This document shows positions 1 through 64,000 of a stretch of DNA of 64,000 nt, in pieces. The notes below the pieces were generated by a model. That model worked only from the letters and a program-made list of their open reading frames with translations. It made no database searches and was not told where the DNA came from. This DNA is from an uncultured Porphyrobacter sp. (GTDB lineage Bacteria; Pseudomonadota; Alphaproteobacteria; Sphingomonadales; Sphingomonadaceae). The DNA lies in assembly GCA_964550495.1 (NCBI GenBank), contig CAZJZO010000001.1, positions 6,925 through 70,924 on the forward strand, written 5' to 3'. Numbering within the stretch: the stretch's first letter is position 1; each line of letters starts with the position of its first letter. A program made the position numbers and the translations under genes.

Positions 1-1
1 T

Positions 2-1438
2 GGCGCATCCGCCGCCGCAGTCAATGCAACAGCCATCGGCCAAGGCGCTTCGGTAACCGGCACCGGCAGCGGCACTGCCGTTGGACAGGGAGCGACCTCG
101 ATCGATGGGAACACCGCGATAGGCCAGGGAGCGAACGGCAGCGGCAGTGCCGCAACCGCGATTGGCCGCCTCGCCAATGCCACCATGACATTCTCCACCG
201 CGGTCGGGCAGACGTCGAACGCAACCGGACAGTTCTCCACTGCCATCGGCGTGAACTCGGTTTCGTCGGGCGACAATACCGCTTCGGTCGGGACGAACTC
301 GGGTGCCACCGGCAACAGTGCATCAGCATTCGGCGACCAGGCCCGCGCGGAGGGTAACAACAGCACTGCCGTGGGTCAGGGCTCGAACGCTTCGATGGAT
401 GGCGCGGTCGCGGTTGGCCAAGGGTCCGAGGCCACCGCCATGATGGCGATTTCGATCGGCAATGTCTCAGACGCAACCGGAACCGCCGCTATCGCGATCG
501 GCGGTGACGGCGATGATGGCGATGCCAACGGCGCGCAGGCTCTGGGCACGCAGACAACCTCGGTTGGCGCGGATGCATTTGCGGCGGGGCTGAACACCAC
601 CGCGCTCGGTGCGGGCACGCTCGCGACCGGAGTGCAATCGACAGCCGTCGGTGCCGGCGCAGGGGCCAACGGTGTAGGCGCGCTAGCGTTCGGTGCTTTC
701 AGCCAGGCTCAAGGCAATTTCTCGACCTCGCTCGGTTATGCCAGCTTCGCGCCCGCCTTGCAGTCGACCGCAATCGGCAGCGCTTCCCAAGCGACGGGTG
801 AGAATGCCACCGCGATCGGACGCGCCGCCCTCGCCCGCGCCAATGGCGCGACTGCGATCGGGAATGGAGCGACCGCCGACTTCACCAACTCGACCGCGGT
901 GGGCAAGGACGCAACAACTACAGCAGCCGATCAGGTGACGCTCGGCGGCGCGGGCAGCTCGGTCCGGATCGGCGACATTGCCGCCAGCACGGCCGCGCAG
1001 TCCGGCCCGGTCGAGGCTGTAACGGTCGATGGCGACGGGGTGCTCGGTACAACGGCGGTCGCAAGCGCCGCCTCGGTACAGAATGTGCGCGTGTCCCTTA
1101 ACGCGCTGGCAGAAGTCAGCGACGCGCAATTCGACGCTTTGGCCGGACGAGTAACTTCGCTCGAAGGCCAGGGCGCGGGCGTGTTCGACCTCGCCAACAC
1201 AATCGATCGCGACGCCCAGCGCGGGATCGCCTCGATCGCAGCGCAGGCGCACCCGCACTTCCCGAGCGAAGCCGGACGGACGAGCTACGCCGCCAACACC
1301 GCGATCTATCGCGGCGAGGTTGGCTTCTCCCTGGGCCTGATGCACCGGCTCGAAGGCGACTTCGCAGTGACCGCAGGCGTCTCCTATGCTGGCGGCAATT
1401 CGACCGCTGCGCGCGTAGGAATCGCCGGGGAGTTCTGA
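2..1438 (+). CDS. YadA-like trimeric autotransporter adhesin 1 (5' end outside window)
   Basis: Frame is open from base 2 (GASAAAVNATAIGQGA...) into ORF 185..1438. It has about 14-residue head repeats (xxxAIGxxAxA), a neck (QVTLGGAGSSVRIG) and a C-terminal anchor ending in F (ARVGIAGEF). Confidence 0.9.
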   Translation, partial: GASAAAVNATAIGQGASVTGTGSGTAVGQGATSIDGNTAIGQGANGSGSAATAIGRLANATMTFSTAVGQTSNATGQFSTAIGVNSVSSGDNTASVGTNSGATGNSASAFGDQARAEGNNSTAVGQGSNASMDGAVAVGQGSEATAMMAISIGNVSDATGTAAIAIGGDGDDGDANGAQALGTQTTSVGADAFAAGLNTTALGAGTLATGVQSTAVGAGAGANGVGALAFGAFSQAQGNFSTSLGYASFAPALQSTAIGSASQATGENATAIGRAALARANGATAIGNGATADFTNSTAVGKDATTTAADQVTLGGAGSSVRIGDIAASTAAQSGPVEAVTVDGDGVLGTTAVASAASVQNVRVSLNALAEVSDAQFDALAGRVTSLEGQGAGVFDLANTIDRDAQRGIASIAAQAHPHFPSEAGRTSYAANTAIYRGEVGFSLGLMHRLEGDFAVTAGVSYAGGNSTAARVGIAGEF

Positions 1439-1446
1439 TTTCGAAG

Positions 1447-1480
1447 CGGCGGGCGTCCAGGCAGCATGGGCGCCCGCTCG
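1447..1480 (+). terminator. Stem-loop after adhesin 1, probable terminator
   Basis: GCGGGCGTCCA-ggcagca-TGGGCGCCCGC with one G-U pair, about 10 nt after the stop; U-tract is weak. Confidence 0.5.
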
Positions 1481-1669
1481 CGTCAACTCATTTCAACATG
1501 CCAGCCGTGATCGAGATCACGAACCATTAGTACGAATCCGTGCCATCAATCGGTAGACCGCAAACAGGATAACATTCGAATGGGCGGTTTGCCGGGTTTC
1601 AATCCAGGCAGGCTCGGCGGGTAGAGTGGCAATCGCGCCGCCCCTTCGGTGAAACTGAAGGGAGCTGCA

Positions 1670-4240
1670 ATGAAGAACTCACTACTGCTGACCACCGCCC
1701 TTACGCTGGGTCTCGCGACTTCACTGGCGATGCCAACCGAACAGGCCCGGGCAGACGATTGCCTGCTCGATCGGAATGACGATGGCATCGTCGACACCAC
1801 CAACACCTCGCCGCCAGACGGGGATGGTGGGGCCGGCTCCGACAATGATGACGACAACCTCGCCTGCGGTGTGGGCGCAAATGCCAGTGGGCCCAACACC
1901 ACGGCGGTTGGGTCCGAAGCCAATGCCGCAAGCACTGGTGCAACCGTCGTCGGCTCCGACGCGACCGCCACCGGCGTTCGCGCCAGTTCTCTTGGTCGAC
2001 TCGCCGATGCGACGGGCGAAGATTCGACGGCGGTGGGTTCTGCATCGCAAGCCGATGGGATCCGGTCGATTGCGATTGGTCGCATAGCCACGACTTCGTC
2101 GTCATCAACGGATGCCATCGCAATCGGATCGAGTTCTTCCGTCAACGGTGTTTCCGCAACGGCAGTAGGCGCAGGGACGGTCGCGGGCACCGGTTCAACG
2201 GCACTTGGAGTCAACGCCGACGCCGACACCAACGGAACCGCCGTAGGCAATGGAACCGAAGCCTTCGGCGGAGGCAGCGTCGCCGTGGGCCTCAGCGCAT
2301 CGGCCATGCAATCCGGTGCGATCGCAATCGGATCGTCTGCCGTCACCAACACTTCCGGCAATGTTGCGATCGGTCAGGCCGCCACGACAACTGGCGATGG
2401 CAATGTGTCGATTGGCAATGCCAGCCGCGCAACCGTGTCGGGCTCCGTCGCGATTGGCGGCGATACCGGCGACGCAGATTCTCTAGGTGCTGCGGCAACC
2501 GGAGCTTCGTCGACGGCCATCGGTGCAAACGCGACTGCCTCCGGAGCGAACGCCACTGCGCTCGGCGAAAGCAGCAACGCCATCCTTGAAGAAACGACGG
2601 CCGTCGGATCGAACTCCGGCGCGCTGACAGCGAGGGACACCGCCTTGGGCTATTTCGCGCAAGCAATGGGTGGAAACAGCGTGGCGATTGGCGCCGCTTC
2701 CGTTGCCGATACCGCCAACACAGTCTCGGTCGGCAACTCGACCTTGCAACGGCGGATCGTGAATGTCGCTGATGGAACCAGCCCCAGCGACGCAGCCACG
2801 GTAGGACAGCTCAACATCGCCATCGCCGGCGTCGTGTCCACTGCCGATGCGAATACAGCCGAACTGCAATTCCTGGCATCCGATCCGGCGGGCGATCCCG
2901 CTAGCGCCTCGGGAGACGGCGCACTGGCAATTGGGGACACGGCTTCGGCCATGAATGAGGGAAGCATCGCAATTGGAAGGAATTCCGAGGCGGACGGTGC
3001 AGTCACATTGGCTCTCGGAAGCGGCGCAACGGCCAGGGACCGCGAATCCATTGCCGTCGGTAACGATGCCTTGGCGCAATCCAATGCCGCTATCGCAATT
3101 GGCGACCGGTCGAAAGCAACTCGAATCTCCTCGCTCGCGGTCGGCGACCGGGCACAGGCTACAGGCGCCTTGTCGATTGCGTTGGGGGGCAACGATGAGG
3201 CCGAAGCCGATACTGTCGGAGCCACAGCGTCAGGCGACCGAGCAATCGCTATCGGAGGGGACACGCGTGCCTCCCAAACAGGCTCGATCGCGATCGGAGG
3301 TGACGGCGACGATACGGACCGCGAAGGTGCTCAGGCCACCGGCATTCAAAGCGCGGCAATTGGCGTCGATGCGACGGCGAGTGGACTGAACACGACCGCG
3401 CTGGGAGCCGGAGCACGGGCTTCGGGTGTACAATCGAGTGCGGTTGGAGCGGGAGCCGGGGCCAGTGGCGTCGGCACGCTGGCATTCGGCTCGTTCGCAC
3501 AAGCGCGCGAAAATCTCTCGACCGCGCTCGGATACGCCAGTTTCGCTGCGGCATCGCAGTCCACCGCTATCGGCAACTCTTCCGAAGCACTCGGCGCGAG
3601 TTCCACGGCAATCGGGTTCGATGCCGCGGCCCGCGCATCCAACGCCACGGCGATCGGTTCGGGTGCAACTGCGAACCAGTTCGCCGCGACAGCGATCGGT
3701 AACGGCGCGACCACTACGGCTGCCAACCAAGTGACGCTTGGCGGGTCCGGCAGCGCTGTCCGGATCGGCGACATTGCGGCCAGCACGGCAGCGCAGGATC
3801 AGCAAGGCCCGATCGATGTCGTCACCGTCGATCAGAATGGCGTACTCGGTCGCCAGCAGGCAGCCACCGCAGCCTCGGTGCAGAATGTCCGCACCTCTCT
3901 CAATGCATTGTCGCAAGTCTCCGAGGCGCAGTTCGGTCAGCTGGAAACCAGCGTGCTCGCGCTCGATAGGCGGGTAACCGGGCTCGAGTTTCAGCTTCAG
4001 GATGTCGACGAGCGCCTTACCGGCGGGATTGCGGCCTCGATGGCACTCGGCGGGCAGATGGTTGTGCCGGATTCCAACATCTCATTCAGCCTCAGCGCCT
4101 CGACCTATCAGGGCGAGCAGGGCTTCGCCGGGTCGGTCTCGGCGCGGGTCGCGGAAAAGGTCTACATCTCGGCCGGTATTGCCGGATCGACCGCGCCCGA
4201 CAGCACCGGCGGGCGGGTCGGGGTGGCATTCGGGTTCTAG
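1670..4240 (+). CDS. YadA-like trimeric autotransporter adhesin 2
   Basis: ATG 1670 follows SD AAGGGAG. Signal peptide MKNSLLLTTALTLGLATSLAMP..ARA, head repeats, stalk motif RRIVNVADGTSPSDAATVGQL, and anchor ending GRVGVAFGF. Confidence 0.92.
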   Translation: MKNSLLLTTALTLGLATSLAMPTEQARADDCLLDRNDDGIVDTTNTSPPDGDGGAGSDNDDDNLACGVGANASGPNTTAVGSEANAASTGATVVGSDATATGVRASSLGRLADATGEDSTAVGSASQADGIRSIAIGRIATTSSSSTDAIAIGSSSSVNGVSATAVGAGTVAGTGSTALGVNADADTNGTAVGNGTEAFGGGSVAVGLSASAMQSGAIAIGSSAVTNTSGNVAIGQAATTTGDGNVSIGNASRATVSGSVAIGGDTGDADSLGAAATGASSTAIGANATASGANATALGESSNAILEETTAVGSNSGALTARDTALGYFAQAMGGNSVAIGAASVADTANTVSVGNSTLQRRIVNVADGTSPSDAATVGQLNIAIAGVVSTADANTAELQFLASDPAGDPASASGDGALAIGDTASAMNEGSIAIGRNSEADGAVTLALGSGATARDRESIAVGNDALAQSNAAIAIGDRSKATRISSLAVGDRAQATGALSIALGGNDEAEADTVGATASGDRAIAIGGDTRASQTGSIAIGGDGDDTDREGAQATGIQSAAIGVDATASGLNTTALGAGARASGVQSSAVGAGAGASGVGTLAFGSFAQARENLSTALGYASFAAASQSTAIGNSSEALGASSTAIGFDAAARASNATAIGSGATANQFAATAIGNGATTTAANQVTLGGSGSAVRIGDIAASTAAQDQQGPIDVVTVDQNGVLGRQQAATAASVQNVRTSLNALSQVSEAQFGQLETSVLALDRRVTGLEFQLQDVDERLTGGIAASMALGGQMVVPDSNISFSLSASTYQGEQGFAGSVSARVAEKVYISAGIAGSTAPDSTGGRVGVAFGF

Positions 4241-4472
4241 TGGCCAAGCCGCCTGATTGACCGCGCGGGGGTTAGCGATCCTCCGAGACACCGGCTTCGC
4301 CGTTGAAAAGATTAGGCATGCCAAGCGCGGCGGTCTTCGCTATCCCTTCAGAGCCAATTCGGCTTTCGAAGGGATAGGGAGGGTCGGTCGAGTTTGTTCA
4401 TCGACGGCTTGTGCCGTCCGGTCGGGTCGCCACACGACCGCCCCTCCATCACGTATGGAAGGGGAACTCGAA

Positions 4473-6947
4473 ATGAAGAACACACTGTTGCTGACCACCG
4501 CGCTGACCATGGGCGTCATGGTTTCACTCGCCACACCGCTCGATCCGGCAGGAGCGCAGGATGAAGCAACGTCCGCGGAGGGGACCGGCGAGGAGGAAGG
4601 TGAGGAAACCAGCGTGGTCGGTCCCGAACCCGAGGGTGCGGGCGCAGCCTGTGAGGAAAGCCCCGGCCTTGAATGCGGATCGGGATCTTCGACATTCGCC
4701 AGTTCCTCCACAGCCGTTGGCAATGGTGCCAGCGCCAGCGCCGGATTTGCCAGCGCCTTCGGAAGCGATTCCGATGCCTCGGGAGAGCGCACCATCTCGA
4801 TTGGCCGAATATCGGAGGCGAGCGGCAACGACTCTTCAGCAGTAGGCCACTTTGCGGTAGCCAGCGGAATCCAGTCGACCGCGCTCGGTCAAGGGGCCGA
4901 TGCGACGGCGGCACAGTCCACCGCCATTGGCCAGGATTCGCTCGCCAACGGCGTCGGTTCGCTGTCGGTCGGCCGCAGTTCGGACGCGCTTGGAATAGGC
5001 TCGGTGGCTGTCGGTGGCGACGGCACAGATGCCGGGGTCGATGGCGCACGCGCAGTGTTCAACGATTCAACCGCAGTCGGTGCAGACACCTTCGCAAACG
5101 CCTTGTTCGCGACTGCCGTCGGCGCCCGTGCACAATCGACAGGCACGCGTGCAGTGGCAGTCGGCTCGGAAGCGAATGCCAGTGCCGAACAAACGGTCGC
5201 GGTAGGCAATGCATCGGTGGCAAGCACCGCCGGAAGCGTTGCGATCGGCGGCGACAACGATGATGGCGATGCGCTCGGTGCGCAGGCCACGGGAGACGAT
5301 TCCGTGGCTATCGGCAGCGACGCGGTAGCCTCTGGCGCGCGCTCAACTGCCGTCGGTAACGCCGCCAATGCAACCAACACCGGCAATACCGCTATCGGGC
5401 AATTCTCGATGGCTACCGGGATCAACACGGTCGCTGTCGGGCAGCTCTCAGACGCCAGCGGCAATTTCGGCGTCGCGGTTGGCGTGAACGCGCAGGCACA
5501 GAACACGCGCTCGATCGCATTGGGTGTTTCGGCCGTGGCTTCGGCTGGGGATGCCATCGCGATTGGCGGGCTTTCCGAAGCGTCTGGCACCGACAGTATT
5601 GGGATCGGACAGGACGTCATCGCGTCGGGACTGGCCTCAGTCGCAATCGGCGGAGACAGCGGCGATGGCGGCAGTGACGGCGCGATTGCCTCAGGGAACA
5701 ATTCCACCGCGGTCGGAGCCGACTCCTTGGCCAGCGGCGAGGACGCCACCGCAATTGGGGCGGGCGCACAAGCCGCCGCCTTTGCCACTGCATTCGGCCG
5801 TCTCGCGATCGCCAGCCAGAGCGAAGCTTTGGCGATCGGCCAAAACAGCGATGCTACGGCGGCTGCGGCAGTTGCTGTGGGAACCGATGCGCAGGCGCTC
5901 GGTATCGGTGCGGTTTCACTCGGCCGGCAGGCGAATGCCTCTGCGGGAGACGCTATTGCACTGGGACGATCGAGCGCAGCCAATCAGAGTAGCGCGATCG
6001 CGTTCGGCGCCTTCGCGGAAGCGACCGGGACCGGAGCCCTGGCTTTCGGGGCAAGAAGCGATGCAACCGCAACGGGCGCAATTGCTATTGGGGGAGATGC
6101 GCCGGTTGATCCGGATTCGGACGGCGCAAGCGCTACCGGCGACTTCTCTTTGGCTATTGGACCAGATGCTTCGGCATCAGGCGGGTTGTCCTATGCCCTT
6201 GGTGCAATTTCCAGTTCGAGCGGCACCAACGCCACCGCCATCGGCTCATTCTCGAATGCAGCGGGCGGCTCGTCCTTGTCGATTGGTTCTTCCAGTTCGG
6301 CGACAAGCGATCGATCGACAGCGCTTGGCGCAGCAGCCGACGCCACGGCGGAAAATGCTACCGCACTCGGTGCCAGGGCCAATGCCGGATTTGCGAACTC
6401 AACGGCTCTGGGCGTCGATGCGACCACAACAGCAGCCAATCAGGTCACCTTGGGAGGCGCCGGCAGTTCGGTGCGGATCGGCGACATAGCTGCCAGCACC
6501 GCCGCGCAATCGGGTCCGGTCGAAGCTGTGACTGTCGATGGCAATGGTGTGCTGGGTACCACTTCTGTCGCGTCCGCCGCTTCGGTCGAGAATGTTCGCG
6601 TGTCGCTCAATGCCCTTTCGCAAGTCTCCGAAGCGCAATTCGGCGCGCTGGAAAACAGCGTGCTTGCCTTGGATGGCCGAGTTACCGGGCTCGAATTCCA
6701 GCTGCAAGATGTCGATGAAAGACTGACCGGCGGGATCGCGGCCTCAATGGCGCTGGGCGGTCAAATGGTTGTGCCGGACAGCAACTTCTCGGTCAGCCTC
6801 AACGCCTCAACCTATCAGGGCGAACAGGGATTTGCGGGCTCGGTATCCGCGCGAGTGGCGGAGCGGGTCTATATCTCCGCCGGCATCGCCGGATCGACCG
6901 CACCTGACAGCACCGGTGGCCGCGTAGGCGTTGCGTTCGGCTTCTAG
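4473..6947 (+). CDS. YadA-like trimeric autotransporter adhesin 3
   Basis: ATG 4473 follows GAAGGGGA. N-terminus MKNTLLLTTALTMG is paralogous to adhesin 2; long AIG/AVG head-repeat array; anchor ending GRVGVAFGF. The ORF-track start at 4257 is an extension. Confidence 0.92.
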   Translation: MKNTLLLTTALTMGVMVSLATPLDPAGAQDEATSAEGTGEEEGEETSVVGPEPEGAGAACEESPGLECGSGSSTFASSSTAVGNGASASAGFASAFGSDSDASGERTISIGRISEASGNDSSAVGHFAVASGIQSTALGQGADATAAQSTAIGQDSLANGVGSLSVGRSSDALGIGSVAVGGDGTDAGVDGARAVFNDSTAVGADTFANALFATAVGARAQSTGTRAVAVGSEANASAEQTVAVGNASVASTAGSVAIGGDNDDGDALGAQATGDDSVAIGSDAVASGARSTAVGNAANATNTGNTAIGQFSMATGINTVAVGQLSDASGNFGVAVGVNAQAQNTRSIALGVSAVASAGDAIAIGGLSEASGTDSIGIGQDVIASGLASVAIGGDSGDGGSDGAIASGNNSTAVGADSLASGEDATAIGAGAQAAAFATAFGRLAIASQSEALAIGQNSDATAAAAVAVGTDAQALGIGAVSLGRQANASAGDAIALGRSSAANQSSAIAFGAFAEATGTGALAFGARSDATATGAIAIGGDAPVDPDSDGASATGDFSLAIGPDASASGGLSYALGAISSSSGTNATAIGSFSNAAGGSSLSIGSSSSATSDRSTALGAAADATAENATALGARANAGFANSTALGVDATTTAANQVTLGGAGSSVRIGDIAASTAAQSGPVEAVTVDGNGVLGTTSVASAASVENVRVSLNALSQVSEAQFGALENSVLALDGRVTGLEFQLQDVDERLTGGIAASMALGGQMVVPDSNFSVSLNASTYQGEQGFAGSVSARVAERVYISAGIAGSTAPDSTGGRVGVAFGF

Positions 6948-6964
6948 TCGGCGCTGTATCTGTC

Positions 6965-6991
6965 GGCGGAGTCCGTCACTCGGATTCCGCC
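6965..6991. terminator. Hairpin between convergent genes, probable bidirectional terminator
   Basis: GGCGGAGTCCG-tcact-CGGATTCCGCC; the stop codon of the minus-strand gene lies in the loop. Confidence 0.5.
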
Positions 6992-7542
6992 GTCATCTCC
7001 GCCCATTCCTCCGCAGTGAAGCGCGGGGAGATGTGCTGCGGACAATTCCAGTCGAACCCGACCACATCGATAACAAAGAAGCGCTGAACCTGGGCTTCGT
7101 AGTCCGGATCGACCAGCTCGTTCCACAATTCATGATCGGGGCTTGCGGCCTCCCAACGCGCGGTGCCAATGATCTTGAGGCGTTTGCGGTGCGGATAATC
7201 CATCAGGAACAGCGAGACACGTCCGACATCGTCGATGTTGGCGGCGCTGACAAACTGCCGGTTGCCACCGAAATCGGCGAAGCCCAGTCGGTTGCCGGGG
7301 AGCGGCTTGAGAAATCCCTTGGGACCGCCGCGATGTTGTACGTATGGCCACCCATCCTCGGTCACGCTGGCGATGTAGAAGCTGTCGCGCTGGGCAATGA
7401 AACCGGCTTCGCGGGCCGAGAGTTGATCGTCACCCTCTTCGCCGCGTTCGATCATCTTGGCATAGGCGTCACGCGATCCGTCCGCCTCCTGCAATTCGAA
7501 CGCTCTCTTGCCAAACAATTGGCGCATGAAGTTCGCCGCCAT
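6976..7542 (-). CDS. Pyridoxamine 5'-phosphate oxidase-like FMN-binding protein
   Basis: Motifs FYIASVTEDGWPYVQHRGGPKGFL, LGFADFGGNRQF and FDWNCPQHI. Confidence 0.85.
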   Translation of the reverse strand: MAANFMRQLFGKRAFELQEADGSRDAYAKMIERGEEGDDQLSAREAGFIAQRDSFYIASVTEDGWPYVQHRGGPKGFLKPLPGNRLGFADFGGNRQFVSAANIDDVGRVSLFLMDYPHRKRLKIIGTARWEAASPDHELWNELVDPDYEAQVQRFFVIDVVGFDWNCPQHISPRFTAEEWAEMTAESE

Positions 7543-7664
7543 GATATCGCTCCTTTGCTAAGCCTTGGGACAGACGGGATGTGGCGCGCGAAACGTGGAT
7601 CGCCACTGAGGGTTGCTTGTCGGTGACAAAGCGCAATTTGGATCGCTTAGCCGAACCATCGCAG

Positions 7665-8252
7665 TCAGACGAAATAGCGTTCGAATAGTTTCGGCACTTC
7701 GTGCGAGGCGCGGCGGACCAGCTCCACTCCGCGGTCCGAGCGCCCTAGCACTGCCTGGCCGCGCACTTGAGTCATCACAATTGCAGCGAGCGTGTCAGGA
7801 TCCGCGTCGACGCTCAGCCTGCCGGCGTCGCGCCATCGCTTGAAGGCTGCGACGAGGCCATCATGCTGTTGTTCGATCAATCCGCTCATCAGGTCGCCGA
7901 GCTCGACCTGGCGATTGGCGAGCTCCTGTTGGCCACCCGCGACCAGGCAACCCGAAGGCCTGTCCGCATCGAGCAGGATCGCGGCCTGCGCATTGAAGAA
8001 GTCGTGCAGGGCCGTGCGCGGATCGTCCTGATCGAGTGTGGCCAGCAAGCGCTGCGACACGGCCGAATCGTAATGGTCGAGCGCGAGTTCAAACATCGCG
8101 TCCTTGTTGCCGAACGCATTGTAAAGGCTCTGACGCTTGAGGCCGGTTGCAGCTTCCAGTGTCTGAATCGAGGTCGCTTCATAGCCATTCTCCCAGAACG
8201 TATTGGTAATCTTTCCAACGACTTCTGAGCGATCGAACGAGGCAGAGCGCAT
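7665..8252 (-). CDS. TetR/AcrR family transcriptional regulator
   Basis: N-terminal HTH FWENGYEATSIQTLEAATGLKRQSLYNAFGNK; C-terminal GCL motif. Confidence 0.9.
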   Translation of the reverse strand: MRSASFDRSEVVGKITNTFWENGYEATSIQTLEAATGLKRQSLYNAFGNKDAMFELALDHYDSAVSQRLLATLDQDDPRTALHDFFNAQAAILLDADRPSGCLVAGGQQELANRQVELGDLMSGLIEQQHDGLVAAFKRWRDAGRLSVDADPDTLAAIVMTQVRGQAVLGRSDRGVELVRRASHEVPKLFERYFV

Positions 8253-8254
8253 GT

Positions 8255-8330
8255 TTTTGACCTTTCGTTCAAAATTATTCTTGACTGATCGATAAAGTAC
8301 ACCTAGCTCTTCTTTACCGATCAGTCAAGA
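8255..8330. promoter_or_regulatory. Probable TetR operators in the divergent tetR/SDR promoter
   Basis: 19-bp inverted arms TCTTGACTGATCGATAAAG (8279-8297) and CTTTACCGATCAGTCAAGA (8312-8330), one mismatch. A third related site, TTTTGACCTTTCGTTCAAAA, lies at 8255-8274. Confidence 0.7.
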
Positions 8331-8346
8331 ACTAGGAGTGCTTACC

Positions 8347-9114
8347 ATGTCCAACACCACCAACTCAGCTCGCCTCGCAGGCAAAAAGGCCGTCATTACC
8401 GGTGGCACCACCGGCCTTGGTCTCGCCACAGCCAAACGTTACCTCGAAGAAGGCGCCGAAGTGATCATCACTGGGCGCAAGCAGGAAGGAATCGACAAGG
8501 CCCTCGCCGAACTTGGCGACAATGCGCGCGGATTCGTCGCCGATTCGACCTCGCTCGCCGATCTCGCCGCGCTGGCCGACTTTGCCAAATCGCAATTCGG
8601 CACAGTCGACATTCTGTTCGCCAACGCCGGCAACGGAATGTTCGCGCCGATCGATCAAGTCGACGAAGCGCTGTACGCTCGCCAATTCGATCTCAATGTC
8701 AAAGGCGCATTCTTCACCGTGCAGACGTTCCTTCCCGCCCTGTCGGATGCGAGTTCGGTGATCCTTACCGCATCGGCCGTCCACGCCAAGGGCGCGCCCG
8801 GCGGCACGCTCTACTTCGCCAGCAAAGCAGCCGTGCGATCCTTTGCGCGGACGATGGCCGCCGAACTTGGTGGCCGCGGCATCCGGGTCAACACGATCAG
8901 CCCCGGCATTGTCCCGACGGCATTCTTCAAGAACTCCAACGCGCCCGAAGAGCTCTACAATGACTTCGAAGCATTGGCCGGTCACGGTGCGCCGCTTGGT
9001 CGCGCAGGCAAGCCAATCGAAATCGCGGAAGTAGCGGTGTTCCTCGGCTCGGACGAAGCCAGCTTTGTCACTGCCGCCGACTATGTCGTCGATGGCGGCT
9101 GGATGAACGTCTGA
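8347..9114 (+). CDS. SDR family NAD(P)-dependent oxidoreductase
   Basis: TGGTTGLG Rossmann motif, NAG motif and YxxxK (YFASK); AGGAG SD 8 nt before ATG 8347. Confidence 0.92.
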   Translation: MSNTTNSARLAGKKAVITGGTTGLGLATAKRYLEEGAEVIITGRKQEGIDKALAELGDNARGFVADSTSLADLAALADFAKSQFGTVDILFANAGNGMFAPIDQVDEALYARQFDLNVKGAFFTVQTFLPALSDASSVILTASAVHAKGAPGGTLYFASKAAVRSFARTMAAELGGRGIRVNTISPGIVPTAFFKNSNAPEELYNDFEALAGHGAPLGRAGKPIEIAEVAVFLGSDEASFVTAADYVVDGGWMNV

Positions 9115-9134
9115 TCAAACCGGAACATTGTTCA

Positions 9135-9168
9135 GAAAGTCGCGGGAACACTGTTTCCCGCGACTTTC
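9135..9168. terminator. Bidirectional intrinsic terminator
   Basis: Perfect 14-bp stem GAAAGTCGCGGGAA / TTCCCGCGACTTTC between convergent genes. Confidence 0.75.
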
Positions 9169-9184
9169 CGTGGCTTTCAAAGTG

Positions 9185-10492
9185 TCACTCGATCACGCGT
9201 CCGCGCACCATCACGAAGTCCACGTTTTCCAACACGGTAACATCCTCGAGCGGATTGCCATCGACCGCGATAATATCTGCCGAGAACCCTTGCGCGATCT
9301 GTCCGATCTCGCTCTCCATCCCGATAATCTCGGCGGCGACAGTGGTCGCGCTGGCCAAAGCTTCGCGGTTGGTCATTCCGCCGGCCACCATAAGCGCGAA
9401 TTCACCGGCATTCTCACCGTGCGGGAACACACCTGCATCGGTCCCAAATGCAATCTTCACATTGTTCGCCCGCGCCCGTTCGACGATCGTTCCGGCAATC
9501 TCTGCCACAGCGCGGATCTTTTCCTCGACCACCGGCGTGTAAAATCCCTTGCCGAGATTGCGGCGGATACCTTCGAAGGCCATGAGCGTCGGGATCAGCG
9601 TAGTGCCGCTCTCGTTCATCGCCCGAGCCGCAGCTTCGTCGATATAGGTGCCGTGCTCAATCGTATGCACGCCGGCCCGCGCCGCAGCTTCGATCCCCCG
9701 CGCACCGTGAGCGTGGGCGGCAACCTTCAGGCCCAGCAGCTTGGCTGTGTCGACAATCGCTTTCATTTCCTCGGCGGTGAAATGCTCCTCAAGTCCCCTG
9801 CCCTGCTGGCTGAGAACCCCGCCCGTCGCGGTGATCTTGATCAGGTCTGCCCCGTATTTCGACGCTTCGCGCACTTTCTCGGAACATTCGATCGGCCCGG
9901 TGCAGGTGAAGCCGGAGGACAGCACATCGTTCACATGCTTGTGAAAGCCGTTTGTGTCCCCGTGCCCGCCAACGATGCTGATCGTTCGTGCGCTGGTCAC
10001 CACGCGCGGTCCGGGTACGATCCCTTCAGCGGTTGCGCGGCGCAGCATCTGCGTCACCTGATCGGTCCGTGAGCCGAGATCGCGCACCGTCGTGAACCCG
10101 GCGAGTGCCGTGATCCGCGCATTCTTGGCGGCGATCAGAGTATAGTACTCGGGCGGGGTCGTCGCCGCGCGCCAAAATTCACCGGACGGATCTCCTGAAA
10201 GGTGAGTGTGGAGATCGATCAGGCCGGGAAGGACCGTCTTGTCTTTCAGGTCGATGATCTGATGGCCTGCTGCTGCCAGGGCGCCTTCGGTCGAAACCTG
10301 CCGGTCGGTATCGGTGATAATCTCAGCGATTCGACCGTCCTCGACGACAATCAGCGCCGGACCAGTCGGCGCAGAATCAGCATTGAGGATGACACTGCCC
10401 GCCCCGATGGCGATAGTTTCCGCAACAGCGGGTGTGGCCAGGCCGGCGACCAGCGACGTCGCGGCGACAGCGAGCTTTGTGAGCAATTTCAT
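9185..10492 (-). CDS. Exported metal-dependent amidohydrolase (Xaa-Pro dipeptidase-like)
   Basis: Signal peptide MKLLTKLAVAATSLVAGLATPAVA; motifs PGLIDLHTHL, KITATGGV, AHAHG, TIEHG and FGTDAG. Confidence 0.88.
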   Translation of the reverse strand: MKLLTKLAVAATSLVAGLATPAVAETIAIGAGSVILNADSAPTGPALIVVEDGRIAEIITDTDRQVSTEGALAAAGHQIIDLKDKTVLPGLIDLHTHLSGDPSGEFWRAATTPPEYYTLIAAKNARITALAGFTTVRDLGSRTDQVTQMLRRATAEGIVPGPRVVTSARTISIVGGHGDTNGFHKHVNDVLSSGFTCTGPIECSEKVREASKYGADLIKITATGGVLSQQGRGLEEHFTAEEMKAIVDTAKLLGLKVAAHAHGARGIEAAARAGVHTIEHGTYIDEAAARAMNESGTTLIPTLMAFEGIRRNLGKGFYTPVVEEKIRAVAEIAGTIVERARANNVKIAFGTDAGVFPHGENAGEFALMVAGGMTNREALASATTVAAEIIGMESEIGQIAQGFSADIIAVDGNPLEDVTVLENVDFVMVRGRVIE

Positions 10493-10643
10493 GAGGTCTC
10501 TCCCTTTCGCGGGCCTTGATGACGCGCGATGCCGTCCAGCACAAGCTTCATCCACGGGCAAGTTGGTGCGTGTAACGTTTGCGTTAACCAGCACGCTCGT
10601 TATGAGTCGCCGCAATTTTCCACCAACCAGGGACAATTTTCGC

Positions 10644-12728
10644 ATGACCCGGCCTTTCGCCAAATCCGCCGCCCTTACAGTCACCCTGCTCGCGGGTGCC
10701 TCGCTTACCGCCACCGCCCATGCCCGACCGATGACTCCCGAAGACATCGCCAAGCTTGAAAGCGTGGGAGCGATTGCCGTCTCACCCGACGGTGCGCGGA
10801 TCGCCTACACCACCTCGAGCCTGCCCGATGTCACCGAAGGCGAGGACAATGGTGGCTTCCAGAGCGAGCTCAAGATCGCGACCGGCCCTGACACTGCGCG
10901 CGCGTTTCTACCGGATGATATCAGTCCTGGCGGTGTCGCATTTTCGCCCGATGGCCGCATGATCACTTTCCTTTGGGCCAAGGAAGACGAAGACCGTGCG
11001 GTCTGGGGCGTGCCAGTCGATGGCGGTACCTATACCAAGCTAGCGGAGGTGGAAGATACTGGTGTGCGCTCATACCGCATCAGCCCCGATGGCAGCACGA
11101 TCTACCTGTTGACCGGCCCCGGCGAAGACAAGCAACGCACCAAGCAGCGCAAAGCCGGGTTCAACTCGAAAGTGTACGAAGAAGAGTTCCGCCCGGCACG
11201 CATGTTCGCGGCGAGTGTCGGAAGCGAAGTTGACGAGAACCCGCGCGAGATTGCGCTGCCAGGCTATGTCAGCGCATTCGACATTGCTCCGGACGGTTCT
11301 TTCGCGATTGTTGAAACAGCGCCGACGCCGCTGGTTGACGACAGCTACACCAAGAAGCGGGTCAATATCCTCGACCTCGGCAGCGGCGATGTGCGCGCCG
11401 TGGTCGAAACTCCAGGCAAGATCGGCGACGTCGAAATCTCACCCGATGGTTCGATGCTCTCGTTGGTTGCCGGCGTCGACAAGAACGACCCGGCGGCCAC
11501 GACCCTGTACATGGTCAACGTTTCCACCGGAGCATTTTCGGCTGTCAACGAAGGTCAGGCTGAAGCCGTCGTAGACACCGAATGGCTCGAGGATGGTCGG
11601 CTGGCTGCAGTCGTGCATGTCGGCGCGCAATCGGTGCTGCGGCTCTACGATCCGAGCGGAAAGATCTCGGGCGAATTCGATCCGGATGGCCTGATCATCA
11701 CCCGCGTCGAAGCGGACGCGGATACGGTTGCGGTGGTCGCCAACGCCCCCCGGCATCCGAGCGAACTGTTCGTACTGGATGGCAATGCCTTCCAGCGCTG
11801 GACCTCTCACAACCCGTGGCTCGCCGATATCGACTTCGGTGAGCAACGTACCTTCACCTATTCCGCCCGCGACGGGCAGCAGGTCGAAGGGGTGCTGATC
11901 CTTCCGGTCGGCGGAGTGCCCGAAGGCGGTGCGCCCACCATCATGGATGTGCATGGCGGACCCGAAGCGCATGAAAGCAATGGCTGGCAGACCAGCTACA
12001 GCAATCCCGGCCACATCGCCGCTGGCAAGGGTTATGCGGTGTTCCTGCCTAACTACCGTGGATCGACTGCCTATGGCACCGCGTTCTCGAAGGCCCACCA
12101 GAACGACTACGCCGGCAAGGAATTCAACGATATTGTCGATGCCAAGCGTGCGCTGGCCGCAGAAGGGATCACCGATTCCGGCCGCACGGGCATTACCGGC
12201 GGCTCGTATGGCGGATATGCAACCGCATGGGGCGCAACGGCATTGAGCGAAGAATACGCCGCCGCAGTGATGTTCGTGGGCATCTCGAACCAGACCAGCA
12301 AGTTCGGCACCGGGGACATCCCGTACGAAATGTACAACGTCCACAGCCTCAAATGGCCGTGGGACGATTGGCAGGGAATGCTCGAAGTCTCGCCGGTCTA
12401 CCATGTCGACAAGGCCGACACCCCGATCCTGATCATGCATGGCGAGGAAGACACGCGCGTCGATCCGGGCCAGAGCCTCGAACTCTACCGCTCGCTCAAG
12501 GTCCGCAAGCCGGATCTCCCGGTGCGGATGGTGTTCTACCCGGGCGAAGGTCACGGCAACCGCATGGCCGGCAGCCGTTACGATTACAGCCTGCGGATGC
12601 ACGAATGGTTCGACACCTATCTGATGACGGGTGACCGCAACGCCGATATGCCCGGGCCACGCCCGCAACTGGCCGAAGGAGCAAAGGGCTCGAGCGCTGA
12701 CGATACCGATGACGACAGCGAGGATTGA
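10644..12728 (+). CDS. S9 family prolyl oligopeptidase / acylaminoacyl peptidase
   Basis: Signal peptide, beta-propeller SPDG repeats, HGGP, GGSYGG nucleophile, and D and H (GEGHG) of the triad. Start set at ATG 10644. Confidence 0.92.
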   Translation: MTRPFAKSAALTVTLLAGASLTATAHARPMTPEDIAKLESVGAIAVSPDGARIAYTTSSLPDVTEGEDNGGFQSELKIATGPDTARAFLPDDISPGGVAFSPDGRMITFLWAKEDEDRAVWGVPVDGGTYTKLAEVEDTGVRSYRISPDGSTIYLLTGPGEDKQRTKQRKAGFNSKVYEEEFRPARMFAASVGSEVDENPREIALPGYVSAFDIAPDGSFAIVETAPTPLVDDSYTKKRVNILDLGSGDVRAVVETPGKIGDVEISPDGSMLSLVAGVDKNDPAATTLYMVNVSTGAFSAVNEGQAEAVVDTEWLEDGRLAAVVHVGAQSVLRLYDPSGKISGEFDPDGLIITRVEADADTVAVVANAPRHPSELFVLDGNAFQRWTSHNPWLADIDFGEQRTFTYSARDGQQVEGVLILPVGGVPEGGAPTIMDVHGGPEAHESNGWQTSYSNPGHIAAGKGYAVFLPNYRGSTAYGTAFSKAHQNDYAGKEFNDIVDAKRALAAEGITDSGRTGITGGSYGGYATAWGATALSEEYAAAVMFVGISNQTSKFGTGDIPYEMYNVHSLKWPWDDWQGMLEVSPVYHVDKADTPILIMHGEEDTRVDPGQSLELYRSLKVRKPDLPVRMVFYPGEGHGNRMAGSRYDYSLRMHEWFDTYLMTGDRNADMPGPRPQLAEGAKGSSADDTDDDSED

Positions 12729-12747
12729 TCTTCCCGCTCATTGATCG

Positions 12748-12775
12748 AGGGCCGCCCGCCGAGGCGGCCCTTTTC
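12748..12775 (+). terminator. Intrinsic terminator
   Basis: AGGGCCGCC-cgccga-GGCGGCCCT followed by TTT. Confidence 0.7.
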
Positions 12776-12778
12776 GTA

Positions 12779-13594
12779 TCAGCGATAGAGCTGGTGAACC
12801 GCAGTCAGATTGGCATCCGCCAGTCCCTTGTCGGATGCTCTTGCAAACACCGCCTCGGTCGCCTTCGCGATCGGCATGTCTGCACCGCCAATCGCATAGC
12901 CCAAGTCCTTACGCACCAGATCGACCGGAAACATCGGATCGTCTTTCTCCGTAAGCATCAGGCCGGCGGCGGCTTGCGCTCCAGGCGATAGCAGCGGCGT
13001 TGCCCAAAGCAGTTCGATCACGCGCGCCCGATCGAGGCCGAGCGAAGGCGTTCGACCCAGCAGTTCTGCGATCAAGGCAACCTGCGCGGCGAACAGGGTG
13101 TTGGCGAGCAATTTGAGCGAAGCGCCTGCCCCGATCTCTCCAGCGTGGAGTTGCTTCGCACCGATCGCTTTGAGGATCGGTTGGGCACGCTCGATCGTAT
13201 CTGCACTCCCCCCCAACAGATGGACGAGCGCGCCAGCCTCGGCTTGCGGACGGCTTCCCAGAACCGGTGCATCGAGGAAGGCAACGCCGCATGCTTTGGC
13301 AGCTGATCCGAGGTCGCGCACACATTCCGGCGTGAGGGTCGAGCTTTCGATCATCAACGCGCGTTCTTTCAGTCCCATCAAGGCTCCATTCTTTGGGTCG
13401 AGCCAGACTTCGCGTGCAGCTTCGTCATCTCGCAGCATTGACAATGCGGCATCTGCTCCCTGAACCGCCTCGCGCGGCGTCCGGTCGCTGCCGGTGCGGT
13501 TCCAGCGGATCACGGTGAATCCTGCCGCGTCCAGCCGGTCGGCCATGCGCGATCCCATGGCGCCCTGACCGAGGACGGTGATTGTGTGTGTCAT
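12779..13594 (-). CDS. NAD(P)-dependent oxidoreductase, beta-hydroxyacid dehydrogenase family
   Basis: GQGAMG Rossmann motif, DAPVLGS and catalytic K in LKLLANT. Confidence 0.85.
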   Translation of the reverse strand: MTHTITVLGQGAMGSRMADRLDAAGFTVIRWNRTGSDRTPREAVQGADAALSMLRDDEAAREVWLDPKNGALMGLKERALMIESSTLTPECVRDLGSAAKACGVAFLDAPVLGSRPQAEAGALVHLLGGSADTIERAQPILKAIGAKQLHAGEIGAGASLKLLANTLFAAQVALIAELLGRTPSLGLDRARVIELLWATPLLSPGAQAAAGLMLTEKDDPMFPVDLVRKDLGYAIGGADMPIAKATEAVFARASDKGLADANLTAVHQLYR

Positions 13595-13652
13595 TCATTC
13601 TCTCCGGGAATGCGGGCGCGGTCGCCCAATCGCAGCCGCGCCCTGCGTAGGA

Positions 13653-14255
13653 TCAAGCGGGTTCGACTGCCTCTGCGCGAGCGGAAGTGCGGCCTTTCGG
13701 ATCGTGCCAGCGCAACGCCGGATCGTGCATGAAGTCTTCGAGTGGGGTGTGGGTCAGATGATTGGTGTAATTGCTCATCACCTTCGTCGCGATGATCGTC
13801 ACCACCTCGAGCACCTGGGCCTTGGTGAAACCGGCAGCGATGAAGGCGTCAACCGCATCGTCCCCTGCAAAACCGCGGCTTTCCGCCACTCTGGTCGCAA
13901 AGCTTCGCAGCGCTTCGAGCCGGGCATCGGGGATGGTCTCACCGTCCCGAAGTGCCGATGTCACATCCTCTGGAACGCCAACCTTGCGTGAGACGAAAGT
14001 GTGGCCGGCGGTGCAATATTCGCAGCCGTGAAAGACGTTGATGGCCTGGTAGACGACTTGCAGTTCGACGGGGCTTAGAGACGCTTCGGCAGCAATCAGT
14101 CCGAACAGGCTGTCATAGGCCTTCAAGGCCACCGGGCTCTCAGCGAGTCCGGCATGGAGTTTCGGAATGAAGCCCCAACTTTCCTTTACCGTGCCGAGCC
14201 GCTCACGGCTGCCTTCGGGCGCGCTGTCCTGAGTGTGAAGTGTGAATTGAGTCAT
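13653..14255 (-). CDS. Carboxymuconolactone decarboxylase / AhpD-like protein
   Basis: CxxC motif (GCEYCTAGH); start MTQFTLHT. Confidence 0.82.
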   Translation of the reverse strand: MTQFTLHTQDSAPEGSRERLGTVKESWGFIPKLHAGLAESPVALKAYDSLFGLIAAEASLSPVELQVVYQAINVFHGCEYCTAGHTFVSRKVGVPEDVTSALRDGETIPDARLEALRSFATRVAESRGFAGDDAVDAFIAAGFTKAQVLEVVTIIATKVMSNYTNHLTHTPLEDFMHDPALRWHDPKGRTSARAEAVEPA

Positions 14256-14354
14256 TGGTTTTCTCCTGCGGGGCGGTTCGGGGTGAACCGTCGGCGAAGC
14301 CGCAGATGGATTATTCATTATGGTTGATGTAGTACCGCAGAAGACATAATTTTC

Positions 14355-14369
14355 ATTCTCTTGAGGAAT
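14355..14369. promoter_or_regulatory. LysR-type recognition box overlapping the lysR start region
   Basis: ATTC-N7-GAAT (T-N11-A) immediately before lysR ATG 14372, in the divergent promoter. Confidence 0.5.
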
Positions 14370-14371
14370 AT

Positions 14372-15265
14372 ATGGATCGGCTATTGGCGATGCGGAACTT
14401 TGTCGCTGTGATTGACTCGGGTTCGATCAGCGCCGCGGCACAGCGGCTCGGCGTCGGTCAGCCTGCCTTGAGCAAGTCCCTCGCTGCGCTCGAAGCCTAT
14501 CTCGGTGTCAAACTGCTGGTGCGCACAACTCGCGGCAGTTCGTTGACCGATGCCGGTCGGACTTTTCTTTCCCATGCACGGGTCACGCTGGACGAGGCCG
14601 AGGCCGCCGAAGCCGCCGCCCGAGATGCCGCCACGACATTGCGCGGCCCCCTGCGAGTCGCAGCACCGCCTGTCTATGCCAGCGAAGTCATTCTCCCACG
14701 TCTCGCGGAGTTTCGCGCGCTCCATCCCGAGGTCACCATCGATCTGGTGCTGGATGATCGCCAGGTCGACCTGATCGGCGAAGGAATCGACCTTGCGCTA
14801 CGAGGAGGAGCCTTGAGCGACAGTACGATCGTGGCGCGACGAATCGATACCGGAGCCAGGATCGTGGTTGCCTCCGCAGCGTATCTCGCAAGCAAGACCT
14901 TGCCCACGCATCCTCGCGATCTGCTTGCTCATGACTGGATCGATTACTCGGCCTGGTCCGGGCGGGCATGGGACTTCAAGAAAGGTCAAGCGACAGAGTC
15001 GATCCGCTTCATGCCCAAGCTGACAATCAGCGCAGCAGAGAGCCTAAGGGTCAGCGTCCTCAACGGGCTTGGCTGTGCCATTGTCAGCGAGCGAATGGTC
15101 CAGAACGAGCTCAGCTCGCCTGAGCTGGTTCGGCTGCTCTCGGACTGGGCCCTGCCGAAAGGAGAATTCTGGCTGTGCTCGCCGGCGGGACGTCGCATGA
15201 ACGCTCGTGCCCGCGCATTCTCGGAGTGGCTCGAAACGATTATCGCCGAGCTGCCGAGCGTCTAG
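14372..15265 (+). CDS. LysR family transcriptional regulator (CrgA/DmlR-like)
   Basis: HTH SISAAAQRLGVGQPALSKSLAALEAYLGVKLLVRTTR; IDLIGEGIDLALR-type effector domain. Confidence 0.93.
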   Translation: MDRLLAMRNFVAVIDSGSISAAAQRLGVGQPALSKSLAALEAYLGVKLLVRTTRGSSLTDAGRTFLSHARVTLDEAEAAEAAARDAATTLRGPLRVAAPPVYASEVILPRLAEFRALHPEVTIDLVLDDRQVDLIGEGIDLALRGGALSDSTIVARRIDTGARIVVASAAYLASKTLPTHPRDLLAHDWIDYSAWSGRAWDFKKGQATESIRFMPKLTISAAESLRVSVLNGLGCAIVSERMVQNELSSPELVRLLSDWALPKGEFWLCSPAGRRMNARARAFSEWLETIIAELPSV

Positions 15266-16257
15266 AACGTGTAGCCGATGCCAATTCCACCGATGAACTG
15301 GTCTGCGCTTCCGCGTAGTGAGGTAAATGGCGTGTCCGCTGCGTCGCCCACCAGTCGAGTGTAACCGCCAATACCGTAGATATTGAATCCGCCATTCATC
15401 ACGTTGTTGTCGAGATCGATCGTCACAATCGCCAACGCGCCCACGCTGTTCAGGCCTCCATCGGCGGCGAATTGCGGCAATCCGCTATCGGCACTCTGTT
15501 GCGGAGTGACCGTGTAATAATAGTCGGCGAAATCATCATCGACGAAGCTCGCATTGGCGGAAAGTTGCACCGCCGCTCCGCGACCGAGCGGAGTGAAGTA
15601 TCCGATGCTGGGTTCCACCAGCATCCCGTCATGCGCGCCCAGGATGTCCCAACGCACCTGCGTTGACAGCGAGAGGCGGTCGAACCTGCTGAAGACACCG
15701 GGAAAGCTAACCCCGCCTTGCACGCCGACTTCGATTGCGGTGTCGAGATCCTCGGTCAGTTCGACCACTGCGTCTTCGATCTGGCCATCGCGATCGTTGC
15801 GAAAGCGAAAGGTTGGTCCGAAGGAAAAGCTGGTTTCCGACCGCCCCGCGCCAGGCGGCTGCGAAAGCAGGTCGAGCGCGAAGCCCGGGCCGTTGGGGCT
15901 GACGCCCACTCCGCCCACGCGCCCGACAATCAGCGGCAAAGGAAAGACATTGTAGTCATCCGAACCCGAATAGCTGGGCACCAGACCGGCACCGATCCCG
16001 ATCGTGACCCAGGTATCGTCAAACACGATATCGCCCGGCGGCATTCCTCGAGGGCTGCCATCACCCGGCCGACCTGCGGGTGGCCCTTGCGGGGACTCGC
16101 CCTGAGATTGCGCCGGCTGCCGGTCCACCGATATCCGTTCAGGCGATTTGGAACCGTCCAAACCGCCACCAGCATTGGTTTCGGCCAAGGCAGGCGACGC
16201 AAGAGCCGGCAAGACCAATGATCCTGCTGCAAGGGCTGCGATCCGGGAGTTGCGCAT
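15262..16257 (-). CDS. MipA/OmpV family outer-membrane protein
   Basis: Signal peptide from MRNSRIAAL, PSYSGSDDY motif and C-terminal GIGYTF. Confidence 0.82.
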   Translation of the reverse strand: MRNSRIAALAAGSLVLPALASPALAETNAGGGLDGSKSPERISVDRQPAQSQGESPQGPPAGRPGDGSPRGMPPGDIVFDDTWVTIGIGAGLVPSYSGSDDYNVFPLPLIVGRVGGVGVSPNGPGFALDLLSQPPGAGRSETSFSFGPTFRFRNDRDGQIEDAVVELTEDLDTAIEVGVQGGVSFPGVFSRFDRLSLSTQVRWDILGAHDGMLVEPSIGYFTPLGRGAAVQLSANASFVDDDFADYYYTVTPQQSADSGLPQFAADGGLNSVGALAIVTIDLDNNVMNGGFNIYGIGGYTRLVGDAADTPFTSLRGSADQFIGGIGIGYTF

Positions 16258-16416
16258 AATCCTGTTAACGCTCCGTAGTCTAATGCGGTCGGCAACACAT
16301 GTTCCAATGCTGATTAACGCAGCGTGTTCCTCAGCTTGTCCCTGTTCGACGGGCAAAACGCCTTTGAAATGCGCCGACATTGCCCCCGGCCCCCGGCTGC
16401 CCTAGGGCCAAGGCGC

Positions 16417-17649
16417 ATGAGCGATTCCTCGCAAGAAGTGTTGGCGGATATCGCCATTGTCGGCGGCGGCCTTGCCGGAGGGCTTATCGCGCTCGCGCTG
16501 CATCATCACGCGCCCGACACAAGGTTTGTGCTGATCGAGGCTGGCAAGACGCTCGGCGGCAATCATCGCTGGAGCTGGTTTGAAAGCGACCTCGATGCTG
16601 CCGGTCAGGAACTGCTTGCCCCGCTTCGCCAGACCGGTTGGGACAAGGGTTATGAGGTTCGTTTCCCGAAGTATCGACGCAAGCTGAAGACCGGATATCG
16701 TTCGATGTCGTCGAAGGACTTCCACGAAGCATTGAGCCGCATCCTGCCCGAAGGATCGTTGCTGTTCGGACGCAAGGCCGAGGCGATCGACGCGCGCGGC
16801 GTGGATCTCGACAATGGCGCGCGGATCAAGGCTCGCACCGTGATCGACTGCCGCAGCTTTACCCCAAGTCCTCACCTGCGTGGCGGTTGGCAAGTGTTTC
16901 TCGGGCGCCAGATTCGCCTCGATATCGCGCATGGTCTTGAACGCCCGGTGATCATGGACGCGAGCGTCGACCAGGTCGCGCCACACGGCAATGGCGGAGC
17001 ATATCGGTTCGTCTATGTCCTGCCGCTGGGCGCGCATGACGTGTTTGTCGAGGATACCTATTATGCCGACGACCCGATGCTCGATCGCAGCGCGGTCTCG
17101 GCCCGGATCGATCAATATTGCCACCAGCATGGCTGGCAGAAAGGCACGCCGGTCGGCCATGAGAGCGGCGTGCTGCCGGTGCTGACGGGAGGGGATTTCC
17201 GCGCCTATCAGGACGAGGTGCGCATACCGGGCGTCACAATCGCCGGCGCCCGCGGAGGGTTCGTCCATCCGCTCACCAGCTACACGATGCCGATCGCCGT
17301 CGGGAATGCGCTGGCAATCGCCAGAGAGGCCGATCTTCCCGGCGCACAGCTTGCCGCGATCATGGAGGCCCGTGCGCGCAAGCATTGGCGCAACACAGGA
17401 TATTACCGGCTGCTGGGAAGATTTTTGTTCTTCGCTGCGGACCCGGATCGCCGCGTGAACGTTTTCCAGAGGTTCTACGGTCTGCGAGAGGGTTTGATCG
17501 AACGCTTTTATGCCGCGCGCTCGACCAGTTTTGACCGGGTGCGCGTCCTATGGGGCAATCCGCCCGTATCTATCCCGCGCGCCATGGCTGCTATGTTCAA
17601 GCGCGGTGACCCATTGAAGAAGACCACTCCAACGGAGAATTCGGCATGA
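16417..17649 (+). CDS. crtY: Lycopene beta-cyclase
   Basis: GGGLAG, GGNHRWSW, FVYVLP, VEDTYY and HPLTSYT motifs; translationally coupled to crtI. Confidence 0.92.
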   Translation: MSDSSQEVLADIAIVGGGLAGGLIALALHHHAPDTRFVLIEAGKTLGGNHRWSWFESDLDAAGQELLAPLRQTGWDKGYEVRFPKYRRKLKTGYRSMSSKDFHEALSRILPEGSLLFGRKAEAIDARGVDLDNGARIKARTVIDCRSFTPSPHLRGGWQVFLGRQIRLDIAHGLERPVIMDASVDQVAPHGNGGAYRFVYVLPLGAHDVFVEDTYYADDPMLDRSAVSARIDQYCHQHGWQKGTPVGHESGVLPVLTGGDFRAYQDEVRIPGVTIAGARGGFVHPLTSYTMPIAVGNALAIAREADLPGAQLAAIMEARARKHWRNTGYYRLLGRFLFFAADPDRRVNVFQRFYGLREGLIERFYAARSTSFDRVRVLWGNPPVSIPRAMAAMFKRGDPLKKTTPTENSA

Positions 17650-19223
17650 ACGCTGATGCCACACTCGACCTCAACCCGCCCGTCAGCGGCGCCAAAGGCA
17701 TCAACCCGGCAATTGCGGAGAAGTACGAAGGCAAGAGCGCCTGCGTGATCGGTGCCGGTTTCGGCGGGATGGCACTGGCGATCCGGCTGCAATCGGCGGG
17801 CATCGCAACCACCGTGGTCGAGGCGCGCGACAAACCTGGTGGCCGCGCGTACTTCTGGGAGAAGGACGGCTTTACCTTTGACGCTGGCCCGACCGTCATC
17901 ACCGACCCGCCGTGTCTAAAGGAACTCTGGGAACTGACCGGTCACGACATCGCCGAGGATGTCGAATTGATGGAAGTCATGCCGTTCTACCGACTCAATT
18001 GGCCCGACGGCACCAATTTCGATTATTCGAACGACGAAGAGCAACTCAACGCCGAGATCGCCAAGCTCAACCCGGACGACGTGATCGGCTATCAGCGTTT
18101 CCTCGAATATTCCTCCGAAGTGCACGAAGAAGGCTATGTGAAGCTTGGTCACAAGCCGTTCCTCGACTTCAAGAGCATGCTCAAGGCCGCGCCAGCGCTG
18201 GTCAAGAAACAGGCCTGGCGCAGTGTGTATTCGATGGTGTCGAGCTATATAGAGAGCGAGAAACTGCGCGAGGCGCTGTCGTTCCATACACTACTGGTTG
18301 GCGGCAGCCCGATGAAGACCAGCTCGATCTACGCGCTGATCCACAAGCTCGAGAAGGACGGGGGCGTATGGTGGGCACGCGGCGGCACCAACCGTTTGAT
18401 CGCGGGCATGGTGCGCCACTTCGAACGGCTCGGGGGGACGATGCGGATCGGCGATGCGGTGAAGCAGGTTCACACGATGGGTACCCGCGCGACCGAAGTC
18501 GAAACCGCCAGCGGCTGGAAGCAACGCTTCGACGCGGTCGCCTCCAATGCCGACATCATGCATTCCTACAAGGATCTTCTCGGCCAGTCGCAGCGCGGAC
18601 AGAAATACGCCAAGTCGCTGGGTCGCAAGAGCTTCTCTCCGTCGCTGTTTGTCGTCCATTTCGGGCTCGAAGGTACGTGGCCGGGCATCCCGCACCACAT
18701 GATCCTGTTCGGCCCGCGCTACAAAGGCCTGGTCGACGACATCTACAAGAACGGCGTGCTGCCGCAGGATTTCTCGATCTATCTGCACCACCCGACGGTG
18801 AGCGATCCGAGCATGGCTCCTGCCGGCAAGAGCACATTCTACGCGCTCGTTCCGGTCGCTCACATGGGCAAGATGCCAATCGATTGGGATGTGGAGGGGC
18901 CGAAGCTGGAGAAGGCGATCCTCGATGAGGTTGGCCGCCGCCTGATCCCCGACATCCACGACCGGATCGTCACGAAGTTCAGTTATGCGCCGAAGGATTT
19001 CCAGCATGATCTCAACGCGCATATGGGGAGCGCGTTCAGCCTTGAGCCGGTGCTGTGGCAAAGCGCCTATCTGCGCGGCCACAACCGCGACGACGTGATC
19101 GAGAACTTCTATCTGGTCGGCGCCGGCACGCATCCGGGTGCGGGCATTCCCGGCGTGGTCGGCAGCGCCAAGGCCACAGCGGGTATTGTTCTGGGGGATT
19201 TGGCCGCTAAGCAGACGGCATGA
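17646..19223 (+). CDS. crtI: Phytoene desaturase
   Basis: GAGFGG, FDAGPTVIT and C-terminal LVGAGTHPGAGIPGVVGSAKATA. Confidence 0.96.
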   Translation: MNADATLDLNPPVSGAKGINPAIAEKYEGKSACVIGAGFGGMALAIRLQSAGIATTVVEARDKPGGRAYFWEKDGFTFDAGPTVITDPPCLKELWELTGHDIAEDVELMEVMPFYRLNWPDGTNFDYSNDEEQLNAEIAKLNPDDVIGYQRFLEYSSEVHEEGYVKLGHKPFLDFKSMLKAAPALVKKQAWRSVYSMVSSYIESEKLREALSFHTLLVGGSPMKTSSIYALIHKLEKDGGVWWARGGTNRLIAGMVRHFERLGGTMRIGDAVKQVHTMGTRATEVETASGWKQRFDAVASNADIMHSYKDLLGQSQRGQKYAKSLGRKSFSPSLFVVHFGLEGTWPGIPHHMILFGPRYKGLVDDIYKNGVLPQDFSIYLHHPTVSDPSMAPAGKSTFYALVPVAHMGKMPIDWDVEGPKLEKAILDEVGRRLIPDIHDRIVTKFSYAPKDFQHDLNAHMGSAFSLEPVLWQSAYLRGHNRDDVIENFYLVGAGTHPGAGIPGVVGSAKATAGIVLGDLAAKQTA

Positions 19224-19810
19224 GCACAATGAAACGGCTGGCCGTCTATTGCGGATCTGCCTCACCCGACGACCCACGCTATCTCGAACTCGCGACCGAA
19301 GTGGGCGCGGGCCTTGCGACACGCGGAATTGGCGTGGTCTATGGCGGAGGACGGCTCGGTCTGATGGGCGCGGTTGCCAAGGGCGCGAAGGACGCGGGCG
19401 GCGAAGTGATCGGAGTGATACCCGAAGCGCTGGTCAACTCCGAAGTCGCCAACCATGCCTGCGATGAGCTCATCACCGTCACGGGCATGCACGAACGCAA
19501 GCAGCGCTTCACCGACCTCAGCGATGGCTTCGTTACAATTCCCGGCGGGGTCGGCACCATGGACGAGCTATGGGAAGCGATGAGCTGGGCCCAGCTGGGC
19601 TATCACTCGGACCCGGTCGGGCTGCTCAACGCATTCGGCTTCTACGATGACCTACTCAAGTTCAACGCGAAGATGGCCGAAGTCGGCTTTGTCCGTCCGG
19701 CGCACCAGAACATCCTCGTCGCCGCCGACACGCTCAATGAGCTGCTTGCCAAGATGACCGCCTATCAGCCGCACACCCCGATCTTCCGCATGAAGGCCGA
19801 GGATCTGTAG
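19220..19810 (+). CDS. LOG family (TIGR00730-type) nucleotide phosphoribohydrolase
   Basis: VYCGSA, YGGGRLGLMG, MHERK and PGGVGTMDE motifs. Confidence 0.92.
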   Translation: MSTMKRLAVYCGSASPDDPRYLELATEVGAGLATRGIGVVYGGGRLGLMGAVAKGAKDAGGEVIGVIPEALVNSEVANHACDELITVTGMHERKQRFTDLSDGFVTIPGGVGTMDELWEAMSWAQLGYHSDPVGLLNAFGFYDDLLKFNAKMAEVGFVRPAHQNILVAADTLNELLAKMTAYQPHTPIFRMKAEDL

Positions 19811-19821
19811 GTAGCCAACCG

Positions 19822-20790
19822 ATGGGCGTGGAACCCGATCTTCTCCCGAGCCGCCGTGAAGCCTTGGTCGAGCACGCCCGACTTGCGATCAAGCACGGCT
19901 CGCAGAGCTTTTCCGCTGCAGCTCGCCTGTTCGACCAGGAGACCCGCGAGCGGGCCTGGCTGCTCTATGCCTGGTGCCGTCGCTGCGACGATATTGCCGA
20001 CAACCAGGTGAAAGGCGGGCCTCTAGGCGACCAGTCCAACCTCGACGACCGGCTCGCGCTGATACGCAAGCTGACCGCCAAGGCATTCGCGGGTGAGCCG
20101 ACAGGCGACCCTGCTTTCGACTCGCTGGGAGTGGTGGCCAAGGAATGCGGACTTACCCCGCAAATGGCCGAGGATGTCATCGCCGGTTTCGCGCTCGATG
20201 CCGAAGACTGGCGCCCCCGTAGCGAGGCCGACATGATGCGCTACTGCTACCATGTCGCAGGCGCGGTGGGTGTGATGATGGCGGTGGTGATGGGGGTCTC
20301 GCCCGACGATCAGGATACGCTCGACCGCGCCAACGATTTGGGACTCGCCTTCCAGCTTTCGAATATCGCGCGAGACATTGTCGAGGATGACGCTGCCGGG
20401 CGTTGCTACCTGCCAGTCCGTTGGCTGGTCGAGGAAGACATTGAGCCCGGCCAGCATACCAAGCCGCACCATCGTCAGGAACTTGCCGATATGGCTGCGC
20501 GGCTGGTGGCGCTGGTCGAGAAACACGAAGCCGCGGCACGTGTCGGCGCCGCCCGCCTTCCGTTCCGCAGCCGTTGGGCGGTGCTTTCCGCCGCGCGCAT
20601 CTACGGCGCGATCGGCCGCAAGGTCAGGAAGCGCGGCACCGAAGCGTGGAATTCACGCACTTATGTGCCGCGCTGGGAGAAAGCACTGTATGGCGCGCGG
20701 GCATTCCTCTCCGCGATCGTAAACCGGGAGAAGCACCCCGATGGCCCGATCACCTGGGGGATCGAGGATTTCCGACCCGATCCGGCTTGA
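19822..20790 (+). CDS. crtB: Phytoene synthase
   Basis: GSQSFSAAARLF, CDDIAD, YCYHVAGAVG and FQLSNIARDIVED motifs. Confidence 0.94.
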   Translation: MGVEPDLLPSRREALVEHARLAIKHGSQSFSAAARLFDQETRERAWLLYAWCRRCDDIADNQVKGGPLGDQSNLDDRLALIRKLTAKAFAGEPTGDPAFDSLGVVAKECGLTPQMAEDVIAGFALDAEDWRPRSEADMMRYCYHVAGAVGVMMAVVMGVSPDDQDTLDRANDLGLAFQLSNIARDIVEDDAAGRCYLPVRWLVEEDIEPGQHTKPHHRQELADMAARLVALVEKHEAAARVGAARLPFRSRWAVLSAARIYGAIGRKVRKRGTEAWNSRTYVPRWEKALYGARAFLSAIVNREKHPDGPITWGIEDFRPDPA

Positions 20791-20823
20791 AGACGCCGCC
20801 AAGGGCGCGTAGCGATTTGCCTC

Positions 20824-21333
20824 ATGAGAGGGACTTCGATTTTCGCACTCGCAATGCTTGCCTCGGTGCCGGCATCCGCCGAGTCGCCCATCACCGACAG
20901 CGAACGCGCGGCGCTTGACGAGGCGGAAGTGCGCCTTGGCGTCAACGCCTTCTTTGCAGCGCTCCGAAGCGAAGACAAAACCGCTCTCGCCCGAACCATG
21001 ATTCCCGAAGCCGTAATCTTCGTTCATGATCGCCGCGATCCGGAGAACCCGATCACGATTGTCCGCCCTGTAAGCGAGCATCTAGAGAACTGGGAAAGGA
21101 CGCCGCCCGGTACCGATGAATACATGACCTATGAGAGCGTCCTGATCGATGGCAGCATGGCGCATGTCTGGGGGCCCTATATCTTCCTGATCGACGGCAA
21201 GCCGACCCATTGCGGGATAAATTCGATGAGCCTCAACAAGACGCCCGATGGATGGCGCGTCTCGAACACAAGCTTCACCGTCACATCGCTCCATGAGTGC
21301 GACAAACTGGGCGCACCCGAGGTGCCGGAATGA
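20824..21333 (+). CDS. Exported NTF2/SnoaL-like protein
   Basis: Signal peptide; AHVWGPYIFLIDGKPTHCGINSM pattern typical of small NTF2-fold proteins; overlaps the next gene (ATGA). Confidence 0.6.
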   Translation: MRGTSIFALAMLASVPASAESPITDSERAALDEAEVRLGVNAFFAALRSEDKTALARTMIPEAVIFVHDRRDPENPITIVRPVSEHLENWERTPPGTDEYMTYESVLIDGSMAHVWGPYIFLIDGKPTHCGINSMSLNKTPDGWRVSNTSFTVTSLHECDKLGAPEVPE

Positions 21334-23225
21334 TCAAGAAACTCCTGATCGCCAATCGCGGCGAGATCGCCTGCCGCATCATGCGCACCGCCCGCGCCAT
21401 GGGCGTGGCCACGGTCGCGGTCTATTCGGACGCCGATGCGAAGGCCCTGCATGTGCGCTCCGCCGACGAGGCGGTGCATATAGGCCCCTCGCCCGCCGCC
21501 GAGAGCTACTTGGTCGGCGACAAGATCATCGCCGCCGCCAAGGAAACCGGCGCTGAGGCGATCCATCCGGGATATGGCTTCCTGTCCGAGAACGCCGACT
21601 TCGCGCAGGCTGTGATTGACGCGGGGCTGATCTGGGTCGGACCAAAACCCGAAAGCATTCGCGCGATGGGGCTCAAGGACGCCGCCAAGGAGCGCATGAT
21701 CGCCGCCGGTGTGCCGGTGACGCCGGGCTATCTGGGCGAAGATCAATCGGTCGAGCGGCTCACGAAGGAAGCCGAAGCAATTGGCTATCCTGTATTGATC
21801 AAGGCGGTTGCGGGCGGCGGCGGCAAGGGGATGCGCAAGGTCGATGCCCCGGCAGACTTTGCAGCTGCGCTCGAAAGCTGCCAGCGCGAGGCCAAGGCCA
21901 GCTTCGGCAATGACGAAGTGCTGCTCGAAAAGTGGATCACCTCGCCGCGCCATATCGAAGTGCAGGTCTTCGGCGACAGCCACGGCAATGTCGTCCACCT
22001 GTTCGAACGCGATTGCTCGCTCCAGCGCCGCCACCAGAAAGTGATCGAGGAAGCCCCCGCCCCCGGCATGGACGAGGCGACCCGCGAAGAAATCTGCGCC
22101 GCCGCCGTGCGCGCTGCCAAGGCGGTCGATTACGAAGGCGCGGGCACGATCGAATTCATCGCCGATGCGTCAGAGGGACTACGCGCCGACCGCATCTTCT
22201 TTATGGAGATGAATACGCGGCTTCAGGTCGAACACCCCGTGACCGAAGAGATCACCGGGGTCGACCTGGTCGAGTGGCAGCTGCGTGTGGCAAGCGGCGA
22301 GCCGATTCCGCTAGAGCAGGACGAGCTGTCAATCACGGGTCACGCGGTTGAGGCACGGCTTTATGCGGAGGATCCGGCGAAAGGGTTCCTGCCGAGCACG
22401 GGCAAACTCGAACTGCTCGAACTTTTCCCGGAAGACGCTCGAATTGAGACCAGTGTCGAGGAGGGCGATAAAGTCTCTCCCTTCTATGATCCCATGATCG
22501 CCAAAGTGATTGTGCACGGTGAAGATCGCCAGGCAGCGATCAGTGCCCTCGGTTTTCAGCTGTCCATCTCACGTGTCTGGCCGGTCAAATCAAACAAGGG
22601 ATTCCTTGTCCGGCTTCTAAGGGATGAAAGGGTTCTTGACGCCAATTTGGACACTGGTCTCATTGCAGACCGGTTCGACGATCTTACCGAGGTGCCGCGA
22701 CCCTCTGACCGGGTTCTGAGTGACGCGTTATGCTGGCTACAACGGGAATCGACTGACTTCGACCAATTGAGCACCGGAATGCGTGGGTTCCGACTCAACG
22801 CGCCCCATAAGCCAAAGGAAAGGCTAGACGTCGAGGCTGAGGAAAGTGAGTTCGTCTTTCAGCCCACCGCGCCTGGCCAAAGATTCGAGCATGGCTTCGT
22901 CGACGTCCATCATCACGGCGATCAGTTCGTACAAATAGCGGGTGACCTGATTCGCCTGTCTTGGCCTCGCCACGATGGCACCGGACACGCCTCCGCCGCA
23001 GACGGCGCCATCCTCGCGCCGATGCCGGGCAAGGTCATCGCGGTCGATGTTGCCGAGGGCGATGCGGTCACCGCAGGCCAGCGGCTGATGGTGCTCGAGG
23101 CGATGAAGATGGAGCACGCGCTCACCGCACCGTTCGACGGGACCGTCACCGGACTTTCCGCCAGTGAAGGCGGACAGGTGCAGGTTGAAGCGGTGCTGTG
23201 CGTGGTGGAGCCAGCCGAGGAATGA
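21330..23225 (+). CDS. Acyl-CoA carboxylase alpha subunit (biotin carboxylase plus biotin carrier)
   Basis: LIANRGEIA, HPGYGFLSEN, GGGGKG, EMNTRLQVEHPVTE and biotinylation motif EAMKM. Confidence 0.95.
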   Translation: MIKKLLIANRGEIACRIMRTARAMGVATVAVYSDADAKALHVRSADEAVHIGPSPAAESYLVGDKIIAAAKETGAEAIHPGYGFLSENADFAQAVIDAGLIWVGPKPESIRAMGLKDAAKERMIAAGVPVTPGYLGEDQSVERLTKEAEAIGYPVLIKAVAGGGGKGMRKVDAPADFAAALESCQREAKASFGNDEVLLEKWITSPRHIEVQVFGDSHGNVVHLFERDCSLQRRHQKVIEEAPAPGMDEATREEICAAAVRAAKAVDYEGAGTIEFIADASEGLRADRIFFMEMNTRLQVEHPVTEEITGVDLVEWQLRVASGEPIPLEQDELSITGHAVEARLYAEDPAKGFLPSTGKLELLELFPEDARIETSVEEGDKVSPFYDPMIAKVIVHGEDRQAAISALGFQLSISRVWPVKSNKGFLVRLLRDERVLDANLDTGLIADRFDDLTEVPRPSDRVLSDALCWLQRESTDFDQLSTGMRGFRLNAPHKPKERLDVEAEESEFVFQPTAPGQRFEHGFVDVHHHGDQFVQIAGDLIRLSWPRHDGTGHASAADGAILAPMPGKVIAVDVAEGDAVTAGQRLMVLEAMKMEHALTAPFDGTVTGLSASEGGQVQVEAVLCVVEPAEE

Positions 23226-23233
23226 TCCAAGCT

Positions 23234-23301
23234 CCGTTCGTGTCGAGCGCAGTCGAGACACGGCAGCGCAAGCGGTTCTCGACTTCGCTCGAACCGAACG
23301 G
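23234..23301. repeat. REP-like palindromic intergenic element
   Basis: CCGTTCG-TG-TCGAGCG-C-AGTCGAGA ... TCTCGACT-T-CGCTCGA-AC-CGAACGG: a long imperfect inverted repeat between the carboxylase subunit genes. Confidence 0.65.
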
Positions 23302-23313
23302 CGAGGGTTGCGC

Positions 23314-24864
23314 ATGACCTGGGCGAAAGAACTCGAAGAACTGCGCAAACGTGAGGCCCTCGCCGAAGAGATGGGCGGGCCGGACAAGGTCGCCCGCCAG
23401 CATTCACGCGGCAAGATGGACGCTCGCGCGCGGCTTGCGGCGCTGTGCGACGAAGGCTCGTTTCGCGAGATCGGCAAGATCGCAGGCAAGGGCCACTACG
23501 ACCAGAACGGCGACCTGACCGGCGTCACACCCGCCCCATTCCTGTTCGGCAAGGCGACGGTGAACGGCCGCCCGGTTGTCGCGACGGCGGACGACTTCAC
23601 CATTCGCGGCGGCGCGGCCGATGCCGGCATCAAGCGCAAAATGGTTCAGGCCGAGCAGATGGCACATGAGCTAAGGCTCCCCATCATCAAGATGATCGAC
23701 GGGACCGGCGGCGGCGGCTCGGTCAAGACGCTCGAGCAGATTGGCGCGACCTATATCCCCGCAGTTCCGGGCTGGGGGGATGTGGTCACGAACCTTGAGA
23801 CCGTGCCCGTGGTCGCGCTGGCGCTGGGACCGACCGCAGGGCTCGGCGCGGCGCGGATCGTTGCGAGCCATTATTCGATCATGGTTCGTGGGCTTTCGCA
23901 GCTCTTTGCGGCTGGACCCGCGGTGGTCGATGCCATGGGTTCGGACTACGAGCAGCCCAAGGACCACAATGAGGCCAAGGAAGCGCTCGGCGGCGCCGAC
24001 ATCCACACCCGCAACGGTGTGGTCGATGACGAAGTTGCCAGTGAAGCCGAGGCCTTCGCCCGCGCGCGGCATTTCCTCACCTTCATGCCGGAGCATGTCG
24101 GACAGCTTGCCCGACGTTCGAACTGCACCGATCCGGTCCATCGCAAGGAAGAGGCGCTGCTGAGCCTTGTCCCGCGCGACCCACGCCAGGTCTATTCGAT
24201 GCGGCGCGCGCTCGATCTGATTCTCGATCAGGGCACCGTATTCGAGATCGGCAAGAACTGGGGCCGCGCGGCGATCACCGCCCTCGCCCGGCTCGACGGC
24301 TGGCCGGTAGCCGTGGTGGCGAGCGATCCGTCCTATCTCGGCGGATCATGGGAGGCCAAGACAAGCGAGAAAGTCGAACGCTTCGTCAAGCTCGCCGACC
24401 AGTTCCGGCTGCCGATCGTCCACCTTGTCGACAATCCCGGTTTCATGATCGGGACCGAGGCGGAGACCGCCGGGACGATTCGCTACGGTGTCAATGCGAT
24501 GAACGCGATTTATCGAGCGACCGTCCCGCTCGCGAGCATCGTCCTGCGCCGCGCCTATGGGATTGCGGGCAGCGCGATGAGCAATGCCGACCGATATCAG
24601 TACCGCTTCTGCTGGCCCTCGGGCGACTGGGGCAGTCTTCCTATCGCAGGTGGGCTGGAGGTCGCTTACAAGGCCGAGTTAGAGGCGAGCGAGGATCCCG
24701 GCGCGGAGCTGGAAACCATCAGGGAGCGGCTTGCCAAAGTCACCTCGCCATTCCGATCGGCAGAACGCTTCAACGTCGAAGATATTATCGATCCGCGCGA
24801 CACTCGGCCGCTGCTGTGCGAGTTTGCCGAACTCGCCTGGCGCAAGCTCGAAAGCGAAGCCTAA
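23314..24864 (+). CDS. Acyl-CoA carboxylase carboxyltransferase (beta) subunit
   Basis: MGGPDKVARQH..GKMDARARL, DDFTIRGGA, VDNPGF and AYG motifs. Confidence 0.92.
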   Translation: MTWAKELEELRKREALAEEMGGPDKVARQHSRGKMDARARLAALCDEGSFREIGKIAGKGHYDQNGDLTGVTPAPFLFGKATVNGRPVVATADDFTIRGGAADAGIKRKMVQAEQMAHELRLPIIKMIDGTGGGGSVKTLEQIGATYIPAVPGWGDVVTNLETVPVVALALGPTAGLGAARIVASHYSIMVRGLSQLFAAGPAVVDAMGSDYEQPKDHNEAKEALGGADIHTRNGVVDDEVASEAEAFARARHFLTFMPEHVGQLARRSNCTDPVHRKEEALLSLVPRDPRQVYSMRRALDLILDQGTVFEIGKNWGRAAITALARLDGWPVAVVASDPSYLGGSWEAKTSEKVERFVKLADQFRLPIVHLVDNPGFMIGTEAETAGTIRYGVNAMNAIYRATVPLASIVLRRAYGIAGSAMSNADRYQYRFCWPSGDWGSLPIAGGLEVAYKAELEASEDPGAELETIRERLAKVTSPFRSAERFNVEDIIDPRDTRPLLCEFAELAWRKLESEA

Positions 24865-26093
24865 GCCGTTGGAGCGTTGGGCCGCGTGAATAGCACGCCC
24901 TTCTCACTAAACAGGATGAATCCCAGCCCGACCAGGCCGCAGATCAGCATCGCTACAGCCAGCGGACCGGAACTCCCATCGTACTGGTAGCCGATAAAGG
25001 CTCCGAGAATTGCCCCAGTACCCATGCGCAAGGCCGTGTGCGCGCTGCTGGCCGCTCCGGCAATATGTCCGAAGGGCTGCATGGCGATCGACGAAAAATT
25101 CGAACCGATAAAGCCCAGCATTGCCATGTTCAGGCTCAGCAGAATCACAAACTCGGCCAAGCCTTGCGGCTGATTGCTGGCGGACCACCACATGACGCAA
25201 CTGATCCCGATAAAAGACAGCAGCGCCGTGTGTCCAACTCGCCGAGCGCCAAACCTTTCGACAATCCTCGAATTGGTGAAGTTGGCGACCACCATGCCAA
25301 CGACCGCTCCGCCGAATATGATCGCGAAGTAGTCGCCCATGCCGAAGGCCTCGCCGATCAATTGCTGCGAGGAATTGAGGAAACCGAAGAGACTGCCGAA
25401 CACCAGTGCACTGCCAATGACATAGCCAATCGAGCATCGCACCGAGACCGCTTCGCGCATGTTTCGCAGGATCGTCGGCGGGTCGATCTCCTGCACGTTT
25501 TCCGGCGCCAGGCTTTCCGGCAGTCTTAGCCAAACCCATCCCCCTACGATCGCGCCCATCAGCGCCATTGCGCCAAAGATTGCACGCCAACCTGCCACCA
25601 TCATGATCCCTTGCCCAATCGCGGGCGCAAGAATCGGCACAAGCAGAAAGATCATCATTATCAGGCTCATCAGCCGGGCCATCCGATCTCCGCCGACATG
25701 GTCGCGAACGATCGCTGCCGGAACCACGCTGAGGCCGGCACAGCAGATCCCTTGCACAATCCTCAACCCGACCAGCGCCCAGAAATTGCTTATAAGGGCG
25801 CAGGCCAGCGAAAGGACGATGTAAGCAACCAGACCCACGGCCAGCACGGGTCTGCGTCCGAACCGATCGGCAAACGCTCCCGGGAAGAAGGCACCAACCC
25901 CTGCACCGAGGAAATAGGAACTGATCACCAGCTGTCGATCATTGCCCGCCGCACCCATTTCATCCGCCATCTCGCCAAGCGCAGGCAGCATGGCATCGAT
26001 GCCAAAGGCTTGCAGGCTCATCAGCAGCGCCATCAGCACGATCATTTCGCGCTCGCCCAAGGGGCGGCTAGTCGAGGCGGTAGTTGCAGTCAC
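24861..26093 (-). CDS. MFS transporter, Bcr/CflA family
   Basis: About 12 hydrophobic segments; IDAMLPAL and DRFGRRPV motifs. Start (GTG 26093) is uncertain. Confidence 0.88.
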   Translation of the reverse strand: MTATTASTSRPLGEREMIVLMALLMSLQAFGIDAMLPALGEMADEMGAAGNDRQLVISSYFLGAGVGAFFPGAFADRFGRRPVLAVGLVAYIVLSLACALISNFWALVGLRIVQGICCAGLSVVPAAIVRDHVGGDRMARLMSLIMMIFLLVPILAPAIGQGIMMVAGWRAIFGAMALMGAIVGGWVWLRLPESLAPENVQEIDPPTILRNMREAVSVRCSIGYVIGSALVFGSLFGFLNSSQQLIGEAFGMGDYFAIIFGGAVVGMVVANFTNSRIVERFGARRVGHTALLSFIGISCVMWWSASNQPQGLAEFVILLSLNMAMLGFIGSNFSSIAMQPFGHIAGAASSAHTALRMGTGAILGAFIGYQYDGSSGPLAVAMLICGLVGLGFILFSEKGVLFTRPNAPTA

Positions 26094-26207
26094 CAAGTGG
26101 CCTTGGGCGCAACCAAGCAATAAGGGAAGCGCGTTTTTGGTAAGCCTGTGAAGCGATTGGTCCTGCGATAGGTTCCGAATGCCGCCGATAGAGACTATCG
26201 TGCTTGC

Positions 26208-27332
26208 ATGTCTGACGCGCGTTCGAACGAAGCGGAGGAAGGCGAAGCGACAGGCCTTCGAAAGATCATCCATGTCGATATGGATGCGTTCTTCGCCAGC
26301 GTCGAACAACGCGACAATCCGGATTTGCGCGGCAAGCCGGTTGCGGTTGGCGGGTCTGGCGGGCGTGGAGTGGTCGCGGCGGCAAGCTATGAAGCGCGCA
26401 AGTTCGGTGTGCGCTCGGCCATGCCGTCGGTCACTGCCAAGCGGCTGTGTCCCGATCTGATCTTCGTCAAACATCGGTTCGACGCCTACAAGGAGGCGAG
26501 CCGTCAGATCAGAGCCATATTCGAACACCATACGCCGCATGTCGAACCGCTCAGCCTCGATGAGGCGTATCTCGACGTGACCGAAGATAGGCTCGGCATC
26601 GGTTCCGCCACCCGGATTGCCGAACTGATCCGCCAGGAGATCCGCGCCAAGACGCAGCTCACCGCGAGCGCTGGCGTCAGCTACAACAAGTTCCTCGCCA
26701 AGCTTGCTAGCGACCAGAACAAGCCGGACGGCATTTGCGTCATCCGCCCGGGCCAGGGTGCGGATTTCGTCGCCGCATTGCCGATCAGACGTTTTCACGG
26801 GGTTGGCCCGAAAGCCGAAGAGAAAATGAAACGGTTGGGTATCGATACCGGTGCGGATCTTGCGGCGAAGGACATCGAATTCCTCCGCAGCAACTTTGGC
26901 TCATTCGCCGATTATCTGTTTCGAGCGGCGCGGGGCATCGACTTGCGCCCAGTGCGCGCTCACCGCATCCGCAAGTCTGTCGGTGGAGAGCGGACATTCA
27001 ACGACGACATTTCCAGCGGCTCGGCCCTGCGCGATACGCTGGAAAACATCATCGATATCGTATGGGACCGGATCGAAAGCGCCAAGGCGCGCGGTCGAAC
27101 AGTCACCTTGAAGATGAAATTCACCGACTTCCAGACGATAACGCGCGCCAAATCGGTGTCCCATTGGGTCGAAGACAAGGGCGAATTTGCCCGCTTGAGC
27201 CGGACGCTGCTTGAGGAGACGTTGCCACTGCCGATGCCGATCCGACTGATGGGGCTGACCCTTTCCAATCTGGACCATGGAGAAGAAGACGAACCCGATA
27301 GCGAGACCGCTTCGCAGCTATCATTGCTGTGA
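26208..27332 (+). CDS. dinB: DNA polymerase IV
   Basis: HVDMDAFFASVEQ, SYEARKFGV, SLDEAYLD and NKFLAK motifs. Confidence 0.96.
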   Translation: MSDARSNEAEEGEATGLRKIIHVDMDAFFASVEQRDNPDLRGKPVAVGGSGGRGVVAAASYEARKFGVRSAMPSVTAKRLCPDLIFVKHRFDAYKEASRQIRAIFEHHTPHVEPLSLDEAYLDVTEDRLGIGSATRIAELIRQEIRAKTQLTASAGVSYNKFLAKLASDQNKPDGICVIRPGQGADFVAALPIRRFHGVGPKAEEKMKRLGIDTGADLAAKDIEFLRSNFGSFADYLFRAARGIDLRPVRAHRIRKSVGGERTFNDDISSGSALRDTLENIIDIVWDRIESAKARGRTVTLKMKFTDFQTITRAKSVSHWVEDKGEFARLSRTLLEETLPLPMPIRLMGLTLSNLDHGEEDEPDSETASQLSLL

Positions 27333-27824
27333 CTGGCTGCGCCTTACCCTGAATTTTCGCCAATGTTCGATCCGCGCGTGAGTTATCCCACCCAGGGGTT
27401 CGGGTAGGGAGTGACTGGGAAAGAAGCGCGCTTCGATCACTTCCCGCATATCCGGTTTCGGCCTTGTGTCGCATGTCGCTGAGAACACATAGGCTGTGTG
27501 GCGCGACCCGGATATGTCCTCTTCGATAACTCCAACCTGCTCGAGTTTGGCCAGCTCAAGACCAAGTTCCTCAAACACTTCGCGCCGGGCGGCGTCGGCG
27601 GGGTCTTCACCATGTGCGATCCCGCCTCCGGGCAGCGCCCATACGCGCGGCCCATAGGAATGCCGGAGAAGCAAAATCGCACCAGACAGGTTGCTGATGA
27701 TCACACAGCAACCTTTCAGTTCCGCCTTGTGCCAGCGTCGCCAGCCTTGGCGGATGCGAAATGCGAGCGGCAGGATCGCTCTGTGAATTGGAGCGGGCAG
27801 CAGTCTCTCAATTAAGTGAAGCAT
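27321..27824 (-). CDS. NUDIX hydrolase
   Basis: Nudix box GGIAHGEDPADAARREVFEELG. Confidence 0.88.
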   Translation of the reverse strand: MLHLIERLLPAPIHRAILPLAFRIRQGWRRWHKAELKGCCVIISNLSGAILLLRHSYGPRVWALPGGGIAHGEDPADAARREVFEELGLELAKLEQVGVIEEDISGSRHTAYVFSATCDTRPKPDMREVIEARFFPSHSLPEPLGGITHARIEHWRKFRVRRSQSQQ

Positions 27825-28441
27825 GTGACTGCAAGACCGCTGCGTTCGTCAGCTGCGCGCAGCAACCGGGCGATCGGCAGGTCGTGCTCTCCAGCCAGGG
27901 CCGCATCGAACACCGCGCGCTTTGCCTCGCCGCGAATGACGAAGACCATCCGCTCGCATTGCAGCAAAGACGGCATCGTCAGCGTGATCCGATCAAACGG
28001 AGCTTCGGGTGGCAGCGGATCAGGTGTGAGGCGCCTGACCGGTCTGGGATCATCGGATTGCGGATCCGTGTTGGGAAACAGAGAGGCGATATGCCCGTCT
28101 GCGCCCATGCCGAGCCAGACCAGTGCAAAAGGCGGTGGTGCCGCATCGGGCTCCAGCGCGATGACGCGGGCACCGACCGGCTCGAACGCCTGTCGAATCT
28201 TGCCGGTGTTGGAAGCGGCATGATCTTCCGGCACCACGCGGTCGTCGCCCGGCCACACATCGAGCCGGGCAAAATCGAGATCCCGCTTCACCAGCGTTTC
28301 GAAAATGGGAAACGGGGTCGAGCCGCCCGGCACGGCAATCGCGCATCGCCCTTCGCTCGCGTCGAAAGCGGCGCGCAATTCCGCTTCCAGCCAGTCAGCG
28401 ATCGCTGCGTCATCGGCGTTGTCTTGGAATTCGATCCTCAT
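27812..28441 (-). CDS. pgl: 6-phosphogluconolactonase
   Basis: PGGSTP, GDDRVVP, LGMGADGHIASLFP and RITLT motifs. Confidence 0.88.
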   Translation of the reverse strand: MRIEFQDNADDAAIADWLEAELRAAFDASEGRCAIAVPGGSTPFPIFETLVKRDLDFARLDVWPGDDRVVPEDHAASNTGKIRQAFEPVGARVIALEPDAAPPPFALVWLGMGADGHIASLFPNTDPQSDDPRPVRRLTPDPLPPEAPFDRITLTMPSLLQCERMVFVIRGEAKRAVFDAALAGEHDLPIARLLRAADERSGLAVTCFT

Positions 28442-28526
28442 GTCGCCCGCATAGCAAAAGGGCCGCGCCGGCACAGCGGGAACGGCCCTTTTTGATGTGG
28501 ACGCATCTAGCGCCCGAGCGACGGGA

Positions 28527-28988
28527 TCAACCAAGCAGGGAGTTCAGAAACCAGACTCGCTCTTCGGCCATATCGGTCCAGTCGTCGATGAGCCCGTCGG
28601 TGGCGTTGTCTCCGGCTGCTTCGGCGAGATCCTTCATCGCCTTGAGGCGCTCAACCATCCGTTGGTTGTCGTCGCGCAACTCGGCGATCATGTCCTCAGC
28701 CGACAGCGTCGCGCCGTTCTGGTCATTCACCTGAGTGTTTTGAGCGATCATCCCGATCGACGTGATTGTGTCTCCACCCAGCTTGCGGGCGCGTTCACCG
28801 ATCGCATCGATCTGGCCCTGGATCGCCATTGCCTGCTCGTCGAACAAAAGGTGCAGATCGCGGAATCGTGGGCCTTTCACATGCCAGTGAAAGTTCTTGG
28901 TCTTCACGTAGAGCGCGAAATGATCGGCCAGCAGGCCATTGATTTCACTGACCATCTGGGTGATCGAATTGGTATTGGGGTCAAGCAT
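28527..28988 (-). CDS. dps: Dps family ferritin-like DNA protection protein
   Basis: KNFHWHVKGPRFRDLHLLFDEQ ferroxidase motif; GAGGA SD before ATG 28988. Confidence 0.92.
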   Translation of the reverse strand: MLDPNTNSITQMVSEINGLLADHFALYVKTKNFHWHVKGPRFRDLHLLFDEQAMAIQGQIDAIGERARKLGGDTITSIGMIAQNTQVNDQNGATLSAEDMIAELRDDNQRMVERLKAMKDLAEAAGDNATDGLIDDWTDMAEERVWFLNSLLG

Positions 28989-29119
28989 GTTGTCCTCCTG
29001 AATGTGCGTGCAGCGCTCAAAGTCGGGGAGCGGGACGCGTCGAATATGTGCATTCAATCAACGGACAAACAGGTCATGGGTTTCGCGAAATTCCAGTTCG
29101 CACAAATCGGACAAAGCGA

Positions 29120-29683
29120 TCACAGGAACATGTAACGAGCGTTTAGTCCGATCAAAAGAGCTGCAAGGATCAGGCAGACGCCCAGCACCAATCGGATGGC
29201 CCGCAACGGCATCTTGTCTTCTAGCGTTGCCCCCAGAGTCCAGCCGAGGCCGATCGCCGCAGCGCCGCCGACCCCTCCCCCGACAAAGGTCACAACCGGG
29301 TAGGTTGCTTGGGCCGCCAGCGCGAACACGACGAAACGCGCGGCGTCGCCCATCTGTCGCGCAAGCAAGACCAGCCCTATCGCGCCAAGCGAACGGGTCG
29401 GCTCTTCGAACGCCTTGAGTTTGACCGGCCAGAACAGCTCAAACGCGGCCGCGGCAAGTGCAAATGCAACCAGCATGTCGGCAGCGCGGGGAGGAAGCAG
29501 TTCGGCCAGGGTCGCGCCGGCAAAGGCCATCACTGCGGCACTCAACACCGCGCAGACAGTCCCCAATGCGAACAGTTGGAACGACTGCTGCAACCCGTCT
29601 GCCAGGCGCGCGACCAAGATCTGGTCGCGGCCGCCAAGCCCGATCGCGAAGACCAACAGAGCGGAGAACAGAAAGGAATCCAT
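29120..29683 (-). CDS. Membrane protein, degenerate TMEM165/GDT1 (UPF0016)-like
   Basis: Two hydrophobic halves with GLGGRDQ and QMGDAA where the family has ExGDKT; AGGAGG SD upstream. Confidence 0.55.
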   Translation of the reverse strand: MDSFLFSALLVFAIGLGGRDQILVARLADGLQQSFQLFALGTVCAVLSAAVMAFAGATLAELLPPRAADMLVAFALAAAAFELFWPVKLKAFEEPTRSLGAIGLVLLARQMGDAARFVVFALAAQATYPVVTFVGGGVGGAAAIGLGWTLGATLEDKMPLRAIRLVLGVCLILAALLIGLNARYMFL

Positions 29684-29805
29684 GATCGCCTCCTATCACC
29701 AGAAGGTTCAGGCAAGGCAAACATCGGCGGACTGGCATTTTTGGCGGGCTGGCAGCGCCACCTGTTCCGTTCTAGGTCCGTACGAAACCAAGATCGGGAG
29801 AGACG

Positions 29806-30600
29806 ATGAAACTCATGGAAGGCATGGCCGCGGTGGTAACCGGCGGCGCATCGGGTCTGGGGCGAGCCAGCGCAGCGGCATTGGCCGACGCCGGGCTGAA
29901 GGTCGCGATCTTCGATATCAACGATGCAGCGGGCGAGGAGCATGCTGCGGCGATCGGGGGAACATTCCACCACGTAGATATCATGGACGAAGCATCGGTC
30001 GAGGCTGGCTTTGGAGCAGCTCGCTCCGCCAACGGACAAGAGCGCGTGACAGTCCATTGCGCCATGGCATCCCGGCGCGGCAAGACCATCGGCTACGACA
30101 AGGCCACCGGCGGCTATAAACGTCTGCCGACGGAAGATTTTCAGTTCGGGGCCGAAGGAGTCCTGGTCGCAAGCTACCGAATTGCCAGTATCTCCGCGCT
30201 TGGCATGGCCAACAGCGAGCCGCTCAACGACGATGGCGAACGCGGCTCGATCACCCTAACCGCCAGCGTGGCAGCTCAGGATGGTCAGATCGGACAGGTG
30301 ATCTACGGCAGCTGCAAGTCAGGCGTGAACGGCCTGGTGCTGCCAATGGCGCGCGACCTGATGGATCTGGGAATTCGGGTCAATTCCGTAATGCCGGGCA
30401 TATTTGCGACGCCGCTAATGCTTGGGATGAAGGATCGCAATCCGCAAATGTGGGACCAGCTGAATGCCAGTGTCCCCTTCCCCAAGCGACTTGGTGAGCC
30501 GGAGGAGTTCGCTTCGCTCATTTGCGAGATTGCGCGCAACTCATACATCAATGGCCATCAATTCCGCCTCGATGGCGCGATCAGAATGCCGCCGAAGTAA
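29806..30600 (+). CDS. SDR family oxidoreductase (HSD17B10 / 3-hydroxyacyl-CoA dehydrogenase type II-like)
   Basis: TGGASGLG, ASVAAQDGQIGQVIYGSCK and PFPKRLGEPEEFASL motifs. Confidence 0.88.
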   Translation: MKLMEGMAAVVTGGASGLGRASAAALADAGLKVAIFDINDAAGEEHAAAIGGTFHHVDIMDEASVEAGFGAARSANGQERVTVHCAMASRRGKTIGYDKATGGYKRLPTEDFQFGAEGVLVASYRIASISALGMANSEPLNDDGERGSITLTASVAAQDGQIGQVIYGSCKSGVNGLVLPMARDLMDLGIRVNSVMPGIFATPLMLGMKDRNPQMWDQLNASVPFPKRLGEPEEFASLICEIARNSYINGHQFRLDGAIRMPPK

Positions 30601-30891
30601 CGGTGAGCCGGCATCAGATTGGATGAGAGGCGGCGGTATCGTGGAATGGGTTTCACAGAAGTGCTGACCCCGCCCCCCGGTCAGCAATCTTGGCAAGCGA
30701 CGACTTTGTCTGCCGCTCTATTGGTAGGTCTTGCGAAGCAGCCTGTATGGCTACGCCAAGAGTTCCTCGGTTGTGTTATGCAACGGTATTGGCACTGATG
30801 CCAAAGCGAGGAAACTACAGACATTCTGTAGGTGCCGGCACTCGGAAAACCCATGTTCCGGGAACCTATAGGTTGCCTACAGGTCAGCCCA

Positions 30892-31386
30892 TCAAGTCGC
30901 CAATTCACGAAACTCCGCATAGCGCTTGAACGGCACCCAGTCCTGGTCTTCACCGCGTCGGCGCAGGCGAAGCTGATGCATCACAGCTCCAACAAGCACG
31001 AGGATCAGAACCAAGGTTGTGGGAACGTTATTCAGCAACGAATATGAGAAACCGATAATATCGGTAACTCCGCGCGCGAAATGCCCAAGCACGCTGATCA
31101 ATTGCAGCGACGCAGCGAATAGCGGCCACAATCGACGCGCATTGAGCGCAATCGTGAAAAATGCGGCAAATGCAAGTGTGTCGGAAGTCAGCAAAACCAA
31201 GTCGACCGAATCAAAAACCGGATCGACAACAGTGCCGTAAGGCAACGCCTGAACAATCAGCATACCCGTAAAGGCGGCGACGCCCCATCGCTCTGGCGCG
31301 CCGCCAAACCATGCCGCTAACGGTAACCCAACAAAGAACACCACGTAAAACAGGGCGATCCCTGGATTGCTGAAGTCAGGCAACAC
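30892..31386 (-). CDS. Hypothetical multi-pass membrane protein (GGxPER type)
   Basis: 164 aa with about 5 TM segments; WFGGAPER after TM1 and RLWP motif. Confidence 0.7.
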   Translation of the reverse strand: MLPDFSNPGIALFYVVFFVGLPLAAWFGGAPERWGVAAFTGMLIVQALPYGTVVDPVFDSVDLVLLTSDTLAFAAFFTIALNARRLWPLFAASLQLISVLGHFARGVTDIIGFSYSLLNNVPTTLVLILVLVGAVMHQLRLRRRGEDQDWVPFKRYAEFRELAT

Positions 31387-31392
31387 GGCCGC

Positions 31393-31722
31393 TTAACCTT
31401 CGACCAACCTAAGATGAGGCGTGGTTTTGACCTCGGCAATATCTGGGCACTCCCAAGGCAACCCTGCTTTCTCCGCTTCCTTTTCGGCCGCAGAATGCGC
31501 CAGCGAGAGCGCGCCGCGTGCTTCGGTCAGGCTCAAGATAGTTGCAGTCAGGTGCTTGATCGTCCGTTGCGATTCGATGCCCGTCATGCCCGTTTCGGTC
31601 CGCAGCGTAACGGCTGCCTGAAGCTGATAGGAAAGATCCGCCAGCAGCTGATCGGTCTGATCGGTCATGGAATGGAAATTGTCGCTGATCTCTTGGACAA
31701 TATCTTCGGTAGTTGTGGTCAT
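31393..31722 (-). CDS. Small helical hypothetical protein
   Basis: 109 aa from MTTTTEDIVQE; ends 6 nt before the next gene; C-terminus GLPWECPDIAEVKTTPHLRLVEG. Confidence 0.65.
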   Translation of the reverse strand: MTTTTEDIVQEISDNFHSMTDQTDQLLADLSYQLQAAVTLRTETGMTGIESQRTIKHLTATILSLTEARGALSLAHSAAEKEAEKAGLPWECPDIAEVKTTPHLRLVEG

Positions 31723-31753
31723 TATTCTTAGTCCTCGACAAAAGTGACGAGGG

Positions 31754-32320
31754 CTAATTTGCGACCATCGTATCCAACGCGTTGGCAAGGCCAATTGCGC
31801 TCCCCGCTAGGATGATCATGAATGCCGCCCCGGCCGGAATAGCCCATGCGCGCCATCCTCGACCAAATTTGGCATCCCAAGCCCTCGGGCCTGTCGATCT
31901 AAGGTCATCGAGAAACTGTTCGAACTCGGGCGAGCTACGAAGCTGCTGAGCGACCATGACCGGCAGTGCCTGCAGGGTTTGTTCCACGAGGTCTTCGGTC
32001 ACATCTAGGGGGAGGAACCCTGAATTCCGGGTTCCTGTTATGGTTCGCAGGACGATAAACTTCTTGATCGCTTGGTCGCGCGAGGTCGCCCCAAGGCAGC
32101 GCTTCGCCTTGCGCAGATGCTTCTCTACCGAGTTGGTGGTCAGGTCAATTTCGTGCGCAATCAACTCGTTCTTCTTGCCTTCAGCCGCATGCTCGAGGAC
32201 TTCGGTCTGACGCTCGGTCAGCTGGCCGAGCGCAATCTCTGCGCGCTCGCGCCAAACCCCCATCGCATCAAAATCGAGTTGTTTTATGTGTTCACCCACA
32301 TAGCGTGAATAGCGGATCAT
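31754..32320 (-). CDS. LuxR-type HTH protein with C-terminal transmembrane segment
   Basis: LTERQTEVLEHAAEGKKNELIAHEIDLTTNSVEKHLRKAKRCLGA is a LuxR HTH; the C-terminus is hydrophobic (WAIPAGAAFMIILAGSAIGL). Start uncertain. Confidence 0.75.
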   Translation of the reverse strand: MIRYSRYVGEHIKQLDFDAMGVWRERAEIALGQLTERQTEVLEHAAEGKKNELIAHEIDLTTNSVEKHLRKAKRCLGATSRDQAIKKFIVLRTITGTRNSGFLPLDVTEDLVEQTLQALPVMVAQQLRSSPEFEQFLDDLRSTGPRAWDAKFGRGWRAWAIPAGAAFMIILAGSAIGLANALDTMVAN

Positions 32321-32451
32321 GCGCCGACAGCAAAGTTCGAAGTGCCGCACCCCTGCGCCAGGCGTGCCGCTACGGGATTCAACGGTATCGTGAATTGGGC
32401 ACGAATCCCGGCGCTCCTTCGGTTGGAATCGGAAGGATCGGGAGATTCAGT

Positions 32452-32525
32452 TGGAGCGGGTGAAGGGAATCGAACCCTCGTCTTAAGCTTGGGAAGCTCC
32501 TGCTCTACCATTGAGCTACACCCGC
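32452..32525 (-). tRNA. tRNA-Gly (CCC)
   Basis: Reverse complement reads GCGGGTGTAGCTCAATGGTAGAGCAGGAGCTTCCCAAGCTTAAGACGAGGGTTCGATTCCCTTCACCCGCTCCA: cloverleaf, anticodon CCC, encoded CCA. Confidence 0.97.
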
Positions 32526-32846
32526 ATGCCACGAAGCCGCGCGATTGCATCAAGTTGCTCGGCCGGTCAACTCGTTGGGGATGCAGGATCGATAGCATGG
32601 GAGAACTTTATGGTGTGGCTTTCCACCCCAACCGGTCCTCTGCCTGTTATCGTCGAAGCGCCCTTCGCAAAACCAATTCATGAGGCCCGATTCAGATACA
32701 ACTCACTATTGTAGATTTGTTCACCAACACTCGATGGCTTTCGAACACAAAAAGAGTGTCACACAATTTGCGTCGGCAAGCCCTGTACTTCGCTCAACTT
32801 GTAGAAATATGATGCTGTTGTGCTATAGGAGTGTCAGGGAGGGGAT

Positions 32847-33113
32847 ATGGCTCTGTCCAAAATCGATCTCGCGCCTTTGCCCAATTCGGGGACGTCGAGG
32901 GCTGTCCTGGCGACTCATTTGGCGGCGGAAATTGCTCAGCACGGCCTTCCCGCTGTGAAAGCGAGTTTGCTTGCAGGAATGACAGGCGTCGCCGCCGACG
33001 CGCCACCTTCCGAGAGAGTCCGCCTGCACCGGCTATATGCGGGAGCATACACCAACGAGGAATTGGAGGGACTGATCGACAACACGCTGACCAGTCTGGG
33101 GCTCGGAGGCTAG
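32847..33113 (+). CDS. Hypothetical protein (gene 1 of PLD operon)
   Basis: 88 aa; GGGAGGGG SD before ATG; 4-nt gap to the next ORF. Confidence 0.6.
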   Translation: MALSKIDLAPLPNSGTSRAVLATHLAAEIAQHGLPAVKASLLAGMTGVAADAPPSERVRLHRLYAGAYTNEELEGLIDNTLTSLGLGG

Positions 33114-33117
33114 CGCG

Positions 33118-33402
33118 ATGTCGTACAATCTCGGCGAATGGTGGAAGCAGCTAACATGCGACATGTGCCCCAAGACGCCGCCACCGCCGCCGGATCTGGG
33201 TTTGCCGCCCGACTATCACGATCCGTCCTGGGACGATCAGGATCCGTACGGCCTGACGGATCCCTCTCCCTATCCCGAAGATGATGATGACGGCGTTCCC
33301 GAGGAAGACGGTCTTCCCGGCATTCCGATTCCGGGAGGCGGGAGCGCAAGCCCCACCTGGAATGGTGGCCCGGGCTTCAGGCTGACATGGCCATGGGGAT
33401 GA
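33118..33402 (+). CDS. Pro/Asp-rich hypothetical protein with CxxC (gene 2)
   Basis: 94 aa; GGAGG upstream; CDMC, poly-Pro, acidic middle and aromatic C-terminus; stop overlaps the next ATG (ATGA). Confidence 0.55.
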   Translation: MSYNLGEWWKQLTCDMCPKTPPPPPDLGLPPDYHDPSWDDQDPYGLTDPSPYPEDDDDGVPEEDGLPGIPIPGGGSASPTWNGGPGFRLTWPWG

Positions 33403-33677
33403 CCAAAGCAGAAGCAATCCAACGGTATCGAGCCGTCATCAAGCTCAGGCAGCTTTACCAGGCCCATATGGCAACCGAACATGGCAATGCGATATTGGCA
33501 TTGCGGCTGGAAGGACAGGTTGCCGCTGACGATGAACTCGATCCGTCTGACAAGACGCAACGACTGCAAGAATTGGCGCGGCTGCGCAGCCTCACGAAGG
33601 AGCGGTTCCTCGCATTTGCAGAACGGACGGGGCAACTCGACCAACGGGTCTCGGAACTGGCGGAGTGGACCGAATGA
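33399..33677 (+). CDS. Coiled-coil-like hypothetical protein (gene 3)
   Basis: 92 aa with a charged helical pattern; ATGA overlaps at both ends. Confidence 0.6.
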   Translation: MTKAEAIQRYRAVIKLRQLYQAHMATEHGNAILALRLEGQVAADDELDPSDKTQRLQELARLRSLTKERFLAFAERTGQLDQRVSELAEWTE

Positions 33678-34195
33678 ACCTGCCCTTCTCCAGCACCGGG
33701 CTCGCACGCATTGACGATCGAGCTTACTTCGATTTTTGCCTGGCTGCTGCCGAGCGCAGCCAGAGACGGATCTGGGTTTCGCTGTTTATTTGCGACATCC
33801 GCCCCGAGCGCGACGTTGACGGCCAGGTGCTGGAGCTCCTTTCCGCGCTGGTCGATCGACGGTCATGGGGCGTGGATGTCCGCGTGCTGCTGACCGGCGA
33901 TGCCAATGCTGCAGACATCGCTTCGGCAAATTTCGCTTCCGGATATTTTCTCGATCAGTCGGGCGTCCCGCTGCGGCGAATCGTTCGTGTAGACGGGGAA
34001 AGGCTTGGCACCCATTCGAAATTCGCGGTTTTTGACGACGTAGCTGTCGTCGGTAGCCAGAACTGGACCGATGACGGTTTTCGTTTGAACATCGAAGATG
34101 CCGTCCTGCTTGCCGGGTCGGGCACGGACCGCATCGGCAGCGAGTTTCTCAGGCTTTGGCAACACGGAAGGGGAATGCCTCGTGCCGCTGACTGA
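33674..34195 (+). CDS. Phospholipase D superfamily protein, single HKD (gene 4)
   Basis: HSKFAVFD (HxKxxxxD, 34013-34036) followed by GSQNW; RGVDVRVL-like strand (WGVDVRVLL). Confidence 0.85.
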   Translation: MNLPFSSTGLARIDDRAYFDFCLAAAERSQRRIWVSLFICDIRPERDVDGQVLELLSALVDRRSWGVDVRVLLTGDANAADIASANFASGYFLDQSGVPLRRIVRVDGERLGTHSKFAVFDDVAVVGSQNWTDDGFRLNIEDAVLLAGSGTDRIGSEFLRLWQHGRGMPRAAD

Positions 34196-35465
34196 AACCG
34201 CGGCGACAATAGTCGTTCAGCGCTGGGAACAAGATTCCGGCAGCGGCTTCTCGGCTGCAGAACGCACGGCGCTTGCGCAAGCTCTTGTGCGCCTGTCGAG
34301 CGCGGTTGTTTCCGACATGGTTGACGATGTCCCGCTCACGCAGGACCAGAAGACCACATTTTTGGCCGGGCGTACGGAATCCTATCTCAACGACTGGATC
34401 GGGCGGATTGCACGGCAATCCCTGCGCGGTCTCGGCGATAGCTTCGACACCCAAGATCTTGACGATCCGGCTTCGGCCATCGGCCTGCGCAGCGCCGATC
34501 ATCAGGAATTGGTCGATCTTCCCGTCCTCGGTGACGCACTGGCACGCAAGGTCGATCGGTACCTGGCCAACAATCCCAACGCCGAAATGTCCGATCTGAG
34601 CGAAATCTCGGGCATCAGCGATGCCGGCGTCCAAACTCTGCGCGAGGTCGCGTATCTCGACCGGCCGAATACCGTTCTCGTATCGCCCAGCCTGATGAGC
34701 TTTGCGCGTTCGCCGTCGGTTGCCTCGATCATTGCGGTGTTCGAGAACAGCGATCTCGCCTTTGTGTATGGCGACCTGAGGACAGCCGAGCGGCGCCTCG
34801 AAGCCGGCTTGCCATCGACGGTTGCCGGCCGCCTGATCGACTTGATCGAAAGGGTCGCCAGGTTCGCCGAATCCGTCAGGTTTCCCGCCAACGGCGCGCT
34901 GGCGAGCGAAGCTCTTGCCTGGTTGAAGCGACAGGACCAGTATCGCGACACGCTTGGCACGGCGCAGTCGGGCGACGGAAGCATCCTGATCAACGGCTCC
35001 TATGTCGAGGCGGCCAAGGCCTTGATCGAGAGCGCGCAAACCAAGGTTTCGCTGATGGTGTTTCTTGGCACCACGTCTTCGTCGATCGATGGAAATCCCG
35101 CTCCGGCGAGCCTGATCGACGCGCTGCTGCAAACGCCGCCGGGCTGCACTGTCCGGGTAATCCTCGACCGCGACGATGTCGGGGATCCCTACAAGAGCAG
35201 ACTGATCAATCGCGCGCTTTTCGATCGTCTCAAGCAGGGCGGCGTCGAGGTCAAACTGGACGAGGCCGACGAATTGCTACACTCCAAGGTGTTGATCGTC
35301 GACGACGCAAGTGCAATCGTCGGCAGCCACAACTGGACGCGAAGCGGATTCAACTCCACGCATGAATTGAGCGTTCTGGCTCACCAACCCAACCTCGCAC
35401 AGGCCTATCAAAAGCGCTTCGACGCCTTGTGGGCCCGCTTGCCCGATACCCCGCCATCGCAATAG
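34182..35465 (+). CDS. Helix-hairpin-helix plus PLD-like nuclease domain protein (gene 5)
   Basis: GTG 34182 after GGAAGGGGA. ComEA-like HhH pattern (IGLRSADHQELVDLPVLGDALARKV...DLSEISGISDAGVQTL); C-terminal HSKVLIVD plus GSHNW. Confidence 0.8.
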   Translation: MPLTETAATIVVQRWEQDSGSGFSAAERTALAQALVRLSSAVVSDMVDDVPLTQDQKTTFLAGRTESYLNDWIGRIARQSLRGLGDSFDTQDLDDPASAIGLRSADHQELVDLPVLGDALARKVDRYLANNPNAEMSDLSEISGISDAGVQTLREVAYLDRPNTVLVSPSLMSFARSPSVASIIAVFENSDLAFVYGDLRTAERRLEAGLPSTVAGRLIDLIERVARFAESVRFPANGALASEALAWLKRQDQYRDTLGTAQSGDGSILINGSYVEAAKALIESAQTKVSLMVFLGTTSSSIDGNPAPASLIDALLQTPPGCTVRVILDRDDVGDPYKSRLINRALFDRLKQGGVEVKLDEADELLHSKVLIVDDASAIVGSHNWTRSGFNSTHELSVLAHQPNLAQAYQKRFDALWARLPDTPPSQ

Positions 35466-35635
35466 CGCCGATCGCAGCGCAACTGTTGCCAAGGACGCGC
35501 CCGCCGTTGGCATCGAGGGGTGGTCAATCAGATAGGTGATGCGCTCAAGCTCGATTAGTATCGCTCGGACGATTGGATTCGCACCCCGTGCCCGCTAAAG
35601 CGGCTGCAAGAATCGAACAGGCGAGAGGAATAATC

Positions 35636-37132
35636 ATGCGGCAAGTCGATCATTTCCTGGTTGGTGGCTCTGGCGGTCCGCCTGCCCGCACGCACCAGAT
35701 CTGGAATCCTTCGACCGGCGAAGTGCAGGCCGAGGTCGGGCTGGGCGACGCAGCCCTGCTTGAACAGGCTGTTGCGACCGCCAAACAGGTGCAGCCGGCA
35801 TGGGCGGCGACCAATCCGCAGAAGCGGGCGCGGGTCATGTTCCGCTTCAAGGAACTGGTCGAAGCCAACATGCAGAGCCTCGCCGAACTGCTTTCGAGCG
35901 AGCACGGCAAGGTAATCGATGACGCCAAGGGCGATGTCCAGCGCGGGCTGGAAGTGATCGAATATGCCTGCGGCATCCCGCAAGTGCTGAAAGGCGAGTA
36001 CACCCAAGGCGCTGGCCCCGGGATCGATGTCTATTCAACCCGCCAGCCGCTTGGCATCGGTGCCGGGATCACACCGTTCAACTTCCCGGCCATGATCCCG
36101 ATGTGGATGTTCGGGATGGCGATCGCCGCGGGCAATGCCTTTATCCTCAAGCCGGCCGAGCGCGATCCGAGCGTGCCGGTTCGGCTCGCGGAACTCTTCA
36201 TTGAAGCGGGTGCTCCCGAAGGATTGCTGCAGGTCATCCATGGCGACAAGGAGATGGTCGACGCGATCCTCGACCACCCGGCGATTGCGGCGGTCAGCTT
36301 CGTCGGTTCGTCCGACATCGCCCACTATGTCTACCGCCGCGGAGCCGAGGCCGGAAAGCGCGTGCAGGCCATGGGCGGAGCGAAAAATCACGGCATCGTG
36401 ATGCCCGATGCAGATCTCGATCAGGTCGTGAACGATCTCGCCGGCGCCGCGTTCGGTTCGGCGGGCGAGCGCTGCATGGCCCTGCCGGTGGTGGTGCCGG
36501 TGGGCGAAGACACGGCCGAACGACTGAAGGAAAAGCTGATCCCGGCGATCAACGCTTTGCGCATCGGCGTCTCGACCGATCCCGACGCGCATTACGGACC
36601 GGTTGTCACACCCGAGCACAAGGCAAGGGTCGAAGGCTGGATCGACACCGCCGAGCAGGAAGGCGCGGAGATCGTTGTCGATGGACGCGGCTACACACTT
36701 CAGGGGCACGAAGACGGCTTCTTTGTCGGGCCGACCCTGATCGACCGCGTGACGCCGACCATGTCGAGCTATCAGGAAGAGATCTTCGGCCCGGTCCTGC
36801 AGATGGTCCGCGCAACCCACTTTGAAGACGCAGTGCGGCTGCCGAGCGAGCACCAGTATGGCAATGGTGTCGCGATCTTCACCCGCAACGGCCATGCCGC
36901 TCGCGAGTTCGCCAGCCGAGTCAATGTCGGCATGGTCGGGATCAATGTTCCGATCCCGGTTCCGGTCGCGTACCATTCCTTTGGCGGTTGGAAGCGATCG
37001 GGTTTTGGCGACATCGACCAATATGGCACCGAAGGCCTGCGATTCTGGACCAAGACCAAGAAAGTCACCCAGCGCTGGCCCGATGGCGGTGGCGACGGCT
37101 CCAACGCTTTCGTGATTCCGACCTTCGGATAG
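35636..37132 (+). CDS. mmsA: CoA-acylating methylmalonate-semialdehyde dehydrogenase
   Basis: ITPFNFPAMIPMW, FVGS, MGGAKNH, AGERCMA and EEIFGPV motifs. Confidence 0.94.
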   Translation: MRQVDHFLVGGSGGPPARTHQIWNPSTGEVQAEVGLGDAALLEQAVATAKQVQPAWAATNPQKRARVMFRFKELVEANMQSLAELLSSEHGKVIDDAKGDVQRGLEVIEYACGIPQVLKGEYTQGAGPGIDVYSTRQPLGIGAGITPFNFPAMIPMWMFGMAIAAGNAFILKPAERDPSVPVRLAELFIEAGAPEGLLQVIHGDKEMVDAILDHPAIAAVSFVGSSDIAHYVYRRGAEAGKRVQAMGGAKNHGIVMPDADLDQVVNDLAGAAFGSAGERCMALPVVVPVGEDTAERLKEKLIPAINALRIGVSTDPDAHYGPVVTPEHKARVEGWIDTAEQEGAEIVVDGRGYTLQGHEDGFFVGPTLIDRVTPTMSSYQEEIFGPVLQMVRATHFEDAVRLPSEHQYGNGVAIFTRNGHAAREFASRVNVGMVGINVPIPVPVAYHSFGGWKRSGFGDIDQYGTEGLRFWTKTKKVTQRWPDGGGDGSNAFVIPTFG

Positions 37133-37142
37133 GCGCGGCTCA

Positions 37143-38087
37143 ATGTTTCGTTGGCTGTTTGCCGCGCTCGCTCTTACGCTGAGCGCGCCACTCACTGCGC
37201 AGGAAAAGCGTATCGCCATCACCTTCGATGACTCGCCTCGCCATGCCGGTGCGCTCTATTCCGAAGACGAGCGTGCGATCAGATTGATCGCTGCGCTAAG
37301 CGAAGCAGAGGTCGAACAGGCAGCGTTCTTCGTAAACCCAGGTCGGTTGGACGAGCGCCCGGGAGGCGAGACCCGCATCGCGGCGTATGTGGCCGCAGGT
37401 CACGTCATCGCCAACCACACCGATACACATCCTCGCCTGCGGGAGACCGAAACGTCAGCCTATGTCGCGGATATCGACTCCGCTGCCAGTTGGCTTGACG
37501 GGCGCAAGGGATACCGCCCTTGGTTCCGCTTTCCATTCCTTGATGAAGGCGGTGCAGACAAAGCGAAGCGCGACGCGATCCGAGCAGCGCTTAAGGAGCG
37601 CGGGCTCACCAATGGTTACGTTACGGTCGATGCCTCCGACTGGTTCTACGATGGCGCGCTAAGCACAGCTACACGCGAAGGAATGCCGGTCGATATTCCC
37701 GCGCTGAAGGCGCTTTTCGTCGAAAGCCACATCGAGGCTGCGCGGTTCTACGACAGTCTCGCTCGCAAGACTTTGGGGCGATCCCCGGCGCACGTGTTGC
37801 TGCTGCATGAAAGCGATCTGGTCGCGCTGACACTGGCCGATCTTGTCGCTGCCTTGCGTGAGGACGGCTGGACGATCATCACCGCGGACAAGGCCTACGA
37901 AGACCCGTTCAGCGCGTTCGCGGCCACCTACGACACGCGCTCGGCGCAGGGCACGCTCACCGAGCAGGTCGCTTGGGAGAGAGGCCTGCCTGCACCACGC
38001 TGGTATGCTCGCAACGACACGCGAGTGGCAAAGGCAGAATTCGACCGGCGCGTGCTGGGGGTCGAACCTGCGGAAGGCGACCAATAG
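37143..38087 (+). CDS. Exported polysaccharide deacetylase (CE4)
   Basis: Signal peptide; TFDDSP, NHTDTH, FRFPFL and LLLHE CE4 motifs. Confidence 0.85.
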   Translation: MFRWLFAALALTLSAPLTAQEKRIAITFDDSPRHAGALYSEDERAIRLIAALSEAEVEQAAFFVNPGRLDERPGGETRIAAYVAAGHVIANHTDTHPRLRETETSAYVADIDSAASWLDGRKGYRPWFRFPFLDEGGADKAKRDAIRAALKERGLTNGYVTVDASDWFYDGALSTATREGMPVDIPALKALFVESHIEAARFYDSLARKTLGRSPAHVLLLHESDLVALTLADLVAALREDGWTIITADKAYEDPFSAFAATYDTRSAQGTLTEQVAWERGLPAPRWYARNDTRVAKAEFDRRVLGVEPAEGDQ

Positions 38088-38258
38088 CCGCGAAATCCGG
38101 GCGCTGTTGCCTGGCGCTTCTGGCCTTGCTGCACTGACCAAGAACCAACTGCAGCGCATGCGCGGACAGTAATCCAGACCAAAGGTTGGCGAGACTCGAC
38201 AAGTATTATCGGGCTTTTCTCGCTATTCATCGTCCACAAACACTGGTGTGGGATGAAC

Positions 38259-38993
38259 ATGGAAAACGCAGAGCGCGCGCAGCAAAGATTGAAGGATCGC
38301 GGCTATTCGCTGGCGGTCGATGGCCAGTTTGGCCCGATCAGCATGGCGACACTGATGAGCTTTGTCGGTCAGAAGTCCTCTGTCAGCTCGCTGCGGCGTG
38401 AGCTCGGCAAGGCGGCGTCTCGCGAATTTCGCAATGTAGCCATCACCACACCGCTCCGCCTCGCTCATGCGCTGGCGCAACAATCGGTAGAAACCGGCGG
38501 CTTCTCAACGCTGACCGAGAGCATGAACTACTCGGTTCGCGCGCTGTTGCTGCTGTTCTCACGCAGTAGGATCAGTCGAGCCGATGCCGAGAAGTTCGGA
38601 CGGAAGCCGGGCGAAAGAGCGCTTTCGATCGAGCGCCAGAGTGCGATCGCCAATATTCTCTATGGCGGATCGTTCGGGCGCGACCAGCTTGGCAACACCA
38701 TGCCGGGCGATGGCTGGCGATTCAGGGGGCGCGGGATCAAGCAAACCACCGGTCGACACAATTATGGGCAAGTCAAATCGATCACGGGCATGGACGTGAT
38801 TTCCCATCCGGAGCTGCTCGCGCAACCGGATGCCGGTGTGCGCGCCGGATGCATCTACTGGGACAGTCGCAATTGCAACGAGTTGGCTGACAAGGACGAC
38901 ATTCTCGCTCTGACAAAACGGATCAATGGCGGCACCAACGGCCTGGACGATCGCAAGGCGGCACTGGCGCGAGCGAAGGAAATCGTGCTTTAG
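38259..38993 (+). CDS. Glycoside hydrolase family 19 lysozyme/endolysin-like protein
   Basis: N-terminal PG-binding-like GYSLAVDGQFGP; VETGGF..ESMNYS, GDGWRFRGRGIKQTTGRHNY and TKRINGGTNGLDDR motifs. Start 38253 or 38259. Confidence 0.88.
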   Translation: MENAERAQQRLKDRGYSLAVDGQFGPISMATLMSFVGQKSSVSSLRRELGKAASREFRNVAITTPLRLAHALAQQSVETGGFSTLTESMNYSVRALLLLFSRSRISRADAEKFGRKPGERALSIERQSAIANILYGGSFGRDQLGNTMPGDGWRFRGRGIKQTTGRHNYGQVKSITGMDVISHPELLAQPDAGVRAGCIYWDSRNCNELADKDDILALTKRINGGTNGLDDRKAALARAKEIVL

Positions 38994-38999
38994 GGGCCA

Positions 39000-39392
39000 A
39001 TGACCACAAGACAGCGCACGACATCCGGATCCCCCTACGAAACGCAGTTCGGCTTTTGCCGGGCAGTGCGTGAAGGCAATCGAATCATTGTCGCCGGGAC
39101 CGGCCCGGTCGAGCCTGACGGATCGAGCACGCCGGGGGGCGCTGCCGAGCAAGCGGCGCGGTGCTGCGAATTGATCGTGGCAGCGATCGAAGCCCTTGGC
39201 GGGTCGGCCAGAGATGTTGTGCGCACTCGCATGCTGCTGACCGACTTCGACGATCAGGACGCGGTGGGCGCCGTCCATGCGCAGTATTTTGGCGAAGCAA
39301 GGCCTGCAGCAACGATGGCGGGTGTGGCCTGGTTGTGTCGCAGGGAATGGAAAGTCGAAATCGAGGCCGAAGCGTTGCTCAGTTCGGAATAG
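39000..39392 (+). CDS. RidA/YjgF family protein
   Basis: GFCRAVR..NRIIVAGT, DVVRTRM and KVEIEAEA motifs. Confidence 0.88.
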   Translation: MTTRQRTTSGSPYETQFGFCRAVREGNRIIVAGTGPVEPDGSSTPGGAAEQAARCCELIVAAIEALGGSARDVVRTRMLLTDFDDQDAVGAVHAQYFGEARPAATMAGVAWLCRREWKVEIEAEALLSSE

Positions 39393-40350
39393 CAAGCTCT
39401 TGCGCACCGCCCGTGACGGACCACGGCGTGCGTATCCCCGCCCGCTTGCCTCCAGCAATGATCCAGACCGTGTCGCCAACCCTTGCCGTTGCGAAACCGT
39501 GCCGCGGGCGCGAGACCAGCGTTTCCGAACGCCAACCCGCACCGGGGTCCGCGATGTCCAGTGATGCGTGCTCGGCTACAACTGTCCCGCGCTCAATGTC
39601 CTCACCCCCGAAGACATGAAGTCGACCGGCAAACACGGCGGCGCCGTGGCCTCCGAGCCGGAACGGTGCATCGGGCAGGGACTGCCATTGATCACTGTCG
39701 AAATCGTACATCTCGATGATTGTTGACGCCGATCCGAGGGTCTCGCTGCGCCCACCGGTCACAAACAGTTTTCCATCTTGCATTGCAACCGCGTGCGAGT
39801 GGCGCGCGGTTGGCATGGGAGCGCGTTCTTCCCAGTTGCCATCCCGCAAGTCGTAGCGCCAAAGCGAGCCGACCGCCCCGTTGCGCTCCTCGCCGCCGAC
39901 TAGCCAGACTGCCTGATCGTGAAACACCATCGCATGCTGGCCGACGGGTTTGGGCAATTCCGCGATCGAACGCCAGGACGCGTCGCCGGCATCGGGCGAG
40001 AACGCAAACAATTCGGAATCCTCATCGAGAACGAATGGCAGGCTGCGATATCCACCCGAGGCAAACACCCGCCCATCGCCAGCGGTCATGGCGACGTGAT
40101 GGAGAGCGCGCGGCAAATCGGGGCATGGTGCGAATGAGCGTTCGCCGGTGTCGAAAGCCGCGCAGCTCTTCAATGTGCGAAAGAACCCGATCCCGCCAGC
40201 GACATAGATGGTACCGTCGAGCTCTGCCGCATGCACCTCTGATCGCGGCTCGCCCATATCCCCCGGTGCCCGCAGCAACTCGGGGCCAGCAAACCAGGCC
40301 GCCAGAATGAGCGCTGAAACCGTCAACAGGATCGAAAATGCAATCCGCAT
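39379..40350 (-). CDS. Kelch-repeat beta-propeller protein
   Basis: Repeated H-x-x-x...(V/A)xGG and YD..W units; N-terminal hydrophobic anchor. Confidence 0.85.
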   Translation of the reverse strand: MRIAFSILLTVSALILAAWFAGPELLRAPGDMGEPRSEVHAAELDGTIYVAGGIGFFRTLKSCAAFDTGERSFAPCPDLPRALHHVAMTAGDGRVFASGGYRSLPFVLDEDSELFAFSPDAGDASWRSIAELPKPVGQHAMVFHDQAVWLVGGEERNGAVGSLWRYDLRDGNWEERAPMPTARHSHAVAMQDGKLFVTGGRSETLGSASTIIEMYDFDSDQWQSLPDAPFRLGGHGAAVFAGRLHVFGGEDIERGTVVAEHASLDIADPGAGWRSETLVSRPRHGFATARVGDTVWIIAGGKRAGIRTPWSVTGGAQELAIPN

Positions 40351-40401
40351 CGCTCAACTAGATGCGACCTGCCGCAGTCCGTCAAGTTGCCGTCTGGATG
40401 A

Positions 40402-40809
40402 TCAGGCCACAGCGCGCAGCCTGGGACCACGCAGTCTTTCAAGCACCAGTTTTTCTTCCATAACGTCGATCAGCTCATCGACATCGGCGATCCGGTCCAG
40501 TTCTTCTTTCGAAAGCAACACTCGCGGAGATGTGTCGAGGTCGCTGATCAGAATTGCAGGGAGTGCGAAAGAGTGTCCGGGATAGGCTTCCGCGAAATCG
40601 TCTCGGTGGTGAAACACCTTTTCCATCCGCAGGGCATTTAGGAAGTCTCGCCACTGCCGCCGCATCGAGACCGCGCCATAGGAAATCGCGCAAAGCGAGC
40701 ACGGATATGTTCCGGGGCGCAGCGCTTTATGAACCGCATGCGCCAAAGCATTGAAAATTCCACCATCGGCGTTGTAGACGATCAGAAGTCGCGTGTTCGG
40801 ATAGGTCAT
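40402..40809 (-). CDS. Conserved hypothetical protein
   Basis: LLIVYNADGG and YPCSLCAISYG (CxLC) motifs; ordinary codon usage. Confidence 0.7.
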   Translation of the reverse strand: MTYPNTRLLIVYNADGGIFNALAHAVHKALRPGTYPCSLCAISYGAVSMRRQWRDFLNALRMEKVFHHRDDFAEAYPGHSFALPAILISDLDTSPRVLLSKEELDRIADVDELIDVMEEKLVLERLRGPRLRAVA

Positions 40810-40924
40810 GTTGAAAGATACGTGCTACCGGCGCGAACGGTTACGTTGGGCGCATGCGGCCTAGCAAAATTTGCCATTCGCCCGCCCTTTTCTCGGCCAG
40901 CCAACGAGAGTAGAGGCGCGAGCC

Positions 40925-42070
40925 ATGACAGGACAATTTGCACTCACCGACGACCAGCTCGCGATCCAGGAAATGGCGCAGCGCTTCACCGCCGACAACA
41001 TCACTCCGCACGCCGCCGAGTGGGACGAAAAGCACATCTTCCCGATCGACACGATCAAGCAGACTGCCGAGCTCGGTTTTGGCGCGATCTACGTGTCGGA
41101 GGAATCGGGTGGGATCGGACTTGGGCGGTTGGAAGCGGCTCTGATCATGGAAGCGATGGCCTATGGCTGTCCCTCGACCAGCGCCTTCATCTCGATCCAC
41201 AACATGGCGGCGTGGATGATCGACCGGTTCGGGTCACAGACCGTGAAGGACAAGTACCTCCCTGACCTTGTTACGATGGACAAGATCGCGAGCTACTGCC
41301 TCACCGAACCATCCAGCGGTTCGGACGCAGCGGCGCTCAAGACCACGGCCAAGTTGGACGGGGATCATTATGTCCTCAACGGCTCCAAGCAGTTTATTTC
41401 CGGAGCGGGCTCGAACGAAGTCTATGTCGCCATGGTCCGTACCGGCGAGGACGGACCGAAAGGCATCACCTGCATGGTGATCGAGAAAGACAAGCCCGGC
41501 GTCAGCTTCGGCGCGAACGAGAAGAAGCTGGGCTGGCATTCGCAGCCGACAGCGCAACTGATCCTCGAGGATGTGCGTGTTCCGGTCGAAAATGTGGTCG
41601 GCGGCGAAGGCGAAGGTTTCCGCATTGCGATGATGGGGCTCGATGGCGGCCGCCTGAATATCGGCGCTTGCTCGCTTGGCGGGGCGCATCGCTGCCTAGA
41701 TGAAGCGATCAAGTACACCAAGGAGCGCAGCCAGTTCGGAAAGCCGGTCGCCGAGTTCCAGAACACCCAATTCACTCTCGCCGACATGGCAACCGACCTC
41801 GAGGCCGCCCGTGCCTTGCTCTACCTCGCTGCCGCCAAGGTGACCGAGAACGCGCCCGACAAGACGCGCTTCTCCGCGATGGCCAAGCGGCTCGCGACCG
41901 ACAACGGCTCGTCGATCGTCGACCGCGCGCTGCAATTGCATGGCGGCTATGGCTATCTGCAGGACTATCCGATCGAGCGCTTCTGGCGCGACTTGCGGGT
42001 GCACTCGATTCTGGAGGGCACCAACCAGATCATGCGGATGGTCGTCGGGCGGGATTTGCTGCGGCAGTGA
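40925..42070 (+). CDS. Acyl-CoA dehydrogenase (isobutyryl-CoA type)
   Basis: YCLTEPSSGSDAAAL, NGSKQFISG, GLDGGRLNI and ILEGTNQIMR motifs. Confidence 0.94.
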   Translation: MTGQFALTDDQLAIQEMAQRFTADNITPHAAEWDEKHIFPIDTIKQTAELGFGAIYVSEESGGIGLGRLEAALIMEAMAYGCPSTSAFISIHNMAAWMIDRFGSQTVKDKYLPDLVTMDKIASYCLTEPSSGSDAAALKTTAKLDGDHYVLNGSKQFISGAGSNEVYVAMVRTGEDGPKGITCMVIEKDKPGVSFGANEKKLGWHSQPTAQLILEDVRVPVENVVGGEGEGFRIAMMGLDGGRLNIGACSLGGAHRCLDEAIKYTKERSQFGKPVAEFQNTQFTLADMATDLEAARALLYLAAAKVTENAPDKTRFSAMAKRLATDNGSSIVDRALQLHGGYGYLQDYPIERFWRDLRVHSILEGTNQIMRMVVGRDLLRQ

Positions 42071-42507
42071 GGGTTCTCACCGTCATTGGTGCTTACTTGC
42101 TCGCCATTATCTCAGGCGTGTTGCTCTATGGAATTGCTGGCGTCATTTTCGAGGGTTCCGAACCGTCGGTCTTCTGGAAATTCCTTACTGTTTATCTTCC
42201 CGGATTCAGCGCACTGTTGGCCTTCAACTTCTGGCTCACGCCTTTCGCGGTCGCAGGACTTGCGGCCTTCGAGTTCTTTCAAGTGGATCGCTGGTGGCCT
42301 TACCCGATCGCCGGTGCAGCGTTGGGGCTCATCATCTGCGCGCAGGGATTGCCCTACTCATACGATGCGTCGTTCGAGAGTATGCTCCCGTATTATTCGT
42401 GCGTGATGGCAGGGTCCACATTCGCAGGCCTGGTCTATTGGTTCATTGCCTGGCGGATATGGCCACCCACTCGGCTCGATCACCAAGCACGGGAACTGGC
42501 CCAATGA
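42067..42507 (+). CDS. Hypothetical membrane protein
   Basis: About 4 TM segments; GTGA and ATGA overlaps with both neighbours. Confidence 0.6.
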   Translation: MRVLTVIGAYLLAIISGVLLYGIAGVIFEGSEPSVFWKFLTVYLPGFSALLAFNFWLTPFAVAGLAAFEFFQVDRWWPYPIAGAALGLIICAQGLPYSYDASFESMLPYYSCVMAGSTFAGLVYWFIAWRIWPPTRLDHQARELAQ

Positions 42508-42899
42508 GCGTCGAGAATCTGGCAACCGTGACTCTTGTCGTGCCTAGCTATGATGCTGGCATATCCTTCTACGTCGACCAACTGGGCTTCCACCTTGTCG
42601 AAGACACCGACTTGGGCGGCGGCAAGCGTTGGGTCGTGGTCGGCCCAGAGGACGGAGCCAACCTGTTGCTCGCCGAAGCGGCAAACGATTCCCAGTTGGC
42701 CGCGATCGGCAACCAGACTGGCGGACGTGTCGGTTTTTTCCTTGAAACCGATGATTTCGTCGACACTCACGCCCGCTTCGTCGCAGCCGGCGTCACGTTC
42801 CACGAAGAACCGCGCCATGAGCCCTACGGCACCGTTGCAGTGTTCAGCGACCCGTTCGGTAACCGCTGGGACTTGCTAGAAAGAAAAGATAAAGCCTGA
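42504..42899 (+). CDS. VOC/glyoxalase family protein
   Basis: FYVDQLGF, GGKRWVVV, GGRVGFFL and EPYGTVAVFSDPFGNRWDL motifs; C-terminal part of ORF 41940..42899. Confidence 0.88.
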   Translation: MSVENLATVTLVVPSYDAGISFYVDQLGFHLVEDTDLGGGKRWVVVGPEDGANLLLAEAANDSQLAAIGNQTGGRVGFFLETDDFVDTHARFVAAGVTFHEEPRHEPYGTVAVFSDPFGNRWDLLERKDKA

Positions 42900-43954
42900 T
42901 GACCGACGACGTCCTTATCCGGAAGAACGGCCCGATCGGGCACATTTCGCTGAACCGACCAAAGGCACTCCACGCTCTCACGCTCGACATGTGCCATGCG
43001 ATGACCGCCGCGCTCAGCGAATGGACGTCCGACGACGGCATCGAAGCAATCATCCTTGATCACCATGAAGGCCGGGGCTTCTGTGCAGGTGGCGACATCA
43101 ACCTGCTGCGCGATTCTGCACTGAATGATGGTGGCGCGTCCGGGCGCAAGTTCTTCCATGACGAGTATCAGTTGAACCACCAACTGTTCACCTATCCCAA
43201 GCCCGTCGTCGCCTTCATGGACGGGATCACAATGGGCGGCGGCGTCGGAATTTCGCAGCCGGCCAAGTTCCGGGTCGCCACCGAAAACACCCGCTTCGCC
43301 ATGCCCGAGACCGGGATCGGCCTGTTCCCCGATGTTGGTGGCGGATGGTACCTCTCGCGGCTCGGCGGACGGCTTGGCCAGTTCCTTGCACTCACCGGCG
43401 CGCGGCTCGACGGATCGGAATGCCTTTGGACGGGCCTCGCCACGCACTATGTGCCGAGTGAAATACTCGAAGACATCAAGGCGCGAATCGTTGAACGCCC
43501 CGGGCGAATTGCCGGAATCCTGTCTGAACCGGTTGGTACGCCGCCAGAGGCCCGGATCGAAGCCAACGCACTCAAGATTGCCAAACACTTCGCCAGCGAC
43601 CGCTTTGAGGACATTCTGGAGAGCCTAGAGACGGCGATCGACGAAGGCGATGAATGGGCGCAGAAGGAACGCGATACGCTCGGCACCAAGAGCCCGCAGA
43701 CTTGCAAGGTTGCCTTGCGCCAACTCGCCGCAAGCGCGGACCTTGACGATTTCGCCGACAATATGCGGATGGAGTACCGTATCGCCAGCAGGGTGCTGAT
43801 GCGGCCCGATTTCGCCGAAGGCGTGCGCGCCGTTATCGTCGACAAGACTGGCGATCCGAAATGGGATCCGGCGACACCCCCCGAAGTCAGCGACGAACTG
43901 ATCGACAGCATTTTTGCTCCTCTGCCGGCGGATGAGGAATGGGCGCCGCTGTGA
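42899..43954 (+). CDS. 3-hydroxyisobutyryl-CoA hydrolase-like crotonase
   Basis: LNRPKALHAL, FCAGGD, MDGITMGGGVG, AMPETGIGLFPDVG and DFAEGVRA..VDK motifs. Confidence 0.92.
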   Translation: MTDDVLIRKNGPIGHISLNRPKALHALTLDMCHAMTAALSEWTSDDGIEAIILDHHEGRGFCAGGDINLLRDSALNDGGASGRKFFHDEYQLNHQLFTYPKPVVAFMDGITMGGGVGISQPAKFRVATENTRFAMPETGIGLFPDVGGGWYLSRLGGRLGQFLALTGARLDGSECLWTGLATHYVPSEILEDIKARIVERPGRIAGILSEPVGTPPEARIEANALKIAKHFASDRFEDILESLETAIDEGDEWAQKERDTLGTKSPQTCKVALRQLAASADLDDFADNMRMEYRIASRVLMRPDFAEGVRAVIVDKTGDPKWDPATPPEVSDELIDSIFAPLPADEEWAPL

Positions 43955-43988
43955 TCACGCACTCGATTGCTGACAGAGGCCCGAGCAG

Positions 43989-44567
43989 ATGAGCTTTGCG
44001 CTCTTCGTGCTTGCAGCTGCGCAGTCGAGCGAACCGGCGCGAACGGTCAATGACGGGGAATTGGGGCCAGCCGACCGATTCACGACCCATGGCCCTGCGA
44101 CAATATGCCTGCGCGAACTGGTCGTCCGTCCCGCTGCCGGGCAGTCGGTTCAGCTCACTTATCTGGGCATCCATTTCGGTTCGGTGCAGCTCAACCTTGC
44201 CGATGATGAGCAGATCGAATTCACGCACGGCGACAACTTCCGCGACCATCGAGATCGTGGCCAGAGCCCCAGCTGGCGTCAAAAGCGCATGGGGTTTTAT
44301 CGAGTTGCCGATGAGGATGGCGCGGTCCGATACCAGATCGAAGGGCGCGGTATTCGAACCGAGTATGACGCACGACCACGCGTCATGGTGACGGGTGCAA
44401 AGCTTGCCGGGAACCGCTCTGACAAGAAGCAATTCGACATGGTGTCTTTTGAAGACCCGGACTCTGTCGAATGCGATGTCCGTTACGAATATGGGTGGGG
44501 CATGCTCCTGGGGGATACGCCGCTCGAGACCAAGAATGATGATGCTGGGGACAGCGAGGAGAATTGA
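43989..44567 (+). CDS. Hypothetical exported protein
   Basis: 192 aa with a short hydrophobic N-terminus; fills the gap between the two crotonases. Confidence 0.6.
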
Positions 44568-44568
44568 A

Positions 44569-45366
44569 GTGAGCAGTTACGAGACCATCACGGTCGAAAC
44601 CGACGCGCAGAGCACCAAGGGTGTCACGCTGATAACGCTGAATCGGCCCAAGGCGCTGAACGCGCTCAACACGCAGGTCTTGGCCGAATTGGTCGAAGCC
44701 TTCGCCGCCTATCAGGCCGACGAAAGCCAGTTGTGCGCGATCCTGACCGGTTCGGGCGACAAGGCATTTGCCGCTGGCGCCGACATCAAGGAGATGCACG
44801 ACAAGGCGGCGGCGGATTTTTACCTCGACGATTTCTTTTCGCCTTGGACCAGCGAGATCGTGAAGAAGACACGCAAGCCCTGGATTTCGGCGGTGAATGG
44901 CTTTGCGCTGGGTGGCGGATGCGAGCTCGCGATGATGGCCGATTTCATCATCGCGTCGGACAATGCCAAATTCGGCCAGCCCGAGATCAAGCTCGGCGTT
45001 GCGCCGGGCATGGGCGGCTCGCAGCGGCTCACCCGCGCAATCGGCAAGTCGAAGTCGATGGAAATGTGCCTGACCGGCCGGATGATGGGCGCAGAGGAAG
45101 CGGAACGCAGCAATCTCGTCGCCAAAGTCGTGCCGCATGACGATCTGCTGGCCGAAACGCTCAAGACCGCCGCGACCATTGCCGCAATGCCGCCTATGGC
45201 GACCATCGCGAACAAGGAAATGGTCAACTCCGCTTTCGAAATGACGCTCGATCAGGGTTTGATCGTCGAACGCCGGATCTTTCAGATCCTGACCGCGAGC
45301 GAAGACAAGGCCGAAGGCATGGCGGCGTTCATCGAGAAGCGTGAGGGCCAGTGGAAGGGGAGGTGA
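44569..45366 (+). CDS. Enoyl-CoA hydratase
   Basis: [24 protein letters not shown] and FGQPEIKLG motifs; GTG start 44569. Confidence 0.92.
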
Positions 45367-45620
45367 TTTTCGCCCTCGGCCTTTCGTTCCTAGGGCTCTT
45401 CTTCTGCTGGGCCGCCTTCATGGGTTGGCGCTATCGCAATGAGGAAAGCATCAGTCTGCTTGAAGCGGGTATACTCAAGGCAACGGGCGAGGAGCCTTTG
45501 CCACTCACTCGAGTTGACCGGTGGCTTCAGAAGTTTCAACTGGTCATGATGATACTGTTCGGCCCGCCGATGGTTCTCCTCGGTGGATACGGAATAGTCA
45601 GCGAGATAGGTGTTCTATGA
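45363..45620 (+). CDS. Small two-TM hypothetical membrane protein
   Basis: Two hydrophobic segments; GTGA and ATGA overlaps with neighbours. Confidence 0.55.
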
Positions 45621-46486
45621 AAATCGCCTTTATCGGCCTTGGCAATATGGGCGGCGGGATGGCCGCGAACTTGGTGAAAGCGGGCCATGATGTGCGCGCT
45701 TTCGACCTTAGCGCCGCGGCTCTGGCAGCAGCCAGCGAAGCGGGGTGCGCGACGTTCGACAGCGCATCCGAAGCCTGCGCGGAAGCCGAAGCCGTAGTTT
45801 CCATGCTCCCAAACGGCGCGATCGTGAAGTCGGTCTATGAGAAAGACGTGATCGGAACAGCGCCAGCCGGAGCGGTGCTGCTCGATTGCTCGACCATCGA
45901 TGTCGCCACCGCCAAGGAGGTCATCTCAACCGCTAGCGCTGCCGGATATGAGATGGTCGATGCCCCGGTTTCGGGCGGCATTGCCGCAGCCAATGGCGGG
46001 ACGCTTACCTTTATGGTCGGCGGCACCGAAGCCGCGTTCGACCGGGCCAGTCCGATCCTCGAAGCTATGGGCAAGGCCGTGATCCATGCCGGTGATGCGG
46101 GAGCCGGACAAACGGCCAAGATCTGCAACAACATGCTGCTCGCCATCACCATGATCGGCACCGCCGAAGCCATGAAGATGGCGGAAAAGCTGGGGTTGGA
46201 CCCGCAGAAATTCTACGAGATCAGTTCGCAAAGCTCGGGCTACAACTGGTCGCTCAACGCCTACACTCCGCTGCCCGGGGTTGGCGTCGAGAGTCCGGCG
46301 GACAATGGCTATGCCGGCGGTTTTGCCACGCCCTTGATGGTCAAGGACTTGCGCCTCGCGATGGAAGCGGCAGAGACCGCCGATGCCGCCGTGCCGCTCG
46401 GTTCGCGCGCGGCGGCGCTGTACGAAGACTTCCTCGGCGCAGGCAACGAAGCGCTGGACTTCTCGGCGATCATCAAGACCTATTGA
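45617..46486 (+). CDS. mmsB: 3-hydroxyisobutyrate dehydrogenase
   Basis: FIGLGNMGGGM, DAPVSGG and KICNNM motifs. Confidence 0.94.
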   Translation: MKIAFIGLGNMGGGMAANLVKAGHDVRAFDLSAAALAAASEAGCATFDSASEACAEAEAVVSMLPNGAIVKSVYEKDVIGTAPAGAVLLDCSTIDVATAKEVISTASAAGYEMVDAPVSGGIAAANGGTLTFMVGGTEAAFDRASPILEAMGKAVIHAGDAGAGQTAKICNNMLLAITMIGTAEAMKMAEKLGLDPQKFYEISSQSSGYNWSLNAYTPLPGVGVESPADNGYAGGFATPLMVKDLRLAMEAAETADAAVPLGSRAAALYEDFLGAGNEALDFSAIIKTY

Positions 46487-47198
46487 TCTCTGAAATTACC
46501 CGTTCCAGCCACGCGCGCGGTGCTGAGCGCCTGCCAATATTGGCGACATATTCCTGACCACGCGCAACGCTGCGCAACTTGCCGCCCCTGATCCAGCGAT
46601 CGGGGCGGTCGTGATACGATAGCCCCCCGCGCTTGAGCCATTCCGGGCGTTGCCACAGGCTCGGTGGGCCTCCTGGCACAGTCAGCCTCAATGCGTCGCT
46701 TGCGCGGTTCGCTGCCCGCCCTTCCCCACGCCAGATGACATCGTTCGAGCTGTGCATTGCAAGCACGTGAGGATGATCGAGATCAAGCAAATTGTCGGGC
46801 ACGCCGGTGGCCAGCGCGATCATTTCCTCCACTCGCAGATAGCCGAAAATCCGATGGTGCCTCTCGCCGGTTACTTCCTCGGCGAACAGCCCGAAGAAAA
46901 CGAACACGTCGCCAATCCCAACCCCCTGCCCCTCGAGATGGGTCTGCGCAGCGCTATGCTGGCCGAAAACACAGGCTCCATCCTCGCAAAACATCGGATC
47001 GTGGTGGCAGAGGTCGTCCTGGCCAAGTTTTTCGCGGCTCGCCCTCGCGGCCAACTCGCCCAAACCAAGGTCGCCATAGGTGGTTTGCGAAGCCGTCCCC
47101 GCCGGGATGGGCAGGCTGACCGGTCGGCCATCGACAATCGGAGACGGACCACCCCCGGCGCTGCTGTCAAACCCCTTGCGAGAGAAGACGATCTTCAT
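46473..47198 (-). CDS. Nucleotide modification associated domain 3 (Nmad3)-like protein
   Basis: N-terminus MKIVFSRKGFDSSAGGGPSPIVDGRPVSLPIP; CHHDP, FGQHSAAQTHL and GDVFVFFGLF..HHRIFGYL motifs. Confidence 0.75.
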   Translation of the reverse strand: MKIVFSRKGFDSSAGGGPSPIVDGRPVSLPIPAGTASQTTYGDLGLGELAARASREKLGQDDLCHHDPMFCEDGACVFGQHSAAQTHLEGQGVGIGDVFVFFGLFAEEVTGERHHRIFGYLRVEEMIALATGVPDNLLDLDHPHVLAMHSSNDVIWRGEGRAANRASDALRLTVPGGPPSLWQRPEWLKRGGLSYHDRPDRWIRGGKLRSVARGQEYVANIGRRSAPRAWLERVISEINRS

Positions 47199-47288
47199 AT
47201 GTCTCCCTTGGCGTGCGACAAAATGTTGCACAAGGTGCATCTTTCCTTGCTTTGATCCCATCCTACATAGGCGCTAGAGGCGCGCGCT

Positions 47289-48101
47289 ATGGAACCGAAT
47301 ACAAAAGTCACAGCTCTGGTTATGGCCGGAAAACGTTCGGGCGTGCTCGATCCGTTGGCGGAGCGCGCAGGCGTTGCACAGAAATGCGTGGTGCCGGTCA
47401 ACGGCGTTGCGATGATCGAGCGCGTGGTCCGCCAGGTAGCCGCATGCGAACAGGTCGGAGCCATTCGGATTGTTGCGCATGAGCCTGACGAGATTGCCGC
47501 GCAGCCAACAATCGCCAAGCTGCTCGAAGAAGGTCGACTGACCTTTGCAGAGGGCAAGTTCAACATTGTCGACAGTGTGTTTTCCGGCGCGGAAGGCGCG
47601 CAATTCCCGCTGCTGATAACGACCGCCGACAATTGCCTGGTCACGCCTGAGGGCTACTCCGAGTTCATCGGCAAGTGCCTTGAAGCCGGCGCCGGCGGCG
47701 CGGCCGGACTGGCGCGCAAGGAGGACGTTCAGACGGCGGATCCCGAGGGCCAGAAGAAGTTCTACGAATTCAAGGACGGCGGATACTCGAATTGCAACAT
47801 GTACTGGCTCGGCAGCGAACAGGCATTGAGTGCGGCGGAGATCATGCGCGAAGGCGGCCAGTTCGTTAAGTTTCCACGCCGGATCATCAAGGCATTCGGG
47901 TTGATGAATCTGATCCGATTCCGGCTTGGTACTGGCTCAAAGGAGAAGCTGTTCGAACAGATCTCCAAGCGGTTCGGATTCAAACTTACGCCGGTTGTCC
48001 TGTCTGACGGGCATTATGCAATCGATGTCGATAACGAGCGCACCTATGCCGTGACCGAGAAGATCCTGAAACGTCGTGAGGGTGACGCCGCGAGCGCGTA
48101 G
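47289..48101 (+). CDS. MobA-like NTP transferase family protein
   Basis: ALVMAGKRSG..DPLA...KCVVPVNG, TTADN and DVD motifs. Confidence 0.8.
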   Translation: MEPNTKVTALVMAGKRSGVLDPLAERAGVAQKCVVPVNGVAMIERVVRQVAACEQVGAIRIVAHEPDEIAAQPTIAKLLEEGRLTFAEGKFNIVDSVFSGAEGAQFPLLITTADNCLVTPEGYSEFIGKCLEAGAGGAAGLARKEDVQTADPEGQKKFYEFKDGGYSNCNMYWLGSEQALSAAEIMREGGQFVKFPRRIIKAFGLMNLIRFRLGTGSKEKLFEQISKRFGFKLTPVVLSDGHYAIDVDNERTYAVTEKILKRREGDAASA

Positions 48102-48120
48102 CGCTACAGCCGGACGGGTC

Positions 48121-49431
48121 ATGAAGCGGCTGTTCCAGAATATCGGTTGGCTCCTCGGCGGACGGGGCTTCAACGCCGTGATGAGTCTGCTGTACCTGTA
48201 TCTGGCGACGCACACGCTTGGGATCGAGAATTTCGGCTACTTCGCAATCATCGTCGCGCTCGGCCAGACGGTTACCGGTCTCGCCAATTTCCAGACCTGG
48301 CAGTTCATTATCCGCTGGGGCGCCAACGGCGACGGTCCCGCCGAAGCGACCGGGTTCGCAATCGCGCTAGACCTGCTTTCGGTAATCATGGGCGCCGCAA
48401 TCGCCGCTCTGGTCGTGTGGACCGCGCAATTGTGGTTGCCACTACCCGACGAATTGCTGTGGCTGACCTTCGGATACTGCATCGTTTCGCTGCTTTCGAT
48501 CCGCACCACGCCGACCGGACTGTTGCGCCTGCGATTCAAGTTTGCAACCGCAACCGGGGCCGAGGCGGTGCAGCCGGCAATCCGCGCTGCAGGCGCCCTG
48601 CTCGCCGCTTTGTTCCTGCCGACTGTGGCCGGATTCGTCATTGCCTGGGCGGCGGCCGAAGTCGCTGTCGCCATTGCCCTGTGGTACGCGGCGGCTCGCG
48701 ACGAGCGGATCGACCTGTCGCGCATCAGCCTGACCAATATCCCGGCCAAGCACCCCGATGCATGGCGGTTCGTGTGGTCGACCAACATGTCCGGCAGCCT
48801 CACGATTGCTGGCAAGCAGGTGATCATCCTGCTGGTCGGGACTTTCGGAGGCGCGGCGCTGGCCGGCGGATTCCGGGTCGCAGCGCAACTGGGACAGGCG
48901 CTGGTAACGCTGGCCCAGACGATCTCCAAAGCAATCCTTCCAGAACTGGTCCATGACGAGAAGAACGCGCTCGAAATGACCCGGAGGATGGCCAATATCG
49001 CCGTGGTTGCAGGCGTGCTGGCGGTGGTCATGGCTCTGGTGTTCGGTCGCTGGGGCCTTGCCACTATCGCCGAAGACGACTTCTCCGGGTTCTACTGGGC
49101 GATGGTCATCCTCTCGATTGCCGGGGCCGTCGAGCTTGTGGGCGCAAGCCTGGAATCGCTGCTGGTTTCCGCAGGCCGGGCGCATACGGCCTTCATCGTC
49201 CGTGCGGTGCCAACCGTCCTTGCGCTCGTTTTCCTCAGCGCAGCGATCGACTGGAACGGCGCGAAAGGTGCCGCCTTCGCGGTGCTTGGGTCAAGCTCGC
49301 TGGCCGTGATCGGCTTTTACGTGGCGATCCTCAATATGCGCGAAATCAAGATCGTCGTGCAGCCTGAAGCGGAAGCGGAGCCAGTTCAATCGGGCGAAGC
49401 GCAACCCAGGGTCGCTCCATCCGCCGAATGA
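48121..49431 (+). CDS. Polysaccharide biosynthesis / MOP-type flippase
   Basis: 12-14 TM segments; LGIENFGYF and AGGFRVA patterns. Confidence 0.8.
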   Translation: MKRLFQNIGWLLGGRGFNAVMSLLYLYLATHTLGIENFGYFAIIVALGQTVTGLANFQTWQFIIRWGANGDGPAEATGFAIALDLLSVIMGAAIAALVVWTAQLWLPLPDELLWLTFGYCIVSLLSIRTTPTGLLRLRFKFATATGAEAVQPAIRAAGALLAALFLPTVAGFVIAWAAAEVAVAIALWYAAARDERIDLSRISLTNIPAKHPDAWRFVWSTNMSGSLTIAGKQVIILLVGTFGGAALAGGFRVAAQLGQALVTLAQTISKAILPELVHDEKNALEMTRRMANIAVVAGVLAVVMALVFGRWGLATIAEDDFSGFYWAMVILSIAGAVELVGASLESLLVSAGRAHTAFIVRAVPTVLALVFLSAAIDWNGAKGAAFAVLGSSSLAVIGFYVAILNMREIKIVVQPEAEAEPVQSGEAQPRVAPSAE

Positions 49432-49437
49432 CCGGAT

Positions 49438-51006
49438 CTATTCCGTGGGTTCGCTCCAGGTCAGCTTGGGCTTGCGCGCCGCCGCCGTTTCATCAAGCCG
49501 CCGCCGGGGCGCATAATACGGCGCCTGCTTCAAAGTCTCATCGCCTGCCAGCGCACGCTCGGTCACATGGCGAAATGCGGTGATGAACTGGTCGATCGAA
49601 GCCTTGCTTTCGGTTTCGGTCGGTTCGACCAGCATCGCACCGTGGACCACCAGCGGGAAATACACCGTCATCGGGTGATAGCCTTCATCGATCAGGCCCT
49701 TGGCAAGGTCTAACGTCGAGAGCCCACCACCGAAATCCTTATCGCCAAACAGTGCCTCGTGCATGCACGGACCGCTATCGGCGAAAGGTGCGTGGAGGAT
49801 GTCTTCGAGGCTGCGGAGGATGTAGTTCGCGTTGAGGACCGCATCTTCGGCGACCTGTTTCAGGCCATCGGCGCCGTGACTGAGCATGTAGGTCAGCGCG
49901 CGGGAGAACATCCCCATCTGGCCATGAAACGCCGTCATCCGGCCGAACGTCTGACCGCGCGTCTCCTCGCGCGATTCCTCTTCGACCAGCGAGAACTCGC
50001 CGTCCTCGTCCCTGCGCACGAAGGGCAGCGGCGCGAACGGCATCAGCGCTTCGGAGAACACCACCGGGCCTGAACCCGGGCCACCGCCGCCATGAGGGGT
50101 GGAGAAGGTCTTGTGCAGGTTGATATGCATCGCATCGACGCCAAGGTCTCCGGGGCGCACGCGGCCGACGATGGCGTTGAAGTTGGCGCCATCGCAATAG
50201 ACGTAACCGCCCGCCGCATGGACTGCATCTGCGATCTCGCGAAAGTCCTTCTCGAACAGGCCGCACGTGTTGGGGTTGGTGATCATCACCGCAGCGACAT
50301 CGGGTCCGAGCCTTGCCTTGAGCGCTTCGACATCGACGCGGCCTTCGGGCGTGGCGGGGATATCCTCGACCTTGTACCCGGCAAAAGCGGCGGTTGCGGG
50401 GTTGGTCCCATGTGCACTTTCCGGCACCAACACGACTTCACGCGCGTCGCCGCGAGCCGTGTGGGCCGCACGGATTGCCAGGATGCCACACAATTCGCCA
50501 TGTGCGCCCGCCTTGGGGCTCATCGCCACGCCAGGCATGCCCGTCAATGTCTTGAGCCAGTTGGCTAGCTGGTGAATGACTTCGAGCGCGCCCTGCACGC
50601 TTTGCTGCGGGGCGAGCGGGTGGATATCGGCAAAACCCGGAAGCCGCGCCATCTTCTCGTTGAGGCGCGGATTGTGCTTCATCGTGCAGCTACCGAGCGG
50701 GAAGAAGCCGAGATCGATGCCATAATTCTGGCGGCTGAGACGTGTGTAGTGCCGCACGGTCTCGGGCTCGGTCAGGCCAACCAGCCCCATCGGTTCGGAC
50801 CGTTCGAGACCGGCGAGGCGCGTCGGTGCACTTTCATCGAGTTCGGGCAGATCGACACCGGTCGTCTCCGCGTGACCGATTTCGAACAGCAAAGGCTCTT
50901 CGAGCATAAGCGCGTGATTGCCGGTGGTGGTCGCCGGGCCGGTGTGGATTCCGTCTTCGGAGACTTCCATAGTGGGTTTCCAGCCGGATTTGTTGGGCGC
51001 GTTCAT
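49438..51006 (-). CDS. gcvPB: Glycine dehydrogenase subunit 2
   Basis: [18 protein letters not shown] and PLP-lysine motif [18 protein letters not shown]. Confidence 0.96.
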
Positions 51007-52367
51007 GCCAGCACTCCTTCCAACTCGGTCGCGAGCGTTTCGATATCTTCCTCGGTCGTGAGCTCGGTGACGGTGACGAGCAGGGCATGCTCCAGCGCTT
51101 CAACACCCGGATAGAGCCTTCCGAGCGACACTCCCCCCAGCACGCCGCGATCGGCAAGGTCGCGCACGATATCGCGCGCCGGTTTGCCGTCGAGCATCAG
51201 CGTGAATTCGTTAAAGAAGGCGTTGTTGAGCAGTCTCACGCCCGGCACCTTCTCGAGCCGGTCGGCGGCAAGGCAGGCGAGCCGATGGTTCTCCGCTGCC
51301 AGTTCGCGCAGCCCTTTCTCGCCGAGCAGAGTCATGTGGACGCTGAACGCTAACGCACACAGCCCGCTATTGGTGCAGATGTTCGAAGTCGCCTTCTCGC
51401 GGCGGATATGCTGCTCGCGGGTCGAAAGCGTCAGCACGAAACCGCGCCGTCCTTCGGCATCCACGGTTTCGCCGCACAGCCGACCCGGCATCTGGCGCAC
51501 GTGTTTGGGGTCGCGCACCGCAAACAGGCCGAGATACGGCCCGCCGAATTGCAGGCCGACGCCGATTGCCTGACCTTCGCCCACGACTATGTCCGCACCG
51601 AGCTCACCCGGCGACTTGATCGCGCCCAGCGCCACCGGTTCGGTGTTGACCGCCACCAGCAACGCGCCCTTGGCATGCGCGGCCTCGGCAACCTTGGACA
51701 GGTCGCTGACGCGGCCGAGAATGTCGGGATACTGCACCACCACGCAAGCGGTATCGTCGTCGATCCGGCTGATCAGGCCTTCTAGGTCCGGCTCGGTCTG
51801 GATCGCTGGCTGCGCGTCGGCGATCGTATCGCCTGTGAACTGCGCCATCGTCTTCACGACCTGCGAATAATGCGGATGGAGCGCCCCCGACAGCACCGCG
51901 CGTTTGCGCTTGGTTACCCGTCCCGCCATCGCGACAGCCTCCCAGCACGCGGTCGAGCCGTCATAAAGCGAGGCATTTGCCACCGCACAGCCATAGAGCC
52001 GCGCGACCTGCGTCTGGAACTCGAATAGCATCTGCAACGTGCCCTGCGCGATCTCGGGCTGGTAGGGCGTGTAGGCGGTCAGGAACTCGCCGCGCTGGAT
52101 CACCGTGTCGACGCTCGCCGGAATGTGGTGGCGGTAGGCTCCTGCGCCGAGGAAGAACGGTGCATCGCCTGCTGCAAGGTTCTTGCTGGCAAGGCCTTTC
52201 ATATGGCGTTCGACCGCCATCTCGCTGGCGTGCATCGGCAGGTCGCGGATTGGCCCGTCGAGCCGCGCAACTTCGGGCACATCGACGAACAGATCGTCAA
52301 TCGAGGACGCGCCGATGCGCTCCAGCATGTCGGCGCGGTCGGTGTCGGTGAGAGGGAGGTAACGCAT
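51003..52367 (-). CDS. gcvPA: Glycine dehydrogenase subunit 1
   Basis: [20 protein letters not shown] and [16 protein letters not shown] motifs. Confidence 0.96.
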
Positions 52368-52422
52368 AGTCAATTGGCCTTGGTAAGAAGCGGTTTGGCC
52401 GCCGAGTTACGCAACACGAGCG

Positions 52423-52794
52423 TCAAAGGTTGTCGACGAACGCCTTGTAGGCCTTGTCGTCCATCAGCCCTTCAAGCTCGGCGCTGTCGCCGATGGTCAT
52501 GCGGAAGAACCAACCTTCTTCCTCAGGCGAGGAGTTGACCAGCGCGGGTTCGTCTTCGAGCGCGGAATTGCCTTCGGTCACTTCGCCGCTGATCGGCGCG
52601 TAGACGTCGCTCGCCGCCTTGACGCTTTCGACCACCGCCGCATCGCCGCCCTTGTCGAGCATCGTGCCGACATCGGGCAGTTCGACGAAGACGATATCGC
52701 CCAATTGCTCTTGCGCGTAATCGGTAATGCCGACCGTGGCGCTATCGCCTTCGACATCGATCCATTCGTGTTCATCGGTGAAGTATCGCGGCAT
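52423..52794 (-). CDS. gcvH: Glycine cleavage system H protein
   Basis: [19 protein letters not shown]; lipoyl lysine in VESVKAASD. Confidence 0.96.
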
Positions 52795-52797
52795 TGA

Positions 52798-53934
52798 TCA
52801 TTTTCCCCTGTAGTAGCGATGCGGGACAAACGGCATGGGTGTAACGGTTGCGGGAAGGCGCTTTCCGCGCACTTCGCATTCGAGCGCGGTGCCCAAATTC
52901 GCGTGGGCGCTATCGATGTAGGCCATCGCGATCGGCTTCCCCAGCGTAGGCGAGAAGCCGCCGCTGGTGACGGTTCCGATCTTGGTGTCGCCGGAATAGA
53001 CCTCCGCGCCTTCGCGCGCGGGCATACGGCCTTCGAGCGTCAGGCCAACACGCTTGGTGGCGAGCGTCCCGGCCTCGACGTCTGCGAGCCTGGAGACGAC
53101 CGCCTTGTGTCCGTGATACCCGCCTTCGGCCCGGCGCTTCTTGGATAACGCGAAGGTCAGATCGGCGCTGACGGGATCGGTGTTGATCGTGAGGTCGTGG
53201 CCGTAGAGCGGAAGGCCAGCCTCGAGCCGCAAGCTGTCGCGCGCTCCCAGTCCCGCCGGCTTAACCCTGTCATCAGTGAGCAGTGCGTCGGCAAGCGCTT
53301 CGACCTTGCTTTCGTGGACAGCAATTTCGAAGCCGTCCTCGCCAGTGTAACCCGCACGGCTGACCCAGATGTGGCCGCCGCCATGTTCGAACAATCCGGC
53401 GGTCATGAAGGTGAGCTCACCCGTGCCTGGGATCAGCGCCTCCAGCACCTCGCCCGCTTTCGGGCCCTGTAGCGCCAGTAACGCGAAATCGTCGAAATGG
53501 GTCAGCGTGATCGCGTCGGGCAGGTGCTCGCGCAGATGGGCGATATCGTCCCACTTGCATGCGCCATTGACCACCAGCGCGAGATGCGGGCCGGTGTTGG
53601 TGACCATCAGATCGTCGATGATCCCGCCCGCTTCGGTCAACAGCAGCGAATAACGCATCTTGCCCGGCTTGAGATTCGCGATCGCGCCCGGAAGCAGCTT
53701 CTCCAGTTCGTGCGCCGCATCCTCACCTTTCAGCGCAAGTTGCCCCATATGCGACACGTCGAACAGGCTGGCGCTTTCGCGAGTCCAGTTGTGCTCGGCC
53801 ACAATCCCTTCATACTGGATCGGCATTTCATAGCCTGCGAACGGGACCATGCGTGCACCACGATTTCGATGCCACGCATCGAGCGGCAGCTTGCCCAGCG
53901 GTTCCGCTTCTTCTGGAATTTCGTTGTCGCTCAA
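52798..53934 (-). CDS. gcvT: Glycine cleavage aminomethyltransferase T
   Basis: FDVSHMGQ, GYTGEDGFEI and GLGARDSLRLEAG motifs; TTG start after GGGGA. Confidence 0.95.
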   Translation of the reverse strand: MSDNEIPEEAEPLGKLPLDAWHRNRGARMVPFAGYEMPIQYEGIVAEHNWTRESASLFDVSHMGQLALKGEDAAHELEKLLPGAIANLKPGKMRYSLLLTEAGGIIDDLMVTNTGPHLALVVNGACKWDDIAHLREHLPDAITLTHFDDFALLALQGPKAGEVLEALIPGTGELTFMTAGLFEHGGGHIWVSRAGYTGEDGFEIAVHESKVEALADALLTDDRVKPAGLGARDSLRLEAGLPLYGHDLTINTDPVSADLTFALSKKRRAEGGYHGHKAVVSRLADVEAGTLATKRVGLTLEGRMPAREGAEVYSGDTKIGTVTSGGFSPTLGKPIAMAYIDSAHANLGTALECEVRGKRLPATVTPMPFVPHRYYRGK

Positions 53935-53984
53935 AATCAGTCCCCGAACAGGTGCGCAACGCTCCGAAGTAGAGCATCGTTCCT

Positions 53985-54176
53985 GCCCCCTCTGTCGGGA
54001 AACCTGAGAGCTTCAGCGAGCCGGCGCCCGCCTCCCCTTCGGTGGTGGGAGCGCAACCGCGCCCGCACGCTTTCCAGAGTGCCTGTGCCCTTGCGCGGTC
54101 CGTTTGCCTGAGAGTTTCCGGGGCGGTTGCTCCTTCGGCGCCGGCCTGAGCGATCAGGCCAGTCTCTCCCGCGAAA
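53985..54176 (-). ncRNA. Tandem glycine riboswitch
   Basis: Minus strand reads GGAGAG..CGCCGAAGGAGCAA..GAAACTCTCAGG (aptamer 1), then CTCTGGAAAG..CACCGAAGG..GCTCTCAGG..GACAGAGG (aptamer 2), directly upstream of gcvT. Confidence 0.93.
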
Positions 54177-54280
54177 GACGCCGGAATCGCTTCCGGCAGG
54201 CATTGCTCATGTTGCGCATGCGAAGGGATGCGTCAATCGCTTGCACGACAAATGCGGGCGATAACGAAATTTTCCTGCGT

Positions 54281-55480
54281 TCAGTCGCTGGTTTGCTCCG
54301 CCAGGATCGACCTTGCTCTCGCCATCAACGTGATCTCGCGCGAATCGAACCCGCCCTCGTCCTCGGCCGACTGGCGCGGCGGGACAGCGGTGGTGAAATA
54401 AGCGATGCCGGTCTTGTCCTTGGTGCTGACCCACAATCCAGCACGCAGGCCATAGGCCTCGCCCGCATGGCCGAGGCGAAACTGCCCATCGGCGAACAGG
54501 CGATCCTCGCAGGATTTTTTCATCTCCTCGATCGCCTGGACATGCAGTCCGTAGCGACAAAAGAACGCCTGTCCCTCGGTTTCTCCGAATGCCACGGACA
54601 ATCCCAATATCCGCCCCGATTGCTCGGAGAGAATTGCATTCTCGCCCGGAAACAAGAGTTGCCCGATCTTCGCCAGATCCATCATTCCGATCCGCACCCC
54701 GCCTTGGGGTGAAAAGATCGAGGCGTTGGTGCCCGGCACATAATTCCCTATCGAACATTCCGCGCCTTCGGCCACGGGAATGGCGCAGTTGGGCGGGAGA
54801 TCATTGGGGTCGTCGCGCGCGATCTCGCCGGTATCGCGGTAGAGCGTTACTGCTCGCGCGACTTGCTCTTCGCTGCAACCGATCCAATTGACGCAGGCCT
54901 CGACCTGAAGCGGCTGAAATACGGTTCGCTCCAGCAATCGATCATACCGTTCGCCGGTCGCAGCCTCCAGCACGGTTGCCACCACAGGCGAGCCGAGATT
55001 GGCGTATTCGAACGGCGCTTCGCCCGGCGGGGCATCGGCATACCACGCCTCCGGTTCAGCGAGCTTTGCCTGCAAGCTCTCACCCAGCGGAATCACATAG
55101 CCTGCCTTGTCCCGCAGCCCCGAGCGGTGCGACAGCAACTGCCCAAGGGTCACCTTGGCGTCCGGAAAATTCGGCGAACGCAGCTGCCAACCGAGATAGT
55201 TCGAGACATCGGCATCGAGGGCGACTGTCCCCTCGTCGACCAACCGCATCGTGGCGAGCGCCATGATCAGCTTGGAGATGCTGGCTATACGAACGGGATC
55301 GTTGGCCTCTACCGGCTCTCCCCTCTCGCGATTGCGCACGCCTTCGACGATCAGCGGCGTGATGGTCTCGCGGTCGAACGCGACCACCACCGTGGCTGGC
55401 AATTCAGTATCGTCGTTTTGTGCAGAGACTGCGGAAGGCATGGAGAATGCCAATAGGGCAGCGAGAATGCGAGTAAACAT
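54281..55480 (-). CDS. Exported serine hydrolase, beta-lactamase family
   Basis: SxxK (ASISK), LLSHRSG, YAN and GHAG motifs; signal peptide. Confidence 0.88.
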   Translation of the reverse strand: MFTRILAALLAFSMPSAVSAQNDDTELPATVVVAFDRETITPLIVEGVRNRERGEPVEANDPVRIASISKLIMALATMRLVDEGTVALDADVSNYLGWQLRSPNFPDAKVTLGQLLSHRSGLRDKAGYVIPLGESLQAKLAEPEAWYADAPPGEAPFEYANLGSPVVATVLEAATGERYDRLLERTVFQPLQVEACVNWIGCSEEQVARAVTLYRDTGEIARDDPNDLPPNCAIPVAEGAECSIGNYVPGTNASIFSPQGGVRIGMMDLAKIGQLLFPGENAILSEQSGRILGLSVAFGETEGQAFFCRYGLHVQAIEEMKKSCEDRLFADGQFRLGHAGEAYGLRAGLWVSTKDKTGIAYFTTAVPPRQSAEDEGGFDSREITLMARARSILAEQTSD

Positions 55481-55540
55481 GCCTGCTTTCTCGCGTGGGT
55501 TCATCGCAAAATCAATCGCCGACGCCGCGCGATGGACCGT

Positions 55541-56515
55541 TCAAATCCATTCGGATTGAGTCTCCAGCAGCGGCGAATAGTAATTGATGTACTGCACCAG
55601 CCTGGGTTTGTCGGAGCGGTTGGGGCTCGCATCATGCGGCAGATCCTGTCGCCAAATCACCAAATCCCCGGCGGCTCCCGGCACGGTGCGCGCCTGATCC
55701 GAAAGGTCGACTTCGCGTGGATTGGTCGTACCGAGGCCGGCCATCCAGTCTCCGACTTTTCGATGAAATCCCGGCACGCATCGGAACCCTCCCTGATCTT
55801 TGTCGGTATCGGTCAGATACAGCACCGCTTGCGTTGCGAACGGGATTGGCTGGGCCAGGCTGACATCCCAATGCAGCCCGATTCCCCTGAACGGATGGTC
55901 CGGTCGTTCGGGCGGATTGAAGCCCAGCCGATCGACAGTCACCCACAAGTCGGCGGTGCCCCAAAGCTGCGCGAAAGCCTTGTGAATACGCGGCGATCTT
56001 CGTGCGTAATTCAGCAACTTGTGCTGAAAGACGGGGACCATGATGCTCTCGGTCGCCAGACCATACCAGCTATCCGGGTCATCCGGACTTGCCGAAATGC
56101 TGTCCCATAACAACTCGGCAACCGCAGCACATTCCTGCCCGGAGATCGCATCAGGCAATACGACGAACCCATTCCTGTCCCAGTCGCTCAGCTGATCCGG
56201 AGAAAGCACATCCGGCATGTCGTCGATTCTGGCGAGTTGCGACTTGGCAGCTTCGCTCGTTTCTCCCTGCTTGATCTGGGCATGAAATCGCGACAGCAAG
56301 TCGGTATCGGGCGTGCCCGCGGTCGCTTCGATCCAGGCTTCGAATTCCGACCGGGTCGCCTGGGTTTGGCCGAGAAAGTCGAACACCTGCTGCGCCGCAA
56401 CTCCGATCGTATCGAGCAGCAGCCGCTGGGTCATCTCGGGCAGAGGCGCGCCACCTTCGACCACCGAACGACGAAAATCGTCGAGGAAGGCGACAGGCGG
56501 CATCTGATTGCTCAT
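55541..56515 (-). CDS. Phytanoyl-CoA dioxygenase (PhyH) family Fe(II)/2OG oxygenase
   Basis: HxD (LHWD), GGFRCVPGFH, GDLVIW and distal His (LPHDASPN). Confidence 0.85.
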   Translation of the reverse strand: MSNQMPPVAFLDDFRRSVVEGGAPLPEMTQRLLLDTIGVAAQQVFDFLGQTQATRSEFEAWIEATAGTPDTDLLSRFHAQIKQGETSEAAKSQLARIDDMPDVLSPDQLSDWDRNGFVVLPDAISGQECAAVAELLWDSISASPDDPDSWYGLATESIMVPVFQHKLLNYARRSPRIHKAFAQLWGTADLWVTVDRLGFNPPERPDHPFRGIGLHWDVSLAQPIPFATQAVLYLTDTDKDQGGFRCVPGFHRKVGDWMAGLGTTNPREVDLSDQARTVPGAAGDLVIWRQDLPHDASPNRSDKPRLVQYINYYSPLLETQSEWI

Positions 56516-56518
56516 GGC

Positions 56519-59155
56519 CTAGTCCAGATTAGGCCGCAGCCAGCGTTCCGCTGTTTCAAGATCGACTCCGCGTCGTTCGGCATATTCTTCCAACTGGTCT
56601 CGGCCGATCCGGGCAACGCCGAAATACTGGCTTTCCGGGTGCCCGAAATAGAACCCGCTGACCGCCGCGGTAGGGAACATTGCAAAATTCTCGGTAAGCG
56701 TAAGGCCGACATTCTGCTCGGCTTCGAGCAATTCGAACAGGATCGGTTTCAACGAGTGGTCGGGGCAGGCCGGATAGCCGGGAGCCGGCCGGATCCCGCG
56801 ATATTCTTCCTTGATCAGCGCTTCGTTGGTGAGTTGCTCACCCGGCGCATAGCCCCACAGATCTGTGCGGGTATGCTGGTGCAGACGCTCTGCGAAAGCT
56901 TCGGCGAAGCGGTCTGCCAATGCCTTGAGAAGGATATCCGAGTAATCATCCTTGTCCGCCTGGAAACGCTCGGAATGCGGTTCGATACCGTGGATGCCGA
57001 CTGCGAATCCGCCAATCCAGTCGCCGTCAGGATCGATGAAATCGGCAAGGCACATATTGGCGCGGTCGCGGCTTTTCTTTACCTGCTGGCGCAGGAATGG
57101 CAGGCGGACATGCTCTTCGCGCCGCACGCGATGAATGATCACATCGTCGCGGCATTCGTGGTCGCGCGCGCACGGCCAAAAGCCTGCAACGCCTTTTGCA
57201 GTCAGCCATTTTTCGGCGATCACCCGGTCCAGCATCGCGTTGGCATCGTCGAACAACTGGCTGGCGGTTTCGCCGACCACTTCGTCTTTCAGGATCCCAG
57301 GAAAGGTGCCGTGCAATTCCCACGCGCGGAAGAACGGGGTCCAGTCGATATAGTCTCGAAGATCGGCCAGATCCCAGTCGTCGAACACGTGAAGCCCAGG
57401 CTTCAAGGGCGGCGCAGGTTTGTCGCTGAGATAAGCGTCGTAATAGTTCGCGCGGGCATCGCTCAGACTGAGCAGGACGCTCTTGGTCTTGCCCTCACGC
57501 GCCTCGCGTACCTTCACGTATTCGCCAGCGGTCTCTCCAACGAAGTCGTCGCGTTGGGTGTCGGAAAGCAGCTTGGACGCGACGCCGACCGCCCGGCTCG
57601 CATCCAGTACGTGGATCACCGGCCCTTCATAGGACGGGTCGATCTTGAGCGCGGTGTGAACCTTGGAGGTGGTCGCCCCGCCGATCAGCAGCGGCATATC
57701 CATCCCGGCGCGCTGCATCTCTTCGGCGACAGTCACCATTTCGTCGAGCGAAGGTGTGATCAGGCCGGAAAGCCCGATCATGTCGGCGTTGTTGTCGTTG
57801 GCCGACTTGAGAATGTCCTGCCACGGCACCATCACGCCCATATCGACCACTTCGTAGCCGTTGCACTGGAGTACGACTCCGACGATGTTCTTGCCGATAT
57901 CGTGCACGTCGCCTTTCACGGTGGCCATGATGATCGTGCCCTTGGCCTTGGCGCCTTCTTCCTTCTCGGCTTCGATGAACGGGATTAGGTGCGCCACCGC
58001 CTTCTTCATCACGCGGGCGGATTTCACCACCTGCGGCAGGAACATCTTCCCCGAACCGAACAGGTCGCCGACCACGTTCATACCGTCCATCAACGGGCCT
58101 TCGATCACTTCGATCGGGCGACCTTTGCGAGCAGCGATTGCCGCGCGGGCTTCCTCGGTATCGTCGACAATATGCGCGTCGATGCCCTTCACAAGGGCAT
58201 GTTCGAGCCGCTTTTCAACCTCCCAACCGCGCCATTCGGCGGCCTGCTTGTCGTCCTCCTTGCTCTTGCCCTTGAAGCTTTCGGCCAAGGCGATGAGGCG
58301 TTCGGTCGCGGTCTCCTCGCCTTCGATCGGCCGCATCAGGATCACGTCTTCGCAGGCGGCGCGCAAAGCGGGATCGATCGTGTCGTAGACGTCGAGCTGC
58401 CCGGCATTGACGATCGCCATGTCCAGCCCGGCAGGGATCGCATGGTAGAGAAACACCGAGTGCATCGCGCGGCGCACGGTCTCGTTCCCCCGGAAGCTGA
58501 AGGAAAGATTGGAAAGCCCGCCGCTGGTCTTGGCATGGGGGCACTGTGATTTGATCTCGCGCACCGCCTCGATGAAATCGAGACCGTAACGGTCGTGTTC
58601 CTCGATCCCCGTCGCTACCGCGAAAATGTTTGGGTCGAAGATGATATCTTCGGGTGGGAAGCCGATCCCGGTCAGCAAGTCATAGGCGCGCTTGCAGATT
58701 TCGACCTTTCGTTTTCTGCTGTCGGCCTGCCCGACCTCATCGAAGGCCATCACCACCACGGCTGCGCCGTACGCCATGCATTTGCGCGCTTGCTCGAGGA
58801 ACGGCTCTTCGCCTTCCTTCATGCTGATCGAATTGACGATCGGCTTTCCGCTGACGCACTTCAGCCCCGCCTCGATAACCTCCCATTTGGAACTGTCGAT
58901 CATCACCGGCACGCGCGCGATATCGGGTTCGGCAGCGATCAGTTTGAGGAAGGTCGTCATCGCCTTTTCGGCGTCGAGCAGCCCTTCGTCCATGTTAACG
59001 TCGATCACCTGGGCGCCGTTTTCGACCTGCTGTCGAGCGACTTCCACAGCGGTGCTGTAATCGTCCGCCATGATGAGCTTCTTGAACCGGGCCGATCCGG
59101 TGACATTGGTGCGCTCACCGACATTGATGAAACGCGCGGTGGATTGGTCGGTCAT
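56519..59155 (-). CDS. metH: Cobalamin-dependent methionine synthase, pterin/B12/activation domains
   Basis: [10 protein letters not shown]12-binding [15 protein letters not shown] and [12 protein letters not shown] motifs; lacks the homocysteine-binding domain. Confidence 0.95.
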
Positions 59156-59682
59156 TGAGTCAAATCCGAATTGAGATCGCGCGCAAGCACGAGGTCGTCA
59201 TAGAGCTTCCCGCCGACGTCGAACCGGCGTGTGCCAATCTGGTGGAAACCCTGTTTTGTGTAGAATGCAATGGCGCGGCTGTTGTCGTCCTTCACCCCCA
59301 GCAAAAGTCGCCGGTTCGGTGCAGCGGCTTCGAGTGCGGCATCGAACAGAAGTGCAGCAACACCCTTCCCGTGAAACCGGGACAGGACATAAATCTTCTT
59401 GAGTTCGATATCGCCTTCTTGCGCAGCATCGAGTTCCGGCGCGGTCAGCATGGCGTAGCCGATCGGAGCATCGTCAAGCTCCGCCAGCCAGGCCTTTGCT
59501 CCTGTGCCAAGCAAGTCGGCCAGAAACTCCGGCGAGTGCTTGGAACGGCAATGCGCCACCAAGGCATCGCCTGCAATCTGCCCGGCAAAGGTCTCCAGAA
59601 ATGTCGCGTCGCAGATCAACGACAGGCGCGACACATCGGCCGTATCAGCTCGCCGGATGATGATCTTTCCGCCGTCAATCAT
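59152..59682 (-). CDS. GNAT family N-acetyltransferase
   Basis: [13 protein letters not shown] acetyl-CoA motif; [10 protein letters not shown]. Confidence 0.88.
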
Positions 59683-59697
59683 GTGGCGTGCCGCTCC

Positions 59698-60738
59698 CTA
59701 GACCGTGAAAGCTTCGAGACCCGACAGGCGCATTGCGGTTCCGGGTGCAGGCACATCCCTGGGCGGGAGCCCGTCGACGGCATCGGCGATCGCCCTGATG
59801 TGTTCCGGTGAAGAGCCGCAGCATCCGCCCAGAATGTTGGCCTGGCCGTTCTCGGCCCACTGTTTGACCAGCGCAGCCGTGGTCTCCGGCATTTCGTCAT
59901 ACTCGCCCAGTTCGTTGGGCAGTCCGGCATTCGGATATGCCATCAGCAACGTGTCCGCGAGGCCTGATAGAACTTGCACATGCGGGCGCAGCTGGTCCGC
60001 GCCGAAGCTGCAATTGAGCCCGATCGTGACTGGCTTGGCATGGCGCACGGCATACCAGAATGCCTCAACCGTATGACCGGACAGGTTTCGGCCCGACAGG
60101 TCGGTCAAAGTCATCGAAATCATCACCGGGACTTCCCGACCCAACTCGGTTTCGAGCTGCTTGGCGGCCATGATGCCTGCCTTGGCGTTCAACGTATCGA
60201 ACACCGTCTCTATCAGGATGAAATCGACCCCACCTTCGATCAATGCAGCGGCCTGTTCCTTGTAGACGGCAGTCAATTCGTCGAAGTCGATTTCGCGAAA
60301 GCCCGGATCTTCAACATCGGGGCTCAGCGAAAGCGTCTTGTTGGTCGGGCCGATGGCGCCGGCAACAAATCTGGGTTTTCCATCCTTCGCTTCATATTCG
60401 TCGGCCAGAGCACGCGCGATCTTGCCGCTCTCGACATTGATCGCGGTCACCTGATCTTCCGCGGCGTAGTCGGCTTGGCTGATGCGATTGGCGGAAAAGG
60501 TGTTGGTCGAAACCACGTCCGATCCCGCATCGAGATAGGCACGAGTGATGTCGCGGATCACATCGGGCCGGGTCAGCGCGAGGATGTCGTTGTTACCCTT
60601 CTGGTCAGCATTGAGTCCCAGATCGCCCGCATAGTCCGCTTCGGTCAACTTGCGTTCCTGGATCTGCGTGCCGAACGCTCCGTCGAAGATCAGGACGCGT
60701 TCTTTCGCGACCGCTTGCAGCTTCTCGCGTGCACTCAT
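59698..60738 (-). CDS. Homocysteine S-methyltransferase domain (N-terminal half of split MetH)
   Basis: DGAFGTQIQ, TNTF, GLNC and GGCCG Zn ligands. Confidence 0.92.
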   Translation of the reverse strand: MSAREKLQAVAKERVLIFDGAFGTQIQERKLTEADYAGDLGLNADQKGNNDILALTRPDVIRDITRAYLDAGSDVVSTNTFSANRISQADYAAEDQVTAINVESGKIARALADEYEAKDGKPRFVAGAIGPTNKTLSLSPDVEDPGFREIDFDELTAVYKEQAAALIEGGVDFILIETVFDTLNAKAGIMAAKQLETELGREVPVMISMTLTDLSGRNLSGHTVEAFWYAVRHAKPVTIGLNCSFGADQLRPHVQVLSGLADTLLMAYPNAGLPNELGEYDEMPETTAALVKQWAENGQANILGGCCGSSPEHIRAIADAVDGLPPRDVPAPGTAMRLSGLEAFTV

Positions 60739-61664
60739 GCAGTGTCTCCAACCGGCCGCTTTCCGAGCATGTGACAGATCGCGTAGGACAGTTCGGCGCG
60801 ATTCAGCGTGTAGAAGTGAAACTCGCGCACTCCGCCGGCATAGAGTTTGCGGCACAGTTCAGCCGCGATGGTCGCCGAGACCAACTGGCGCGCGGCCGGG
60901 CGTTCGTCGAGACCGTCGAACAGACCTTTCATCCACGATGGGATTGCGGTTCCGCACATCCCCGACATCCGCTGGACCGCAGCAAAGCTCATGACCGGCA
61001 TGATACCGGGCACGATCTCGGCATCGATGCCGGCGGCAGCCGCTTCATCGCGGAAGCGGAAGAAGCACTCGGGATCGAAGAAGAACTGCGTGATCGCACG
61101 ATCGGCCCCGGCTTCGAACTTGGCCTTGAGGTTCTCGATATCGGCCTGCGCGTCGGGCGAGTCCGGATGCACCTCCGGATAGGCGGCAACCGAAATCTCG
61201 AAATCGGCCACCTTCTTGAGACCCGCAATCAGTTCCGCCGCGTTGGCATAGCCGCCGGGATGCGGGGTATACTGCGATGCACCGTCGGGCGGATCGCCGC
61301 GCAGCGCGACGATGTGGCGGATGCCTTCTTCCCAATAATGCCGCGCGACCTCGTCCACCTGCTCGCGCGTCGCGTTCACACAGGTGAGATGCGCTGCGGC
61401 GGGAATGTTTGCTTCATTCTGAATCCGCACGACCTGCTCATGGGTGCGTTCGCGGGTCGAGCCGCCCGCGCCATAGGTCACGGATACGAACCGCGGGCCC
61501 AGCGGCGACAGGGTTGCCACGCTATTCCACAGGGTCTCGGCCATCTTTTCGGTCTTGGGCGGAAAGAACTCGAAACTGATGTCGATATCGCCGGGCAAGT
61601 CCGAGAACAGCGGAGCATCAAGCGCCGTCTTGGCTTCCTGAAGCTGGTCGAGGGTTGGTGTCAT
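60735..61664 (-). CDS. metF: 5,10-methylenetetrahydrofolate reductase
   Basis: SFEFFPPKT, VTYGAGGSTRERT, ALRGD, AAYPE and ITQFFF motifs. Confidence 0.96.
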   Translation of the reverse strand: MTPTLDQLQEAKTALDAPLFSDLPGDIDISFEFFPPKTEKMAETLWNSVATLSPLGPRFVSVTYGAGGSTRERTHEQVVRIQNEANIPAAAHLTCVNATREQVDEVARHYWEEGIRHIVALRGDPPDGASQYTPHPGGYANAAELIAGLKKVADFEISVAAYPEVHPDSPDAQADIENLKAKFEAGADRAITQFFFDPECFFRFRDEAAAAGIDAEIVPGIMPVMSFAAVQRMSGMCGTAIPSWMKGLFDGLDERPAARQLVSATIAAELCRKLYAGGVREFHFYTLNRAELSYAICHMLGKRPVGDTA

Positions 61665-62662
61665 GCTGATTGCTCTTTGACAGGGTTGGGGGATTGCGAG
61701 GACGGCAGGTCGCGGCGTTTGCCGAGCCAGATCTTTACGGTCAGTTCACCGCCTTCCAGCGCGGTTGGCTCGCGAGCGGTGAACCCGGAGCCGCGCAGCA
61801 GCTCGCGCATCTGCCGGTCAGAGAAACCAAGCCGCGCGTGCTGGTGCCGGGTGCGCAGTTCCTCACGGTCATGCGCAGCGAAATCGACGATCACGATCCG
61901 CCCGCCGGGACGGGTCACCCGCGCCGCTTCGGACAAAGGCAGCGCGGGATCCTGCGCAAAATGAAGCACCTGATGCAGCAGGACAGTGTCAAAACTGGCG
62001 GCAGCGAACGGCAGATCCGAGAAATCGCCTTGAACCAGTTCGATCTGCGCGGTCGGCAAGTGTTGCAGCTTGGCCCGCGCGACGCGCAACATTTCGAGGT
62101 TCTTGTCGAGCGCAACAACGTGCTCGGCCTGATCGGCGAGCAGTTCCGCGATCCGTCCCGTGCCGGTTCCGATATCGAGCACGGTGCCCAGCGGTGCATC
62201 GCCAAGCGCCTCGATCAGCTGCCGTTCGACTTGCGCGTCGGCACTGTGCAAGGCGCGAAGCTCATCCCATTCGCCGGCGTGCTGCGCAAAGTAGCTCTCC
62301 GCCGAGGGCTCGCGCGATTCGCGGATCGCCGCGAGTTTGCGTCGGTCGTCTTCGCAGGTCTTCGCGAAACCTGCGTTCTCGTTTTCGGCGGTAGCCAGCA
62401 GCCGGTCGACCGCTGCCACGATTGCGTCGGGATCCTCCGCACCGCTGGTCGATCGAAGGAACACCCAACTTCCTTCCCGGCGCCGTTCGGCGAGCCCGGC
62501 ATCGCACAGAATTCCGACATGGCGCGACACGCGGGGCTGGCTTTGGCCCAGCACTTGTGCGAGTTCTCCGACGGCGAGTTCCATAGTCGAAAGCAGCCGC
62601 GCAATTCGCAGCCGGGTCGGGTCGGCCAGAGCCTTGAAGATCGCGTCAATCGCCATTTGCAT
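61661..62662 (-). CDS. ArsR-HTH plus SAM-binding methyltransferase-fold regulator (SahR-like)
   Basis: FKALADPTRLRI..SQPRVSRH HTH and LDIGTGTG SAM motif; heads the met operon. Start 62656, 62662 or 62665. Confidence 0.88.
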   Translation of the reverse strand: MQMAIDAIFKALADPTRLRIARLLSTMELAVGELAQVLGQSQPRVSRHVGILCDAGLAERRREGSWVFLRSTSGAEDPDAIVAAVDRLLATAENENAGFAKTCEDDRRKLAAIRESREPSAESYFAQHAGEWDELRALHSADAQVERQLIEALGDAPLGTVLDIGTGTGRIAELLADQAEHVVALDKNLEMLRVARAKLQHLPTAQIELVQGDFSDLPFAAASFDTVLLHQVLHFAQDPALPLSEAARVTRPGGRIVIVDFAAHDREELRTRHQHARLGFSDRQMRELLRGSGFTAREPTALEGGELTVKIWLGKRRDLPSSQSPNPVKEQSA

Positions 62663-62688
62663 CACATATAAAGATATTTTTATATGTG
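62663..62688. promoter_or_regulatory. AT-rich palindromic operator at the start of the met operon (probable autoregulatory site)
   Basis: CACATATAAAGATATTTTTATATGTG is palindromic except for one pair and abuts the regulator start codon. Confidence 0.75.
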
Positions 62689-62792
62689 TAAATGCGATCC
62701 GTAAAGCTTCGGTTGATGCACTTGCCTGAGCACTAGGCGACGCGACCGTGCTGGTTTAGGGCGGTGGCACAATAACTTGGGTACGCTCCAGA

Positions 62793-64000
62793 ATGAAGCT
62801 CGGCTGCTGCTACTTTCCCGAACACTGGCCCGAAGAGATGTGGGCCGAGGATGCTCGGCGGATGCGGGCAATGGGTCTGTCGCTGGTGCGGATCGGCGAA
62901 TTTGCCTGGAGCCGGATCGAACCTGAGCCGGGCCGGTTCGACTGGAGCTGGCTCGATCGGGCGATCGAGACGCTAGAAGCCGCACATCTGAAGATCATCC
63001 TCTGCACTCCCACGGCAACGCCGCCCAAATGGCTGGTGGATTGTATGCCGGATATGGTCGCGATCGATCGGAATGGCCGCCCGCGCGGCTTCGGATCGCG
63101 GCGGCACTATTGCTTTTCACATCAAGGTTTTCGCGCCGAATGCCGCCGGATCACCACCGCGCTGGCTCAGCGCTATGGCGATCATCCGGCAATCACTGCG
63201 TGGCAAACCGATAACGAATATGGCTGTCACGACACCGTGTTGAGCTATTCCGAAGCAGCAGCGAGCGGCTTTCGACATTGGTTGGCGCAGCGATACGAGA
63301 GCGTGGCAGAGCTCAATGAAGCTTGGGGCAATGTCTTCTGGAGTATGGAATATCGCTTCTTCGACGAGATCGATCCTCCAAACCTGACCGTGACCGAGGC
63401 GAACCCGGCGCATTGGCTCGACTATCGCCGTTTCGCCTCGAGCGAAGTTGCGCGTTTCAATCGCGAGCAGGCCGAGATCCTCCGAGAACACTCGCGCGGA
63501 CGCGACATCACCCACAACTTCATGGGCTTCTTCATCGAGTTCGATCACCATGACGTGGGGCGCGATCTCGATGTGGCGACCTGGGACAGCTATCCGCTCG
63601 GCTTTCTCGAACAGTTCTGGTTCTCCGACCAAGAGAAGCACGACTACCTCAGACAGGGGCACCCCGATGTCGCGGCGTTCCACCACGATCTCTATCGCGG
63701 ATGCTCGAACGGACGCTGGGGGGTGATGGAGCAGCAACCGGGGCCTGTGAACTGGGCGCGTTTCAATCCCGCGCCGCTGCCAGGAATGGTCGCATTGTGG
63801 ACGCTGGAAGCTTGCGCACACGGCGCCGAATTCACGAGTTATTTCCGTTGGCGGCAGGCTCCGTTTGCGCAGGAACAGATGCATGCCGGCCTGCTACGCC
63901 CCGATGGCGAAGATGCCCCAGCCGCACAGGAGGTTCGCGATGCAGCCGACCTCATTCTCAAGATCGGGCCGCAGGAAGTGGCGAAAGCTCCGGTCGCGCT
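62793..64000 (+). CDS. Beta-galactosidase, GH42 (3' end outside window)
   Basis: Read manually because it is absent from the ORF track (no stop): [58 protein letters not shown]. Confidence 0.9.

What the first reader, a model, noticed from the sequence alone, without database searches (positions are those of the whole stretch)
32847..35465. Five-gene tRNA-adjacent operon with two single-HKD PLD proteins, one fused to a helix-hairpin-helix domain: candidate undescribed nuclease or defence system
Seen in sequence: five co-oriented ORFs (88, 94, 92, 173 and 427 aa) joined by a 4-nt gap, two ATGA overlaps and a 14-nt overlap. They sit between tRNA-Gly and mmsA, behind a relatively AT-rich 320-nt leader. 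Genes 4 and 5 each carry exactly one HxKxxxxD plus GSxNW. Gene 5 also has a ComEA-like HhH segment (about 34480-34650). No signal peptide is evident in either. Established: PLD-superfamily active sites need two HKD halves; single-HKD members (Nuc, BfiI, Zucchini, DISARM DrmC) dimerise and are nucleases; HhH binds DNA without sequence specificity; tRNA flanks are common accessory-DNA sites. Inference: the two PLDs may form a heterodimeric cytoplasmic nuclease controlled by the three small proteins, as an anti-phage/anti-plasmid or toxin module. I do not recognise this architecture as a named system.
Basis: partly seen in the sequence, partly recalled or inferred. Interest (0 to 1): 0.85.

Follow-up and report, generated by a model that had tools for sequence, protein, structure and literature searches.

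The report
Mobile five-gene split-PLD nuclease cassette
A rare, horizontally moving five-gene operon encodes two half-enzymes of the phospholipase-D nuclease type (one with a DNA-binding domain) plus three small proteins unlike anything catalogued. It is probably an undescribed nuclease-based defence or addiction module, but no function has been tested.

Summary
Five co-oriented, overlapping genes lie at 32847-35465. Genes 4 and 5 each carry one HxKxxxxD plus GSxNW motif, and gene 5 carries a ComEA-like (HhH)2 domain.

The same five genes, in the same order, recur in about 20 distinct loci. The named loci span five phyla, and each locus has unrelated flanks.

Only about 34 protein clusters of gene 5 exist among 5.8 billion. 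Full-length copies occur in 10 of 185,579 species genomes.

A close Erythrobacteraceae relative has tRNA-Gly directly abutting mmsA, an empty site. Another relative has unrelated genes there. The cassette is therefore accessory.

Other copies sit in these contexts:
- in a tRNA-Met island with AbiEii, ParE/RelB and RES-Xre;
- beside PD-Lambda-1;
- on a RepA/resolvase plasmid-like contig.

The PLD domains resemble the nucleases Nuc, Zucchini and NucT, not lipid enzymes. Genes 1-3 match no Pfam, PADLOC, NCBIfam, PHROG or PDB family. Gene 2 is a disordered polyanion with net charge -14 to -29.

No named defence system fits. My best reading is a split two-subunit HKD DNA nuclease held in check by small proteins, acting as a defence or addiction module. 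The heterodimer, the DNA target and the biological role are all inferred.

The parts
32452..32525 (-). tRNA-Gly(CCC). This is the left landmark of the insertion site; the cassette lies on its 5' side.
   Evidence: ARAGORN and Rfam tRNA at 68.5 bits. An identical or 96%-identical tRNA is present in relatives L098 and L099.
32526..32846 (+). 321-nt leader with lower GC (50%). It presumably holds the promoter. No known RNA family matches it.
   Evidence: Composition. Rfam found only the tRNA. The sigma-70 scan found no plus-strand match.
32847..33113 (+). g1, 88 aa, an orphan small protein. Conserved motifs are IxLxPIP at the N-terminus and PSExxRLRLLYxxVYTxxEL.
   Evidence: ORF. Conserved in 11 loci at 27-40% identity. 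No hit in Pfam, PADLOC, NCBIfam, PHROG or PDB.
33118..33402 (+). g2, 94 aa, an orphan proline- and aromatic-rich polyanion. Net charge is -14 here and -16 to -29 in orthologues. The N-terminus (MSYxxLG...CExC) and C-terminus (PGGG..P.W..GPG..WPWG) are conserved. It is a candidate DNA-mimic or inhibitor.
   Evidence: No database hit.
33399..33677 (+). g3, 92 aa, an orphan small protein that is basic in most orthologues. Conserved motif: MTxDEA...KLxRLYxAYRA. It overlaps the g2 stop and the g4 start by ATGA.
   Evidence: Only 5 representatives among 1.84 billion. No Pfam or PDB hit.
33674..34195 (+). g4, 173 aa, the small single-HKD PLD subunit (Nuc-like). H114-x-K-x4-D lies at nt 34013-34036 and GSQNW at nt 34052-34066.
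   Evidence: PLDc_2 E 3e-13. Motifs. The motifs are intact in all 11 orthologues listed.
34182..35465 (+). g5, 427 aa, the large PLD subunit. Domains: N-terminal three-helix domain (aa 1-82), (HhH)2 (aa 107-156, nt 34500-34649), helical middle domain (aa 169-261) and Nuc-like HKD domain (aa 266-419, nt 34977-35438). H367-x-K-x4-D lies at nt 35280-35303 and GSHNW at nt 35322-35336.
   Evidence: AlphaFold models with pLDDT 88 and 90.6. Foldseek matches Nuc 1byr at TM 0.80 and ComEA at rmsd 1.6-1.7 A. Motifs.

Best explanation
The locus is a self-contained, horizontally transferred five-gene operon built around a split HKD (phospholipase-D superfamily) DNA nuclease.

Proposed assembly (inferred). 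g4 is a bare Nuc-like half. g5 is a second Nuc-like half preceded by a ComEA-type (HhH)2 dsDNA-binding domain and two novel helical domains. I propose that g4 and g5 form a heterodimer whose single active site is made from His114 (g4) and His367 (g5). The HhH domain would tether the enzyme to DNA without sequence specificity.

Proposed control (inferred). The three orphan small proteins are non-enzymatic regulators. g2 is a disordered polyanion rich in aromatic residues. It most plausibly acts as a DNA-mimicking pseudo-substrate or antitoxin that keeps the nuclease silent. g1 and g3 act as a pair, as adaptor, sensor or chaperone; they are fused in one lineage.

Proposed role (inferred). A trigger such as a phage, a plasmid or loss of the module would relieve inhibition, and DNA would then be degraded. 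That would give defence, abortive infection or addiction. An optional adjacent SNase-type nuclease in some loci would assist degradation.

Shown: domain identities, motif integrity, strict five-gene co-occurrence, rarity, accessory status and cytoplasmic character. Inferred: heterodimer formation, DNA as substrate, the roles of g1-g3 and the biological function.
For: 1. The five-gene order and gene sizes are conserved in about 20 distinct loci, all with different flanks. Every locus with a g2 hit (and every complete locus with a g1 hit) also has g3, g4 and g5.
2. Both HKD halves are intact in all orthologues. The g4/g5 and g3/g4 overlaps are conserved across phyla, which fits stoichiometric co-translation.
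3. The closest relatives are nucleases. By profile: Zucchini/MitoPLD 3e-14 and Nuc 6e-11. By fold: Nuc at TM 0.80, then NucT and Zucchini. The HhH domain matches ComEA.
4. Distant cyanobacterial relatives carry two HKD motifs plus a C-terminal HhH in one chain. All eight more distant HhH-PLD genes with readable upstream DNA are preceded by a small g4-like PLD gene.
5. An SNase-like gene directly adjoins the cassette in 4 loci.
6. The cassette is accessory. An empty tRNA-Gly/mmsA junction is present in L099, and different cargo in L098. Full-length g5 occurs in 10 of 185,579 species genomes, from 5 named phyla.
7. Conflict-type contexts occur. These are a tRNA-Met island with AbiEii, ParE/RelB and RES-Xre; PD-Lambda-1 at E 1e-114 next door; a RepA_C plus resolvase plasmid-like contig; and an eCIS_core/DddA-like toxin nearby.
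8. g2 has a net charge of -14 to -29 with 11-16 aromatic residues. g1 and g3 are fused in L011.
9. No transmembrane segment or signal peptide is present.
Against: - No complex model, biochemical test or phage or plasmid assay was possible, so heterodimer formation and the roles of the small proteins are untested.
- g5 itself is acidic (pI about 4.8). That does not obviously fit inhibition by a polyanion and is unusual for a non-specific DNA binder.
- Most loci sit among housekeeping genes. Only about 4-5 of roughly 20 have defence, TA or toxin neighbours, and no formal enrichment test was done.
- The cassette is absent from the phage, plasmid and IMG/VR collections searched.
- g2 is missing in one lineage (L011). 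In a divergent Bacteroidales version it is replaced by a basic Cys-rich ORF. A universal polyanion-inhibitor role is therefore not secure.
Confidence: 0.5

Rival explanations
1. The cassette is a toxin-antitoxin or addiction module rather than an immune system. The g4/g5 nuclease would be the toxin. One or more of g1-g3 would be labile antitoxins, possibly with a chaperone as in tripartite TAC systems. The cassette would persist by post-segregational killing on plasmids and islands.
For: One copy lies on a 9.8-kb contig with RepA_C and a resolvase. Another lies between ParE/RelB and RES-Xre pairs. The genes are small, tightly overlapping and upstream of the enzyme. g2 is disordered and acidic like many antitoxin or immunity proteins.
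Against: Five genes with three conserved small partners is far more complex than known TA modules. The cassette is absent from 72,556 PLSDB plasmids. Most copies are chromosomal among housekeeping genes. This rival overlaps heavily with the best explanation, since many TA systems are defence systems.
Confidence: 0.2
2. The cassette is an accessory or effector module of interbacterial competition (polymorphic toxin / RHS context). The PLD pair would be delivered to, or would act with, an RHS-type toxin, and the small proteins would serve as chaperones or immunity factors.
For: In two distant PLD-pair loci (L022 Ideonella, L034 alphaproteobacterium) the HhH-PLD gene overlaps the start of a 2041-2085-aa RHS/DUF6531 protein. 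An eCIS_core/DddA-like toxin lies 2.2 kb from the cassette in L010.
Against: None of the roughly 20 five-gene cassettes has an RHS, VgrG, PAAR or secretion gene adjacent. No signal peptide or known secretion or trafficking domain was detected. The RHS-linked pairs lack g1-g3 homologues.
Confidence: 0.08
3. The cassette is a housekeeping DNA-processing enzyme (repair, competence-related DNA uptake or degradation) rather than a conflict system.
For: The ComEA-like HhH domain and similarity to NucT, both linked to transformation. Many loci are embedded among housekeeping genes. RecJ lies near L014.
Against: The cassette is extremely rare and patchy, in 10 of 185,579 species. It is absent from close relatives at the same site. 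It has no membrane anchor or signal peptide as in ComEA, Nuc or NucT. No competence genes are adjacent.
Confidence: 0.06
4. The cassette encodes a lipid-acting PLD, such as a phospholipase or a cardiolipin or phosphatidylserine-synthase-like enzyme.
For: PLD-superfamily membership. There are weak NCBIfam hits to cardiolipin synthases at 14-19 bits.
Against: Those scores are far below the cut-offs of 281-787 bits. There are no transmembrane segments. The DNA-binding HhH domain and the top sequence and fold matches to nucleases also argue against it.
Confidence: 0.04

Closest known systems
Nuc (pKM101/Salmonella, PDB 1byr) and NucT (Helicobacter pylori): single-HKD PLD-family nucleases
   Same: They share a single HxKx4D + GSxN half-site in a domain of about 150-170 aa. 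Nuc is the best fold match to the g5 catalytic domain (Nuc TM 0.80; NucT 0.71-0.74). The profile E-value to Nuc is 6e-11. From general knowledge, the active site in these enzymes is formed by dimerisation.
   Different: Nuc and NucT are exported homodimers encoded by single genes. Here two different halves are co-encoded, neither has a signal peptide, one carries HhH plus novel helical domains, and three orphan small genes always accompany them. NCBIfam NucT scores are 12-33 bits against cut-offs of 211-351.
Zucchini / MitoPLD (PLD6)
   Same: This is the best profile match among solved structures (3e-14). It is a single-HKD dimeric nuclease.
   Different: It is a eukaryotic, membrane-anchored, piRNA-biogenesis enzyme. 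It has no HhH domain, no partner half and no small accessory proteins.
DISARM DrmC, Dpd DpdK, Mokosh MkoB/MkoC (PLD-domain components of defence systems)
   Same: They have PLD-type nuclease domains used as effector or accessory in anti-phage systems. The weak HMM hits are confined to the HKD domain.
   Different: The hits are far below family thresholds: DrmC 33-38 bits against 133, and DpdK 24 bits against 100. None of the defining partners of those systems (helicases, methyltransferases, 7-deazaguanine genes) is present in the 8 Pfam-annotated loci, nor among the 25 commonest families of the flank scan.
BfiI restriction endonuclease
   Same: It has a PLD-family nuclease domain joined to a DNA-binding domain, with one composite active site per dimer (general knowledge).
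   Different: BfiI is a homodimer with a sequence-specific B3-like domain at the C-terminus. Here the DNA binder is a non-specific (HhH)2 N-terminal to the PLD domain, and the partner half is a separate protein. Pfam RE_NgoFVII scores only E 0.15.
ComEA
   Same: The (HhH)2 dsDNA-binding domain matches by profile (E 5e-9 and 6e-8) and by model (rmsd 1.6-1.7 A).
   Different: ComEA is a membrane-anchored periplasmic DNA receptor without a catalytic domain. TIGR comEA scores 12.8 bits against a cut-off of 152.
Tripartite toxin-antitoxin-chaperone (TAC) and nuclease-immunity pairs (e.g. colicin DNase/Im, NucA/NuiA)
   Same: The concept is shared: a potentially lethal enzyme co-encoded upstream with small, often acidic or disordered neutralising proteins.
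   Different: There is no sequence or fold relationship. Here there are three small proteins and a two-subunit enzyme.

Membership tests
PLD (HKD) superfamily | HxKx4D motif followed by GSxN within a PLDc_2-type fold | tested here: met
   g4 has H114SKFAVFD and GSQNW. g5 has H367SKVLIVD and GSHNW. PLDc_2 E-values are 3e-13 and 6e-21, both above gathering score. The motifs are invariant in 34 g5 and 11 g4 orthologues.
PLD (HKD) superfamily | Two HKD halves brought together in one active site | not testable with these tools
   Each protein has one half. No multimer prediction was available. Indirect support comes from conserved overlap and co-occurrence and from single-chain PLD-PLD-HhH relatives.
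Nuc/NucT nucleases | Sequence membership (NCBIfam NucT equivalogs) | tested here: not met
   Best scores are 33 bits (g5) and 16 bits (g4) against cut-offs of 211-351.
Nuc/NucT nucleases | Nuc-like fold of the catalytic domain | tested here: met
   Foldseek top hit is 1byr, E 2e-9, TM (target) 0.80. NucT 6ehi scores 0.71-0.74.
Nuc/NucT nucleases | Exported protein (signal peptide) | tested here: not met
   No hydrophobic N-terminus is present; the maximum KD19 is at most 1.2 (sequences).
Nuc/NucT nucleases | Nuclease activity on DNA/RNA | not testable with these tools
   This needs a biochemical assay.
DISARM | DrmC equivalog score | tested here: not met
   NF038319 scores 33.1 and 37.7 bits against a cut-off of 133. 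PADLOC DrmC hits cover only the HKD motif region.
DISARM | Co-located DrmA/DrmB helicase-DUF1998 genes and a methyltransferase | tested here: not met
   Neighbours in the window are a GerE regulator, tRNA-Gly and mmsA. No such genes flank any Pfam-annotated cassette locus.
Dpd / Mokosh / Azaca (other PLD-containing defence systems) | Family-level match to DpdK, MkoB/C or ZacB plus their partner genes | tested here: not met
   DpdK NF041068 scores 23.7 bits against 100. PADLOC MkoB, MkoC and ZacB hits are partial, with E from 1e-9 to 1e-2. Partner genes are absent.
Cardiolipin / phosphatidylserine synthases | Two HKD motifs in one chain, membrane association, family-level score | tested here: not met
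   Each protein has one HKD. There is no transmembrane segment. ClsB scores 19 bits against 281, and Cls 14.6 against 787.
ComEA-type HhH DNA-binding domain | (HhH)2 fold | tested here: met
   Profile against 8dss and 2duy gives E 5e-9 and 6e-8. The model superposes at 1.6-1.7 A over 59-64 residues. Orthologues exceed the HHH_3 threshold, e.g. L019 at E 1e-17. The window protein alone is below threshold at 17.4 bits against 27.
Anti-phage defence system (generic) | Accessory, patchy distribution with variable genomic context | tested here: met
Anti-phage defence system (generic) | Statistical enrichment in defence islands | tested here: inconclusive
   Defence or TA neighbours are clear in L088 and L012, with toxin or plasmid contexts in L010 and L100. 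Most other loci are housekeeping. No background model was computed.
Anti-phage defence system (generic) | Protection against phage or plasmid on expression | not testable with these tools
   This needs an experiment.

The most novel reading that the evidence does not exclude
The cassette is a previously unrecognised immune or addiction system. A heterodimeric split-HKD nuclease would be kept latent by a dedicated intrinsically disordered polyanionic DNA or SSB-tail mimic (g2). It would be released by a g1-g3 sensor pair on infection. On this reading the system is the best-conserved branch of a wider, unnamed superfamily of 'small PLD + HhH-PLD' pairs that plug into interchangeable accessory modules: orphan small proteins, SNase, RHS toxins.
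Probability: 0.3. Interest if true: 0.75.

Novelty: new variant of a known kind. Interest (0 to 1): 0.6.

Why it matters
If the reading is right, the cassette adds a new architecture to nuclease-based conflict systems. The enzyme's two catalytic halves are encoded separately and are always accompanied by three protein families with no known relatives.

It would be a natural example of an obligate heterodimeric HKD nuclease. Known single-HKD nucleases are homodimers. It might also reveal a new protein inhibitor or DNA mimic.

The cassette is compact at 2.6 kb. It occurs in two cultured organisms, Arenibacter algicola E3M18 and Paraliomyxa miuraensis SMH-27-4, so it can be tested directly.

Its extreme rarity limits its ecological weight. 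The wider PLD-pair family, including RHS-coupled versions, suggests the core enzyme is a reusable effector module.

Tried and rejected
- Named defence systems. PADLOC and NCBIfam gave only sub-threshold HKD-motif hits to DrmC, DpdK, MkoB/C and ZacB, and nothing for g1-g3. Rejected.
- Phage origin. PHROGs gave no hit for the small proteins, only unknown-function PLD families. tblastn against 50,697 phage records found no full-length match. The IMG/VR scan found none. Rejected.
- Plasmid-borne element. No full-length match was found in PLSDB. One metagenomic contig does carry RepA_C and a resolvase.
- Fold or sequence identification of g1-g3. PDB profile searches found nothing significant. Pfam scans of all 11 orthologues of each protein found nothing. 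A word-index search with g1 found only close relatives. An exhaustive phmmer search with g3 found 5 representatives, all 92-97 aa.
- g1 and g3 as paralogues, suggested by a shared RLxxLY motif. hhalign probability was 0.8%. Rejected.
- Homology between g1/g3 and the small proteins preceding distant PLD pairs. None was detected. The L019 proteins only look similar by eye.
- Novel helical domains of g5. Foldseek on the N-terminal 262 residues matched only the HhH part.
- Integration scars. No att-like direct repeats flank the cassette. No promoter or terminator signal exceeded the shuffled expectation. No Rfam element lies in the leader.
- A metagenome scan with the full g2 alignment failed because no stretch was conserved enough. 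A subgroup alignment worked but added only 8 loci.
- Literature searches for a PLD + HhH operon found no description.


Full report
**1. The observation**

- g1: 32847-33113, 88 aa.
- g2: 33118-33402, 94 aa.
- g3: 33399-33677, 92 aa.
- g4: 33674-34195, 173 aa.
- g5: 34182-35465, 427 aa, GTG start.

The junctions are a 4-nt gap, two ATGA overlaps and a 14-nt overlap. The g5 start is confirmed by 34 homologues that all begin at the equivalent M-x-L. tRNA-Gly(CCC) lies at 32452-32525 on the minus strand, and mmsA follows at 35636. The leader has 50% GC against 61% for the cassette and the window.

g4 and g5 each contain one HxKx4D and one GSxNW motif, and both pass the Pfam PLDc_2 threshold. The HhH segment (nt 34500-34649) is sub-threshold for the single sequence. 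It is solid at family level: the profile matches ComEA structures at E 5e-9 and 6e-8, and the AlphaFold model superposes on ComEA at 1.6-1.7 A. No protein has a hydrophobic stretch typical of a signal peptide or membrane helix.

**2. It is a conserved five-gene cassette**

A search of 5.8 billion protein clusters returned only 34 full-length g5 relatives, 415-432 aa long and 32-85% identical. Every contig examined carries the same five genes in the same order. Gene sizes are 86-93, 75-107, 90-98, 169-173 and 415-432 aa.

I built profile HMMs of the five proteins and scanned six-frame translations of all fetched loci. They found all five genes in 19 of about 20 distinct loci (L100). L011 lacks g2 and has g1 and g3 in one reading frame. 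A metagenome scan seeded with g2 retrieved only loci that also carry the other four genes, as far as each contig reaches.

The three small proteins are conserved at 26-53% identity across phyla, so they are genuine genes. The overlaps g3/g4 (ATGA) and g4/g5 (4-14 nt) are conserved too.

**3. It is rare, patchy and accessory**

Among one genome for each of 185,579 species, full-length g5 occurs in 10. These are:
- Wenzhouxiangellaceae, Thiocapsa and other Pseudomonadota;
- an Acidobacteriota MAG;
- Paraliomyxa miuraensis and a Myxococcales MAG;
- a Planctomycetota MAG;
- Arenibacter algicola (Bacteroidota).

Flanking genes differ in every locus.

The window's host belongs to the Erythrobacteraceae: its MmsA is 97% identical to that of an Erythrobacter MAG. 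Two relatives show what the site looks like without the cassette:
- In L099 (MmsA 93% identical), tRNA-Gly(CCC) is followed directly by mmsA. This is an empty site. Two integrases lie on the tRNA's 3' side.
- In L098 (MmsA 97% identical), the flanks and the tRNA are conserved, but two unrelated minus-strand genes occupy the gap.

The cassette is therefore a roughly 3-kb insertion in a variable spot. No att repeats were found, and the cassette's GC matches the genome.

Elsewhere the cassette sits in several kinds of context:
- It starts 95 nt after tRNA-Pro in L087.
- It lies in a tRNA-Met-bounded island with AbiEii, ParE/RelB and RES-Xre, plus a g4-like fragment, in L088.
- It lies next to PD-Lambda-1 (E 1e-114) in L012.
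- It lies on a 9.8-kb contig with RepA_C and a resolvase in L100.
- It lies 2.2 kb from an eCIS_core/DddA-like toxin in L010.

Most other loci are surrounded by housekeeping genes. The defence-island signal is therefore suggestive but not demonstrated. The cassette is absent from the phage, PLSDB and IMG/VR collections.

**4. What the proteins are**

The g5 family profile matches several solved structures through the HKD domain:

| Structure | E-value |
|---|---|
| Zucchini/MitoPLD | 3e-14 |
| Nuc | 6e-11 |
| NucT | 5e-6 |
| PLD3/4 exonucleases | 6e-6 to 5e-5 |

Its residues 82-155 match ComEA. The AlphaFold model (pLDDT 88) has Nuc as its top fold match, at TM 0.80. Modelling the N-terminal 262 residues alone (pLDDT 90.6) shows three parts: a three-helix domain, the (HhH)2 domain, and a second helical domain. 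Only the HhH part has any PDB counterpart.

g4 is a bare Nuc-like half. Lipid-enzyme models score far below threshold, as do DrmC, DpdK and NucT equivalogs. PADLOC gives only partial HKD hits.

g1, g2 and g3 have no match in Pfam (all 11 orthologues of each were scanned), PADLOC, NCBIfam or the PDB; PHROGs gave only one non-significant g1 hit (E 0.27). An exhaustive phmmer search with g3 against 1.84 billion representatives found five proteins, all 92-97 aa.

Their properties differ:
- g2 is an extreme polyanion, with net charge -14 to -29 in about 92 residues. It has 11-16 aromatic and 10-20 proline residues, and conserved termini.
- g3 is basic in most orthologues.
- g1 and g3 are not paralogues.

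**5. A wider family**

More distant HhH-PLD genes are also always preceded by a small g4-like PLD gene. This holds in L015/L016 Rhodophyticola, L017 Woeseiaceae, L018, L019 Bacteroidales, L021 Symbiobacterium, L022 Ideonella and L034. Their upstream small genes show no detectable homology to g1-g3.

In L022 and L034 the pair overlaps the start of an RHS/DUF6531 protein of about 2,050 aa. Cyanobacterial relatives carry two HKD motifs plus a C-terminal HhH in one chain. An SNase-like gene directly adjoins the cassette in L012, L100, L019 and L011.

**6. Mechanism**

The best-supported reading is a split, two-subunit HKD nuclease that acts on DNA.

Shown:
- Both halves are catalytically intact.
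- The two genes are always co-encoded and translationally coupled.
- Their nearest relatives are nucleases.
- A dsDNA-binding domain is attached.
- A single-chain equivalent exists in distant relatives.
- SNase is an occasional partner.

Inferred:
- g4 and g5 heterodimerise.
- g2 acts as a DNA-like inhibitor.
- g1 and g3 act together (they are fused in L011) as adaptor or sensor.
- The module serves defence or addiction.

From memory only, the 'FDDF(D/E)(I/V)P' stretch of many g2 orthologues resembles the SSB C-terminal tail. I did not test this.

Two points weigh against the inhibitor idea. g5 is itself acidic (pI about 4.8). g2 is dispensable or replaced in two lineages.

**7. Comparison and novelty**

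The cassette works like Nuc, BfiI or DrmC-type PLD nucleases. It fails the membership tests for each of those families and systems (see the membership table). The five-gene architecture and three of its five protein families are absent from Pfam, PADLOC, NCBIfam, PHROGs and the PDB, and four literature searches found no description. I file it as a new variant of a known kind, namely nuclease-based conflict modules, with function unproven.

**8. Verdict**

Interest is moderate to high for specialists, tempered by extreme rarity and the lack of functional evidence.

Noticed in passing
L022:6338-15078 and L034:7935-16271: Distant 'small PLD + HhH-PLD' pairs lacking g1-g3 are followed by RHS-repeat/DUF6531 proteins of 2085 and 2041 aa, with overlapping stop and start codons. 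This suggests that the PLD pair can be operonic with polymorphic toxins.
   Followed up: partly
L012:9249-9701, L100:6330-6785, L019:9860-10237, L011:69-875: A staphylococcal-nuclease-like gene sits directly next to the cassette in four loci, downstream in three and upstream in one. It may be an optional sixth gene.
   Followed up: partly
L011:952-1611: In a Myxococcales MAG, g1 and g3 lie in one 206-aa reading frame joined by a short acidic linker, and g2 is absent. This is either a natural g1-g3 fusion or an assembly artefact on a 4-kb contig.
   Followed up: partly
L019:7115-9780: A Bacteroidales MAG carries a divergent five-gene version (g5 24% identical). A basic, cysteine-rich 73-aa ORF (7443-7664) occupies the position of acidic g2. 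The flanking small ORFs resemble g1 and g3 only by eye (hmmsearch E 0.3-0.5).
   Followed up: partly
L088:5188-5750: A 106-aa fragment matching the middle of g4 (E 8e-24) lies right after tRNA-Met. This is at the edge of the island that also holds AbiEii, ParE/RelB, the intact cassette and RES-Xre. It may be a remnant of a second cassette.
   Followed up: no
L051:6831-8558, L059:3600-5336, L076:5886-8429, L079:3309-5039: Cyanobacterial proteins combine two HKD motifs with a C-terminal HhH domain in a single chain. This is a fused counterpart of the g4+g5 arrangement.
   Followed up: partly
L099:1-7839 (relative of the window's host): On the 3' side of the same tRNA-Gly, a close relative carries two tyrosine-integrase genes (one with DUF6538) and an RHS-repeat gene. 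The tRNA-Gly region is therefore an integration hot spot in this family.
   Followed up: no
window 30892-32350 (minus strand): Three genes lie upstream of the tRNA: 164 aa, about 109 aa, and a GerE/LuxR-type regulator. The region has lower GC (0.53-0.58). All three are conserved in relative L098, so they are not part of the cassette insertion.
   Followed up: partly
window 33118-33402 and orthologues (alignment A2): Many g2 orthologues contain 'GG(L/P)FDDF(D/E)(I/V)P'. From memory this resembles the acidic C-terminal tail of bacterial SSB. The motif is degenerate in the window's copy.
   Followed up: no
flank set A7 (loci L006-L019, L091, L095 and others): One flanking ORF matches PADLOC MzaA (E 9e-47).
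   Followed up: no
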